Source: Escherichia coli
GTDB lineage: Bacteria; Pseudomonadota; Gammaproteobacteria; Enterobacterales; Enterobacteriaceae
Assembly (NCBI RefSeq): GCF_050920415.1
Contig: NZ_CP169309.1
DNA length: 64,000 nucleotides
Reading direction: 5' to 3' (one strand)
Shown here: positions 1 to 64,000 of the stretch, one piece after another
How the letters are laid out: every line of letters starts with the position of its first letter
How positions within the stretch are numbered: position 1 is the first letter of the stretch
The notes under the pieces: model-generated
The model's input: only the letters and a program-made list of their open reading frames with translations
Database searches by the model: none
What the model was told of the DNA's origin: nothing
Made by a program: the position numbers and the translations under genes

Positions 1-312
1 GGCTGCGACCATTGGCCCCAACATCAGCGAAGTCACATCGCCGACGCCGCCGGTCGAGTGTTTATCAACAATCGGGCCATTCAGATGCAGGCTTTTCCAG
101 TCGAGAACGGTTCCTGAATCTCGCATCGCCATCGTCAGCGAGACACGCTCCGGCATTGTCATATCGTGGAAGAAAATGGTCATCGCGAGGGCGGCAATCT
201 GCCCTTCGGAGATAGTGTTGTCGCGAATACCGTTGATAAAGAAGCGAATTTCTTCATCGCTCAGCGCATGACCATCACGTTTTTTACGAATAATTTCTTG
301 TGCGAGAAACAA
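1..312 (-). CDS. deoA: Thymidine phosphorylase, N-terminal part; gene runs off the window edge; apparent TTG start at 310-312
   Basis: Reverse-strand translation reads [31 protein letters not shown]..., the recalled DeoA N-terminus; position immediately downstream of deoC. Confidence 0.85.
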
Positions 313-409
313 GGTAACCTCCCGTGGAATAAGTTTGAAGGCGTTGTTGCCAGATGGCGGATGTTGTTATTGCCTGATGCTGACCGCTTCTTATCCTGCC
401 TACACGGCA

Positions 410-455
410 ATCGTCCCGTAGGCCGGATAAGGCGTTCGCGCCGCATCCGGCATCC
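410..455. repeat. REP-type palindromic element in the deoC-deoA spacer
   Basis: GCCGGATAAGGCGTTCGCGCCGCATCCGGCA motif, typical of E. coli REP sequences. Confidence 0.6.
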
Positions 456-475
456 ACCCTCTGGCAAAAGGCAGC

Positions 476-1255
476 TTAGTAGCTGCTGGCGCTCTTACCG
501 TCGCCGTGGCCCAGCGCTTTCAGCAGGCTTGCCAGCAGGCTGGAAGCACCAAAGCGGTAGTGACGCGCATCAGCCCAGTCAGCACCGAACAGTTCATCTG
601 CGATGGCAAGATATTTCTGCGCATCTTCCGCAGTACGCACGCCGCCCGCCGGTTTGAAACCAACGGTTTTTTCTACGCCCATGTCGCGAATCACTTCCAT
701 CATGATGCGCGCGCTTTCCGGCGTCGCATTCACAGCCACTTTACCGGTAGAGGTTTTGATGAAATCAGCACCCGCTTTGATGGATATTTCAGACGCTTTG
801 CGGATCAGCGCTTCGTCTTTCAGTTCGCCGGTTTCGATGATCACTTTCAGCAGTACATTCGCTGCCGCGCAAGCCTCTTTACAGGCTTTCACCAGGTCAA
901 AACCTACCTGCTCGTTACCCGCCATCAGCGCACGGTACGGGAACACCACATCAACTTCATCGGCACCGTAGGCGATTGCCGCGCGGGTTTCGGCCAGCGC
1001 GATTTCGATATCGTCGTTACCGTGTGGGAAGTTGGTTACCGTAGCGATACGGATTTCCGGGGTACCCTGCTCTTTCAGCGTTTTGCGAGCAATTGGGATA
1101 AAGCGAGGATAGATACAGATAGCGGCGGTATTGCCGACCGGAGTTTTGGCCTGATGACACAGGGCGATCACTTTCTCGTCGGTGTCGTCGTCATTCAGGG
1201 TGGTCAGGTCCATCAATTTCAGTGCACGCAGGCTGCTTGCTTTCAGATCAGTCAT
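476..1255 (-). CDS. deoC: Deoxyribose-phosphate aldolase (259 aa)
   Basis: ORF 476..1279 contains [33 protein letters not shown]...; start trimmed to the MTDLK methionine. Confidence 0.95.
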
Positions 1256-1299
1256 TTCATTCTCCTGGCTTGTCGCCAATAAAATTCACCTTGCGAGTT

Positions 1300-1315
1300 T
1301 GTTAGTATTCTAACA
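1300..1315. promoter_or_regulatory. DeoR operator O2 at deo promoter P2
   Basis: 16 bp palindrome TGTTAGTATTCTAACA (reverse complement TGTTAGAATACTAACA) about 45 bp upstream of the deoC start. Confidence 0.8.
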
Positions 1316-1513
1316 TCGACTCCGCAACACACTTCGATATACATCACAATTAAGGAAATCTACTTACAAAATTGCATTACTGTAATGCGATCTGGTTCAA
1401 ATAATTCACTTTCAAATGAATGCGTCAGTGGTGGCAAACGCATCAGGATCAAAGTGAACATCACGAAACTTCTTACAATGGCGCATCACCTTCGGCATAA
1501 AAAGGAACAGAAG

Positions 1514-3064
1514 ATGCCCACTTCTCATGAAAATGCACTGCAACAACGTTGCCAGCAAATTGTCACCAGCTCAGTACTTAGCCCGGAGCAGAAGCGCCAT
1601 TTTCTGGCGCTGGAAGCAGAAAACAATCTGCCTTACCCACAGCTTCCTGCCGAAGCCCGCCGCGCGCTGGATGAAGGTGTAATCTGCGATATGTTTGAAG
1701 GTCATGCGCCGTATAAACCGCGCTATGTCTTACCCGATTACGCCCGTTTTTTGGCCAACGGTTCCGAATGGCTGGAGCTGGAAGGCGCAAAAGATCTTGA
1801 TGACGCACTCTCTCTGCTGACCATTCTTTACCACCACGTTCCTTCGGTCACATCGATGCCGGTCTACCTGGGGCAACTGGATGCGTTGTTGCAACCGTAT
1901 GTTAGAATTCTAACACAAGACGAGATCGATATTCGAATAAAACGTTTCTGGCGTTACCTCGACAGAACCCTGCCAGACGCCTTTATGCACGCCAATATTG
2001 GCCCATCTGATTCACCCATTACCCGTGCGATTTTACGCGCAGACGCAGAGCTGAAGCAGGTTTCACCGAACCTGACTTTTATCTACGATCCTGAAATCAC
2101 CCCTGATGACCTGCTGCTGGAAGTGGCGAAAAACATCTGTGAATGTAGCAAACCGCACATCGCCAACGGTCCCGTGCATGATAAAATTTTCACAAAAGGG
2201 AGCTACGGGATTGTGAGCTGTTACAACTCACTGCCGTTAGCGGGTGGTGGCAGTACGCTGGTACGCCTCAACCTGAAAGCCATTGCCGAGCGCAGTGAAT
2301 CGCTGGATGACTTCTTTACGCGCACTCTACCGCACTACTGCCAGCAGCAAATCGCCATCATCGATGCGCGGTGTGAATTCCTCTATCAACAATCACACTT
2401 CTTTGAGAATAGCTTCCTGGTGAAAGAAGGGCTGATTAACCCTGAACGTTTTGTGCCAATGTTTGGCATGTATGGGCTGGCGGAAGCGGTTAACTTGCTG
2501 TGTGAAAAAGAAGGAATTGCCGCACGTTACGGTAAAGAAGCCGCCGCAAATGAAGTGGGTTATCGCATTAGCGCGCAACTGGCGGAGTTTGTCGCCAATA
2601 CCCCCGTGAAATATGGCTGGCAAAAACGCGCCATGTTACACGCACAGTCGGGGATAAGTTCCGATATCGGCACCACGCCGGGCGCGCGTTTGCCGTATGG
2701 CGATGAGCCAGATCCGATCACCCATCTGCAAACTGTCGCCCCGCATCATGCTTATTATTATTCCGGCATCAGCGACATTTTGACGCTCGACGAAACCATC
2801 AAACGTAATCCGCAGGCGCTGGTACAGCTTTGCCTCGGTGCCTTTAAAGCCGGAATGCGTGAATTTACCGCCAATGTCAGCGGTAACGATCTGGTTCGCG
2901 TTACCGGTTATATGGTGCGTTTGTCGGATTTAGAAAAATATCGTGCCGAAGGTTCACGTACCAATACCACCTGGCTGGGAGAAGAAGCCGCACGCAACAC
3001 TCGTATTCTGGAACGCCAGCCGCGCGTTATAAGCCATGAACAGCAGATGCGCTTTAGTCAGTAA
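1514..3064 (+). CDS. yjjI: Glycyl-radical-enzyme-like protein YjjI (516 aa), divergent from deoC
   Basis: ORF 1385..3064; start placed at [11 protein letters not shown] to give 516 aa; conserved position between deoC and yjjW. Confidence 0.8.
1900..1915. promoter_or_regulatory. DeoR operator O1 at deo promoter P1, lying inside the yjjI coding region
   Basis: Perfect palindrome TGTTAGAATTCTAACA, centre 600 bp from O2, matching the known ~599 bp O1-O2 spacing. Confidence 0.8.
2179..2194. promoter_or_regulatory. Candidate DeoR distal operator OE
   Basis: TGATAAAATTTTCACA, 12/16 match to the DeoR palindrome, centre 879 bp from O2 (literature places OE 878 bp upstream). Confidence 0.55.
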
Positions 3065-3899
3065 GATTATCCCCTTCTCCTGCGTTGACGGGCCAGGCAG
3101 TCGTCTGGCTCTGTTTTTACAGGGCTGCAATCTGCGCTGCAAAAACTGTCACAATCCGTGGACGATGGGGCGCTGTAATGATTGCGGTAAGTGCGTGCCA
3201 CAGTGTCCGCATCAGGCGTTGCAGATTATTAACAGCAAAGTAGTGTGGAACGCAGCCGTCTGCGAGCAGTGTGATACCTGTCTGAAGATGTGTCCGCAAC
3301 ATGCCACGCCGATGGCGCAATCCATGAGCGTGGATGAGGTGCTTAGACATATCCGCAAAGCGGTGCTGTTTATCGAAGGGATAACGGTAAGCGGCGGCGA
3401 AGCCACGACCCAGCTGCCGTTTGTGGTGGCGCTGTTTACTGCCATCAAAAACGATCCGCAACTGTGCCATCTCACCTGTCTGGTGGACAGTAACGGCATG
3501 TTGAGCGAAACCGGCTGGGAAAAATTACTCCCAGTGTGCGACGGCGCGATGCTCGACCTCAAAGCGTGGGGTGGCGCGTGCCATCAACAGCTAACCGGAC
3601 GCGATAATCAGCAGATCAAGCGCAGCATTAGTCTGCTTGCCGAGCGCGGCAAACTGGCAGAACTGCGTTTGCTGGTAATCCCAGGCCACGTGGATTATTT
3701 GCAGCATATCGATGAGCTGGCGGCGTTTATCAAGGGTCTTGGCGATGTTCCGGTACGCCTGAACGCGTTTCATGCTCACGGCGTGTATGGCGAGGCGCAA
3801 AGCTGGGCGAGCGCCACGCCGGAAGACGTTGAGCAATTGGCTGATGCGTTACGGGAGCACGGGGTGAGCCGATTAATATTTCCGGCGCTGTATTTGTGA
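3036..3899 (+). CDS. yjjW: Glycyl-radical enzyme activating protein (radical SAM, 287 aa)
   Basis: Cys-rich N-terminus [27 protein letters not shown] and ferredoxin-like CxxC clusters; follows yjjI. Confidence 0.8.
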
Positions 3900-4130
3900 C
3901 ATGGCGGATGCAGCCTACGGTTCGGCACAGACCTGTAGGCATGATAAGACGCGTCAGCGTCGCATCAGGCATTGTGCGTCGACTGCCGGATGCGGTGTGA
4001 CGCCTTATCCGGCTTACGGTTCGGCACAGACTTGTAGGCATGATAAGACGCGTCAGCGTCGCATCAGGCATTGTGCGTCGACTGCCGGATGCGGTGTGAA
4101 CGCCTTATCCGGCTTACGAAGGGCAGACTA
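3900..4130. repeat. Tandem REP/BIME array, two ~96 bp units
   Basis: Near-identical units at about 3925-4020 and 4021-4115, each carrying GCCGGATGCGGTGTGA(A)CGCCTTATCCGGC. Confidence 0.8.
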
Positions 4131-4910
4131 CCCACGAACGTTAAACACCGCATACGTGTTATTAAGCAACACTTCGGCAATCTCATCCGCGGGTTCCGGG
4201 CGTAACTCGCACAGCACGGCAAACACACGGGCGGCCTGTTCAGGGCGATTAGGCTGCCCCTGAAAACCATTGAGCGGCATATCTGGTGCGTCGGTCTCCA
4301 GCAACATCGATGCCAGCGGCAGCTTTGCGATGACATCGCGGGTTTTACTGGCGCGTGGATAGGTGATAGTACCGCCTACGCCAATTTTGTAGCCCAGCTG
4401 CACAAACCGTTCGGCCTGTTGCAGGCTGCCAGAAAAACCATGAACCACACCAGTGCGTGGCAAATTTTGGCGTTTAAGATGCATCGCCAGTTTGTCGTGC
4501 GTGCGCCGTGAATGAAGGATCACCGGCAGATCGTAGCGTTTCGCCAGTTTCAGTTGTTCATCAAGCAACCACTGCTGCCTCTCAAATTGCGGATCGTCAC
4601 CAAAGAGATCCAGGCCGATCTCCCCCACCGCCACCACCTTCGTCGGACGTCTTCCCAACGCCTGCTGTAACTGATCCAGCGATGCATCGTTATGTTTTTC
4701 CAACATCCCCGGATGGAACCCTAAAGCGGCATACAGCGGTTGATAATTTTCCGCTAACGCCTGCACGCGGGCAAAATTTGCCGCCTCGGTGGCCGGAACA
4801 ATGATCTTGCCTACGCCCGCTTGTGCCGCGCGTTGCAGGCTGGCCTCTTCATCGCCACTAAACGGCGGGAAATCAAAATGGCAGTGGGTGTCGATAAAAC
4901 GGCAAATCAA
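4128..4910 (-). CDS. yjjV: TatD-family metal-dependent hydrolase/DNase
   Basis: MICRFIDTHCHFDFPPF... with the TatD HxH motif; conserved synteny. Confidence 0.85.
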   Translation of the reverse strand: MICRFIDTHCHFDFPPFSGDEEASLQRAAQAGVGKIIVPATEAANFARVQALAENYQPLYAALGFHPGMLEKHNDASLDQLQQALGRRPTKVVAVGEIGLDLFGDDPQFERQQWLLDEQLKLAKRYDLPVILHSRRTHDKLAMHLKRQNLPRTGVVHGFSGSLQQAERFVQLGYKIGVGGTITYPRASKTRDVIAKLPLASMLLETDAPDMPLNGFQGQPNRPEQAARVFAVLCELRPEPADEIAEVLLNNTYAVFNVRG

Positions 4911-6016
4911 GCCAAATCCTCATTGTTAAATGTCGGGTCGTTCGCCTGTGGAGCGTCTATCACCTCGGTAACCAGCGTATCGTTGGCGACGGGTGCAGGC
5001 GGAATAACGATCGACTCCGGCGTCACCACCGGCACCAGATGGCGGCTCAGCGGCGCTTTTTCAGTCAATAACTTACCGACCGTTGCCAGAAAATAACGCC
5101 CGCATAAACGCCCAAGTTTATAGTCTTCACGCAGCGCCGGAATCCGACTGCCGAGCGCGATACTATGTAATGGCTTCGGCGGATAAATTTCGAATATCCT
5201 CAACTGGCCCGGTGGTTTCTCAATAAATTGCTGAATCTCACGATAGCTGGTTTCATGATGCTGCACCAGATTGACCAGCGGCTGCAGGCTACTGTCACCC
5301 AGCCAGCGTTCCATGCGTTTGAACCACTGCGGCGTATAGTACATTTGTGACGGCACAGTGCGGATAACGACCAACGTTTTTGCGCCCTGCCTTGCCGCCT
5401 CTTTAACCGGGATCGCATCACTGATCCCGCCATCCAGGTAATTAATGCCTTCCAGCGACACTCCGCTACGATAAAAGCCAGGTATTGCACTGGAGGCGCG
5501 AATCACATCCAGCCAGTTTTGTTTGGTTGGTAAAAAGTAATTCGGCGCGTAGTCATCCTGACGACAGGCGCACATATAAAACGATTTGCCGCTGTCAAAT
5601 AGCCGCGCTGCGGTGTCCATTTGCAACGGCATCTGGCTTGCGGTGGCCTCCACCAGCCAGTCGAGATCGATAAGATTTCCTCCACGGACAAAGCGCAATG
5701 GATCGAAAAATTCGCGTTTTGTGGTATAGCGCATGATGACTTTGCGCGCGTAACCGGGCTGATTGCAGATATACGCCGAGAGGTTCTGCGCCCCGGCAGA
5801 TGTGCCGAGATAAAGATCGAAAGGATTAAACTGCGCGCGCATAAACTCATCCAGCACGCCAGCTGTGAAAATTCCACGCTGCCCGCCGCCTTCGCACACC
5901 AGAGCTATTCGTCCAGGCTGGAACGGCCTTAGCGACAACGGCGCAATATTACCAAGCGTTACAGGTATTCGCTGCCCCACCTCTGCCTTCCTGTTTTTGT
6001 TGTGAAAGAATGACAA
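4907..6016 (-). CDS. yjjU: Patatin-like phospholipase; true start may lie a few codons inside this ORF
   Basis: GGGQRGIF and GTSAGA patatin motifs in the translation. Confidence 0.8.
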   Translation of the reverse strand: MSFFHNKNRKAEVGQRIPVTLGNIAPLSLRPFQPGRIALVCEGGGQRGIFTAGVLDEFMRAQFNPFDLYLGTSAGAQNLSAYICNQPGYARKVIMRYTTKREFFDPLRFVRGGNLIDLDWLVEATASQMPLQMDTAARLFDSGKSFYMCACRQDDYAPNYFLPTKQNWLDVIRASSAIPGFYRSGVSLEGINYLDGGISDAIPVKEAARQGAKTLVVIRTVPSQMYYTPQWFKRMERWLGDSSLQPLVNLVQHHETSYREIQQFIEKPPGQLRIFEIYPPKPLHSIALGSRIPALREDYKLGRLCGRYFLATVGKLLTEKAPLSRHLVPVVTPESIVIPPAPVANDTLVTEVIDAPQANDPTFNNEDLA

Positions 6017-6101
6017 AGTAACGCAATTTATTATTCGCTAAAACCGCAAAAGCCAGTCCGCTGGACTGGCTTTGGATAAAATTTTCTTAATGGTCTGAAA
6101 T

Positions 6102-6263
6102 CTAGGGTCGTTTTCGGCCCATGAACAAACTCACCAGGAACAGAATAATCCCGACGACAAAGACAATTTTAGCTGCGCCTGCAGCAGTACCGGCCAGACC
6201 ACCAAACCCAAGTGCGGCGGCGATTAACGCGATAACCAGAAATATGATGCCCCAACGAAACAT
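6102..6263 (-). CDS. ytjA: Small DUF1328 membrane protein (53 aa)
   Basis: [53 protein letters not shown]. Confidence 0.8.
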
Positions 6264-6391
6264 ATAAGCGTCTCCTTTACCATAGTTAATGTCACCGCTT
6301 GATATGAGCGTGAAAATCACTCAATGCGATATTTTTAGTGTGGTGCACATCGCGCCTCCCGACAAAGTTCGGGAGGACGAATTACGACGAA

Positions 6392-6997
6392 TTACTTAGT
6401 TTTCAGATCATTTTTAACGCTTTTCACACCATCTACCGCTTTGGCGATACTTTCAGCACGGTCACTTTGTGCCTGAGAATCTACGGTACCGGAGAGCTGA
6501 ACCACGCCATCGGTGGTTTCAACTTTCACTTTACGTGAAGGGACGATATCGTCCGCCAGCAGCTTAGCTTTGATTTCACTGGTGGTGGCGGTGTCACCCG
6601 CGTAGCCCTTCACAGAGCCTTCTTTAGCGTCGCGAACGTGCAGTTTGTCGCTGACAGAGGTCACGCCTTCAACGCCTTTCGCCACTTTCACTGCCTCTTC
6701 GGCCTGGGCCTGGCTTTCAACGAAACCGCTCAGGGTCACGACTTTTTGATCGGTTTTGACAGAGATATCGGTGCTCTTGATGTTGTCATGATCCACCAGG
6801 GCCGCCTTCACTTTCGCGGTGATAGCGCTGTCATCCATGAAATTACCGACTTTATTCATAGAGCTATCGACTTTTTGCCCTGCGCTTTCATTGGTTGTCT
6901 GCGCGTTGTTTTCTGCGTAGGCAGAGCCGGTCGCGACGGCAGAGGTCAACATTACAGCCAGCAGAGTTTTCGAAATCTTCAGTCTTGTCATAGTCAT
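6392..6997 (-). CDS. osmY: Osmotically inducible periplasmic protein OsmY (two BON domains)
   Basis: [28 protein letters not shown] signal peptide followed by BON repeats. Confidence 0.9.
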
Positions 6998-7389
6998 CGA
7001 TTTATTCCTGTATGTTTGCTCGTAATTTGAGCCTGGCAACACGAGGTTGCATTGCTGAATAGGGAGAGACTTCACCCTCTACAGAAGTCAACGGTCTCCA
7101 TCACAAAATCGATGGGTGATGAATAACGACCATTACAGCCTCTGAATCAGTTATTAATATCGGTAGAATGACAATCGACGGCTTTAGATACTGATATCTA
7201 CGCATTGAACGGTATTTAACGCCGTCAGAAATGTCATTACTTTGTTAAATATAGATCACAATTTTGAAACCGCTCGGGATATCAGCGAAAACATAAGCAA
7301 AAGTGAATGTTTTAAGAACATTCCGTAAGCGGCTAATAAGGAAGGGAAATTGACAGGGCGCAGCGGCTACCGCGCCCTGGAGGCAAGAA

Positions 7390-8976
7390 TTAATGCTCGC
7401 GAGTCTGGTGGAACTGAACGTCCGGATAACGTTCCTGTGCCAGGCGCAGGTTGACCATGCTGGTAGCGATGTAAGCGAGGTTATCGCCGCCATCAAGCGC
7501 CAGTTGGCTTTCGTTCTTACGCTTGAACTCTTCGAATTTCTTCGCGTCCGCACATTCTACCCAGCGTGCAGTGGCAACGTTGACTGACTCATACACTGCT
7601 TCAACGTTGTATTCGCTCTTCAGGCGCGCTACCACCACATCAAACTGCAGCACACCAACCGCACCAACGATCAGGTCGTTGTTGGAGATCGGACGGAACA
7701 CCTGCACCGCGCCCTCTTCGGAAAGCTGTACCAGCCCTTTGAGCAGCTGTTTTTGCTTCAGCGGATCTTTCAGGCGGATACGACGGAACAGTTCCGGCGC
7801 AAAGTTCGGGATACCGGTGAACTTCATCATCTCACCCTGGGTAAAGGTGTCGCCGATCTGAATAGTGCCGTGGTTGTGCAGACCAAGGATGTCGCCCGGA
7901 TACGCTTCTTCAACATGCGAACGGTCGCCCGCCATAAAGGTCAGCGCGTCGGAGATCACCACATCTTTCGCGGTGCGCACCTGGCGCAGCTTCATACCTT
8001 TTTCATATTTACCAGATACCACACGCATAAACGCCACGCGGTCGCGGTGTTTCGGGTCCATGTTGGCCTGAATTTTAAATACGAAGCCGGTAAATTTATC
8101 TTCGCTCGCCTCTACGATACGGGTATCAGTCTGACGCGGCATCGGCGCAGGTGCCCACTCTACCAGGCCATCCAGCATATGATCGACGCCGAAGTTACCC
8201 AGCGCAGTACCAAAGAACACTGGAGTAATTTCGCCCGCAAGGAACAATTCTTTGTCGAACTCGTTAGACGCGCCTTTCACCAGTTCCAGTTCGTCACGCA
8301 GCTGCTGTGCCAGATCTTCACCAACCGCAGCATCGAGATCCGGGTTATTCAGCCCTTTAACAATACGGACTTCCTGAATGGTGTGACCTTTACCGCTCTG
8401 ATAGAGATAGGTTTCGTCTTTATAAAGGTGGTAAACGCCTTTAAACAGCTTGCCGCAGCCAATCGGCCAGGTGATCGGCGCACAGCCGATTTTCAGCTCG
8501 TTCTCAACTTCATCGAGCAGCTCCATCGGATCGCGGATATCACGGTCAAGTTTGTTCATAAAGGTGAGGATCGGCGTATCGCGCAGACGGGTAACTTCCA
8601 TCAGCTTACGGGTACGATCTTCAACACCTTTTGCGGCGTCGATAACCATCAGGCAGCAGTCCACCGCCGTCAGGGTACGATAGGTATCTTCCGAGAAGTC
8701 TTCGTGCCCGGGGGTGTCGAGCAGGTTAACCAGGCAGTCGTGATACGGAAACTGCATCACAGACGTGGTAATGGAGATCCCACGCTGCTTTTCCATCTCC
8801 ATCCAGTCCGACTTAGCGTGCTGGTTGGAACCACGGCCTTTTACTGTACCGGCAGTCTGAATGGCCTGTCCGAACAGCAGCACCTTCTCGGTGATGGTCG
8901 TTTTACCGGCGTCCGGGTGAGAAATAATTGCAAAGGTTCTTCTTTTCGCTACCTCTGCGGCCAAAAGGCTTGTCAT
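7390..8976 (-). CDS. prfC: Peptide chain release factor 3, with a prophage-supplied 5' end
   Basis: [21 protein letters not shown]... GTPase matches RF3; N-terminus [13 protein letters not shown] differs from the native [14 protein letters not shown] remnant found at 56518-56564. Confidence 0.9.
8915..8928. repeat. Attachment-site core, prfC-proximal junction
   Basis: GGGTGAGAAATAAT identical to 56500-56513, extendable to ~20 bp with one mismatch; lies where the prfC coding sequence changes. Confidence 0.75.
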
Positions 8977-8992
8977 AATTGTTGTCTCTTTG

Positions 8993-9015
8993 ATTATGTA
9001 CAATCATATGTACAA
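8993..9015. repeat. Candidate integrase arm-type binding repeat, left arm
   Basis: ATTATGTACAATCATATGTACAA; near-identical copy at 56314-56335; further TGTACA motifs nearby. Confidence 0.45.
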
Positions 9016-9136
9016 AGAAAAATTCATGCCGCTGATTGTACATTTTGGAGGTATCAGAGCATAGCAGAACATGATCAGTAGGTGTATTTGTAGCCAAAGA
9101 ACATTTGTACATGCAGCAATCTTTACTCTATTGACA

Positions 9137-9180
9137 CTGTTTATTCATACAGTAAAAAATAGTGCTGTATACAAATACAG
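9137..9180. promoter_or_regulatory. Two LexA (SOS) boxes overlapping the promoter of the dinI-like gene
   Basis: CTGTTTATTCATACAG (9137-9152) and CTGTATACAAATACAG (9165-9180) fit CTGT-N8-ACAG; TTGACA at 9131-9136. Confidence 0.6.
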
Positions 9181-9195
9181 TATAGAGGGATTTTT

Positions 9196-9444
9196 ATGCG
9201 TATTGAGATCTGCATAGCCAAAGAGAAAATGACTAAAATGCCAAGCGGTGCTGTTGATGCGTTAAAGGAAGAATTAACTCGGCGCATCAGTAAGCGTTAT
9301 GACGATGTAGAAGTAATCGTAAAAGCCACCAGCAATGACGGGCTTTCTGTTACACGCACCGCAGATAAGGATTCTGCAAAAACATTTGTTCAGGAGACTC
9401 TGAAAGATACTTGGGAGTCTGCTGACGAGTGGTTTGTTCACTAA
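9196..9444 (+). CDS. DinI-like SOS-regulated protein (82 aa)
   Basis: MRIEICIAK...[16 protein letters not shown] resembles DinI (MRIEV...ETWESADDWFV); RBS AGAGGGA upstream. Confidence 0.75.
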
Positions 9445-9688
9445 TAGACACGTAAAATCGGTAACGGCTGGAAATAATTCAATACTCGCACTATCGGAAG
9501 TTCACCAGCCAGCCGCAGCACGTTCTTGCATACGACGTGCCTGCGGTTTCAACTCCCGCCAGCTCCACCACTTTTGATAGGACTGCAACCGGACAGCGGC
9601 AATAAAAACAGCCACTTACGGACACTGACCAGACAGTAAGCGGACTTAAAAAAGACAAAAATATACACGCAAAATGCACGTGCATTTC

Positions 9689-9724
9689 AAAAAAGCCTCT
9701 GATTGTGAAGTCAGAGGCTTTTCT
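9689..9724. terminator. Bidirectional intrinsic terminator between the dinI-like gene and tfa
   Basis: GCCTCTGA...TCAGAGGC hairpin flanked by an A-run and a T-run. Confidence 0.6.
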
Positions 9725-9768
9725 ATTTGTAACTAAGAGTAACAATTCAACATAACGCAACCTACCAA

Positions 9769-10341
9769 TTACGTCACGTCAAACGCTCTGATTGAACGCA
9801 AATCATCCAGATTATTCAGTTGTTCCTTCATCTCGCGCTGGCGTTCGTGGATTTTAAAGCCCTCCGCCACCATGGCCACCATCATGGCATCGTTCAGCGC
9901 AATAAGTTTCTCCCTGGTCAGTATGACGTTGTTATTATCCGCATCAGTCCAGAAAAAACCATCCGGAAGCAGCCCGGCCTGCGCTGTTGCAACCACGGGC
10001 GCAAGGCGTGACTGCGAGGTTTTTCCGCCATCAAAACGACGGCCATCAAACGTGAAAATAAACTCAACGTTTTCCTGACTGTCGCGCCATGCCTCAATTT
10101 CCCGCCTTTTGGCATCCTTTGCCGCTGCAATAAGTTCCGGCGTGACGGTGAACGGGGCGATTTCGCCCCATTTCCCGCTTTGCAGCTCCTGCCAGACATG
10201 CTGGCCTGTCGGGGCCATATCATCCTGTATGGCGGTATACAGGACGAACTCCGTTTCACCTTCAAATAACACCTCGCAGTCAACCGCACCATTTTCAAGA
10301 TAATGCGCGTTTCTGATGCCTTTCACCGCTCTGATTTTCAT
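9769..10341 (-). CDS. tfa: Tail fibre assembly protein
   Basis: 190 aa directly downstream of the side tail fibre gene; Tfa-like sequence. Confidence 0.75.
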   Translation of the reverse strand: MKIRAVKGIRNAHYLENGAVDCEVLFEGETEFVLYTAIQDDMAPTGQHVWQELQSGKWGEIAPFTVTPELIAAAKDAKRREIEAWRDSQENVEFIFTFDGRRFDGGKTSQSRLAPVVATAQAGLLPDGFFWTDADNNNVILTREKLIALNDAMMVAMVAEGFKIHERQREMKEQLNNLDDLRSIRAFDVT

Positions 10342-10355
10342 GTCTTATTTCCTTA

Positions 10356-12446
10356 TTACTCAATGCGTACAAAAAGACCGATATAGCCACGCGTTGTATC
10401 GTGACTAATGCGGGTCCCCGAAAGCGCCGTGTAACGACCGGGGAAGTTGTATTCACCAGCACCGCCAATCACAACCTGCGGTGAGGATGCGTATGTCCCT
10501 GTATCGCTAACCCGTGCACTCATAGCCAGAGGGCCAAGACGGGAACCCGGCACAATATCACCGAGCCCCAGAGACGCATCTGCACCAAAACTCTCCCCCT
10601 GATATGCCGCCATAATCGGCACACCAACGGCCGGGTATTTATAATATGAGCCTGAGCCCGCCATCCTGGACAGCAGGTACGCCAGTGAATCTCCGTCGTA
10701 TACAACTACCCGCGATGACATGTTCCAGCTGTTATCGCTGTCGTTGTACCGGTACTGCATATAGTGAATACAGTGTTCACCCTGATAATACTGGTTGTAG
10801 CACATCAGGGTTTTAAATTTGCGGACTGTGTCGGATTCACTGTTGGCGTACGGTGACCACATCACATCAATAATGCCGTTAAATTGCGTGGTACCGGTAA
10901 GCAGTTGCGAGGAGTCTGTAATACTGACCGCATACCGCCCCGGCGTGACTTTCTTCAACCACTCAACGAAATCAGACAGCCCCTCAAACGCCAGAGCGTC
11001 AGTGCTGGTGAATGCCTGTCCAAACCCATACATCCCGGACAGGGCCAGCCTGCCCGGTGTGCGGTCACGGATATCACTCTGGGGTTCCATCGTCGCAGCC
11101 GCGTTCAGCTCAAGCTCCGTGCGCATGGCTTCAGCCGTGTCATGCGCCAGTAATGCGCGGCCCTTCTCTGACAGCAGAGACAGTGAGGCATTCCCGTCTG
11201 TATTGAAGTACAGAAGATTATCTGCCCGTTGCGTCAGTGCGCTGATTGCCGTTAAGACGTCATTAAGCGGTTGTTTGCCTGCCAGCGCGTTTGTGATTGT
11301 CGTCGCAAAGTTCGGGTCATTGCCCAGCGCCGCAGCCAGTTCGTTCAGGGTGTCCAGAACTTCCGGTGACGAATCAACCAGCGCAGCAAGCAGTTTGCGC
11401 ACAAACGCCGCGTTCGCTGCTTCCAGACCGGCGGCATCATCCTGTGGGGTTGGGGTGGTTGGGGTGCCGGTGAAGGCCGGGCTGTCCAGTGGCGCTTTTG
11501 TTTTCGTCTCCTCCATGACGGTTTTGACAGCCTTTGGCGTGGCAGCCAGTTCCTCGCTGTCGTTATCCGTGTCACTACAGAGTTGCACCAGACCTTTTTC
11601 TGTCGTGGAGGCATTTGTTGCATTCAGGTCATCAACTATCTGCTGCGTCTCATCCCTGTACTGTTTCGCTTCCTGCGCATTGTCTGCACCTGCATCCTGG
11701 CTGGCTTTAGCCTGTCGGGCGTATTCGGCGGCACTGTTTTTGTGCCCCAGCGCCGCATTTGCCGACAGTTCTGAACTGGTCGCTGCTGATGATGCGGCAT
11801 TATGATAAAGGCGGGCGCGTTCGGCGGCATCGACTGATTCGTCCCGCGCTGTGCCTGATGACTGTGCGCTGTTTTCTGCCTCACCCGCAAAACGTTCCGC
11901 ATCATCACGGGCCGTTGCGGTTGTCGTCACATCCTGTGCCGTCTGCTGTGCGTTTCCGGCTGCAGCTTCGGCGCTCTGCTGTGTCTGATTTTTTAGCTCT
12001 TCTGCCTCATCCTTACTAACCGCCGCAGATGTTGCTGCATTGATTGCATCATCAGCAGCTGTTTCTGCTCTCTCCCTGTCACTGACCACCTGCTCAGACA
12101 AGCGAACAACGGTATTTACCATTTCCTCAAAACGCTTCATTACCTCAGGGCGTAAATCACCCTCCTTTGGTGCATCCAGAAAAGCATTCAGCGTATCCGG
12201 CTCATCTGTCGGTGCAACATAAATTTCCCCCGCCTTTACAGGAGGATGCCCTGAGCGGGACAAAAATACATCATAAAATCCCGGCTCAGCATTAATAGTA
12301 TACCCGCCATCACTTCCCGTAAGACAGGTTGCCACAATATTAACCACAACTGTCGGACTGGTTCTTCTGGCTCGCAATTCAATCGCACAGTTTACGACAG
12401 GCTCACCTGCTCCGTCCTTCAGGACACCTGAAATCTTTACTGCCAT
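10356..12446 (-). CDS. stf: Side tail fibre protein
   Basis: N-terminus MAVKISGVLKDGAGEPV like lambda Stf, Ala/Ser-rich repeats, conserved ATPKAVK...KAPLDSPA collar motif. Confidence 0.85.
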   Translation of the reverse strand: MAVKISGVLKDGAGEPVVNCAIELRARRTSPTVVVNIVATCLTGSDGGYTINAEPGFYDVFLSRSGHPPVKAGEIYVAPTDEPDTLNAFLDAPKEGDLRPEVMKRFEEMVNTVVRLSEQVVSDRERAETAADDAINAATSAAVSKDEAEELKNQTQQSAEAAAGNAQQTAQDVTTTATARDDAERFAGEAENSAQSSGTARDESVDAAERARLYHNAASSAATSSELSANAALGHKNSAAEYARQAKASQDAGADNAQEAKQYRDETQQIVDDLNATNASTTEKGLVQLCSDTDNDSEELAATPKAVKTVMEETKTKAPLDSPAFTGTPTTPTPQDDAAGLEAANAAFVRKLLAALVDSSPEVLDTLNELAAALGNDPNFATTITNALAGKQPLNDVLTAISALTQRADNLLYFNTDGNASLSLLSEKGRALLAHDTAEAMRTELELNAAATMEPQSDIRDRTPGRLALSGMYGFGQAFTSTDALAFEGLSDFVEWLKKVTPGRYAVSITDSSQLLTGTTQFNGIIDVMWSPYANSESDTVRKFKTLMCYNQYYQGEHCIHYMQYRYNDSDNSWNMSSRVVVYDGDSLAYLLSRMAGSGSYYKYPAVGVPIMAAYQGESFGADASLGLGDIVPGSRLGPLAMSARVSDTGTYASSPQVVIGGAGEYNFPGRYTALSGTRISHDTTRGYIGLFVRIE

Positions 12447-12511
12447 ATTCACCCCACAAAAAAGCCCGCCTGAACCCGGCGGGCTGTCATAACACTGTGT
12501 TACCTGGCTAA

Positions 12512-13111
12512 TCAGAACTTATAACCGACACCCACGATGAAACCGTCAGTGCGCCAGTCGCCACTGCCGGAGCCTTCATAAGCAATATCAATAGCCACGG
12601 ATTCGGTCGGGTTAAACTGCACGCCAGCTCCCCACGCCAGAGACGTGTTGCTGTGGCGACCGTCATCACTTCCGGTCAGCACATCGTGCGTTTTCCCCTT
12701 ATTGTCAGTTACGCGGAGATAATCCCCGGAGAAAGTCGACACACGGCTGTAAGCCACACCCGCCATCGCATACGCGCTGAACCATTCATTCACGCGCACA
12801 GACGGCCCCGCCATTACGCTGAACCAGCGGTTACGAACGGAATCTTCATGCCAGCGGGTATCGCTGTAACGGGTCAGCTGGCGATTCTTGTCTCCTGCAT
12901 AGCTGAATGACGTCACCATACCCAGTGTGTCCGTAAACTCATAACGGTATTTCACGTTAATCCCGTTCAGATCATCGCTGCCGGGAACGTTCGTCGAGAC
13001 ATGAAGATACCCCGCGCTCAGCGTGGACTGATGTTCAGACGCCCATGCAGGCGCACCGGATAAGGCCAGACAAATGGCTGCGGACAAAATGGCGGCATAA
13101 AGTTTACGCAT
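12512..13111 (-). CDS. lom: Lom-like outer-membrane protein (Ail/Lom/OmpX family)
   Basis: Signal peptide and beta-barrel sequence ending ...GFIVGVGYKF; position after J as in lambda. Confidence 0.85.
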   Translation of the reverse strand: MRKLYAAILSAAICLALSGAPAWASEHQSTLSAGYLHVSTNVPGSDDLNGINVKYRYEFTDTLGMVTSFSYAGDKNRQLTRYSDTRWHEDSVRNRWFSVMAGPSVRVNEWFSAYAMAGVAYSRVSTFSGDYLRVTDNKGKTHDVLTGSDDGRHSNTSLAWGAGVQFNPTESVAIDIAYEGSGSGDWRTDGFIVGVGYKF

Positions 13112-13177
13112 AATTACCTCTCGCTTTTCTGCAATAAAAAAGGCGTCATTTCTGACGCCCGTTATGGGTTATAAAAT

Positions 13178-16100
13178 TCAGCTGATACTGATACCTGCTG
13201 TGGATTTCTTCATCACCACAACCAGCAGATCGCTGATACTGGTTGTTGGTGTCCAGTTATTCGCTCCTGATGAAGATACGGTGAATGTCAGTGTCAGCGT
13301 CCCCTGTCCGGCAGGCATATCTATAACTGAGGAAAATACGCCCTGAGCATCCGTCGTGGACTGATTAAAAATCTCCTGACCATTGCGGGTCACTCTTAAC
13401 CGGCAGGTTGAATACCAGTATGACTGTTGGTTATTACTGTTGAAATTCTCATGCTTACCACCACGGAACAACACTGGCGGTATCATGACCTGCCGGTCAA
13501 ATTTCTGATCATCACTGATTCTTACCGTGATGGTGCCACTGGCATAACTGTTCGTGCGGGGGAAAGACTTGCTGACCGTTTTGACAATATCGCCTTCAAT
13601 CTGGTTGGCTGACAGTTTCCCCTTAATCTGACAGTTCTCATTTATCGTGACGTTGTTGAGCGTCCCGGAGTTCGCATTCACGTTACCGCTGATATCGGCA
13701 TTTTTAGCGGTCAGCTTTCCGTCCGGTGTCAGGGAAAATGCAGGAGGATTACCGCCGCTGGTAATGGTGGGAGCCGTCAGATATTTCAGGAACACTTCAT
13801 TCATGAATATCTGATCACCCTGACCAACAAACATCGGTTTTGTGTTGCCATTTGCAGGATTAATCATCGCAATCCTGTCTGCCGCCAGCAGCACCTGACT
13901 CTGCATGCCGTCGGGGGTGTTCTCAATACCGGCACCGATACCCGCAATATAAAGGCGACCATCCTGCATCTGCTGCAGTTTCACGGCCCACATACTGTTC
14001 AGGTTATTACTGGTGTCCGTCTGAACCTTTTGTATCTGCTGGATGGTGGCCTCCTGATCTCCCAGCTTCTGGTCCGTTGTCGTCATGATTTCACTGCTTT
14101 TTTGATCCACATACTGGCGAACCTGCGCTATCTGGCGTGCATTCTCCTCATTACTCTGACTGACCGTCTGCGTGAGTTCGCTGCTGACGTTATCCACTCT
14201 CTGGCTCACCTGTGATATACCCAGTGACAGCTCATCATTTTTTTTCGCAACCAGCTGTGTGAGGCTGTTTTCTGTCTCCCCGATTTTTTGGGTCACTTCA
14301 GCAATATCACTCTCTATCTGCTGATTGATCTCATCCTCCAGTTGCTCAACTTCACTGCGCAATGCCGAGGCATTAATACGATCGTTCAGCTCCTGCCCCA
14401 GCAGGGTGCTGTTTATTTTCCCTTCAAAAAAATTGAGATACACCTCAGCATCATTAACCGGCTGGCCAACAGCTTCCACAAACGCTGATTTACCGACGAT
14501 GTTCACACTGCGGATATAAAAGTAATAATCATGGCCCGGCCTGATATTAATACTGGCAGCTGTCCAGTACATCGCCGTACCAAGATAGCGGGCTGTGGTT
14601 TCAACCTGCCGGATATCCGTAATCTGATTTTCCGAGAACCAGAACTCAAACTGCACCGTCGGGTCATACACCGCAAGACGCGGGACTGCCGTTATCTGAA
14701 AATACCCCGGTATCAGTTCAATCTGTGACGGCGCTGCCGGGGCGTTAATCCGGAATGAGGTGGTGGCGGGTTCCCCCTGCTGGCCATAACTGTTTATCGC
14801 CCGCACCGTCAGGGTGTATTCCCCCAGTGGCAGACCACTGAAACGGTGCGCCGTGTCTGCAGTGATGGCGTTGGTCACCAGACGGCTGTCTTCACCGCTT
14901 CCACGGTTCAGGCGCAGACTGAAGCGCACACCCTTCACCACCCGCGGCGTGTCCCATTTCGCCTGCGCCAGATACTGGCCATCATCCGCGCTCACCTCCA
15001 CCGTGAGGTGCTGCACTGCCGGAGGAGTGACGCTGTTCAGGGAGCCGGACAGCGGCTCAAAGGTGGCCCCGTTATCCACAATGGCTTCTTTTTCCGGTAC
15101 GTGCTGCACCGCCGTGATGGCAAAGGTGCCGTCCGTGTTTTCCCGGATGGCCACACAGCGGAACAGGCGACGTCGAAGGCCGGGAATTTTCAGCCCCCAT
15201 ACCCCGTATGTCGCCACGCCATCAGGCAGGGCGCTGACCTGTATCCGGTCAGGAGCAGGCTGTGCCGTGATGTCCACACTCACCGGCTTACCGCTGCCAT
15301 TAATCAGGTTCACCGTGGCGGTACCGGTCTCCGGAAGCGTCACCTCCCGGTCCAGCGTCAGGGTGAGACTGGCGGCATCGATGTTCAGAATGCGCCCGCC
15401 GGTCAGGGTCCCGGCGTAGTCGTTATCACAGACTTCAATGATGTCACCGGGCGTGTGGCGCAGCCCCTGTGATCCGAGCGTGAAATCCACCGTCTGCGTT
15501 TCCAGCAGTTCGGTCTTTATCACCCACAGTCCGGCACGGTGAGCCTGACCGCGACTGGTACAGCCGAACGCATCCATCTTCAGCAGATTACGTCCGTAGC
15601 GCAGTATGGCTTCCGGGTCTTCCACCAGTTCAGTGGAGGTCTGCCAACCGTTCTGCGGGTCGGTGTAATTCACCTCCACCGCCGTGTGCCGGTCCTTCAG
15701 GGCGCTGAAGCTGTAGCGGAAGCCCACACCGTTATCATCCACCACCACATCGCTGTTGGTGTAGGGCCACACCACATCCGACGGGCGGTCCTGCACGAAC
15801 GTCAGCGTCTGCCCGTTCCATACCGGCATACAGCGCATCGCCGAGCAGAAATCACTGAGCACATCCCACGCCTTACGCTGTTGTGACAGGTACGCATTAA
15901 ACGTCATCCGCGGTTCGGTCCCCCCGAAGCCATCCGGCACCGGCTGGTCGCAGTACTGCGCAATGGCATACAGAGCCCATTTGTCCACGTCTGCGGCCCC
16001 CAGACGTTTCCCCATCCCGTAGCGCGGGTGGGTCAGCATGTCCCACAGGCACCAGGCCGGGTTGTTGCTCCAGGCCGGTTTCATACACCCGTCCCAGATA

Positions 16101-16873
16101 CCGCTGTAAGTACGTTTTTCCGGGTCATAGTTTGACGGCACCTGAATGATGCGACCGCGGATATGGTAGTTCACAGTTATCTGCTGACCGCCAAACTGCT
16201 CCGCATCCACCTGCAGGCCCACAATGGCCGTGTTCGGGTAGCACTGTTCCACATCGATGATTTCGGTGTATGACGACCACAGCGTTCTGTTCTGCAGCTG
16301 GTCCGTGGTGCTGTCAGCCGTCTCCCTGACCATCCGGATGTTAAAGGGGCGCTCAGGCAGATTATTCAGAATCACCGACGTCAGGTACTGCGAGGTGGTC
16401 TTACCGTTAATGGTGACATCCTTTTCCGTCACCCAGCTACCGTTACGCTGCAGCTGAATCAGCAGACGAACAGAAGCCGGATTACGGTCGCCCCTGGAGG
16501 TGGTCTCCACCAGTGACTGTACCCCGAAGGTGACCCGCAGGCGGTCAATGTTCGCGGACGTGATGGTACGCGTCACCGGCTTTGCCTTCGTCACTTCCAC
16601 ACCCAGCGCAGTTTCAGCCCCGGAGGACTCAAAACCTTCCGGCGGGGTCTGCTCCTGCTCCCCGGCGCGCCAGACGGCGGTCACACCGTGTATCACGGGA
16701 TTGCCGTCCGTGTCCGTCAGCGGGGTTTTATTCACCAGGATACTCTGCAGTCCCTTCACCGGGCCTTCTATCGGTCCCTCTCCAATCGCATCAATCACGC
16801 TCATCATCTGCGTGGACTTAAGATTGTCCTTTGCCTCAACTGGCGTGTGCGCCTTGCCGCCACCTTTTCCCAT
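13178..16873 (-). CDS. J: Tail tip / host specificity protein J
   Basis: Start [22 protein letters not shown] parallels lambda J; about 1231 aa; C-terminal region diverges from lambda. Confidence 0.9.
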
Positions 16874-17116
16874 TGCCTCACCCTTTACTGTGATAACTGT
16901 TACGCACAAAAGAACAGGCCCCCCGGGGATGCCTGTATCATAATGACTGAATAAAAATTCTGAGTTTATTCACATTTCCGGAAACTGACGGTTGCAGGAA
17001 TAACTCCACATTTTTACAGTTCTTCAGCCTGATAAAGGCAATTGGTCAAAACTTAACTAATCAAGGTGACTATTCATTTCTCCCGTAATATTCGTGAGTA
17101 TTACGGGAGATTTTTT

Positions 17117-17761
17117 TTATCCTCTGCCGATAACCACCACTTTCCCGTCACCACCTTCATCACGGGTACTGATGTCCTGGGATATCCGTCGGGAACCAAC
17201 CAGCATTTCACCGTATGGCACCGGCACCGGATTACCCTGAGCAATCATATTGTCCAGCGAGGAAAAGTAGGTGTTCTGTCTGCCGTTATCCGTTGTCCGG
17301 TAATCCGGTGTTTTTGCCTTCGGGGCCAGCATCTGTGCCACCCCACCCAGCGCCATTGCAGTCCCCATGGCAAACATAATATTGCTGGCTGCAATACCGA
17401 TACCCGGCATCCAGATAGCTGCCGCAGCCAGCGCAACGCCAAGAACCGCCTGAAACACACCCCCACTTTTGGCTCCTTCAGTCCGGGGTACCAGATGAAT
17501 GACATCCCCCGGGCTCAGTGGCTCATGCAGTCGGGTCGATATCTGGTCCGGCGCAGTATCCTCACCGGCAATACGTACCCGGTACCAGCCTTCGGTCATC
17601 TGACGGCGGAATCCCGGCAGCTGCAGAGACAGCGCCCGGATGGCTTCCGCTGCCGTGTTCACATACAGGCTGAGGCGGCGGCCAAATCGTTGTAAATCCC
17701 CGTGAAGGCAGATGCGGACCAGTGGCGGTGATGCCAGACAGAATGCGTTCGTCGTTGCCAT
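17117..17761 (-). CDS. I: Tail assembly protein I
   Basis: MATTNAFCLASPPLVRICLHGDLQRFGRRLSLYV... lambda I-like. Confidence 0.85.
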   Translation of the reverse strand: MATTNAFCLASPPLVRICLHGDLQRFGRRLSLYVNTAAEAIRALSLQLPGFRRQMTEGWYRVRIAGEDTAPDQISTRLHEPLSPGDVIHLVPRTEGAKSGGVFQAVLGVALAAAAIWMPGIGIAASNIMFAMGTAMALGGVAQMLAPKAKTPDYRTTDNGRQNTYFSSLDNMIAQGNPVPVPYGEMLVGSRRISQDISTRDEGGDGKVVVIGRG

Positions 17762-18402
17762 TTTTCAGAATACCTCTCCCGTTTACTCAGTTGTTCAGGT
17801 ATATGGTGAAGCAGTTCACCGTTACCGCAGTAAATGGCGGCGTGATTGGCCACCGATGCGCCAAAGCAGCACAGCAGGATATCGCCCGGCTGTGCAGAGG
17901 GCAGGGGCACCCGGTAAAAGCCCGTGGCCTCCATATTGTCCAGGTACAGGTTCTGGCCGTTGCGCCACCACTCATCCTCGCGCGCAAAATCCGGCAGCGT
18001 TATCCCTGCCAGATGGTATGCATCCCGGAACAGGGTGTAACAGTCCGTCACACCATGTTCAAAGCGCCGTCCGGTCAGGTGCGGCACACAGCGGAACTTG
18101 TGAATCGCCCCCCGGCAGACCAGCCACCAGGACAGGGCACTTTTCACCTGCAGCCGCCGGTCCGCCTCGCTCAGCCAGGGCAGACCACCGGGATGACTGT
18201 GGACCAGTGCCACAATCTCCCCCTGCATCTCTGCCCGCAGCCAGTCCTCCGGTGCAATACGAAAATATGCCTCAGGCTCTGCGGAGGTATTCACGCAGGG
18301 AAGATACCTGTCTCCCTCCGGCGTTCTCACCACGAAGCCGCACGACTCCGCAGGCGCACACCGCCGGGCATGCGCCAGAATCGCTGATTCAGTCTGTGTC
18401 AT
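17659..18402 (-). CDS. K: Tail assembly protein K (NlpC/P60-like)
   Basis: MTQTESAILAHARRCAPAESCGFVV... lambda K-like; start trimmed inside ORF 17659..18663. Confidence 0.85.
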   Translation of the reverse strand: MTQTESAILAHARRCAPAESCGFVVRTPEGDRYLPCVNTSAEPEAYFRIAPEDWLRAEMQGEIVALVHSHPGGLPWLSEADRRLQVKSALSWWLVCRGAIHKFRCVPHLTGRRFEHGVTDCYTLFRDAYHLAGITLPDFAREDEWWRNGQNLYLDNMEATGFYRVPLPSAQPGDILLCCFGASVANHAAIYCGNGELLHHIPEQLSKRERYSEKWQRRTHSVWHHRHWSASAFTGIYNDLAAASACM

Positions 18403-18412
18403 AAAATGGGAT

Positions 18413-19111
18413 TTACTGCGAAAGTTTATTAATGGAAAGGAAACCGCCAAAATTAGCGACCATGCCGCGCATCTCACACCCGCGCATGCACTTGCTGCAT
18501 TTGTCCTTACGGATATCTGTGGTGGGTTTATCGAACTCATCCGCCACTGCCGGACCGTTATACCCGCATTCATCTCCCCGGTAATCCCACATACAGGTAT
18601 TCGCCAGCATAATGCGACCGGGAAACAACGCCCCGTCCGTCTCGGTCGGAGTGGCCAGCACAAACGAGGCCGTCATGGCCGTCAGCTCTGACATCTGCTC
18701 CACCACCCAGCGGTCGCTCAGCTCCTGCTCCGGGTCCGCCTCCGGATTGCCCGCAACGAAATTCACCGCATCCAGAAAACGCGCATACACCCGGCGGCGG
18801 ACCACCGTTGCCCCCACCAGACTCTGCAGGTCCTCCGCCATCCCGGTGACAAGGCCAAACAGATTGGACACCGTCAGCGACGGTCTGGCACTGCTGCCCT
18901 TCCCGTTCATCTCAAAGCCGCTGCCGTCAATCGGGTATGCCTGATATTCCCGCCCCTGCCAGGTCACCGGCTCCCCTTTTTCATTCAGCTCATTGCAGAA
19001 AAAATACCGCTCACCGCCCTGCACCGTCAGGTCGATTTCCCAGAGTACCACCCGCGGTGACTGCTCTGATTTAACCGACTCGTTAAGACTTTCTTCGTGG
19101 ATATCCTGCAT
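18413..19111 (-). CDS. L: Minor tail protein L
   Basis: 232 aa, lambda L-like sequence and order. Confidence 0.85.
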   Translation of the reverse strand: MQDIHEESLNESVKSEQSPRVVLWEIDLTVQGGERYFFCNELNEKGEPVTWQGREYQAYPIDGSGFEMNGKGSSARPSLTVSNLFGLVTGMAEDLQSLVGATVVRRRVYARFLDAVNFVAGNPEADPEQELSDRWVVEQMSELTAMTASFVLATPTETDGALFPGRIMLANTCMWDYRGDECGYNGPAVADEFDKPTTDIRKDKCSKCMRGCEMRGMVANFGGFLSINKLSQ

Positions 19112-19440
19112 CAGTTCACCACCTGCTTAAACTCCGCGCTGAACTCAACGCGCAACATCCCGACCCGCGCAGACCACCCGGCACAGGTCACCTTTATCTG
19201 CCGGTATGCATAAGGCGGTGTCCACAGAAACGCCTTCCAGCCACCGTGCTCTGCCAGGAACGCCTCCAGATGCCGGGCCTCCTCCCGGGTCACGGAAAGC
19301 ATCACCCTGTATGTTTTCAGGTCAGCATTCAGTCCCGCCGCCATGCGCTGCGAATACCCGTCACCAAAACGCACTTCACGCACCGATGACTGCGAGTTCA
19401 CCTCCATATCCGGCTTCACTTTCCAGTGAAATGTTTTCAT
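19111..19440 (-). CDS. M: Minor tail protein M
   Basis: 109 aa MKTFHWKVKPDMEVNSQSSVREVRFGDGYSQR... Confidence 0.85.
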   Translation of the reverse strand: MKTFHWKVKPDMEVNSQSSVREVRFGDGYSQRMAAGLNADLKTYRVMLSVTREEARHLEAFLAEHGGWKAFLWTPPYAYRQIKVTCAGWSARVGMLRVEFSAEFKQVVN

Positions 19441-21947
19441 CGCCCGCTCCCTGATAACATACCGCCATCACGTAACTGCAGCCGGAGCTCATCCTGCGCC
19501 CCCTTACGGGCCATGTCATACACCGCTTTCATCAGCTGCGGCCCCGCCTGTCCGTTGATACCGTCGTTCTGAATCACCACGTGATTGTTCTGATTAAAAT
19601 TAATGCCTTCCACCCGCCGCATCTGCGCCGGACTTCCGGCACCACCCACATAACCACCTTCCGCATAGCCATGCATCAGGCGGTACAGGTTGCCGACGCC
19701 AATCCGGCTGGTCGCCTCCTTCGTGAAGACAAACTCCCCGCGGTGAACAATCCCCGCAGGCTCGTATTTGCCGCCAGTACCTGTAAAACCACCACCGGCA
19801 AACCCAATGGCACTACCGATACTCCCGACAATCCCCACCATTGCCTGCTTAAGCAGAATTTCTGTCATCATGGACAGCACGGAGCGGGTGAAGCTGCGCC
19901 AGTTCTGTTCACTGCCGGTCAGCATCGCCGCCATATTCTGCGCAATACCATCAAAGGTCTGCGTGGCCGCGCTTTTAACCTGCGAAAAACTGTCCATGGC
20001 ACTTTCCGCCCACTCACCCCAGCCGGATTTCAGCCCGACCATCCAGCTTCCACGAAGCTGCTCCTCCGCAGACCAGGTGTTCTTCAGTGCAGATGTGGCC
20101 TTCGCCAGCGCATCCGGATTATCACCGTACACGTCACGAAGGCGCTGCTCTTCCGACTCCCGCTGCGCCTGACGGTCGGTGAGGCCGCGGGCTTTTGCGC
20201 TGATGGCGGCCTGCTTCGCGCTCTGCTGCTGTTCAAACCGCGCCGCCTGCTGTGCCAGCTCATTCAGCCGTTTCTGGTGTTCAACCTTGTCGCCCAGGTC
20301 AGCCAGCTGGCGTTTGTACTCCAGCGTCTCTTTCTCATGGGCCAGCAGCGATTTTTCCTGCCCGGATAACTGCCGTTTCGTGGCGGCCTCTTTCAGGACC
20401 GCATACTGATTTTCCGCTTTCCATAAATCACGGCGCTGCTGGCTGATTTTCTCATTCGCACCGGCATGCTTCTCCAGCGTCCTGAGCTCAGTTTCAAGCG
20501 CCAGCATGGCTGCATGCGCCCGGTCTTCCTGACGCTCCCCGGCTGACACTTTGACACCTGACGACTTCGGTTTTTTCAGCGTCGATTCATAATCCTTTTT
20601 CGCCGCCGCCATCAGCGTGTTGTAATCCGCCTGCAGGATTTTCCCGTCTTTCAGGGCATTATTCAGCTCTTCCTGCCGGTCAGTATATTTCTCCAGTGGC
20701 GTCAGCAGGCGCTCATACGCCTTCTGCGCCTCTCCGGTATACTTCAGCTGTGACGCCTCACGCTCAGCCCGGTCCCTTGCCACCAGTTCACCGGCTTTTT
20801 CCATATCCGACTGCAGCGTGGCTGCCGCCAGCCCCAGACGGGCATTTTCACGGTCATCCCATGCACCCTGAAGGTTGGCACGGAAAGAGGAGGTCTTTCC
20901 CCGGCGCTGACTCCGGCTCTGGTACCACTGCCATTTTTTATCCGCCTCATCAAATGCCTTCTGCGCACTGGCGAGCATATCCGCTGAGGATTCAGGACGA
21001 CCGATATCCAGGATGGCATCCCACATCAATTTGAATGCCTTCCCGGTTTTATCCGCCCAGGTTTCCAGCGTCCCCATGTTTTCTTTCAGGCGACGGGTCT
21101 GCTCATCAAAGCCTTTTGTGGCGATATCGTTCGCCGCCTGTAAGGCCCCTGCCTCATCACCCGAACGCTGCAGCTGCGTAACATACGCAATCTGCTCTGC
21201 CGTCACGTTACGGAACTGGCGCGCCATAGCCATCAGTCCCGACGTCGGGTCGGTGGTCAGCTTTCCAAAAGCCTCTGCAACCTTGTCCACTTCCACACCG
21301 GATGCAGAAGCAAAACGCGCCACACTCTGGTTGATGGCATCAAACTGTTCACCACCACGCACACCGGCATTCACCAGGGCTGCCAGTGACTCACTCGCCT
21401 GGTTAAACGTCAGCCCTGCTGCCTGTCCGGCTCTGGAGAGCGTCAGCATGCGAGCGGCAGTCAGTCCGGACTGATTACCGGAAAGAACCAGGGTTTTATT
21501 AAACGCTGAAAGCATGGAATCCCCCTGGTACCAGGCATACGCCAGCGCACCTGTCGCCACCGCCAGCGAGGTGACCCCGACCATCGGCAGGGTGATCGCA
21601 CCGGCAAGCCCCCTGAACATGGGGAGCATCCCGCCGAAGGCGTCCTTCACCTGACCGCCCTGTTGCAGCAGAATAAGCCAGGGATTCTGACCACCGGCAA
21701 GCTGCGTGGCGATATCCGTAAACTGTGCAGGCAGGGTACGCATGGCCGCTTTATACTGCCCGACGGAAATCCCGGCTTTTTGTGCAGCCAGCGCCTGACG
21801 GCTCAGGCCCTGTTCAACAGCACTGGCGGTTTTTCTGGCGTCGGTATCCAGTCCTGAAAAATGACGCCTTACCCGGCTTATCTGCTCATCGAAACGGACC
21901 GCATCCAGACTCAGGTCAATAACAAGATCACCAACCGGCTGGGACAT
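19437..21947 (-). CDS. H: Tail tape measure protein H
   Basis: 836 aa, coiled-coil rich, lambda H-like. Confidence 0.9.
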   Translation of the reverse strand: MSQPVGDLVIDLSLDAVRFDEQISRVRRHFSGLDTDARKTASAVEQGLSRQALAAQKAGISVGQYKAAMRTLPAQFTDIATQLAGGQNPWLILLQQGGQVKDAFGGMLPMFRGLAGAITLPMVGVTSLAVATGALAYAWYQGDSMLSAFNKTLVLSGNQSGLTAARMLTLSRAGQAAGLTFNQASESLAALVNAGVRGGEQFDAINQSVARFASASGVEVDKVAEAFGKLTTDPTSGLMAMARQFRNVTAEQIAYVTQLQRSGDEAGALQAANDIATKGFDEQTRRLKENMGTLETWADKTGKAFKLMWDAILDIGRPESSADMLASAQKAFDEADKKWQWYQSRSQRRGKTSSFRANLQGAWDDRENARLGLAAATLQSDMEKAGELVARDRAEREASQLKYTGEAQKAYERLLTPLEKYTDRQEELNNALKDGKILQADYNTLMAAAKKDYESTLKKPKSSGVKVSAGERQEDRAHAAMLALETELRTLEKHAGANEKISQQRRDLWKAENQYAVLKEAATKRQLSGQEKSLLAHEKETLEYKRQLADLGDKVEHQKRLNELAQQAARFEQQQSAKQAAISAKARGLTDRQAQRESEEQRLRDVYGDNPDALAKATSALKNTWSAEEQLRGSWMVGLKSGWGEWAESAMDSFSQVKSAATQTFDGIAQNMAAMLTGSEQNWRSFTRSVLSMMTEILLKQAMVGIVGSIGSAIGFAGGGFTGTGGKYEPAGIVHRGEFVFTKEATSRIGVGNLYRLMHGYAEGGYVGGAGSPAQMRRVEGINFNQNNHVVIQNDGINGQAGPQLMKAVYDMARKGAQDELRLQLRDGGMLSGSGR

Positions 21948-45532: not shown

Positions 45533-46353
45533 AATCCCCCCCTGAATCCTGCCGGGATCTGGCTGTAGTCCACGTTGTCGTAACTGGCTTTGAAGTACGG
45601 GTCCTCGCGTCTGGCTGCAGATACCGCAGGAACTTCCCAGGATTCTTCGAAATGACGATCCGGACCAAAGAACGTGACAGCCTGTTTCACAAATTGTGTG
45701 CCGCTGTTACCCATCGCAGATACCCAGCCCGCGTAGCGTTTCACACCTTCCAGCATGGTTTCGGGGTTTACTCCCTCATTCAAACGGGCTTTCCAGGCTT
45801 TGAAGGCTGCAGATTTTGAATTGCCACCAGCACGTTTGGGATATGCCAGCCATGCCTGCTCAAACTCCGGAGAGTATTCCGGTCGGTTTGAACGAACTCG
45901 CACGGACTCATCAACTGATGCACCAACAGCTATTGGTTCATTGACTGGTTCTTTGACTGGTTCAAAAGAGTGACTGGTTCTGGGTGAATCTCCTGCACTA
46001 CCCCCTGGTGCAACTCCTGCACTACCTGGTGAATTTGCTGCACCAGATAGTGAATTATTTGCACTACCCCCTAGTGAATCTCCTGCACCATCCAGATGAA
46101 GGAGATAGATATTACTTGAGTTACCTTTTTCACCTTTCCGGGTGACTTTTTTTACCAGCCCGGACTCACAAAGGGCCGCAATATGATTCATCACAGAACG
46201 TTTGCTAATCTCGCACTGGTCAGCAATATGCTGGTAGCTGGGCCAGCACTCACCCTGATCGCTGGCATTATCAGCCAGCTTGATCAGAACCAGTTTTCGC
46301 AATGGATTACCCACTCGAATTTTCATCGCTTTAACCATCAGCTCCATACTCAT
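45529..46353 (-). CDS. Putative replication initiation protein (O-like), containing the iteron-type repeats
   Basis: N-terminal HTH (LADNASDQGECWPSYQHIADQCEISKRSVMNHIAALCESGLV), central low-complexity region encoded by DNA repeats; position downstream of cro/cII. Confidence 0.55.
   Translation of the reverse strand: MSMELMVKAMKIRVGNPLRKLVLIKLADNASDQGECWPSYQHIADQCEISKRSVMNHIAALCESGLVKKVTRKGEKGNSSNIYLLHLDGAGDSLGGSANNSLSGAANSPGSAGVAPGGSAGDSPRTSHSFEPVKEPVNEPIAVGASVDESVRVRSNRPEYSPEFEQAWLAYPKRAGGNSKSAAFKAWKARLNEGVNPETMLEGVKRYAGWVSAMGNSGTQFVKQAVTFFGPDRHFEESWEVPAVSAARREDPYFKASYDNVDYSQIPAGFRGGL
45986..46090. repeat. Candidate origin iterons, four ~20-25 bp imperfect direct repeats
   Basis: TCCTGCACTACCCCCTGGTG / TCCTGCACTACCTGGTG / TGCTGCACCAGATAGTG / TTGCACTACCCCCTAGTG inside the initiator gene, as in lambda O. 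Confidence 0.55.
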
Positions 46354-46574
46354 GCTGCACCTCCGAGATGCTTCATGTTTTTTCCGGAGCGAAAGGCTAT
46401 AAGCGGCATACTGACGCGGTAATTACGGCCCAGCGGTTCACAAATCACCTTCTGACATTCACGGTCAACCAGGCTAACACGTAGAACATGCCCTGCAGGC
46501 GTGGTGTACCACTGACCCGGTCGAGGACAACGGAAAGTCTGATTGGTAAACCGTTTGAAAATATTCCGGATCAT
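46350..46574 (-). CDS. Hypothetical protein (74 aa)
   Basis: ORF only. Confidence 0.3.
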   Translation of the reverse strand: MIRNIFKRFTNQTFRCPRPGQWYTTPAGHVLRVSLVDRECQKVICEPLGRNYRVSMPLIAFRSGKNMKHLGGAA

Positions 46575-47722
46575 TTGCGCCCCCTTACCTCGGAAGAGTT
46601 CAGCGACGAATGAATAAGACGGGCAAGAAATGCCGCATCGTTAATTCGGTCATACAGACTTACAGCCAGCGGTGATTCAGCTTTTTCCAGCATGGGATAA
46701 AGCTGCTGCAACCAGACCTGATGAATTGATGAAATGTAGGAATAGAGTACGCTGGCGTTATGTGCAACGTCGCTCGGTACAGCGGGCTTTGAAAGCTGTT
46801 TCTCCATCTGGTTAAAGGCATTGATGTATGCCTCTTTGAACTGGGCAGCACGTTTACCCGTGAAACCCATAGCAAGAAACGCAAAACCGTCGCGGGTTAT
46901 TTGATAGCAAGGTAGTTTGCGGCCTGTGCAATCGGTGTAATCACTCACCGAAAAATTGCGGGCAGTGAATGATGCGGAGCATTCAAGCGTGCGGATCTTT
47001 TTCAGTACATCGTCATGACGTTTGGAGAAGAAGTTGGCAACAGCCAGGGATGAAGTAACAGCCTGACCATCAACGATGGCAATTTCAGGTTGAGTGAGGG
47101 TTGGGATCGTAGCCATGATGGCAGCCTCTTTGGTGATTTTTAATAACTCACCACCAAGGCTTTCCACGACCTTATTGGTGGTGAGACGTACAGGGGTGGA
47201 AATACCGGTCACCAAAGAACCCGGCCCAACCGAAGTTGGCCCTGCACGCCCCACCATAATTTGGGCGTAATGCTGCTCATGACACAAAAAAACCGCAAGA
47301 GCGCGGTTGTGCGCTTTGGTGAATTCCGGGTTTCCACGCCCGGCACCCGCTTTATAAGGTGCCTGAACAGTGTAACGTCCCGGAATGGCAGAATCAATGT
47401 GCTGGTGGTCCTTCACACTCAACAAAATCACGCCTGAATTTCCACAAAGGGCTAAAGCACTCATGCGGGTAGTCTTTGCGAAGATAGATAACGCGCTGTG
47501 TTTCTGGCTCCCAACGAATAACATGAACATAAAGTCCTCTTCCGTCACGAAACCAGCGGTTAAGTTCCTGCACAACTCGCCCCCCACAGTCAGGTAAAGT
47601 TCTCTGTGGTTACTTACAGCCAGGAGATTTGGTAATCTGCATTCATGCCGTAACAACAGGTGTTCAGCGACGCTGACCACCAGCTGTTGCGACAAATGGT
47701 TATTTGCCGTTAAACTGTTCAT
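46571..47722 (-). CDS. Rha-family phage regulatory protein with an uninterrupted ~200 aa upstream in-frame extension
   Basis: Rha-like domain starts at MATIPTLTQPEIAIVDGQAVTSSLAVANFF (about 47116); the 5' 202 codons have no stop and no recognised family. Confidence 0.5.
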   Translation of the reverse strand: MNSLTANNHLSQQLVVSVAEHLLLRHECRLPNLLAVSNHRELYLTVGGELCRNLTAGFVTEEDFMFMLFVGSQKHSALSIFAKTTRMSALALCGNSGVILLSVKDHQHIDSAIPGRYTVQAPYKAGAGRGNPEFTKAHNRALAVFLCHEQHYAQIMVGRAGPTSVGPGSLVTGISTPVRLTTNKVVESLGGELLKITKEAAIMATIPTLTQPEIAIVDGQAVTSSLAVANFFSKRHDDVLKKIRTLECSASFTARNFSVSDYTDCTGRKLPCYQITRDGFAFLAMGFTGKRAAQFKEAYINAFNQMEKQLSKPAVPSDVAHNASVLYSYISSIHQVWLQQLYPMLEKAESPLAVSLYDRINDAAFLARLIHSSLNSSEVRGRK

Positions 47723-48282
47723 GCGTTAGTTTCTCCACAGACACAAAACGCCACGACGCCCGGAGCTGCACACTCGCGGGCGTCACTCTTTTCTGGAGCG
47801 CAAAAGATTTTGTAGACCAGTGCTGCATGCTCCTGGAGCTTCGAAATTGACAGATACAACTCATCATTAATTGCTGTCTGCTCGTGTGGCTCCACTACCC
47901 CATCTTCGATTGCCGAACGAATCTGCTTTGAGTAACTCCCGATCTGTTCGATGACTTCCAGCAGGCGCTGGTTTATATCGGCGTTCTCTACTTCCTCAAT
48001 TTCAGGAAGCGATACAAACACCCCACCAGCAGACTGTGCGACAGCATCCGCAATGTAGTGAGTGCCAGCCGCGCGCTGTAAAATCATTGCCCATCCCAGC
48101 GGGAAAATCTGATCGCCATCTGCACGAAGGCGGTTGAATAAAGCGTTCTCTGTTACATCCAGCCACTCAGCAGCTTCAGCGTAACCCCCCGGCAACGCCG
48201 CGATAGTTTTTCTGACAGCTTTCACGTACCACTCAGGCTGTTTTTCTACTTTCCAGTGATGCTTACCCACGGTTAGCCTCAT
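47719..48282 (-). CDS. Putative CII-like early regulatory protein
   Basis: 187 aa immediately downstream of cro; assignment by position and weak recollection of the family. Confidence 0.35.
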   Translation of the reverse strand: MRLTVGKHHWKVEKQPEWYVKAVRKTIAALPGGYAEAAEWLDVTENALFNRLRADGDQIFPLGWAMILQRAAGTHYIADAVAQSAGGVFVSLPEIEEVENADINQRLLEVIEQIGSYSKQIRSAIEDGVVEPHEQTAINDELYLSISKLQEHAALVYKIFCAPEKSDARECAAPGVVAFCVCGETNA

Positions 48283-48313
48283 CGTTCTGTGGTTAAAAAT
48301 TAAAGGTGTTCTG

Positions 48314-48514
48314 TTAATCTTTCGGATAGATATCCGGTCTTAAGTCAGATTTCGTAATTGCACCTGACGTGCATTGCTCAAGTTTTTTAGCCAGCACAAA
48401 ACTGGCTTTTTTATAACCATTGAAAACCAGCCGTAAGTAGCCTGGTGTTGAGCCAACTTTTCCGGCCAACTCGCCCTGCTGTTCTTTGGTTAAAGAGTCC
48501 CAATACGCTTTCAT
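48314..48514 (-). CDS. cro: Cro-like repressor (66 aa)
   Basis: MKAYWDSLTKEQQGELAGKVGSTPGYLRLVFNGYKKASFVLAKKLEQCTSGAITKSDLRPDIY; divergent from cI. Confidence 0.7.
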   Translation of the reverse strand: MKAYWDSLTKEQQGELAGKVGSTPGYLRLVFNGYKKASFVLAKKLEQCTSGAITKSDLRPDIYPKD

Positions 48515-48604
48515 ACAATATGTACCTCTTATATACATATTACATGATTGAAATGAACCTTCAAGATACTTGTACCCTATCGGTACAAAGGTTTTAATTT
48601 CGTT
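48515..48604. promoter_or_regulatory. Immunity-region operator/promoter interval (OR, pR/pRM)
   Basis: Divergent cI/cro spacer containing the palindrome TTGTACCCTATCGGTACAA (48570-48588). Confidence 0.6.
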
Positions 48605-49279
48605 ATGAAAACAGTCCATGACATCCGGCGGTCTAACGCCAGAAAACTGAGAGATGGTGTTGGCGGGAATTCTTCCTTTGCCACCATGATTGATCGCGAA
48701 CCAACCCAGACCAGCAGGTTTATGGGAGATGGTGCTACTAAAAATATCGGTGACAGCATGGCACGGCACATCGAAAAATGTTTCGACCTGCCTGTCGGAT
48801 GGCTTGATCAAGAACACCAGACAACGAACATCACAAAAAAACCTGATGTTTCAATCACTAATAAACAAATAACGTTAGTCCCTGTCATATCATGGGTACA
48901 GGCCGGAGCATGGAAAGAAGTTGGCTATTCTGAGGTTGATTTGAGCACAACAGAAACATATCCCTGCCCTGTACCCTGTGGCGAAATGACTTATATATTG
49001 AGGGTGATTGGTGATTCAATGATTGATGAGTACCGTCCGGGGGACATGATTTTTGTCGATCCAGAAGTACCAGCCTGCCACGGCGATGACGTTATTGCAT
49101 TGATGCACGATACAGGTGAAACCACCTTCAAAAGGTTGATAGAAGACGGGACACAGCGTTATCTCAAAGCATTAAACCCCAACTGGCCTGAGCCTTACAT
49201 TAAGATAAACGGTAATTGCTCTATCATTGGTACAGTTATTTTCTCAGGAAAACCAAGAAGATACAAAATTAAAGCCTGA
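48605..49279 (+). CDS. cI: CI-type repressor with N-terminal HTH and C-terminal S24 (LexA-like) autopeptidase domain
   Basis: 224 aa; C-terminal ...YILRVIGDSMIDEYRPGDMIFVDPEV...KRLIEDG... typical of S24 peptidases. Confidence 0.8.
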   Translation: MKTVHDIRRSNARKLRDGVGGNSSFATMIDREPTQTSRFMGDGATKNIGDSMARHIEKCFDLPVGWLDQEHQTTNITKKPDVSITNKQITLVPVISWVQAGAWKEVGYSEVDLSTTETYPCPVPCGEMTYILRVIGDSMIDEYRPGDMIFVDPEVPACHGDDVIALMHDTGETTFKRLIEDGTQRYLKALNPNWPEPYIKINGNCSIIGTVIFSGKPRRYKIKA

Positions 49280-49293
49280 TCAATGTCTATGAA

Positions 49294-49314
49294 CCTGCTT
49301 CGGCAGGTTTTTTT
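49294..49314 (+). terminator. Intrinsic terminator after cI
   Basis: CCTGCTTCGGCAGG followed by T7. Confidence 0.7.
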
Positions 49315-49474
49315 ATACTTGACAATGTACCATTAAGATACATAATGTACCTGCATAAGATATCGAACAGGCAGGACGCCCACGAAGTAGCCGTCCGGGG
49401 CATACGAAGACCGGAATGGTTCGTAAATAAAAAAGCGCCCAAGTGGACGCTTCACTTTTGAACTGGATTTATAA

Positions 49475-49717
49475 TCAATTATTTTCTTCATAAATGTTTT
49501 GTAATGTATTTATGAGATTTGGTATTTCTTTTATGGGAAAAGAATATATTGGACTTTCGATAATTTTATCAGATTCAAATGGTGGTTGTTTGCAGGACAG
49601 TTGAACTATAACTGAATTATGATCTTTAACTGGCACACAGTACCAACCACATACATCAAAAACAGGAGTATTTTGATTATCCATTATGTCCTCGACAACT
49701 AAAAACACTGCGTACAA
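49475..49717 (-). CDS. Small hypothetical protein in an AT-rich segment next to cI
   Basis: ORF MDNQNTPVFDVCGWYCVPVKDHNSVIVQLSCKQPPF...; convergent with cI. Confidence 0.35.
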   Translation of the reverse strand: MYAVFLVVEDIMDNQNTPVFDVCGWYCVPVKDHNSVIVQLSCKQPPFESDKIIESPIYSFPIKEIPNLINTLQNIYEENN

Positions 49718-50347
49718 ACCTCAAAAGCAGGGAGTTATTTATAAAATTTCATAAAGAATAATTACTGATAGCGACAATTCATTGTTCTTGAATTTTGAAA
49801 AATAGCAAGACAAAACAATGTAAACTTATTTAAGAAAAGTTCTTATTATGTAAACAAAACAACCAATTCGTTATATAGGAAAAACAAATAGTACGCAAGA
49901 AAATATTCAACAGGGGTATTACATTCAACCATAAGAGTAATCGTCTCTTTGGTAACTAATACCGAACATTTTATTGTAACACGTCGTATGGCACATGCGT
50001 CGTTAGCGGTCTGGGGACGTTAAAGGGGACAATCCACTCCTTGCTCGGGCAAACAAACCAGGTAGCCGGAATGTGCAAGTCAATGATGATGCTGATAAGA
50101 CGCCTAACCAGCGTGGCGATCCGGTTTGACGCCTGGGAAGAGACCAGGGTGCAACGATGAGGGCATTTATGGAGCCGCGACAAAGTGTGGTGCCATAACT
50201 GGCTAAGTGCTCTCAGCGTTGTGGTAATCCGCGAAATGGCGCGGCGGTAAGTATGGCGGGGTTACTCTTTCCCCGTTGAGGACACCGGATTGTCAGGTTG
50301 ACCATACGCCTGAGTGACAACCCCACCACAACAGCCACTGCTTTGGC

Positions 50348-50382
50348 GGTACCAGCTTGTACCCTTGCTTCCGGCTGGTACC
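50348..50382. promoter_or_regulatory. Candidate left operator (OL)
   Basis: GGTACCAGCTTGTACCC...GGTACC shares TTGTACC / GGTAC half-sites with the OR palindrome. Confidence 0.4.
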
Positions 50383-50391
50383 GTCCTTTTT

Positions 50392-50480
50392 ACAAAACAG
50401 AGAAGAGCATCACCGGACGACGGGCTCATAACCCAATCCATCCGGGCGGCTGCCACCGCAGGTGTTCTTCTCTGTTTTGT
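50392..50480 (+). other. Long perfect inverted repeat (15 bp arms, ~59 nt spacer) in the early-left leader
   Basis: ACAAAACAGAGAAGA at 50392-50406 pairs with TCTTCTCTGTTTTGT at 50466-50480; adjacent CACC/GGTG extends the stem. Confidence 0.5.
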
Positions 50481-50528
50481 GGAGAAACCAACCGGCCTTG
50501 CAGGGTCGATATGATGAGGAGCAGCAAA

Positions 50529-50891
50529 ATGGCTAGCGAACGCAGTACTGATGTGCAGGCATTTATCGGGGAGCTGGACGGCGGCGTATTTGAAACCAAA
50601 ATCGGCGCAGTTCTCAGTGAAGTCGCTTCCGGTGTGATGAACACGAAAACCAAAGGTAAGGTCTCACTCAACCTGGAAATCGAACCATTTGATGAGAACC
50701 GTGTGAAAATCAAACACAAACTCTCATATGTTCGCCCGACTAACCGCGGGAAAATTTCCGAAGAAGACACCACCGAAACGCCGATGTATGTCAATCGCGG
50801 TGGTCGCCTGACTATTCTGCAGGAAGACCAGGGACAATTACTGACTCTTGCCGGTGAACCTGACGGAAAACTCCGCGCAGCAGGTCATTAA
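50529..50891 (+). CDS. YfdP-like prophage protein (120 aa)
   Basis: MASERSTDVQAFIGELDGGVFETKIG...; AGGAG RBS; order matches CPS-53 yfdP-yfdQ-yfdR. Confidence 0.55.
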   Translation: MASERSTDVQAFIGELDGGVFETKIGAVLSEVASGVMNTKTKGKVSLNLEIEPFDENRVKIKHKLSYVRPTNRGKISEEDTTETPMYVNRGGRLTILQEDQGQLLTLAGEPDGKLRAAGH

Positions 50892-50956
50892 TATCGTTCT
50901 TAATTAACTGATTATTTATCTCATCACTGAATATCTTTATATAGTGAGGACTTATT

Positions 50957-51781
50957 ATGTCTCAGAACTTAGACGCAACCGCAATTAATCAAATCCATGC
51001 CCTTATTTCTGCTCAGGGTGTTAATGAAATTATCAGTAAGATTGGTGCCGATGCTGTGGCATTGCCTGAGAATTTCCGCATTCATGATCTGGAAAAATTT
51101 AATTTAAATCGCTTCCGTTTCCGTGGTGCGCTTTCCACTGCCAGCATCGATGACTTTACCCGTTATTCTAAAGATCTTGCAGATGAAGGCACCCGCTGCT
51201 TTATCGATGCTGATAATATGCGTGCCGTCAGTGTGCTTAACCTGGGTACTATTGATGAACCAGGTCACGCAGATAACACCGCCACTCTCAAACTGAAAAA
51301 GACAGCACCGTTCTCTGCCCTGTTGTATGTTAACGGCGAGCGTAACTCCCAGAAGTCACTGGCAGAATGGATTGAAGACTGGGCCGACTATCTTGTGGGC
51401 TTTGATGCTAATGGTGACACCATTCAGGCAACAAAAGCGGCTGCGGCGGTCCGTAAAATCACGATTGAAGCAAACCAGACCGCTGATTTTGAAGATAATG
51501 ACTTCAGCGGCAAACGCTCCCTGATGGAGTCTGTCGAAGCGAAGACCAAAGACATTATGCCAGTGGCATTTGAATTTAAATGCGTTCCGTTTGAAGGTCT
51601 GAAAGAACGTCCGTTTAAATTACGCCTCAGCATTATCACTGGCGATCGTCCTGTACTGGTTCTGCGCATTATTCAGCTGGAAGCGGTGCAGGAAGATATG
51701 GCTAACGAATTTCGTGATCTGCTTGTTGAGAAATTCAAGGACAGCAAAGTAGAAACCTTTATTGGTACTTTCACCGCCTGA
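50957..51781 (+). CDS. YfdQ-like (DUF2303) protein (274 aa)
   Basis: [26 protein letters not shown]...; length and order match CPS-53 YfdQ. Confidence 0.6.
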
Positions 51782-51908
51782 TTTCATTACTGCAAATGCC
51801 CCTGCGGGGGCATTTATGGAAACGTAATTTACTCAATAATCGCCGGATGGTGAGGGATTCTTTTTACCAGAATTCAGCGCGGTGCAGCGCATATACGTGG
51901 AGAACAAA

Positions 51909-52445
51909 ATGTCATTTATCAAAACTTTTTCTGGGAAGCATTTTTATTATGACAGGATAAATAAAGACGACATCGATATTAACGATATCGCGGTTTCCCT
52001 TTCAAATATCTGTCGCTTTGCCGGTCATCTTTCGCACTTCTACAGCGTCGCCCAACATGCGGTTCTTTGCAGCCAGCTGGTGCCGCAGGAATTTGCTTTT
52101 GAAGCGTTAATGCATGATGCAACAGAAGCGTATTGCCAGGACATTCCCGCACCACTGAAACGCCTTCTTCCTGACTATAAACGGATGGAAGAAAAAATAG
52201 ACGCCGTAATCCGTGAGAAATACGGGTTACCCCCGGTTATGAGTACACCCGTGAAATATGCCGATCTCATCATGCTGGCAACCGAACGCCGCGATCTCGG
52301 GCTTGATGATGGCTCTTTCTGGCCTGTACTGGAAGGCATCCCGGCAACAGAGATGTTCAACGTGATTCCACTGGCACCGGGCCATGCCTACGGGATGTTT
52401 ATGGAACGTTTTAACGATTTATCGGAGTTACGCAAATGCGCATGA
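51909..52445 (+). CDS. YfdR-like HD-domain phosphohydrolase
   Basis: MSFIKTFSGKHFYYD... with HD motif (HSVAQHAVLCSQL...HDATEAY). Confidence 0.65.
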   Translation: MSFIKTFSGKHFYYDRINKDDIDINDIAVSLSNICRFAGHLSHFYSVAQHAVLCSQLVPQEFAFEALMHDATEAYCQDIPAPLKRLLPDYKRMEEKIDAVIREKYGLPPVMSTPVKYADLIMLATERRDLGLDDGSFWPVLEGIPATEMFNVIPLAPGHAYGMFMERFNDLSELRKCA

Positions 52446-52798
52446 ATGTTTTCGAAATGGAAGGGTTTCTTCGCGGGAAATGTGTACCGCGAGATCTGAA
52501 AGTGAACGAAACAAATGCTGAGTACCTGGTACGTAAATTCGACGCGCTTGAAGCTAAATGTGCGGCACTGGAAAACAAAATAATACCAGTGTCAACTGAA
52601 CTGCCACCAGCAAATGAAAGTGTTCTGTTATTTGATGCTAATGGAGAAGGCTGGCTGATTGGCTGGCGTTCTCTCTGGTACACCTAGGGACAAAAAGAAA
52701 CCGGAGAATGGCAGTGGACATTTCAGGTCGGGGACCTTGAAAACGTCAATATCACTCACTGGGCAGTAGTGCCAAAAGCACCGGAGGCTGGAGCATAA
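52436..52798 (+). pseudogene. DUF551-like gene interrupted by an in-frame amber codon at 52685-52687
   Basis: ORF 52436..52687 ends at TAG; the same frame continues GQKETGEWQWTFQVGDLENVNITHWAVVPKAPEAGA to a TAA overlapping the next ATG. Confidence 0.45.
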
Positions 52799-53577
52799 TG
52801 ACCACATTTACCAATAAAGAACTGATTAAAGAAATCAAAGAACGAATCAGCAGCCTAGAGGTTCGAGACGATATTGAGCGCCGTGCTTATGAAATTGCTC
52901 TGGCATCGCTAGAAGAGGAGCCGGTGGCGTGGCTGCATTCAGAAAATGGCTTAGGTATTCCGGCAATAACGAGGAGTAAAAACATTGCTGACAGTTGGTT
53001 ATCAAAGGGCTGGTATGTTCAGCCGCTATATATAGCCAAGCCAGTGCCGGTAGTGCCAGATGCTCGTCCGTCTTTAAATAATGGCATAGTCGGTTTTGAT
53101 GAAGGCTGGAACGCCTGCCGCGCCGCCATGCTTCATGGTGCCGAACCTGTAAACCAAACTTACAAGTCACCACACACGCAGTTTGAACAAGTTGCTGACC
53201 TCTACGAAATGCAATTTGATGACGGTCGCACTTGTGCCTTTCACACTGATGCGCAAAAGGCTGCGCAATGGCTTCAGGTGTGCGACGGAAACAGGGTTCA
53301 GGAATACGTTAAGCTGGAACGGCTGCAGAACGCGCTGTCTGGCAACTCTCCGGTAAGTCCAGGTGGTTGGATAAGCTGTAGTGAGCGAATGCCGAATGAT
53401 AAACAGTATGTTTGGTGTTGGGGGAAGTCTTACGGCTGGACTGAGTGCGATACCTTCGAAGGGTATTACGATTGGTCGAGAAACAAATGGTGGGCAGTTA
53501 CTGACAATGAGGAAGAACAGGCATCGAAAGTAACCCACTGGATGCCACTACCGGAGCCGCCGCAGGAGGTGAAGTAA
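52798..53577 (+). CDS. DUF551 domain protein
   Basis: C-terminal ...QYVWCWGKSYGWTECDTFEGYYDWSRNKWWAVTDNEEEQASKVTHWMPLPEPP. Confidence 0.55.
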   Translation: MTTFTNKELIKEIKERISSLEVRDDIERRAYEIALASLEEEPVAWLHSENGLGIPAITRSKNIADSWLSKGWYVQPLYIAKPVPVVPDARPSLNNGIVGFDEGWNACRAAMLHGAEPVNQTYKSPHTQFEQVADLYEMQFDDGRTCAFHTDAQKAAQWLQVCDGNRVQEYVKLERLQNALSGNSPVSPGGWISCSERMPNDKQYVWCWGKSYGWTECDTFEGYYDWSRNKWWAVTDNEEEQASKVTHWMPLPEPPQEVK

Positions 53578-53771
53578 TGAACAACTTAATGACAACTAAA
53601 CAAGTCGCCGATTTCTGTGGTGTTTCAGTATCGACAGTTCTTCGCTGGAACAGCGTAAACAGGAGAACTGGTCAGAAATACAGGCCTGACTTTCCAGATC
53701 CTGATATTAAATCCTGCCCAAATAAATGGGCATCACACAAGATTTACAGATTTGCGGGAGTGATTGAGTAA
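53577..53771 (+). CDS. xis: Excisionase / AlpA-family HTH protein
   Basis: MNNLMTTKQVADFCGVSVSTVLRWN...; last gene of the early-left operon, near int. Confidence 0.7.
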   Translation: MNNLMTTKQVADFCGVSVSTVLRWNSVNRRTGQKYRPDFPDPDIKSCPNKWASHKIYRFAGVIE

Positions 53772-54053
53772 TATGTATTAGCTTAGATGTGAGCTGACAC
53801 ATCTATGCTTAGATGCCAAACCTAATCTGAGCGTCCACTCTTTACCAAGAGCGGACGTTACCAATGACCATATGACATGAATCGATAAGATCAAAACATT
53901 ATCGCCAAGAAATGTCATACCATTGATACAAATAAAATTGATTACCCCCTTACTCTTGTTGAAAAGTTAGTCGTAGAGTACCTATCGCAATGTAATCAGC
54001 TTTAATCATCTGAAAATTACTCCTTAAAAATTAGCTTTTATATACTGAACAAA

Positions 54054-54773
54054 TTAAATCTCTGTTTCTTTTCCTGCTCGGCTCAACCAATACTCCATTG
54101 TTTGAGTATGAATCTTTTCAGCGTATATTTTATCAATTAATTTATCTTGTTTTTCTTTAATGACTTCACGCAGTGAATCATATAACATAAAAAAACGTTC
54201 ATCATCTTCCTCATTATTACCGTAATTTATTTGATTGAGCTCTGAAAAAATATGATAGTACCTTTTTTTCTTGGTCCCCGGCAATATTAAAACCAAGCCA
54301 CATTGATCATATTCGAATTCACCTTTATGGGCAGCAAAGTTATGTCTAACATTCATAATAGAATCATGTAAATCTCTATATTTTTCTGGCACATGCTTTC
54401 TCTGCAATGTGAATCGACGCCCTTTCGCCTCTGTAAAACACTTACCGTAAGTAACAACTTTTGATATAAACAAAGACTTTAATATTAGATTCTTTTCTAA
54501 ATCCGGATAAATAAAGTGTTGTTCTTTATTAATGTTATTACAAATATTTTTTATTATATTCTCCCAACCAATAACATTCCGAAGATCTTTATCAAGCAAC
54601 TGTAAGGCCACATATTGTTCTACAAAGCGGCCTTTTAAAGGTATTCGTGGTAATATTACACCTTTCTGCTTATAAATTCTTTCTATCGTATTATCTGGAT
54701 ATTGGATCTTCCTTATTTCTATTCCGTCTTCTTCTGATACCCTTACTAATGGTTCATTTTTTAACTTTGACAT
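54054..54773 (-). CDS. Hypothetical protein (239 aa), strongly AT-rich, between int and xis
   Basis: Clean ORF co-directional with int; no family recognised; contains RHNFAAH (an R-x5-H pattern). Confidence 0.5.
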   Translation of the reverse strand: MSKLKNEPLVRVSEEDGIEIRKIQYPDNTIERIYKQKGVILPRIPLKGRFVEQYVALQLLDKDLRNVIGWENIIKNICNNINKEQHFIYPDLEKNLILKSLFISKVVTYGKCFTEAKGRRFTLQRKHVPEKYRDLHDSIMNVRHNFAAHKGEFEYDQCGLVLILPGTKKKRYYHIFSELNQINYGNNEEDDERFFMLYDSLREVIKEKQDKLIDKIYAEKIHTQTMEYWLSRAGKETEI

Positions 54774-55012
54774 GTTAACCCTCTTAAATAAAAAACTAAC
54801 TTTATCCAGATAGTGTCCGTTAAGAAGTTTTCGTTACAACTAAGTTTCTAGGTAAATCATGAATCGACCTATAGTATCAAAAACATTTGGTGGTAAACAT
54901 CTGCATTTATCAAATGGCAGGAGCGATTTAGGGGCATAGGGATAGTGATGATATCGATACCCGCCCCCTCTTATGTCAACACAATGGCGTAAACTTAACG
55001 CTCACATCTCGC

Positions 55013-56269
55013 TCAAAGTGTGCTAGGAGATTTGGTTATGTTCAGGTGATACAAACCGTCAGTTTGACAATTAACAATCGATTCAACCCTCTTCCACCAT
55101 GCCAGGTAAGCTTTACGCTGTTCTTCTAGATAATCACTCTTATCATAAACTTGCCATACCCCTGGCAGCTTATGACCAAGCATAATTTCTGCGATATGAG
55201 GCGCAGTAAGATCAGAAAAATTTGTTCGAGCTGTACGTCTCAAGTCATGAAGAGACCAATGAGGGAATTGATATCCTAAACACCGCCATGCGTACTGCAT
55301 TAAATTGTAAGGCAGCGACTGCAATGATGTCCGACCAACGGGTTCCCTGCTTCCTTCCTTAGTAAAAAGCATATCGGAACCATTGTTCATAGAGATAGCG
55401 TACTTTATAAGCTCTTCAACCGGTTCAATAATGGGCCGCTTTAGCGGTTCGCCTGTTATCTCCCCAGTCTTATGTCGTTCTGGTGGTACAGTCCATACTT
55501 TATTAATGAAATCAAAATCGTCCACCCGGGCGGTAATTAGCTCTGAACTACGGCAACCAAAATGCAGCAATAGTTTAATGAAGGCCCGGTATTTAGGAAC
55601 CATTCGAGAACCATCGATCGCAGCATAAAGGATTTTAATTTCATCATGTGTCAGAAACCGTTTCTTCTGACCTTTACGGATATCCATATCTTTACCCGTG
55701 ATATCCGACAGCGGGCGAGTTTCAATGAGCTTTCTCTTATACGCCCAGACATGGGCCTGCTTTGCGTTAATTAGCAATCGGTCTGCTATTGCTGGAGTCT
55801 TAGTGCTAAGAGGCTCCAGGACTTCTAACCAATCATGCAATGTAGCTGCATCGTGAGGGATATTCCCGATTTTAGAGAACAGGTGCAGCTCAAACGAGCG
55901 AAGTATCTGTTCAGAACCTTTTTTATTTTTTACACAATATGCTTCATACCAAGCACGGATCACAGACTCTACCGTCATGGCTTCAGTAGCTTTTCGTTTT
56001 TCAGCCTGCTTGACCAATCGTGGATTACGGTTTGACTCGAGTTCACCACGAAGACGGATAACTTCTTCTCTGGCCTCTTTTAATCCAGTTGCCGGGTAAG
56101 TTCCGATATCAAGACGCTCACCTTTCCCTGCCCATTGATAACGATATTGGAACACTACGCGACCTTTCGGTGATACTCTGACAGACAGACCATCACGATC
56201 GGATTTAACCAAAACCTTATCACGTTCCTTTCCAACGACTGAACGCAACCACGCATCAGACAGCGCCAT
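55013..56269 (-). CDS. int: Tyrosine site-specific integrase
   Basis: 418 aa; C-terminal catalytic region with ...HDLRRT... and ...MLGH...; adjacent to the att core. Confidence 0.9.
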   Translation of the reverse strand: MALSDAWLRSVVGKERDKVLVKSDRDGLSVRVSPKGRVVFQYRYQWAGKGERLDIGTYPATGLKEAREEVIRLRGELESNRNPRLVKQAEKRKATEAMTVESVIRAWYEAYCVKNKKGSEQILRSFELHLFSKIGNIPHDAATLHDWLEVLEPLSTKTPAIADRLLINAKQAHVWAYKRKLIETRPLSDITGKDMDIRKGQKKRFLTHDEIKILYAAIDGSRMVPKYRAFIKLLLHFGCRSSELITARVDDFDFINKVWTVPPERHKTGEITGEPLKRPIIEPVEELIKYAISMNNGSDMLFTKEGSREPVGRTSLQSLPYNLMQYAWRCLGYQFPHWSLHDLRRTARTNFSDLTAPHIAEIMLGHKLPGVWQVYDKSDYLEEQRKAYLAWWKRVESIVNCQTDGLYHLNITKSPSTL

Positions 56270-56313
56270 TACTCACCTTGTACAAATCGCAAAACACCTC
56301 TGCTGTTTTGTAC

Positions 56314-56335
56314 ATTATGTACAAGCATATGTACA
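56314..56335. repeat. Candidate integrase arm-type binding repeat, right arm
   Basis: ATTATGTACAAGCATATGTACA, near-identical to 8993-9015; further TGTACA motifs at 56280-56310. Confidence 0.45.
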
Positions 56336-56499
56336 GATTTTTGATGAAAGCAAGCTGATCGATTTAAAGTTACATGAAAGAGTTTTCAATTAAAGAAGCT
56401 ACATAACCAAATGTATTTAAATGAGTTACATAACTCAACCTAAATTAACTGAAAGGATTTTGAAAGAGTAAAAGAGCTTTAATTTGGGCTTAATTATTG

Positions 56500-56513
56500 G
56501 GGTGAGAAATAAT
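56500..56513. repeat. Attachment-site core, yjjG-proximal junction
   Basis: GGGTGAGAAATAAT, identical to 8915-8928. Confidence 0.75.
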
Positions 56514-56517
56514 GGCA

Positions 56518-56564
56518 AAAGTGCGGCGCTTCGCCACCTCTTGCAAATAAGGAGACAACGTCAT
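56518..56564 (-). pseudogene. prfC: Displaced native 5' end of prfC (the att core 56500-56513 encodes its last residues)
   Basis: Reverse strand reads ATGACGTTGTCTCCTTATTTGCAAGAGGTGGCGAAGCGCCGCACTTTTGCCATTATTTCTCACCC = [22 protein letters not shown], then leaves the prfC frame at the core. Confidence 0.8.
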
Positions 56565-56654
56565 AATTCTTTCTTCTTGAGTAAGCGGCATCGCGCCGCG
56601 CTTGTTGAAAACGAAAAATTGCGGCTATTTTACCCATCAACGGGGGGGAGGCAA

Positions 56655-57332
56655 TCAGTGTTTACACAGGAGCTGCTCCAGTTCGTGCAACGAAGAAACG
56701 GTCCAGGTAGGCGCGATGCCTTCTGGTTGCTCGCGATTGTGAGCATTCAGCCAGCAGGTCGCAAGCCCGGCGTTGATGCCACCGAGAATATCGGACTCGG
56801 CAGTGTCGCCAACCATCAGCACGCGTGAACGGTCAGGATTGCCCGCCTGTTCCAGCGCATAATCGAAAATTTTCTTATTCGGTTTGGCTACGCCAACTTC
56901 TTCGGAAATCACCAACAAATCGAAATAATCACGCAGGCCCGTGCGTTCCAGACGCACTTGCTGCAAGGCGCTAAAGCCGTTGGTGATGATGCCGATTTTG
57001 GCGTTGCCGCGAATGGCATTAAGCAGGGAAACCGCGCCCGGCAGCGGTGTGCAAATTTCCGCCATCGCATTAATGAAGGCCTCGTTGAGTTTACCTGGCT
57101 CGACGTTCAGCCGTTCGGCCCAGCTCTCAAAACGCCCGTGCTGAAGCTGTAATGAAGTGATCGCACCGTTTTGATAATCTACCCACAGGGGCTTGTTAAC
57201 GGCCTGATAGTCCTGAAAATCTTCAGCGGTAAAAGTGACGCTGTAATCAAGAAACATCCGCTGCAGGCCGGTGAACGAGTCAAAAGTAAACAGCGTTTCA
57301 TCGGCATCAAAGAAAATCCAGTCCCACTTCAT
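56655..57332 (-). CDS. yjjG: HAD-family pyrimidine 5'-nucleotidase
   Basis: [15 protein letters not shown]... with HAD motifs; 225 aa. Confidence 0.9.
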
Positions 57333-57346
57333 TATTCCACCTTGTC

Positions 57347-57793
57347 TTACATACTGATTGGCAACGCCATGATGATGGCGTCTTCGCGACCGTCCTTGGT
57401 GGGGTAGTAATTGCGGCGAATCGTCGCCTCGTTAAAGCCTAAACTTTCGTACAGGGCAATGGCGGCAGCGTTTGAGGCACGGACTTCCAGCCATAGTGTC
57501 GCCACGCCGCGTTTTTCCAGTTCGTCGATCAGATGTTCCAGCAGCGCCCTTCCCAGCCCCTGACGCTGATAGTCGGGATCGACCGCAATATTGAACAATG
57601 TAGCTTCATCCAGCACCACTTGCGTAATCGCAAACGCCGCCATTTTGCCGTTTTGCGTTAACTGAAAGTTGAGATAACGCTCGCCCTGGTTGCTGGCAAA
57701 GGTTTTTTCACTCCACGGAAAGGCGTGGGCGCGTTGTTCAATGTGGTAAGCCGCTGGTAAATCAGTCGTTTCGAGGGAAGAAATCGTGTTCAT
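57347..57793 (-). CDS. rimI: Ribosomal protein S18 alanine N-acetyltransferase
   Basis: [32 protein letters not shown]... GNAT fold; 148 aa. Confidence 0.9.
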
Positions 57794-58175
57794 ATGTGCA
57801 AATTTGTTGCCATAACGCGGCGCGTGCCGTTGGGTTTGCCCGTAATTCGGTGAGCGCTGGTGATGCCACCTGAGCGCCTTCCAGTGATAGCGGTTCATCA
57901 GTACCCAACCGCCAGCTGTTGCAGCGACTACCTTGCGGCAGCATCGCGATCTTTTCTGGCGTCAGTTGCAGCACCTGGTCGGGGCTGACGGTTAATGCAC
58001 GCAGAACATCGCTCACTAAAGGATCGGTCAGGGCGGGAAGATCATTTGCCACCATCACCAGACGGACGTGTGCCGGGATCGCAATGGCAATCTCCCCCTG
58101 CAACGCGCCAGGGCGACGCAGCGACCACTGGGTAATGCCCAGCTGCTGTAACTGCCAGTCTCGTCGGGATGTCAT
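57762..58175 (-). CDS. holD: DNA polymerase III psi subunit
   Basis: MTSRRDWQLQQLGITQWSLRRPGALQGEIAIAIPAHVRLVMVANDLP...; 137 aa. Confidence 0.9.
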   Translation of the reverse strand: MTSRRDWQLQQLGITQWSLRRPGALQGEIAIAIPAHVRLVMVANDLPALTDPLVSDVLRALTVSPDQVLQLTPEKIAMLPQGSRCNSWRLGTDEPLSLEGAQVASPALTELRANPTARAALWQQICTYEHDFFPRND

Positions 58176-58277
58176 AGCGAATCGCTCCTGTTGTCAGGGG
58201 CGCAAATATAGCAAATTCGTCGATACCGCGCCAACATATGGCTATAATCGCCGCCAGTATCAATTGAGGAGCATTCC

Positions 58278-59309
58278 ATGTCTGCATTTACCCCGGCAAG
58301 TGAAGTCTTGCTGCGTCACAGTGATGATTTCGAACAAAGCCGTATTCTGTTTGCCGGAGACTTACAGGATGACCTGCCCGCGCGTTTAGATACCGCGGCC
58401 AGCCGTGCTCATACCCAGCAATTCCACCATTGGCAGGTGTTAAGCCGCCAAATGGGTGATAACGCCCGTTTTAGCCTGGTGGCAACGGCGGATGACGTCG
58501 CAGATTGCGATACTTTGATTTACTACTGGCCGAAGAACAAACCGGAAGCCCAGTTTCAGTTAATGAATTTACTTTCTCTGCTGCCGGTGGGGACGGATAT
58601 TTTTGTTGTTGGCGAGAACCGCAGCGGCGTGCGCAGCGCCGAGCAGATGCTTGCAGATTATGCGCCGTTGAATAAAGTCGACAGCGCCCGTCGCTGTGGC
58701 CTCTATTTTGGTCGTCTGGAAAAACAGCCGGTATTTGATGCCGATAAATTCTGGGGCGAATACAGCGTCGATGGCCTGACGGTGAAAACGCTGCCTGGCG
58801 TGTTTAGCCGCGACGGTCTGGATGTCGGTAGCCAGTTGCTGCTCTCGACGTTAACTCCGCACACGAAAGGTAAAGTGCTGGATGTCGGCTGCGGTGCAGG
58901 CGTTCTTTCAGTTGCCTTTGCACGCCACTCACCGAAGATTCGTCTCACGTTGTGCGATGTTTCTGCGCCAGCAGTTGAAGCCAGCCGTGCAACACTTGCG
59001 GCCAACGGTGTTGAAGGTGAAGTCTTTGCCAGCAACGTCTTTTCTGAGGTGAAAGGTCGTTTTGATATGATCATCTCCAATCCGCCGTTCCACGATGGGA
59101 TGCAAACCAGTCTGGATGCAGCACAAACGCTGATTCGCGGCGCGGTGCGTCATCTTAACAGCGGCGGCGAGCTGAGAATTGTGGCGAACGCCTTCCTGCC
59201 TTACCCGGACGTGCTGGATGAGACATTTGGCTTCCACGAAGTGATCGCGCAAACCGGGCGCTTCAAGGTGTATCGCGCCATTATGACCCGCCAGGCGAAG
59301 AAAGGTTAA
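58278..59309 (+). CDS. rsmC: 16S rRNA m2G1207 methyltransferase
   Basis: 343 aa with GCGAG SAM motif ([12 protein letters not shown]) and NPPFH catalytic motif. Confidence 0.9.
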
Positions 59310-59319
59310 GTATCCCGCC

Positions 59320-59500
<181 letters not shown>

Positions 59501-59617
59501 CCCGATGGACATTTTTCCAGCAATTACACCTCCGTCGATAATTAACTATTGACGAAAAGCTGAAAACCACTAGAATGCGCCTCCGTGGTAGCAATTCTTT
59601 TTAAGAATTGATGGTAT

Positions 59618-59704
59618 GCGAAGGTGGCGGAATTGGTAGACGCGCTAGCTTCAGGTGTTAGTGTCCTTACGGACGTGGGGGTTCAAGTCCCCCCCCTCGC
59701 ACCA
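59618..59704 (+). tRNA. leuQ: tRNA-Leu (anticodon CAG), 87 nt
   Basis: GCGAAGGTGGCGGAATTGGTAGACGCGCTAGCTTCAGGTGTTAGTGTCCTTACGGACGTGGGGGTTCAAGTCCCCCCCCTCGCACCA; which of leuQ/P/V each copy is depends on orientation. Confidence 0.9.
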
Positions 59705-59732
59705 AAAACCACGTTGATATTGCTCGCACTGG

Positions 59733-59819
59733 GCGAAGGTGGCGGAATTGGTAGACGCGCTAGCTTCAGGTGTTAGTGTTCTTACGGACGTGGGGGTTCA
59801 AGTCCCCCCCCTCGCACCA
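59733..59819 (+). tRNA. leuP: tRNA-Leu (anticodon CAG), 87 nt, one variable-arm substitution
   Basis: Same sequence with GTGTTC instead of GTGTCC. Confidence 0.9.
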
Positions 59820-59853
59820 AACGAGGCGATATCAAAAAAAGTAAGATGACTGT

Positions 59854-59940
59854 GCGAAGGTGGCGGAATTGGTAGACGCGCTAGCTTCAGGTGTTAGTGT
59901 CCTTACGGACGTGGGGGTTCAAGTCCCCCCCCTCGCACCA
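59854..59940 (+). tRNA. leuV: tRNA-Leu (anticodon CAG), 87 nt
   Basis: Third tandem copy, identical to the first. Confidence 0.9.
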
Positions 59941-59967
59941 ATTATCTTTACTTCCTTCCTTGTTTTT

Positions 59968-60204
59968 TCATCCCTGATTCAAATTCATTATCATCAGCAT
60001 GACGCCAGCAATAAGCACCAGGCACGATGGTAGCAAAATGTAATGCCGTAACTGTTTGTGATACAACATCACCGGCGTCAACACCAATCCCATCAGAATG
60101 ACAATCCGCCACTGATCCGGCGATAAATCCGCATACGTCAGCCCTGCAATCAGCAATCCTGGCAGAAACACTCCCCAGCCACTGCCCAGCATACGTTGCA
60201 ACAT
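59968..60204 (-). CDS. yjjZ: Small DUF1435 inner-membrane protein
   Basis: MLQRMLGSGWGVFLPGLLIAGLTYADLSPDQWRIVILMGLVLTPVMLYH...; start trimmed to the internal Met. Confidence 0.7.
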   Translation of the reverse strand: MLQRMLGSGWGVFLPGLLIAGLTYADLSPDQWRIVILMGLVLTPVMLYHKQLRHYILLPSCLVLIAGVMLMIMNLNQG

Positions 60205-60344
60205 GGTTTCATCTCTTTCATTGATAATGATAACCAATATCATATGATAATTTTTATCATTTGCAAGTCAGAGAAATCCCTTGCTATCGAATAAACCTAT
60301 CGCTAGGATTAGCAATCATTATCATTTAGATTACTATCCCGATT

Positions 60345-61133
60345 ATGGCCTATCGTTCCGCACCGCTCTATGAAGATGTTATCTGGCGAACGCATCTCCA
60401 GCCGCAGGATGCTGGGCTTGCACAAGCAGTACGTGCGACGATCGCCGAACATCGTGAACATTTGCTCGAGTTTATCCGTCTGGATGAACCCGCCCCGCTT
60501 AACGCCATGACGCTGGCGCAATGGTCATCACCGAATGCGTTAAGTTCTCTGTTAGCTGTTTATTCCGATCATATCTACCGCAATCAACCAACGATGATCC
60601 GCGAGAATAAGCCGCTGATCTCCCTGTGGGCGCAATGGTACATCGGCCTGATGGTGCCGCCATTAATGCTGGCCCTGTTAACGCAGGAAAAAGCATTAGA
60701 TGTGACGCCGGAACATTTCCTCGTTGAGTTTCACGAAACCGGACGCGCCGCCTGTTTCTGGGTCGATGTGTATGAAGATAAAAACGCAACACCACATTCA
60801 CCGCAGCAGCGAATGGAAACGTTAATCAGCCAGGCGCTTGTTCCGGTTGTGCAGGCACTAGAAGCAACGGGAGAGATTAACGGTAAACTTATCTGGAGCA
60901 ATACCGGTTATTTGATCAACTGGTACCTCACTGAGATGAAGCAGCTGCTCGGCGAGGCGACGGTTGAATCGCTGCGCCATGCCCTCTTTTTTGAGAAAAC
61001 GCTCACTACCGGTGAAGATAATCCACTCTGGCGTACCGTGGTGCTGCGCGACGGCCTGCTGGTGCGCCGCACTTGCTGCCAGCGTTATCGCTTGCCGGAT
61101 GTGCAGCAATGTGGTGACTGTACGCTGAAATAG
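60345..61133 (+). CDS. fhuF: Ferric-siderophore reductase FhuF
   Basis: 262 aa ending in the C-C-x10-C-x2-C cluster (RRTCCQRYRLPDVQQCGDCTLK). Confidence 0.9.
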   Translation: MAYRSAPLYEDVIWRTHLQPQDAGLAQAVRATIAEHREHLLEFIRLDEPAPLNAMTLAQWSSPNALSSLLAVYSDHIYRNQPTMIRENKPLISLWAQWYIGLMVPPLMLALLTQEKALDVTPEHFLVEFHETGRAACFWVDVYEDKNATPHSPQQRMETLISQALVPVVQALEATGEINGKLIWSNTGYLINWYLTEMKQLLGEATVESLRHALFFEKTLTTGEDNPLWRTVVLRDGLLVRRTCCQRYRLPDVQQCGDCTLK

Positions 61134-61171
61134 AAAAATTTGCCGGGGAAGTAAACCCGGCATTAAGCGTA

Positions 61172-61849
61172 TTAATAGGGGTGCAACACGTTACTTGCTT
61201 CGCAATGACGCATACATAACAGAATGTCTGCGGCCTCCAACAACCCTGCATCAGAACTGACGCCCAGTTTCGACATTACATTAAATTTATGCGCGCGGAT
61301 CGTTTTGATATTGCGTTTAAGCTGCTCGGCAATTTGTGTCATTGAGTAGCCACGCGACATAAAACGCAATATTTCTCTCTCCGTCGGGCTTAGCGTCCGG
61401 CTTTGGTTAATGTACCACTGATTGTTCAATCGGTCGGTCGCCTGACGCACACCATTTAATGACAAAAAGAGTTCCTGATGAAAAATCTCCAGCGTCGACG
61501 CTTTACTTAATACACCGTCCAGCGGTGATGGCGACAATGAACCAATCAGCCGAGCTTCAATATCATCATCCGCAATAACTAAACGTCGGGTACGCGGAAA
61601 CTTAATCGCCAGTTCAGTCAGGCAAGATAATCCCTCTCTGCGTTTACTTCTCATGGCAGAAAAAGAAAAAATGACCGCCGCAAATGAGATCCGCGACATG
61701 GCATCCTGAAATGACTCCTGACTGGTATAGATATGGAGCTTATAAGGGTTACCTGCAAACTTTCTGAATAAACTCTCAATACCGATACTGCTCATGACGC
61801 ATTTTTCTATGAGTGCGACATTTCTCTTCTTAATTCGGCTGTGTTCCAT
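61172..61849 (-). CDS. bglJ: LuxR-family transcriptional regulator BglJ
   Basis: 225 aa with C-terminal LuxR HTH ([45 protein letters not shown]). Confidence 0.85.
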
Positions 61850-62532
61850 TCTGCGGCATCTCCATAAACAGAAGGCAAGTTAAGTTCTCTTGCACCCTGC
61901 GCGCTATTTATCCATGCATACATTTCAGCGTTGCTGTGAATTGCCAGTCGACGCATCGCACTGTTTTTTTGGGCGCTGATAGTTTTATTACTTTTCTTAA
62001 GCAATGAAGCTATCTGGTTGATGCCCCATCCTTTACCTAATAGCCGCAGTACTTTGCGCTCTGAAAGAGTGAGAATAACGGAGCGATAGCTAAAATCATG
62101 CGTTTCAGTCATTGCCGGAGAGGTCAGCATGGCACTGATACGCTCTGCGTGCGTATTGCCAGAACGCACGGTCTTGACCAGATTCTCAATGGGTTCAACA
62201 TCAGACAATAATGTCGCCGTAGGGCACATGAGCAGTTCTACCGCCTGGGAATACCAGGAGCGTGACACCATGAAAACCCAGTGAATTTCCCGATATTGTG
62301 AGATTAAAGAATAATAATGCTCACAAACAGAACGAGGATCTTCACTTTCACCGGCTAAATCTGCAATAACTAATCCGGAACGACGTAATTGTAATAAGGT
62401 AAGGTCCTCCGCAGAGGCGCTGGATATTATTTCATATTCAGGGAAGTGAGTCCTCATGACCTCTTTTAACCCTGCTTGCATAACAGGTATTTTACTGATA
62501 ACAATTCCATTTTTGCAGCATCCTGGCAACAT
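61807..62532 (-). CDS. yjjQ: LuxR-family regulator YjjQ
   Basis: 241 aa with C-terminal LuxR HTH ([41 protein letters not shown]); overlaps bglJ as in K-12. Confidence 0.85.
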
Positions 62533-63152
62533 ATTTCCTCCACATCCACTGTCTAAAAATCATGATGGTCTATTCAGGATATTCATTCCTTAAATGTTTC
62601 CAGCAAATTAATAGATTAAGCGAATAAATTATCCTTTGCATTCACTTTCATATCAGCATACTCCTGCTGCACAATAACTCCACTGCATGTGTCAGAAGGT
62701 TAGCATCAAATGATAACCTGGTGAAATAGCCTGGAGACATTTAAAATATCTACATTAAGTTGTTAGAAATACTTAATGAAAAACAGAATTCTCATTCATT
62801 TAATTTATAATTAAAAAATATTTCTTCTCGCAAAATAAAAAATCACACAATCAATATTTATTCAATAAAATCTGATAGTTTTATCTTTTTTAAAGCCTAA
62901 AAAAGCACTCAGTTATTGATAATCCCGATTCGTAAAAACCAGACCATACATTCATTATGCCGATAATATTCACGTTATAATTTGTTTACAGCTTGAGATT
63001 ATTCGTTTTTTACCCTCCGAGCCTCTCCCGATAACCAGGATTAATCAGCGCAATTTTGATCTTAACCTGCCGCAAAACAACCGCGCTTCATGATACAAAT
63101 GGATTCTCATAATTTGAACAATACGCAGCGCGTCTATGACAAAGGGCGAGTT

Positions 63153-63923
63153 ATGCAAACTGAGCAACAGCGAGCCGTAACACGGCTTTGTATCCAGTGC
63201 GGATTATTTCTTTTGCAACATGGTGCGGAAAGCGCGTTGGTCGATGAACTTTCCTCACGACTGGGTCGGGCGCTGGGAATGGACAGCGTCGAAAGTTCTA
63301 TCTCTTCGAACGCCATCGTACTGACAACCATTAAAGATGGGCAATGCCTGACATCGACACGTAAAAATCACGATCGCGGCATTAATATGCATGTGGTGAC
63401 TGAAGTCCAGCACATTGTGATTCTGGCGGAGCATCATCTGCTGGATTACAAAGGCGTAGAGAAAAGATTTAGCCAAATTCAGCCATTACGTTACCCGCGA
63501 TGGCTGGTAGCCTTGATGGTCGGCCTTTCTTGCGCCTGTTTCTGTAAACTCAATAACGGTGGCTGGGACGGTGCCGTCATCACCTTCTTTGCCAGTACGG
63601 CCGCGATGTATATCCGCCAGCTGCTGGCACAACGTCATCTTCATCCACAGATCAACTTTTGCCTCACCGCTTTCGCCGCCACCACCATTTCCGGTTTGCT
63701 TTTGCAACTTCCCACTTTCAGTAATACCCCCACCATTGCGATGGCCGCCAGCGTTCTCTTGCTGGTACCGGGCTTTCCGTTGATTAATGCCGTCGCCGAT
63801 ATGTTTAAAGGCCACATCAATACCGGACTGGCACGCTGGGCGATCGCCAGTCTGCTGACACTGGCTACCTGCGTCGGCGTGGTGATGGCACTGACGATTT
63901 GGGGGCTACGCGGATGGGTGTGA
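63153..63923 (+). CDS. yjjP: ThrE-family inner-membrane transporter YjjP
   Basis: [30 protein letters not shown]...; start trimmed to give ~256 aa. Confidence 0.8.
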
Positions 63924-64000
63924 TCGAATTTCTGTTAGCGTTGGCGCAGGATATGATCCTCGCCGCCATTCCTGCAGTCGGCTTTGCGATGGTGTTCAAC
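63914..64000 (+). CDS. yjjB: YjjB membrane protein, N-terminal fragment; gene continues beyond the window
   Basis: [29 protein letters not shown]; start overlaps the yjjP stop. Confidence 0.7.

What the first reader, a model, noticed from the sequence alone, without database searches (positions are those of the whole stretch)
49280..50528. Immunity-region accessory segment beside cI: small AT-rich ORF, ~550 bp GC-rich ORF-free DNA and a long perfect hairpin
Between the cI terminator and the first early-left gene lies ~1.2 kb occupying the position of rexAB in lambda, a classic exclusion-gene slot. It holds an 80 aa AT-rich ORF convergent with cI (49475-49717), then a GC-rich stretch (about 49950-50350) with no convincing ORF in any frame, then an OL-like operator and a 15 bp-arm perfect inverted repeat (50392-50480). 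No N-like antiterminator gene is visible, so the leader hairpin could be an RNA-based antitermination element (HK022 put-like), a terminator or a small RNA. The ORF-free GC-rich segment may encode a structured ncRNA.
Basis: partly seen in the sequence, partly recalled or inferred. Interest (0 to 1): 0.6.

Follow-up and report, generated by a model that had tools for sequence, protein, structure and literature searches.

The report
Structured RNA leader of prophage pL operon
The "empty" GC-rich DNA beside the prophage repressor gene is the untranslated start of the early-left transcript, made of conserved folded-RNA modules, tRNA-linked and absent from Rfam, that sit unannotated in a third to half of sequenced E. 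coli genomes.

Summary
pL and its operator lie directly after the cI terminator (49319-49346), not at about 50340-50390.

An AT-rich moron (49380-49965, orphan 69/80-aa ORF on the minus strand) is inserted into the pL leader in only 29 of 5,426 E. coli genomes.

The GC-rich segment is non-coding and consists of RNA modules on the + strand:
- **A (49981-50224):** a roughly 245-nt RNA with at least one covarying pseudoknot, strong covariation, no Rfam match. It is fused in a fixed register to tRNA-Arg(UCU) in phiV10-like phages and sits 14 nt after tRNA-Ile in P1.
- **B (50218-50332):** occupies the tRNA slot. Some variants are clearly tRNA-like.
- **T1 (50345-50391):** a conserved intrinsic-terminator-like hairpin.
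- **LH (50392-50480):** the long hairpin, a covarying three-way junction. Its tip copies 14 nt of the initiator tRNA anticodon arm.

Most likely this is an early ncRNA/tRNA-like cassette, followed by an attenuator and a processing or translation-control hairpin. A put-like antiterminator role is untested, and there is no sequence similarity to HK022 put. Function is inferred; structure and conservation are shown.

The parts
49291..49317 (+). cI terminator (stem-loop plus T-run)
   Evidence: Terminator scan. Conserved in Ayreon.
49319..49346 (+). pL promoter (TTGACA-16-CATAAT, 11/12) with operator OL TGTACCATTAAGATACA at 49326-49342
   Evidence: The operator motif is found only here and twice in the cI-cro intergenic region. 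The same promoter is annotated in phage Ayreon.
49380..49965 (-). AT-rich moron inserted into the pL leader. It carries an orphan ORF at 49475-49717 (69 aa from the ATG at 49684) and its own minus-strand terminator at 49432-49453.
   Evidence: Absent from cdtI, Ayreon, 2H10, Stx2c phages and mEp460. The whole arrangement is present in 29 of 5,426 E. coli genomes. The protein has only 4 E. coli-only clusters and no Pfam, PHROG or PADLOC hit.
49981..50224 (+). Module A, a roughly 245-nt structured RNA. Helices: H1 49982-50002; H2 50010-13/50059-62; invariant GGUAGCCGGAAUGUGCAAG 50061-50079; H4 50100-50114 with loop CUAACCA; pseudoknot 50106-09 with 50123-26; H5 50132-50148 with loop GAAGAGA; H6 50152-50221, ending GUU|GUGG.
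   Evidence: Alignments A1, A3 and A4. Covariation. Covariance model R1 scores 153.6 bits, one copy in the window. No Rfam hit. No conserved ORF.
50218..50332 (+). Module B, the tRNA-slot module. It is closed by GUUGUGGU/ACCACAAC. In other phages this slot holds tRNA-Arg(UCU) or tRNA-like RNAs with D and T arms.
   Evidence: The window's variant keeps only the acceptor-like closing helix.
50345..50391 (+). T1, an intrinsic-terminator-like hairpin: GGCGGUACCAGC...GCUGGUACCGUC (-23 kcal/mol for the 50341-50392 fold) followed by C and U5.
   Evidence: In 93 of 95 distinct upstream contexts a hairpin (median -19 kcal/mol) plus T4-7 (91 of 93 with T5-7) precedes the long hairpin, in 91 of the 93 within 0-2 nt of the stem, and the stems differ in sequence between contexts. 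The phiV10 equivalent is flagged by the terminator scan.
50392..50480 (+). LH, the long hairpin: a 20-bp outer stem and a three-way junction. The apical loop CGGGCUCAUAACCC (50421-50434) is identical to the initiator tRNA-fMet anticodon stem-loop.
50482..50531 (+). Conserved UGGAGAAACYAAC, then a small hairpin at 50493-50508 (stem sequence varies between phages; loop usually ends GCAG), then SD GAGGAG 50516-50521 and the yfdP ATG at 50529.
   Evidence: Read. Not formally tested.

Best explanation
The segment is the 5' untranslated leader of the early-left (pL) transcript of a lambdoid prophage that lacks an N gene. pL fires at about 49353 once the repressor is gone.

The proposed sequence of events is:
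1. The transcript first crosses a strain-specific AT-rich moron in antisense.
2. It then makes module A, an ornate pseudoknotted RNA whose 3' hairpin ends exactly at position +1 of a tRNA or tRNA-like module (module B here).
3. tRNA-processing enzymes are proposed to release A as a discrete early non-coding RNA. RNase P would cut at GUU|G, and 3'-end maturation would do so where a tRNA precedes A, as in P1.
4. Terminator T1 ends many transcripts there, so it acts as an attenuator.
5. Transcripts that read through carry the long hairpin LH. Its 20-bp stem is a plausible RNase III or stability element. Its tip displays a copy of the initiator-tRNA anticodon arm just upstream of the first ribosome-binding site, where it could set translation or stability of yfdP and the genes behind it.

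What is shown: promoter and operator placement; non-coding nature; the RNA strand; secondary structures with covariation; the tRNA register; terminator conservation; distribution.

What is inferred: processing by RNase P and RNase III; attenuation at T1; what the released A RNA does.
For: - **Promoter and operator:**. In phages without the moron, A starts about 40 nt after pL.
- **Module A structure (MAFFT alignment):** 94.9% of cells paired against 87.5% in shuffles (0 of 500 reach it); 20 pairs changed on both sides; slid controls 29-48% paired.
- **Module A on 39 distinct sequences:** 93.6% against 83.9%, with 12 of 26 pairs changed on both sides.
- **Pseudoknot and strand:** the loop NACC pairs with GGUN' and switches C-G to A-U together. 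G-U pairs occur only on the + strand.
- **Not coding:** no reading frame is kept open across homologues, and lengths differ by non-multiples of three.
- **tRNA register:** tRNA-Arg(UCU) starts at the G of GUU|GUGG in about 40 of 134 contexts, always in the same register. In P1 the core starts 14 nt after tRNA-Ile.
- **tRNA-like module B variants:**
- **T1 conservation:**
- **LH structure:** 94.3% paired against 89.6% in shuffles (0 of 500), 9 pairs changed on both sides.
- **Anticodon-arm copy:** 14-nt identity with metZ. The same motif lies 77-86 nt before holin genes behind a terminator.
- **Distribution:** module A in 1,636 and T1+LH in 2,496 of 5,426 E. coli genomes, and in 24 representative genome contigs, nearly all Enterobacterales (two are short MAG contigs binned as Bacillota/Lachnospiraceae).
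Against: - No expression or processing data were available. RNase P and RNase III cleavage and termination at T1 are all inferred from sequence.
- Module A is optional: only 33 of 99 LH-bearing loci have it, and one phage with the same pL has LH alone. Whatever A does is therefore not essential for the operon.
- The window's module B keeps little tRNA likeness.
- H6 pairs with the first three nucleotides of the tRNA, which would hinder rather than help RNase P.
- The second pseudoknot (GCACAU with AUGUGC) rests on invariant bases only.
- In this window 620 nt of antisense moron separate pL from A, so the module may be poorly expressed here.
Confidence: 0.5

Rival explanations
1. RNA-based processive antitermination, working like HK022 put. 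Module A and/or LH would fold on the nascent pL transcript, bind RNA polymerase, and let it read through T1 and later terminators without an N protein.
For: - No N-like gene is present.
- The elements lie directly behind pL.
- A conserved terminator sits immediately downstream of A/B and immediately upstream of LH, and another follows yfdQ.
- Casjens and colleagues suggest that the N-less lambdoid phage LLS (whose Q protein is closest to that of phage 2H10, which carries A, B, T1 and LH) may use a put-like mechanism (PMC12315714).
Against: - No sequence similarity to the HK022 PL-putL-nun region.
- A is about 245 nt with pseudoknots, whereas put is about 70 nt with two stem-loops (PMC9378689).
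- There is no second copy in the pR operon or anywhere else in the window.
- A is absent from two thirds of LH leaders.
- In P1, A sits at the end of the ban leader with no terminator after it.
- The LH motif also precedes holin genes in late operons, which in lambda-type phages are read by Q-modified polymerase (established knowledge).
Confidence: 0.2
2. tRNA-mimic anti-defence or host-takeover RNAs. The early leader would flood the cell with tRNA-like decoys (module B, the initiator-anticodon arm of LH, perhaps A). These would absorb or inhibit tRNA-targeting nucleases such as VapC-type toxins, which cut initiator tRNA, or they would titrate a tRNA-binding host factor.
For: - Tight linkage to tRNA genes and tRNA-like modules.
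- Exact 14-nt copy of the tRNA-fMet anticodon arm.
- Expression predicted at the earliest moment of lytic growth (pL; ban operon in P1).
- Mosaic, fast-swapping modules as expected for an arms race.
- Enteric VapC toxins cleave initiator tRNA in the anticodon stem-loop. This rests on my own knowledge (Winther and Gerdes 2011), not on a tool result.
Against: - Purely circumstantial: no defence system was tested or found nearby.
- Variants change the loop to CUCAUUC and weaken the anticodon-arm likeness.
- A cis-located motif next to a ribosome-binding site fits a cis role equally well.
Confidence: 0.12
3. Decaying remnants of a phage tRNA gene array, or DNA-level recombination sites (CAAC...GUUG hairpins resembling integron attC). 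On this view there is no RNA function.
For: - Modules are exchanged exactly at the GUUGUGG and CCACAAC boundaries.
- [hairpin + tRNA-like] cassettes occur in arrays.
- Several B variants look like broken tRNAs.
Against: - Compensatory changes maintain helices, including a pseudoknot, across sequences of 55-80% identity.
- G-U pairs are strand-specific.
- The 19-nt core is invariant across enterobacterial genera.
- The core sites do not fit the integron GTTRRRY / RYYYAAC consensus (read directly from the sequence).
- No integron integrase appeared in the regions examined around these loci, though this was not searched systematically.
Confidence: 0.05

Closest known systems
HK022 put RNAs (putL/putR)
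   Same: A cis-encoded RNA directly downstream of the early promoter of a lambdoid phage that lacks N. The role is a candidate for the same task.
   Different: put is about 70 nt with two stem-loops and is present in both early operons (PMC9378689). Here the elements are 245 nt (pseudoknotted) and 90 nt (three-way junction), have one copy each, show no sequence similarity, and are linked to tRNAs.
tRNA-linked phage non-coding RNAs: GOLLD and ROOL, and T4 stable RNAs 'species 1 and 2' (own knowledge)
   Same: Ornate or stable RNAs of unknown function, encoded by phages or prophages next to tRNA genes and co-transcribed with them.
   Different: No Rfam match to GOLLD, ROOL or any other family. 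Module A is much smaller than GOLLD or ROOL, is restricted to Enterobacterales, sits in a fixed register with the tRNA 5' end, and lies in a repressor-controlled early leader.
E. coli metY-nusA-infB leader and the lambda N-leader RNase III hairpin (own knowledge)
   Same: The order promoter, then tRNA, then weak terminator, then long RNase III hairpin, then first cistron. In lambda, a long hairpin lies between pL and the first gene and sets its translation.
   Different: Cleavage was not tested here. LH has a conserved three-way junction and an anticodon-arm copy, which a plain RNase III site would not need.
thrS operator (anticodon-arm mimic in an mRNA leader; own knowledge)
   Same: A copy of a tRNA anticodon stem-loop displayed on a hairpin just upstream of a ribosome-binding site.
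   Different: The copied tRNA is the initiator, the genes are phage genes unrelated to aminoacylation, and no binding partner is known.
Lambda rexAB-type exclusion morons
   Same: The AT-rich ORF is an accessory gene in the immunity region with its own terminator. It is oriented so that it could be expressed in the lysogen.
   Different: It lies downstream of pL on the opposite strand and is not co-transcribed with cI. It is an orphan 69-80-aa protein with no match to defence or phage families.

Membership tests
HK022 put RNA | Sequence or structure relatedness to putL/putR (about 70 nt, two stem-loops) | tested here: not met
   BLAST of 49280-50528 against the HK022 PL-putL-nun region gives only chance hits. 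putL was read. The sizes and folds differ.
HK022 put RNA | One copy behind each early promoter (PL and PR) | tested here: not met
   There is a single copy of A and of LH in 64 kb, and none in the pR operon.
HK022 put RNA | Factor-independent antitermination that depends on the RNA polymerase beta' zinc-binding domain | not testable with these tools
   Needs in vitro transcription or genetics.
Lambda nut site / N system | An N-like arginine-rich protein together with boxA and a boxB hairpin | tested here: not met
   No arginine-rich small ORF lies near the immunity region. H5 has a GAAGAGA loop reminiscent of boxB, but no boxA was seen (direct reading only).
Intrinsic terminator (T1, 50345-50391) | GC-rich hairpin followed within 0-2 nt by a run of at least 5 U, conserved in homologues | tested here: met
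   The stem is -23 kcal/mol and is followed by C and U5. The pattern holds in 93 of 95 contexts, with different stem sequences. The phiV10 homologue is flagged by the scan. The window copy escapes the simple scan only because its loop is 17 nt. Actual termination was not tested.
Intrinsic terminator (long hairpin, 50392-50480) | U-tract after the stem | tested here: not met
   The stem is followed by GGAGAAACC.
Repressor operator (OL) at 50340-50390 | Match to the operator motif of this immunity type, and immunity-specific sequence | tested here: not met
   The motif occurs only at 48521, 48571 and 49326. The same T1 sequence is found in mEp460, whose repressor is unrelated.
tRNA (module B) | Cloverleaf with D arm, anticodon arm, T arm and an NCCA end | tested here: inconclusive
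   ARAGORN and Rfam find no tRNA in the window's module B. Other variants have D and T arms and are called tRNA only with an 'intron'. Most end in AAC, and a few in ACCA.
Any Rfam family (4,227 models, including GOLLD, ROOL, T-box, RNase P and tmRNA) | Covariance-model score at or above the family's gathering threshold | tested here: not met
   Nothing in 49200-50700 reaches gathering score. The best sub-threshold hits have E of 0.27 or more and are noise. Homologous loci give only tRNA, isrI and isrJ.
RNase III substrate (LH stem) | About 20 bp of near-perfect double-stranded RNA, and cleavage in vivo | tested here: inconclusive
   A 20-bp stem with covariation is present. Cleavage is not testable here.
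Integron attC-like site (H6) | RYYYAAC ... GTTRRRY core sites and an associated IntI integrase | tested here: not met
   GUUGUGG and CCACAAC break the purine/pyrimidine pattern (direct reading). No integron integrase was seen in the regions examined; this was not searched systematically.
rexAB-type exclusion gene | Located between cI and pL, co-transcribed with cI, with similarity to known exclusion or defence proteins | tested here: not met
   The ORF lies downstream of pL on the opposite strand. It has no PADLOC, PHROG or Pfam match.

The most novel reading that the evidence does not exclude
Module A, together with its attached tRNA or tRNA-like module, is a new class of phage-encoded ornate RNA that is released by tRNA-processing enzymes at the very start of lytic growth. 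It would act either as a protein-free antiterminator for N-less lambdoid phages or as a tRNA-world decoy. The initiator-anticodon-arm hairpin (LH) would be a second new cis element that controls the first gene of phage operons.
Probability: 0.25. Interest if true: 0.85.

Novelty: new variant of a known kind. Interest (0 to 1): 0.7.

Why it matters
Many lambdoid phages of E. coli, Shigella and Salmonella have no N gene. How they express their early operons is an open question, and the literature only guesses at a put-like RNA (PMC12315714). This work gives concrete, covariation-supported RNA candidates at exactly the right place.

It also shows that these candidates are among the commonest unannotated elements in E. 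coli prophages. Module A is in 30% of complete E. coli genomes and T1+LH in 46%.

Two features tie the leader to tRNA biology and can be tested directly with existing phages (Ayreon, mEp460, 2H10, P1, phiV10): the precise fusion of module A to tRNA genes, and the exact copy of the initiator-tRNA anticodon arm. The same tRNA association is seen for the unexplained GOLLD and ROOL RNAs.

At the least, the elements deserve Rfam families, so that the spurious 'hypothetical proteins' annotated over them can be removed.

Tried and rejected
- **Rfam:** scans at gathering and at E up to 10 found nothing in the segment.
- **Full-text searches for the invariant sequence strings:** zero papers, as DNA or RNA.
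- **Keyword searches:** yfdP, put/HK639, ROOL/GOLLD, P1 RNA-seq and initiator-tRNA mimics gave no description of these elements. King et al. 2011 on put-like RNAs is not held.
- **HK022 comparison:** no similarity.
- **E. coli K-12 CPS-53** (yfdP upstream region): lacks all modules, so K-12 transcriptome data cannot be used.
- **Protein-coding reading of the GC-rich segment:** rejected. The 'hypothetical proteins' annotated there in Ayreon, mEp460 and some RefSeq genomes are not conserved ORFs.
- **N-like protein search:** negative.
- **tmRNA search of the tRNA-like modules:** negative.
- **Considered by eye and dropped:**
  - T-box likeness (UGGUACC in T1 is not conserved in other T1 variants).
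  - ops/RfaH likeness of GGCGGUA (it is part of a covarying stem).
  - boxA likeness of GCUCAUAACCCAA (9 of 12 matches, weaker than the 14-of-14 match to tRNA-fMet).
  - Integron attC likeness.
- **ORF80:** no function found. No structure prediction was attempted.
- **Not followed up:** the second P1 locus matching the query and two weak R1 hits.
Full report
**Layout of the region**

The window carries a lambdoid prophage.
- A cro-like gene (48314-48517, minus strand) and a cI-like gene (48605-49279, plus strand; LexA/S24 family, PHROG 4) face away from each other.
- The cI terminator (49291-49310) is followed at once by a near-consensus promoter, TTGACA-16-CATAAT, at 49319-49346.
- The operator-like palindrome TGTACC-N5-GRTACA occurs in the whole 64 kb only at 48521 and 48571, between cro and cI, and at 49326, inside that promoter. 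About 0.32 sites are expected by chance.
- pL/OL is therefore at 49319-49346. The early-left genes yfdP (50529-50891), yfdQ and yfdR follow on the same strand.
- The same terminator-promoter pair is annotated in phage Ayreon.

**Checking the observation**

The 80-aa ORF, the AT-rich and GC-rich compositions, the lack of a convincing ORF, and the 15-bp perfect (25-nt, 84%) inverted repeat at 50392-50480 are all present.

The 'OL-like operator' next to the hairpin is not an operator.
- It is the stem of a hairpin, GGCGGTACCAGC...GCTGGTACCGTC, followed by C and T5.
- The same sequence occurs in mEp460, whose repressor shares only the S24 protease domain with this cI.

Because pL abuts the cI terminator, there is no rexAB-type slot between cI and pL.

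**The AT-rich part**

Region 49380-49965 is an insertion into the pL leader.
- Phages cdtI, Ayreon, 2H10 and the Stx2c phages match the flanks but lack it, as does mEp460, which has a different immunity region.
- Only 29 of 5,426 complete E. coli genomes have the whole arrangement.
- It carries one ORF on the minus strand, with a good minus-strand terminator at 49453-49432.
- The protein has four E. coli-only clusters at 74-100% identity and no Pfam, PHROG or PADLOC match.

It is best called an orphan moron. An exclusion role is possible but has no support.

**Module A (49981-50224)**

The GC-rich segment is mosaic.

*Homologues and their tRNA neighbours*
- In P1, P7, D6 and SJ46, module A lies right after tRNA-Ile and before ban.
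- In phiV10, TL-2011b and related phages, it lies right before tRNA-Arg.
- It is also found in SPN1S, mEp390 and many prophages.
- Scans with two conserved motifs brought in about 130 loci.

*Structure and covariation*
- A MAFFT alignment of 30 diverse sequences (A1) shows conserved blocks separated by variable hairpins.
- I tested a hand-drawn structure with five nested helices and two pseudoknots.
  - 94.9% of cells are paired, against 87.5% in column shuffles (0 of 500 reach it).
  - 20 pairs have changes on both sides.
  - Partners slid by 1-3 columns give only 29-48% paired.
- A covariance model of the 165-nt core (R1) finds one copy in the window (153.6 bits) and none on the opposite strand.
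- On 39 distinct hits, including divergent ones, 93.6% of cells are paired against 83.9%, and 12 of 26 pairs changed on both sides.
- The pseudoknot between the hairpin loop (C/A)ACC and the downstream GGU(G/U) changes in step.
- The other proposed pseudoknot, GCACAU with AUGUGC, involves only invariant bases and is unproven.

*Strand and coding potential*
- G-U pairs appear only on the + strand.
- No reading frame stays open across the homologues, and lengths differ by non-multiples of three.

*Prior description and distribution*
- Rfam has no match, even at E up to 10.
- The invariant strings appear in no paper of the held library.
- Module A is present in 1,636 of 5,426 E. coli genomes, on P1-like plasmids, and in 24 representative genome contigs, nearly all Enterobacterales. 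It is never annotated.

**Link to tRNAs**

- In about 40 of 134 distinct contexts a tRNA-Arg(UCU) begins exactly at the G of the terminal GUU|GUGG (Rfam confirms this for phiV10).
- In P1-like phages a tRNA-Ile(CAU) ends 13-15 nt before the element.
- Where no tRNA follows, the slot is filled by 'module B' (50218-50332 here). This is closed by GUUGUGGU/ACCACAAC.
- Several B variants have clear D and T arms, an acceptor-like stem and a large insertion. ARAGORN calls them tRNAs only when introns are allowed.
- [H6-like hairpin + tRNA-like module] cassettes can be repeated.
- The base before the junction is always U, which E. coli RNase P prefers (own knowledge).

This makes release of A by tRNA-processing enzymes the simplest model. 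The model is inference, and the pairing of H6 with the first three tRNA bases argues for some competition.

**T1 and the long hairpin**

*T1*
- I collected loci with the apical motif of the hairpin.
- In 93 of 95 distinct upstream contexts the hairpin is preceded by a GC-rich stem-loop (median -19 kcal/mol) and, in 91 of those 93 within 0-2 nt, a run of 4-7 T (5-7 in 91 of 93). The stems differ in sequence but keep pairing.
- In phiV10 this stem-loop is flagged as a terminator.

*LH structure*
- The long hairpin has a 20-bp outer stem and a three-way junction.
- On 18 diverse sequences, 94.3% of cells are paired against 89.6% in shuffles (0 of 500). Nine pairs changed on both sides, and slid controls give 35-52%.
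- Its conserved loop contains CGGGCUCAUAACCC. This is identical over 14 nt to the anticodon stem-loop of E. coli initiator tRNA, including the three G-C pairs that mark initiators. It occurs once in the window, where 0.08 is expected allowing one mismatch.

*Where else the motif occurs*
- In hairpins with unrelated outer stems, it lies behind a terminator and 77-86 nt before holin/antiholin genes with an MKM dual start, near isrI or isrJ.
- One phage with the same pL as the window has LH directly behind pL, without A, B or T1.
- Only 33 of 99 LH loci carry A.
- T1+LH of this type is in 2,496 of 5,426 E. coli genomes, annotated as nothing or as 'hypothetical protein'.

**Interpretation**

What is shown:
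- The segment is the pL leader.
- It is non-coding.
- It consists of at least three structured RNA elements under selection, plus a terminator-like hairpin.

The best-supported mechanism has three parts.
- An early ncRNA/tRNA-like cassette (A-B) is cut out by tRNA-processing enzymes.
- T1 attenuates transcription.
- LH acts on processing, stability or translation of the first cistron.

The recurrence of LH before the first gene of both early-left and late operons favours a post-transcriptional role over antitermination.

It cannot be excluded, but four things count against family membership:
- No similarity to HK022 put.
- No pR copy.
- Different size and fold.
- The optional nature of A.

A decoy role against tRNA-targeting systems is attractive but circumstantial.

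**Novelty**

I found no prior description in Rfam release 15 or in the searchable literature. The library lacks most subscription journals, so an older report cannot be ruled out.

The kinds of element involved are known: phage leader RNAs, tRNA-linked phage ncRNAs, attenuators and anticodon-arm mimics. These particular families and their combination appear to be new.

Noticed in passing
window 47174-47362 (-): Rfam C4 antisense RNA (83.6 bits) and isrK (67 bits) lie inside the 5' third of the 383-aa 'Rha family' ORF (46571-47722) in the pR operon. This looks like a P1 immI-type c4/antirepressor module, so the annotated long ORF start is doubtful.
   Followed up: no
window 37260-38543 (-): STnc100 sRNA (148.7 bits) lies next to a phage tRNA cluster: a tRNA-Ile2-like (CAT) gene, a degenerate tRNA-like stretch at 38380-38468, and tRNA-Arg(TCT). 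The layout resembles ileZ-argN-argO of Stx phages.
   Followed up: partly
window 49368-49425 (+): The first 60 nt behind pL (GAACAGGCAGGACGCCCACGAAGUAGCC...) recur in another phage (L189) behind an HK022-like PL/operator. They can form two small stem-loops, which is put-like in position and size, but they show no sequence similarity to putL.
   Followed up: partly
L188:9592-9747, L202:1108-1263, L200:4512-4667: The initiator-anticodon-arm motif sits in hairpins with unrelated stems. It lies after a terminator and 77-86 nt before lambda-S-type holin/antiholin genes (PHROG 126), close to isrJ or isrI.
   Followed up: partly
window 50482-50508 (+) and homologues: After the long hairpin comes a conserved UGGAGAAACYAAC and a small hairpin just before the Shine-Dalgarno sequence. 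The hairpin's stem sequence differs between phages while remaining self-complementary, and its loop usually ends in GCAG. This resembles a nut-like boxA/boxB arrangement but was not tested.
   Followed up: no
L033, L069, L171, L181 (leaders of other prophages): Arrays of short hairpins with loops GGAAAGAC or GAAGAGA, like H5 of module A, occur in some leaders. They may be a repeated protein- or RNA-binding motif.
   Followed up: no
L066, L113, L192, L197 and others: A conserved 5' hairpin, ACCACCGAGCCUGAUGUGGUGAAAAGACAGGC, opens many of these leaders, upstream of module A or of the first tRNA-like module.
   Followed up: no
window 59396-59940 and 3938-4114: Three tandem tRNA-Leu(CAG) genes and naRNA4/REP-type repeats mark host chromosome at the right end of the window. 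An excisionase-like ORF at 53577-53771 suggests that the prophage end lies between.
   Followed up: no
L004 (P1): The P1 record has a second place matching the query, which I did not locate. The P1 copy of module A stops after H5 and is followed by a 14-codon ORF overlapping the ban start.
   Followed up: no

What the first reader, a model, noticed from the sequence alone, without database searches (positions are those of the whole stretch)
52436..52798. DUF551-like gene with an in-frame amber codon
The ORF stops at TAG (52685-52687) yet the same frame continues for 36 codons through a conserved-looking tryptophan-rich DUF551 C-terminus to a stop overlapping the next gene start. It is either a recent nonsense pseudogene or is expressed by stop-codon readthrough.
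Basis: seen in the sequence. Interest (0 to 1): 0.35.

Follow-up and report, generated by a model that had tools for sequence, protein, structure and literature searches.

The report
Amber-truncated prophage yfdS gene, mutational hotspot
A small prophage gene (yfdS) has been cut short by a single G-to-A change that turns a tryptophan codon into a stop; this is an ordinary recent pseudogene, notable only because the same change has arisen repeatedly at a methylated, mutation-prone DNA site.

Summary
Window 52436-52798 is a 120-codon yfdS-family (DUF551-like) gene of a lambdoid prophage. Codon 84 is TAG (52685-52687), and 36 in-frame codons follow, up to a TAA that overlaps the next ATG.

Relatives settle the interpretation. 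About 2,300 complete E. coli genomes carry the gene, and all but 8 have TGG (Trp) at codon 84. No phage record has the TAG. Distant homologues always have a sense codon (W/F/M) there. RefSeq already annotates the identical sequence as a pseudogene ("internal stop"). No amber-suppressor tRNA lies in the window.

The change is a single G-to-A at 52686. That G pairs with the Dcm-methylated cytosine of CCTGG, the classic 5-methylcytosine deamination route to amber codons. TAG occurs on at least 5 distinct yfdS haplotypes; the four found in complete genomes each have an otherwise identical TGG twin. It is the only one of 18 possible transition-to-stop sites that is a Dcm target, and the only one seen on several backgrounds.

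A nanopore methylation artefact is excluded. The truncated protein appears on dozens of draft and short contigs, including an old Broad genome.

Verdict: a real, recent, recurrent nonsense pseudogene, not programmed readthrough. Low interest.

The parts
52436..52687 (+). Truncated yfdS-family ORF: 83 codons plus the amber stop. Its ATG overlaps the end of yfdR by 10 nt.
   Evidence: PGAP 'internal stop' pseudogene on the identical sequence in NZ_CP169399.1; intact 120-aa 'YfdS family phage-associated protein' WP_063815049.1 in TUM9975
52685..52687 (+). Premature TAG (codon 84). It is TGG (Trp) in relatives, changed by a single G-to-A transition at 52686.
   Evidence: alignments; 99-mer and 55-mer population searches
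52683..52687 (.). Former Dcm site: CCTGG in intact alleles, CCTAG here. The G at 52686 pairs with the methylated inner cytosine of the minus-strand CCAGG.
   Evidence: Dcm/VSP chemistry as described in PMC2715241, PMC3527292, PMC13250602
52688..52798 (+). The 36 untranslated former codons of yfdS plus its TAA stop. They encode the second half of the DUF551-like domain, including the ITHWA.P..PE motif.
   Evidence: low-confidence model places codon 84 in the third of five beta-strands
51909..52445 (+). yfdR (HD-domain 5'-deoxynucleotidase family), the upstream gene, translationally overlapped with yfdS.
   Evidence: PGAP annotation of the identical sequence; weak Pfam YfbR-like/HD hits
50957..51781 (+). 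yfdQ (DUF2303 family), part of the yfdP-yfdQ-yfdR-yfdS early-region module.
52798..53577 (+). Downstream 259-aa ORF with a clear C-terminal DUF551 domain. Its ATG overlaps the yfdS TAA. GGAGG (52783-52787) and GGAG (52790-52793) could serve as its own ribosome-binding site once coupling to yfdS is lost.
   Evidence: (63 bits to DUF551)

Best explanation
Window 52436-52798 is the yfdS gene of a lambdoid (CPS-53-like) prophage early region, in the order yfdP-yfdQ-yfdR-yfdS. It has been inactivated by one G-to-A transition at 52686 that turns Trp84 (TGG) into amber (TAG).

The mutated G pairs with the inner cytosine of a Dcm site (CCTGG/CCAGG). That cytosine is 5-methylated in E. coli. When it deaminates to thymine and very-short-patch repair misses the T:G mismatch, the result is exactly CCTGG to CCTAG. 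This makes the position a mutational hotspot, so the same stop has arisen independently on several yfdS haplotypes and persists in some clones.

Translation ends after 83 residues. The product keeps the N-terminal helix but loses the second half of the DUF551-like domain, so the gene is most likely null. The next gene has its own Shine-Dalgarno-like sequence and probably still initiates without coupling.

Shown here: the substitution, its Dcm context, its rarity, its presence on multiple backgrounds, and its reality in independent assemblies. Inferred: methylation of the site in these hosts, deamination as the cause, loss of function, and continued expression of the downstream gene.
For: Single-base difference:
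- TUM9975 is identical to the window across 51698-55066 except at 52686.

Population:
- 2,300 of 5,426 complete E. coli genomes carry the 99-mer region.
- Only 8 carry the TAG 55-mer, and no phage record does.
- PGAP annotates it as a pseudogene with 'internal stop'.

Recurrence:
- The 8 genomes fall into 4 haplotypes and prophage contexts, differing at 5-18 positions in the gene.
- Each haplotype has a 100% identical TGG twin in other genomes.
- Over 5 kb of flank, the TAG copy and its twin differ at only 2-4 positions for two of the groups.
- A fifth TAG background is Logan DRR387203.

Hotspot:
- Of the 18 transition-type nonsense changes possible in the gene, only this one hits a Dcm-methylated position.
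- In a scan of all 58 possible single-base nonsense changes, it is the most frequent and the only one shown to lie on several backgrounds. The others were seen in 1-4 genomes.
- Rough binomial P is about 3e-4.

Reality of the allele:
- The exact 83-aa product is recorded on 23 contigs for the window haplotype, 57 for the ET haplotype and 14 for the CH haplotype. These include old Broad genomes, ~100-kb draft contigs and SRA-run assemblies.
- Six of those loci are 100% identical to the window over 2.9-6.3 kb, and a seventh differs at 1 of 6,252 bases.

Literature:
- CCWGG is an established G:C-to-A:T hotspot through 5-meC deamination, countered by Vsr (PMC2715241, PMC3527292, PMC13250602).
Against: - Dcm activity and methylation of this site in the host were not tested.
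- The count of 'independent' origins rests on haplotype backgrounds. Short gene-conversion patches (under about 110-130 nt, between flanking SNPs at gene positions 207/222 and 334) could in principle spread one original TAG.
- The control I wanted was swamped by common polymorphisms and gave no count. It asked how often the synonymous C-to-T occurs on the other strand of the same Dcm site (52684).
- Selection for loss of yfdS could add to the recurrence and cannot be separated from mutation bias with these data.
Confidence: 0.85

Rival explanations
1. Programmed or suppressor-mediated readthrough: the amber codon is decoded (by a suppressor tRNA or context-driven readthrough), so a full-length 120-aa YfdS is still made and the gene is functional.
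For: The downstream 36 codons are still open and identical to functional alleles. The allele persists in clones sampled many times.
Against: - The stop is not conserved: 8 of about 2,300 complete genomes, 0 of 177 matching phage records, and every distant homologue has W, F or M at this position.
- An intact downstream frame is expected anyway for a very young mutation. TUM9975 has no other difference in 3.37 kb.
- The window's tRNAs are Arg-tct, Met/Ile-cat and three Leu-cag. The degenerate tRNA-like element at 38380-38460 has no CTA anticodon.
- One TAG background (L019) already carries a non-synonymous V-to-F change downstream of the stop.
Confidence: 0.04
2. Sequencing or assembly artefact: nanopore basecallers mis-call Dcm-methylated CCWGG motifs, so the TAG could be a systematic consensus error that recurs in independent long-read assemblies.
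For: - ONT consensus errors concentrate in CCAGG/CCTGG motifs (PMC6591954).
- The closest complete genome, MFDS1022581, shows homopolymer indels that frameshift its portal and lysis genes.
- ET490/670/979 also carry frameshifted neighbouring genes.
Against: - The window has 130 intact CCWGG sites, and 52686 is the only Dcm-target change relative to TUM9975.
- No other Dcm site differs in the 5-kb loci of the other TAG genomes.
- The window lacks MFDS's homopolymer frameshifts yet keeps the TAG.
- The exact truncated protein is recorded from accessions of the EGB/EGE series, including E. coli M863. From my own knowledge, these are Broad Institute deposits that predate nanopore sequencing.
- It is also found on ~100-kb draft contigs and on Logan assemblies of SRA runs.
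- CH427 (Pakistan) and two Canadian isolates share the TAG plus nested SNPs, as expected for clonal inheritance.
Confidence: 0.02
3. Adaptive loss or single origin: truncating YfdS is favoured by selection, for example by relieving a cost of the YfdQRS module, which inhibits DnaA-dependent initiation when over-supplied. Alternatively, one old TAG allele has been moved between prophages by recombination. In either case, mutation bias would not be the reason it is seen on several backgrounds.
For: - Several TAG clones have been sampled repeatedly (23, 57 and 14 contigs).
- Lambdoid prophages are highly mosaic; the same yfdR-yfdS module sits next to different neighbours and integrases.
- Other disruptions exist near the same spot, such as the frameshift variant P0026.
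Against: - If loss were selected, many kinds of inactivating change should be common. The other 57 possible nonsense changes are seen in 0-4 genomes each.
- The allele frequency is only about 0.35%.
- A transferred patch would have to be shorter than about 110-130 nt to leave each haplotype otherwise identical to its TGG twin.
- Deleting yfdQRST had no effect on initiation or hydroxyurea resistance in K-12, and yfdS is redundant with yfdT for the multicopy effect (PMC4776307).
Confidence: 0.09

Closest known systems
yfdS of the E. coli K-12 cryptic prophage CPS-53 (KpLE1); YfdS family / DUF551
   Same: Same gene family and same yfdP-yfdQ-yfdR-yfdS synteny. PGAP names the intact twin 'YfdS family phage-associated protein'. 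The length is 120 codons with a DUF551-like C-terminal half. In K-12, yfdS deletion gives H2O2 sensitivity, and yfdQRS in multicopy inhibits replication initiation (PMC4776307).
   Different: This copy carries an amber codon at position 84 and is predicted to give an 83-aa fragment. It lies in a different, apparently more complete lambdoid prophage integrated beside yjjG, and is followed by a 259-aa DUF551 gene instead of yfdT.
Amber-mutation hotspots at Dcm sites (5-methylcytosine deamination; the lacI amber hotspots of Coulondre and Miller, 1978, cited from my own knowledge)
   Same: The change is a G:C-to-A:T transition at the methylated position of CCWGG and creates TAG. It recurs independently, and it is the substrate class that Vsr very-short-patch repair exists to correct (PMC2715241, PMC13250602).
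   Different: The lacI cases were CAG-to-TAG on the coding strand, found in laboratory selections. Here the methylated C is on the template strand, giving TGG-to-TAG, and the evidence is population-genomic. Neither methylation nor dcm/vsr dependence was measured.
Prophage pseudogenisation (domestication or decay of resident prophages)
   Same: It is an accessory early-region gene, not needed for lysogeny or lytic growth, knocked out by a point mutation in a resident prophage. PGAP flags other genes of the same prophage as frameshifted in the near-identical MFDS1022581 copy.
   Different: The window's portal and lysis genes are intact, so the prophage as a whole is not obviously defective.
Programmed stop-codon readthrough genes (such as the Q-beta coat-protein extension A1; from my own knowledge)
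   Same: An in-frame stop is followed by an open, homologous coding frame.
   Different: In programmed cases the stop is conserved across relatives. Here it is a rare derived allele of a sense codon.

Membership tests
YfdS family / DUF551 | Full-length near-identity to annotated YfdS-family proteins | tested here: met
   The restored 120-aa sequence equals TUM9975 WP_063815049.1, 'YfdS family phage-associated protein'. It is 98% identical to P0001, a cluster of 1,100 members.
YfdS family / DUF551 | Pfam DUF551 (PF04448) match at or above the gathering score | tested here: not met
   20 bits against a cut-off of 22, E = 0.0013, over residues 50-117. No NCBIfam model matched. Some close homologues do carry precomputed PF04448 hits, and sources name them DUF551 proteins.
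YfdS family / DUF551 | Conserved C-terminal aromatic motif (G-W-x-x-G-W ... T-H-W-x-x-x-P-x-x-P) | tested here: met
   G72, W73, G76, W77, T107, H108, W109, P113 and P116 are invariant or nearly so in 19 sequences. The THW..P..P part lies after the stop in the window.
YfdS family / DUF551 | Synteny yfdP-yfdQ-yfdR-yfdS with overlapping start and stop codons | tested here: met
YfdS family / DUF551 | Uninterrupted reading frame, i.e. a functional member | tested here: not met
   TAG at codon 84; PGAP pseudogene 'internal stop'
Programmed stop-codon readthrough or suppression | The stop codon is conserved at the same position in homologues | tested here: not met
   8 of about 2,300 complete genomes, 0 phage records, and a sense codon in all distant homologues
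Programmed stop-codon readthrough or suppression | A cognate suppressor tRNA or a readthrough-promoting element is present | tested here: inconclusive
   No CUA-anticodon tRNA in the 64-kb window. The rest of the genome could not be examined, and no reporter data exist.
Programmed stop-codon readthrough or suppression | Purifying selection on the frame downstream of the stop | tested here: inconclusive
   TAG alleles are too young to tell, with 0 extra changes in most. One background has a V-to-F change plus two synonymous changes downstream.
Dcm (5-methylcytosine) deamination hotspot mutation | The mutated base is the inner C of CCWGG, or the G paired with it | tested here: met
   Intact alleles read ACA CCTGG GG. 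The G at 52686 pairs with the inner C of the minus-strand CCAGG.
Dcm (5-methylcytosine) deamination hotspot mutation | The change is a G:C-to-A:T transition | tested here: met
   G to A
Dcm (5-methylcytosine) deamination hotspot mutation | Recurs independently and exceeds comparable non-Dcm sites | tested here: met
   At least 5 backgrounds; the four in complete genomes have TGG twins. It is the only one of 18 transition-nonsense sites that is a Dcm target and the only one on several backgrounds. Rough P about 3e-4. Independence is inferred from haplotypes.
Dcm (5-methylcytosine) deamination hotspot mutation | The host encodes active Dcm and the site is methylated; the rate depends on dcm and vsr | not testable with these tools
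   dcm lies outside the window and no methylome or genetics is available. General literature only.
Nanopore methylation-motif consensus error | The variant is confined to long-read-only assemblies | tested here: not met
   The exact truncated protein occurs in old Broad accessions, fragmented drafts and Logan SRA assemblies. Their sequencing platforms are inferred, not read from metadata.
Nanopore methylation-motif consensus error | Many Dcm motifs are affected in the same assembly | tested here: not met
   130 intact CCWGG in the window and 1 changed. No other Dcm-site differences in the 5-kb loci.

The most novel reading that the evidence does not exclude
The amber allele is not merely tolerated but favoured. 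On this reading, truncating YfdS, or producing the 83-aa helical fragment with a trace of readthrough product, would change how the YfdQ-YfdR-YfdS module acts on DnaA and replication initiation or on oxidative-stress tolerance. The Dcm site would then act as a built-in, recurrently used off-switch for the gene in lysogens.
Probability: 0.05. Interest if true: 0.4.

Novelty: already known. Interest (0 to 1): 0.12.

Why it matters
It matters little for biology at large. The region is a correctly recognisable pseudogene that RefSeq already flags, and the mechanism that best explains it, 5-methylcytosine deamination at a Dcm site creating an amber codon, has been textbook knowledge for decades.

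There are two small points of value. First, it is a clean natural-population example of that hotspot: the same TGG-to-TAG change on at least five haplotypes of one prophage gene. Second, it is a reminder for annotation and variant calling. A recurrent identical 'mutation' at CCWGG can be either a true hotspot or a nanopore methylation artefact, and the two can be told apart by looking for the allele in short-read assemblies.

Tried and rejected
1. First multi-block search. I concatenated 55-mers to count all transition-type nonsense alleles. It failed because block junctions created exact 28-mers that matched wild-type genomes. I redesigned it with 49-mers, random spacers and a computational check against six haplotypes. 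That version worked.

2. Control for hotspot versus selection. I searched 14 synonymous C-to-T or G-to-A changes in the conserved part of the gene, including the other strand of the same Dcm site at 52684, plus the second Dcm site. The result was swamped: 852 genomes matched because several synonymous variants are common polymorphisms. No count could be read for 52684. It only showed that the synonymous CCTGG-to-CCTAG change at the second Dcm site occurs together with three different marker variants.

3. Assumption that the window is MFDS1022581. This was rejected. The window differs by 7 positions in 25-64 kb and diverges in the tail-gene region at 15-24 kb.

4. L022 from the contig look-up is a contig end after codon 83, not a TAG allele, and was discarded.

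5. NCBIfam scan found no model for YfdS.

6. PDB sequence search gave only spurious coiled-coil peptide hits with E > 0.2.

7. AlphaFold model from a 19-sequence alignment is low-confidence (pLDDT 58). I used it only for a rough secondary-structure statement and made no fold search.

8. PGAP's 'tRNA-OTHER' in the prophage was checked as a possible suppressor and rejected: it has no CTA anticodon, and neither Rfam nor ARAGORN calls it.

Full report
**1. What is in the sequence**

Window 52436-52798 (+) reads ATG, then 82 more sense codons, then TAG at 52685-52687. A further 36 sense codons follow, ending at TAA 52796-52798. That TAA shares its last A with the ATG of the next ORF, 52798-53577. 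The ATG at 52436 overlaps the end of the upstream gene, whose TGA is at 52443-52445.

A 36-codon open run would occur by chance about 18% of the time. The observation becomes meaningful only through homology.

**2. Identity of the gene**

Megablast of 52300-52900 finds the region in 3,143 of 5,426 complete E. coli genomes and in 177 phage records. The phage hits are lambdoid, Stx-converting and Sf-type phages.

RefSeq annotation of the best hits places the ORF in the module yfdP-yfdQ-yfdR-yfdS, which is the early-region cluster known from the K-12 cryptic prophage CPS-53. In strain TUM9975 the gene is an intact 120-aa 'YfdS family phage-associated protein'.

The restored protein matches Pfam DUF551 just below threshold: 20 bits against 22, over residues 50-117. 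The downstream 259-aa ORF has an unambiguous DUF551 domain at 63 bits. NCBIfam has no model for either protein.

In an alignment with distant homologues, the G-W-x-x-G-W and T-H-W-x-x-x-P-x-x-P positions are nearly invariant. The second motif lies after the stop. A low-confidence AlphaFold model (pLDDT 58) suggests a long helix at residues 25-48 followed by five short strands, with codon 84 in the third strand.

The literature says the following about K-12 yfdS (PMC4776307; PMC10834534):
- It carries DUF551.
- Its deletion gives H2O2 sensitivity.
- yfdQ and yfdR, together with either yfdS or yfdT in multicopy, inhibit DnaA-dependent initiation.
- Deleting the whole cluster has no effect on initiation.

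**3. The stop is a derived single-base change**

An alignment with TUM9975, 26561 and F8704-2 shows TGG (Trp) where the window has TAG. TUM9975 differs from the window at that base only. It has no other difference from 51698 to 55066, a tract of 3.37 kb.

A 99-mer centred on the site is present in 2,300 complete genomes. I then used a 55-mer centred on the A. Every 28-base megablast seed from that query must contain the A, so only TAG alleles can match. It matches 8 genomes and no phage record. Eight is a lower bound, because alleles with nearby SNPs on both sides would be missed.

Across 5,756 database homologues, the diverse set I aligned always has a sense residue (W, F or M) at this column and a conserved downstream frame. 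None ends at residue 83 by design. It supports 'nonsense mutation of a sense codon'.

**4. Why the same stop appears more than once**

The 8 genomes fall into four groups, with different yfdS haplotypes (5-18 differences in the gene) and different neighbours and integration sites:
- the window type, MFDS1022581
- three frog isolates, ET490, ET670 and ET979
- CH427 plus two Canadian carbapenemase-producer isolates
- PRO_A-1462

For each haplotype I restored TGG and searched again. Every one has 100% identical TGG twins in other genomes (and TUM9975 for the window). Over 5 kb of flank, CH427 and its twin D5 differ at 3 positions, and PRO_A and its twin at 2. The ET genomes match their twin perfectly for 1.75 kb apart from the stop. 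A fifth TAG background turned up in a Logan assembly, DRR387203 (L019).

The intact sequence is ACA-CCTGG-GG, so it contains a Dcm site. Dcm methylates the inner cytosine on both strands. The G at 52686 pairs with the methylated C of the minus-strand CCAGG. Deamination of 5-methylcytosine to thymine, if it escapes Vsr very-short-patch repair, gives CCTGG to CCTAG, which is the observed change. CCWGG is an accepted G:C-to-A:T hotspot (PMC2715241, PMC3527292, PMC13250602). The lacI amber hotspots are the classic precedent, cited from my own knowledge.

Of the 18 nonsense changes reachable by a transition in this gene, only this one hits a Dcm-methylated position. I then scanned all 58 possible single-base nonsense changes on five haplotypes:

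| Change | Genomes |
|---|---|
| W84 TAG | 8 (four backgrounds) |
| G119 TGA (removes only two residues) | 4 |
| K22 TAA (in a gene annotated 'Eae protein') | 3 |
| W81 TGA | 1 |
| W109 TGA | 1 |
| Q93 TAG | 1 |

A rough binomial test for four or more of seven transition events falling on one pre-specified site out of 18 gives P of about 3e-4. The number of independent events is inferred from haplotypes, so this is indicative only.

**5. Artefact check**

Nanopore basecallers make systematic consensus errors at CCAGG/CCTGG (PMC6591954). MFDS1022581 and the ET genomes also carry frameshifted neighbouring genes. So a recurring artefact was a serious rival. Four results reject it:
- The window is not MFDS1022581. 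It differs at 7 positions in 25-64 kb, and two of these are homopolymer indels that break the portal and lysis genes in MFDS but not in the window. The window nevertheless has the TAG.
- The window has 130 intact CCWGG sites. Position 52686 is the only Dcm-target change relative to TUM9975. No other Dcm site differs in the other TAG loci.
- The exact 83-aa product is in the protein collection on 23 contigs (window haplotype), 57 (ET haplotype) and 14 (CH haplotype). Sources include accessions of the EGB/EGE series such as E. coli M863, fragmented drafts with ~100-kb contigs, and Logan assemblies of SRA runs. Six such loci are 100% identical to the window over 2.9-6.3 kb. That these are short-read or pre-nanopore data is my inference from accession series and contig sizes.
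- The CH427 group shows nested SNPs, two shared by all three isolates and one more shared by the two Canadian isolates, as expected for inheritance within a clone.

**6. Readthrough**

Nothing supports it. The window's tRNAs are Arg-tct, Met/Ile-cat and three Leu-cag. PGAP's 'tRNA-OTHER' at 38380-38460 (-) is a degenerate tRNA-like sequence with no CTA anticodon, and neither ARAGORN nor Rfam calls it.

The intact downstream frame is explained by the youth of the mutation. Basal near-cognate decoding of UAG in wild-type E. coli is low, from my own knowledge, so a trace of full-length protein cannot be excluded. It would not make this a programmed event. The rest of the host genome could not be examined for suppressors.

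**7. Consequences (inferred)**

The 83-aa product lacks the second half of the DUF551-like domain and is probably non-functional. Ribosomes now stop 111 nt before the next ATG, so termination-reinitiation coupling is lost. However, GGAGG (52783-52787) and GGAG (52790-52793) could support independent initiation of the 259-aa gene. Because yfdS is an accessory gene, loss is likely near-neutral. That fits an allele frequency of about 0.35% among complete genomes that carry the gene.

**8. What remains open**

The relative roles of mutation bias and selection are not resolved. My control using the synonymous change on the other strand of the same Dcm site was swamped by common polymorphisms. That search did show that the synonymous CCTGG-to-CCTAG change at the gene's second Dcm site occurs with three different marker combinations. 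This is compatible with a hotspot but is also compatible with an old polymorphism. Dcm activity in the host, methylation of the site, and dcm/vsr dependence were not testable here.

**9. Verdict**

This is a real, recent and recurrent nonsense pseudogene of a prophage yfdS gene, already flagged as such in RefSeq. It is best explained by 5-methylcytosine deamination at a Dcm site. It is not programmed readthrough and not an artefact. Interest is low.

Noticed in passing
window 52798-53577 (+): The gene after yfdS is an intact 259-aa ORF with a strong C-terminal DUF551 domain (63 bits). PGAP splits the identical sequence into two 'incomplete, partial in the middle of a contig' pseudogene fragments in MFDS1022581 and TUM9975. 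Other gene callers annotate the full 259-aa product. This looks like an annotation artefact for a mosaic Ea22/DUF551-type gene.
   Followed up: partly
window 38380-38460 (-), between tRNA-Arg(tct) 38290-38366 and tRNA-Met/Ile(cat) 38469-38543: PGAP calls a 'tRNA-OTHER' here in the near-identical genome. The sequence has a good acceptor stem and T-arm but an aberrant anticodon region. ARAGORN and the Rfam tRNA model do not call it, and it has no CTA anticodon.
   Followed up: partly
window 28973 and 34519, compared with NZ_CP169399.1: The closest complete genome, MFDS1022581, differs from the window by single-base homopolymer deletions (GGGG to GGG, TTTTTT to TTTTT). These frameshift its portal and lysis genes, while the window has both intact. 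They are probably long-read assembly errors in that record. The window is therefore a different, closely related isolate.
   Followed up: partly
window 15000-24000: The tail-gene region (the gpJ side) diverges from MFDS1022581 by about 2% locally, with a cluster of about 156 differences near 20 kb. The remaining 40 kb is almost identical, which suggests a recombination tract in the tail and host-range genes.
   Followed up: no
window 54054-54773 (-), between the xis-like gene (53577-53771) and the integrase (55013-56269): This slot holds a 239-aa hypothetical protein here. In related prophages the same slot holds an AIPR-family protein (strain 26561) or a SIR2_2-domain protein (Logan DRR387203), and WWCOL-256 has an 'anti-phage dCTP deaminase' annotated within the matched stretch. 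It looks like a variable cargo or defence hotspot next to the integrase.
   Followed up: no
window 52525-52529 (second Dcm site of yfdS, gene positions 90-94): The synonymous CCTGG-to-CCTAG change (CTG to CTA) at this second Dcm site is present in other genomes together with three different marker variants (gene positions 279, 300 and 318). In the CH427 haplotype the site is destroyed by TAC to TAT.
   Followed up: partly
protein P0026 (110 aa) and P0086 (94 aa), corresponding to window about 52680-52690: These are database variants of yfdS with a frameshift at the same spot. P0026 reads LWYT|GDKKKPENG..., consistent with loss of the T of CCTGG. They could be real indels or sequencing errors at the methylated motif; this was not resolved.
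   Followed up: no
query block for K22 AAA-to-TAA (window about 52499); hits in NZ_CP016546.1, NZ_CP045457.1 (ET12567) and NZ_CP101274.1: Three genomes match the K22-to-TAA test block, but in a gene annotated 'Eae protein'. This may be a different mosaic gene sharing the 5' part of yfdS rather than a nonsense allele.
   Followed up: no
window 44392-45044 (-) and 36103-36743 (-): PGAP marks a phage N-6-adenine methyltransferase and a hypothetical gene as frameshifted in MFDS1022581. The window is identical there, so these two disruptions are shared and may be genuine decay of the prophage.
   Followed up: partly

What the first reader, a model, noticed from the sequence alone, without database searches (positions are those of the whole stretch)
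53772..55012. Orphan AT-rich gene between integrase and excisionase: candidate accessory or defence gene
A clean 239 aa ORF (54054-54773) sits in a markedly AT-rich island between xis and int, where the surrounding prophage is GC-balanced. Integrase-proximal slots are known hotspots for horizontally acquired anti-phage and abortive-infection genes. I recognise no family. It contains RHNFAAH, which fits the R-x(4-6)-H pattern of HEPN RNase domains, but that could be chance. Flanked by repeat-rich non-coding DNA (AGATGTG...CACATCT palindrome at about 53780-53810).
Basis: partly seen in the sequence, partly recalled or inferred. Interest (0 to 1): 0.7.

Follow-up and report, generated by a model that had tools for sequence, protein, structure and literature searches.

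The report
Solitary HEPN-fold gene in prophage cargo slot
The AT-rich 239-codon gene between the integrase and excisionase of this E. coli prophage is a real, swappable cargo gene whose protein has the fold and conserved Arg/His motif of HEPN RNases, so it is a good but untested candidate for a one-protein anti-phage (abortive infection) system.

Summary
ORF 54054-54773 (-), 239 aa, 31% GC, lies in a 1.2 kb AT-rich segment between int and xis of a ~47 kb lambdoid prophage inserted in the 5' end of prfC.

It is a real gene: dN/dS is 0.10-0.18, about 500 clusters of relatives exist, and the AlphaFold2 model has pLDDT 94.

No Pfam, NCBIfam, PADLOC or PDB sequence match was found. PHROG 8440 (function unknown) covers the family.

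RHNFAAH is not chance. R143 is invariant and H149 is 99% conserved in 108 relatives. The motif sits at the end of helix 3 of a four-helix bundle, where HEPN domains carry Rx4-6H. All 12 annotated Foldseek hits in AFDB are HEPN families (Cthe_2314, Apea, AbiU2, RiboL-PSP, AbiV).

The slot is variable. 749 of 5,426 E. coli genomes carry this integrase and 69 carry this gene. Nine other unrelated AT-rich cargos were seen, one a known anti-phage dGTPase. Relatives sit alone in accessory positions of other mobile elements.

DefensePredictor (Science 2026) already lists this exact protein (WP_000040218.1) as a predicted, untested defence gene.

Best reading: a new family of solo HEPN abortive-infection RNases. 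RNase activity and defence are inferred, not shown.

The parts
54054..54773 (-). 239-aa protein-coding gene (RefSeq WP_000040218.1; PHROG 8440). Predicted HEPN-fold protein. N-terminal three strands at residues 9-36. Helices at 49-79, 92-111, 130-147 and 188-221. A beta-hairpin at 156-181. Conserved residues: D63, Y109, K111, F113, R119, H136, R143, H149, G151.
   Evidence: ORF. PHROG 8440, E 1.4e-142. Family alignment and conservation. AF2 model with pLDDT 94.4. Foldseek hits to HEPN families. dN/dS 0.10-0.18. RefSeq accession.
54774..54930 (-). Upstream non-coding region that travels with the gene. It holds the ribosome-binding site AAGAGGG (54779-54785) and a candidate extended -10 element, TGATACTAT (54871-54879). 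It is inferred to be the gene's own promoter region.
   Evidence: Nucleotide homology with the Cronobacter copy, which sits in a different prophage slot, covers 54046-54930 (81% identity) and stops there. Alignment. The consensus promoter scan found nothing at its threshold, so the promoter is an inference from reading the sequence.
53831..55066 (.). Variable cargo segment of the int-xis slot (1,236 bp, 33.6% GC). The right breakpoint at 55066/55067 lies 54 nt inside the 3' end of int. The left breakpoint varies between 53803 and 53864.
   Evidence: blastn against nine prophages with the same int at the same site but other cargo. GC content and lack of similarity between cargos.
53784..53805 (.). 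Perfect 8-bp inverted repeat (TAGATGTG / CACATCTA, 6-nt loop) just after the xis stop codon. It lies in the backbone shared by all cargo variants and is a likely transcript-end hairpin between the convergent units.
   Evidence: Sequence. Fold z-score -5.9. It lies within the conserved left flank.
53830..53859 (.). Second hairpin (11-bp stem with one mismatch, 4-nt loop) at the left edge of the variable segment, about 195 nt downstream of the gene's stop codon.
55013..56269 (-). Tyrosine integrase, same strand as the cargo gene and directly upstream of it. Its last ~18 codons lie on the cargo side of the recombination breakpoint.
   Evidence: PHROG 1 integrase, E 4.5e-74. RefSeq annotation. Breakpoint.
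53577..53771 (+). Excisionase (64 aa, helix-turn-helix). It is the last gene of the rightward early operon and is convergent with the cargo gene.
   Evidence: PHROG 1553 excisionase, E 4e-36. It is present in prophages with other cargos, so it is not a partner specific to this gene.
56495..56575 (.). Right prophage junction: a remnant of the original 5' end of prfC (att region). Its imperfect partner is at about 8910-8990, inside the 5' end of the intact prfC.
   Evidence: Exact 14-bp repeat. Alignment of the two junctions. prfC ORF. RefSeq annotates a 69-bp pseudogene fragment here.

Best explanation
The gene encodes a stand-alone HEPN-superfamily protein, the founder of an uncharacterised family (PHROG 8440). 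The prophage carries it as exchangeable cargo.

Proposed mechanism:
- The lysogen makes the protein from its own promoter region, possibly helped by read-through from int.
- The protein stays inactive until an infecting phage supplies a trigger.
- Its Arg143/His149 site, probably completed by dimerisation as in other HEPN enzymes, then cuts RNA (tRNA, mRNA or rRNA).
- This stops translation and aborts the infection.
- The poorly conserved N-terminal strands and the hairpin after the motif are the likely trigger-sensing surface.

Shown here: the gene is real and under purifying selection. It has the HEPN fold and motif. It lies in a variable cargo slot. Its relatives are solitary genes on mobile elements.

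Inferred: RNase activity, regulation, the trigger and the anti-phage phenotype.
For: Fold and motif:
- The AF2 model has pLDDT 94.4 and a four-helix core.
- R143 is invariant and H149 is 99% conserved. The residue after the Arg is always H or N.
- The motif lies at the end of helix 3 (130-147) and the start of the following loop. There is an insert between helices 2 and 3. This is exactly how Anantharaman et al. 2013 define HEPN (PMC3710099).
- All 12 annotated hits among the top 50 Foldseek AFDB matches are HEPN families: Cthe_2314-like at TM 0.87, Apea-like, AbiU2-like, RiboL-PSP and AbiV (E 2.5e-18 to 3.8e-7).
- The only recurrent Pfam hint is HEPN_AbiU2, in 3 of 108 members.

Cargo and defence context:
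- 749 of 5,426 E. coli genomes have this integrase, and 69 have this gene.
- Nine other unrelated AT-rich cargos occupy the same slot, including a dGTPase (PADLOC E 8.7e-105).
- Homologues lie directly after int in P2-like prophages. That position is reported as a minor P2 defence hotspot (bioRxiv 10.64898/2026.02.27.708500).
- Other homologues lie between the lysis genes and terminase of a lambdoid element recorded as an E. coli plasmid, in a Vibrio filamentous phage, on conjugative elements and at the tail-fibre end of Cronobacter prophages.
- No partner gene is conserved across these contexts.
- DefensePredictor Table S10 lists this exact protein as predicted defensive, with mean log-odds 9.62.

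Precedents: HepS (PMC13043305) and Tha (PMC11087260) are prophage-encoded HEPN RNases that act as abortive-infection effectors triggered by phage tail proteins. HepS is a single-protein system; Tha-1 is encoded with a small inhibitor, Ith-1.

Purifying selection: dN/dS is 0.10-0.18.
Against: - No statistically significant sequence-profile match to any HEPN model. Pfam finds nothing for the query. The best match in any family member is i-E 5.6e-3.
- PADLOC and NCBIfam find nothing, even for distant members.
- The PDB sequence and profile searches are empty. Foldseek against PDB is empty.
- The spacing is Rx5H rather than the commonest Rx4H.
- The conserved acidic residue D63 lies in the first long helix, not clearly where the HEPN acidic residue is described.
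- A constitutively expressed RNase with no antitoxin needs some form of auto-inhibition, which is not shown.
- No experiment exists. DefensePredictor did not test this protein, and only 45% of the predictions it did test were validated.
- An AT-rich gene may be silenced in the lysogen.
Confidence: 0.5

Rival explanations
1. It is a HEPN-type toxin that serves the mobile element itself rather than host defence. It would act as an addiction or stabilisation module, or as a weapon against competing plasmids, prophages or satellites. It would be kept in check by an unrecognised antitoxin: a small RNA, a small ORF, or a protein encoded elsewhere in the element.
For: The structural evidence for HEPN is the same. 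Many HEPN proteins are toxins of toxin-antitoxin pairs (7ae2 HEPN-MNT). Family members also sit on conjugative elements. In 2 of 69 E. coli carriers, IS elements disrupt the 3' part of the gene, which would fit a costly gene.
Against: No partner gene is conserved across 12 contexts. There is no MNT-like gene nearby. There are no tandem repeats and no Rfam hit that could be an RNA antitoxin. Only the gene plus about 157 bp upstream are shared between E. coli and Cronobacter. The IS insertions may simply reflect the preference of IS1 for AT-rich targets.
Confidence: 0.15
2. It is a phage accessory protein with a non-nucleolytic role, for example a counter-defence protein, a regulator of lysogeny, or an RNA- or nucleotide-binding protein. 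It would reuse a HEPN-like helical bundle without RNase activity.
Against: Non-catalytic HEPN domains typically lose the Rx4-6H motif. Here R143 and H149 and five further polar residues (D63, Y109, K111, R119, H136) are invariant or nearly so down to about 20% identity. That is the signature of an active site. The gene is dispensable and replaceable in the slot.
Confidence: 0.15
3. It is a helper of site-specific recombination, either a directionality factor or an integrase accessory protein. This would explain its position next to int in both lambdoid and P2-like prophages.
For: It lies directly downstream of int on the same strand here. It overlaps the int stop codon in two P2-like prophages and lies 34 bp after int in a third.
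Against: About 680 E. coli genomes carry a near-identical integrase (mostly 95-99% nucleotide identity) without this gene; in those inspected it sits at the same site. Homologues occur far from any integrase: next to lysis and terminase genes, in a filamentous phage, on conjugative elements and at the tail-fibre end. A separate excisionase is present.
Confidence: 0.02

Closest known systems
HEPN superfamily families Cthe_2314, AbiU2, Apea, RiboL-PSP-HEPN and AbiV (Anantharaman et al. 2013, PMC3710099)
   Same: It shares the four-helix bundle, the Rx4-6H motif at the end of helix 3, the polar residue after the Arg, and the insert between helices 2 and 3. Whole-length Foldseek matches reach TM 0.6-0.87. 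Most are small proteins from abortive-infection or conflict contexts.
   Different: No significant Pfam match to any of these models. The motif is R[HN]xxxAH[SKA]G with a 5-residue spacer. There is an N-terminal three-stranded element and a beta-hairpin directly after the motif. Further invariant residues are Y109, K111, R119 and H136.
HepS of Salmonella prophage Gifsy-1 (Sargen et al., Nature 2026, PMC13043305)
   Same: It is a single HEPN-domain protein encoded as prophage cargo in a lambdoid phage. It is produced constitutively and acts alone as both sensor and effector of abortive infection. It is the best functional model for this gene.
   Different: [quoted passage not shown] No sequence similarity was detected: the PDB sequence and profile searches returned no HEPN chain. 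The trigger (tail-tip protein J), the tRNA anticodon target and the tetramer are known for HepS and unknown here.
Tha-1/Tha-2 of Staphylococcus aureus prophages (Rostol et al., Nat Microbiol 2024, PMC11087260)
   Same: It is a prophage HEPN RNase encoded with a small gene annotated as xis on the opposite strand, in the phage's lysogeny region, and it is activated by tail proteins. Here too the gene is flanked by int and a convergent xis.
   Different: Tha has a 300-aa architecture with a C-terminal HEPN domain. Its 'xis' is really an overlapping antisense inhibitor, Ith. Here xis does not overlap the gene, matches a true excisionase family, and is kept in prophages with other cargos.
Anti-phage dGTPase cargo in the same int-xis slot
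   Same: It occupies the identical position between the same integrase and excisionase at the same chromosomal site.
   Different: It is an unrelated protein with an unrelated mechanism (dGTP depletion). It only shows what kind of gene the slot carries.
DefensePredictor 'uncharacterized clusters' (Science 2026, PMC13092281, Table S10)
   Same: The identical protein WP_000040218.1 is listed as predicted defensive, with mean log-odds 9.62.
   Different: That is a machine-learning prediction. No HHblits or Foldseek hit is recorded for it, and it is not among the cloned and tested systems in Tables S6 and S8 as held. The HEPN assignment and the slot analysis are added here.

Membership tests
HEPN superfamily | Core of four helices in an up-down bundle | tested here: met
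HEPN superfamily | Conserved Rx4-6H motif with a polar residue (N, D or H) after the Arg | tested here: met
   R143 is present in 108/108 and H149 in 99% of relatives. The spacer is 5 residues. The residue after R is H or N in every motif variant listed. Definition from PMC3710099.
HEPN superfamily | [quoted passage not shown] | tested here: met
   R143 lies within helix 130-147 and H149 in the following loop. Residues 112-129 are non-helical and carry conserved F113, G118 and R119.
HEPN superfamily | Second conserved acidic residue, typically Ex3[KR], near the active site | tested here: inconclusive
   The family consensus LIEKDLR (residues 59-65) contains E/D61-x3-R65 and the invariant D63. 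It lies in the first long helix of the model, whereas the paper places the acidic residue in helix 2.
HEPN superfamily | Significant sequence or profile match to a recognised HEPN family model | tested here: not met
   Pfam finds nothing for the query. HEPN_AbiU2 matches only 3 of 108 members, best i-E 5.6e-3. NCBIfam, PADLOC and PDB profiles find nothing. hhalign against one validated RiboL-PSP-HEPN protein gives probability 0.1. No relative carries a precomputed Pfam domain.
HEPN superfamily | Whole-protein structural similarity to recognised HEPN proteins | tested here: met
   Foldseek against AFDB50: all 12 annotated hits in the top 50 are HEPN families, with probability 1.0, E 2.5e-18 to 3.8e-7 and TM 0.56-0.87. 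Foldseek against PDB found no solved relative.
HEPN superfamily | RNase activity from a composite dimeric active site | not testable with these tools
   This needs biochemistry or an oligomer model with coordinates.
HepS family (solo HEPN of Gifsy-1) | Sequence homology to HepS (the clade shares 35-50% identity) with an Rx4H motif | tested here: not met
   No PDB chain matches the protein or the family profile at E up to 10 apart from noise. The spacer is 5 residues, not 4. Caveat: the presence of the HepS entries in the PDB copy was assumed, not verified.
HEPN-MNT type II toxin-antitoxin | Adjacent minimal nucleotidyltransferase antitoxin gene | tested here: not met
   The flanks are 239 bp and 282 bp of non-coding DNA. 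No nucleotidyltransferase gene is adjacent in any of 12 contexts.
Type III toxin-antitoxin (ToxIN/AbiQ-like) | Tandem-repeat antitoxin RNA next to the toxin gene | tested here: not met
   No tandem repeat in 53772-55012 and no Rfam match.
Catalogued anti-phage defence systems (PADLOC-DB v2) | Match to a model of a known or candidate defence protein | tested here: not met
   Zero families for the query and for 10 distant members, apart from one chance-level hit.
Prophage cargo ('moron') in a variable hotspot | Presence or absence and replacement by unrelated genes between conserved flanking core genes, atypical composition, and own regulatory region | tested here: met
   69 of 749 genomes with this integrase carry the gene. 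Nine other cargos share no similarity and are all 32-43% GC. The gene plus 157 bp upstream moves as a unit to a different slot in Cronobacter.
Abortive-infection / anti-phage defence gene | Experimental protection against phage | not testable with these tools
   Only a machine-learning prediction exists (DefensePredictor mean log-odds 9.62). It was not found among the tested systems.

The most novel reading that the evidence does not exclude
This is the founder of a new single-protein immune family. A variable beta-strand module (N-terminal strands plus the hairpin inserted after the catalytic motif) would directly recognise a phage protein. It would then unlock an atypical HEPN site, Rx5H plus invariant H136, Y109, K111 and R119, with a target or chemistry different from known HEPN RNases. 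In addition, the int-xis slot of prfC-integrating lambdoid prophages would be a defence hotspot. Its other eight or more orphan cargo families, none matching PADLOC, NCBIfam or (for the three tested) Pfam, would then be further unknown immune systems.
Probability: 0.12. Interest if true: 0.7.

Novelty: new member of a known kind. Interest (0 to 1): 0.42.

Why it matters
If it is confirmed, it adds a compact (239 aa) self-contained HEPN immune protein family. The family has about 500 clusters at 50% identity across Proteobacteria and is invisible to Pfam, NCBIfam and PADLOC.

It would also show that the int-xis slot of a prophage lineage found in about 14% of complete E. coli genomes is a place to look for new defence genes. 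Nine other cargos were sampled there; eight of them (ten proteins) have no recognised family.

The related phage 2H10 carries the gene in the same slot. That gives a natural system in which to ask how a prophage avoids triggering its own RNase, the question opened by HepS and Tha.

Tried and rejected
Searches that found nothing:
- Sequence-family searches on the query and on ten distant members: Pfam, NCBIfam, PADLOC, PDB phmmer and PDB profile. Nothing beyond PHROG 8440 and three weak AbiU2 hints.
- Foldseek against PDB: no significant match.
- hhalign of the family profile against one validated RiboL-PSP-HEPN protein taken from DefensePredictor Table S8: no alignment, probability 0.1. A single-sequence template has little power, so this says little.
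- Two further large homologue searches, one with the full alignment and one with the conserved core (residues 49-156) at E up to 10. The aim was to reach relatives with Pfam annotation. Every hit lacks any Pfam domain.
- Antitoxin RNA or repeats in the flanks: none.
- Consensus promoter and terminator scan: nothing on the gene's strand upstream at the tool's threshold.
- The other slot cargos in DefensePredictor supplements: no accession found, but those files are truncated as stored.
- Pfam on three other cargos: nothing.

Readings rejected:
- The 'xis' as a Tha/Ith-like inhibitor specific to this gene. It matches an excisionase family and is retained with other cargos.
- An integrase accessory role, because the slot is variable.
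- A chance ORF (P about 1e-9, dN/dS 0.1).
Full report
WHAT IS THERE

The window holds E. coli chromosome (deoC ... osmY, prfC at 7390-9003; yjjG, rimI, holD from 56655) interrupted by a ~47 kb lambdoid prophage. The region studied is 100% identical to strain MFDS1022581 and about 97% identical to the sequenced phage 2H10 (Glaedevirus).

The prophage lies in the 5' end of prfC. An imperfect ~75-bp duplication of that region, with a 14-bp exact core, lies at about 8910-8990 and 56495-56575.

At the right end, the order is:
- xis: 53577-53771 (+), PHROG excisionase, E 4e-36.
- 282 bp of non-coding DNA.
- The ORF: 54054-54773 (-).
- 239 bp of non-coding DNA.
- int: 55013-56269 (-), PHROG integrase, E 4.5e-74.

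GC falls to 0.29-0.34 over the ORF and its flanks, against 0.44-0.53 around it. The ORF is 31% GC and the window 51%.

A second hairpin lies at 53830-53859. Together they fold much better than shuffled sequence (z -5.9). There are no tandem repeats and no Rfam families in the cassette, so 'repeat-rich' is overstated.

IS IT A GENE

Yes.
- With the local composition, 239 stop-free codons have P about 1.4e-9.
- A strong ribosome-binding site precedes the ATG.
- dN/dS is 0.18 against phage 2H10 and 0.10 against the 86%-identical Cronobacter copy.
- An exhaustive HMMER scan of 1.84 billion cluster representatives finds 500 relatives at E<=1e-3 and 159 at E<=1e-10. Nearly all are 220-260 aa long.
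- AlphaFold2 with a 108-sequence alignment gives pLDDT 94.4 and pTM 0.86.

WHAT FAMILY

No Pfam, NCBIfam, PADLOC or PDB sequence match exists for the protein, for the family profile, or for ten distant members. PHROG 8440, of unknown function, covers the whole family.

The alignment shows:
- Five invariant residues: D63, Y109, R119, H136, R143.
- Near-invariant residues: K111, F113, A148, H149, G151.

In the model the core is a four-helix bundle (helices 49-79, 92-111, 130-147, 188-221). R143 sits at the end of the third helix and H149 in the loop that follows. A non-helical insert (112-129) separates helices 2 and 3. [quoted passage not shown]

Structural searches:
- Foldseek against AFDB50 gives 243 hits at E<=1e-3. 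Among the top 50, every hit that carries a name is a HEPN family: Cthe_2314-like (32% identity, TM 0.87), 'HEPN domain-containing', Apea-like x2, AbiU2-like x5, RiboL-PSP-HEPN x2 and AbiV.
- Foldseek against PDB finds nothing.
- The only recurrent Pfam hint in family members is HEPN_AbiU2, in 3 of 108, best 5.6e-3.

I conclude it is a member of the HEPN superfamily on structural and motif grounds.

The most variable parts are the N-terminal strands, the hairpin 153-187, helix 4 and the C-terminus. The most conserved parts are the end of helix 2, the following loop, and helix 3 with the motif.

IS THE SLOT VARIABLE

Yes. A 2.9 kb query spanning xis, the ORF and int matches 749 of 5,426 complete E. 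coli genomes, but only 69 carry the whole of it.

In the others the same integrase, in the genomes inspected at the same yjjG/prfC site, is followed by something else. I inspected nine alternatives:
- A dGTPase (PADLOC E 8.7e-105; also matches NCBIfam 'anti-phage dGTPase' models, though below their curated score cut-offs).
- Eight cargos made of proteins of 110-428 aa. None has a PADLOC or NCBIfam match, and none of the three tested has a Pfam match.

The ten cargos share no similarity except about 68 bp next to int. All are AT-rich, at 32-43% GC.

The right breakpoint is nearly constant at 55066/55067, which is 54 nt inside the 3' end of int. The left breakpoint varies between 53803 and 53864.

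HOW THE GENE TRAVELS

In Cronobacter sakazakii the 86%-identical gene sits at the opposite end of a siphovirus prophage, after the tail fibre and umuDC-like genes. Nucleotide homology with the window covers only 54046-54930, that is, the ORF plus about 157 bp upstream. So the mobile unit is the gene with its own upstream region, which I take to contain its promoter. A TGATACTAT extended -10-like element lies at 54871-54879. This is an inference, because the consensus scan reported nothing there.

More distant relatives (27-43% identity) occur in these places:
- Directly after int, next to the att site, in three P2/186-like prophages of Enterobacter, Yersinia and Citrobacter. A 2026 preprint reports this position as a minor P2 defence hotspot.
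- Between the lysis genes and HNH/terminase of a lambdoid element recorded as an E. coli plasmid.
- In a Vibrio filamentous phage.
- On two conjugative elements.
- In the cargo end of a myovirus prophage.
- In a small integrative element.

No neighbouring gene is conserved across these contexts. The family is therefore a solitary gene that occupies accessory positions of many kinds of mobile element.

WHAT IS ALREADY KNOWN

The exact protein is RefSeq WP_000040218.1. No paper in the searchable library mentions this accession in its main text.

It does appear in Table S10 ('uncharacterized_clusters') of the DefensePredictor paper (Science 2026, PMC13092281). The entry reads: predicted_defensive TRUE, mean log-odds 9.62 (range 6.3-11.6), and no HHblits or Foldseek hit to known defence proteins. 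It is not in the tables of cloned systems as held. In that study 45% of tested predictions were validated.

Two precedents make the proposed mechanism concrete:
- HepS of Gifsy-1 is a solo HEPN protein that is produced constitutively. It is held inactive as a tetramer and is switched on by the tail-tip protein J of infecting siphoviruses. It then cleaves tRNA anticodon loops (PMC13043305).
- Tha of S. aureus prophages is a HEPN RNase that is triggered by tail proteins and is encoded with a small antisense gene long mis-annotated as xis (PMC11087260).

MECHANISM PROPOSED (confidence about 0.5)

The lysogen expresses the protein, which is auto-inhibited. A component of an infecting phage binds the variable beta-strand surface. 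The R143/H149 site, probably completed across a dimer, then cleaves RNA, and the infection aborts.

The convergent early operon that ends at xis reads toward the gene. After induction it might dampen the gene's expression, and the two hairpins lie between the two units. This is speculation.

Shown: the gene, its fold and motif, the variable slot, and the solitary mobile distribution. Inferred: RNase activity, regulation, the trigger and the phenotype.

RIVALS

- A toxin that serves the element itself rather than the host (0.15). No partner or antitoxin was found.
- A non-catalytic accessory or counter-defence protein (0.15). This is hard to square with seven near-invariant polar residues.
- An integrase helper (0.02). 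The variable slot refutes it.

VERDICT

The gene is a new, uncharacterised family within a known kind: single-protein HEPN abortive-infection candidates. Machine learning has already flagged it as a probable defence gene, but it has not been annotated as HEPN or tested.

It is a worthwhile candidate for experiment, but not surprising to specialists. The slot, with eight further orphan cargos, is arguably the more useful lead.

Noticed in passing
window 53831-55066 and loci L003-L005, L016-L021: The int-xis slot of this prophage lineage holds at least ten mutually unrelated AT-rich cargos across E. coli. Apart from one dGTPase, the cargo proteins (110-428 aa; for example WP_000653746.1, WP_244464531.1, WP_052993680.1, WP_225092812.1, WP_052939666.1) match nothing in PADLOC or NCBIfam. 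The three tested also match nothing in Pfam. It is a possible unexplored defence hotspot.
   Followed up: partly
window 55013-55067 (3' end of int): The recombination breakpoint between cargo variants falls at 55066/55067 in seven of the nine comparisons (55058 and 55072 in the other two). This is inside int, so the last ~18 codons of the integrase are exchanged together with the cargo. The int ORF here is 418 aa, against 404-411 aa (mostly 407) in prophages with other cargos and in some strains with this cargo.
   Followed up: partly
window 8910-8990 and 56495-56575: The prophage is integrated in the 5' coding end of prfC. The phage side supplies a replacement N-terminus ([13 protein letters not shown]...). 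A remnant of the original 5' end stays next to int and is annotated in RefSeq as a 69-bp pseudogene.
   Followed up: partly
window 49200-50000: A second AT-rich patch (GC 0.29-0.38) lies just downstream of the CI-like repressor gene (48605-49279, +). It contains an 80-aa orphan ORF (49475-49717, -) with no PHROG match. The position is analogous to the lysogen-expressed cargo next to cI in lambda.
   Followed up: no
L034 (E. coli bR_120_Kylling) and L035 (DETEC-S792); L033 (CUVET16-321): Among the 69 E. coli carriers, an IS3 element splits the gene in one strain and an IS1 replaces its C-terminal end in another. A third strain has IS1 in the 3' non-coding region. This could reflect a fitness cost of the gene or just the preference of IS elements for AT-rich DNA.
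   Followed up: partly
L023-L026 (Cronobacter sakazakii) and L012-L014: In Cronobacter, and in the prophage that carries P0028, the gene sits immediately after umuC-like genes or fragments. A small DUF4113 (UmuC C-terminal) fragment is repeated downstream of it, as if the cassette had inserted into the 3' end of umuC.
   Followed up: no
L015 (RefSeq annotation of the identical strain), window about 52260-53580: RefSeq marks three genes just upstream of xis as pseudogenes (an internal stop and truncated DUF551), and it does not annotate xis at all. In the window a 259-aa ORF (52798-53577) looks like a fusion of two DUF551-type segments. The early-left region may be rearranged in this strain.
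   Followed up: no
L002 (Vibrio phage 10N.286.54.E4_PE002), 7482-8219: A 27.6%-identical family member is carried by a filamentous (Tubulavirales) Vibrio phage. The depositors' note on it reads 'endonuclease'.
   Followed up: no
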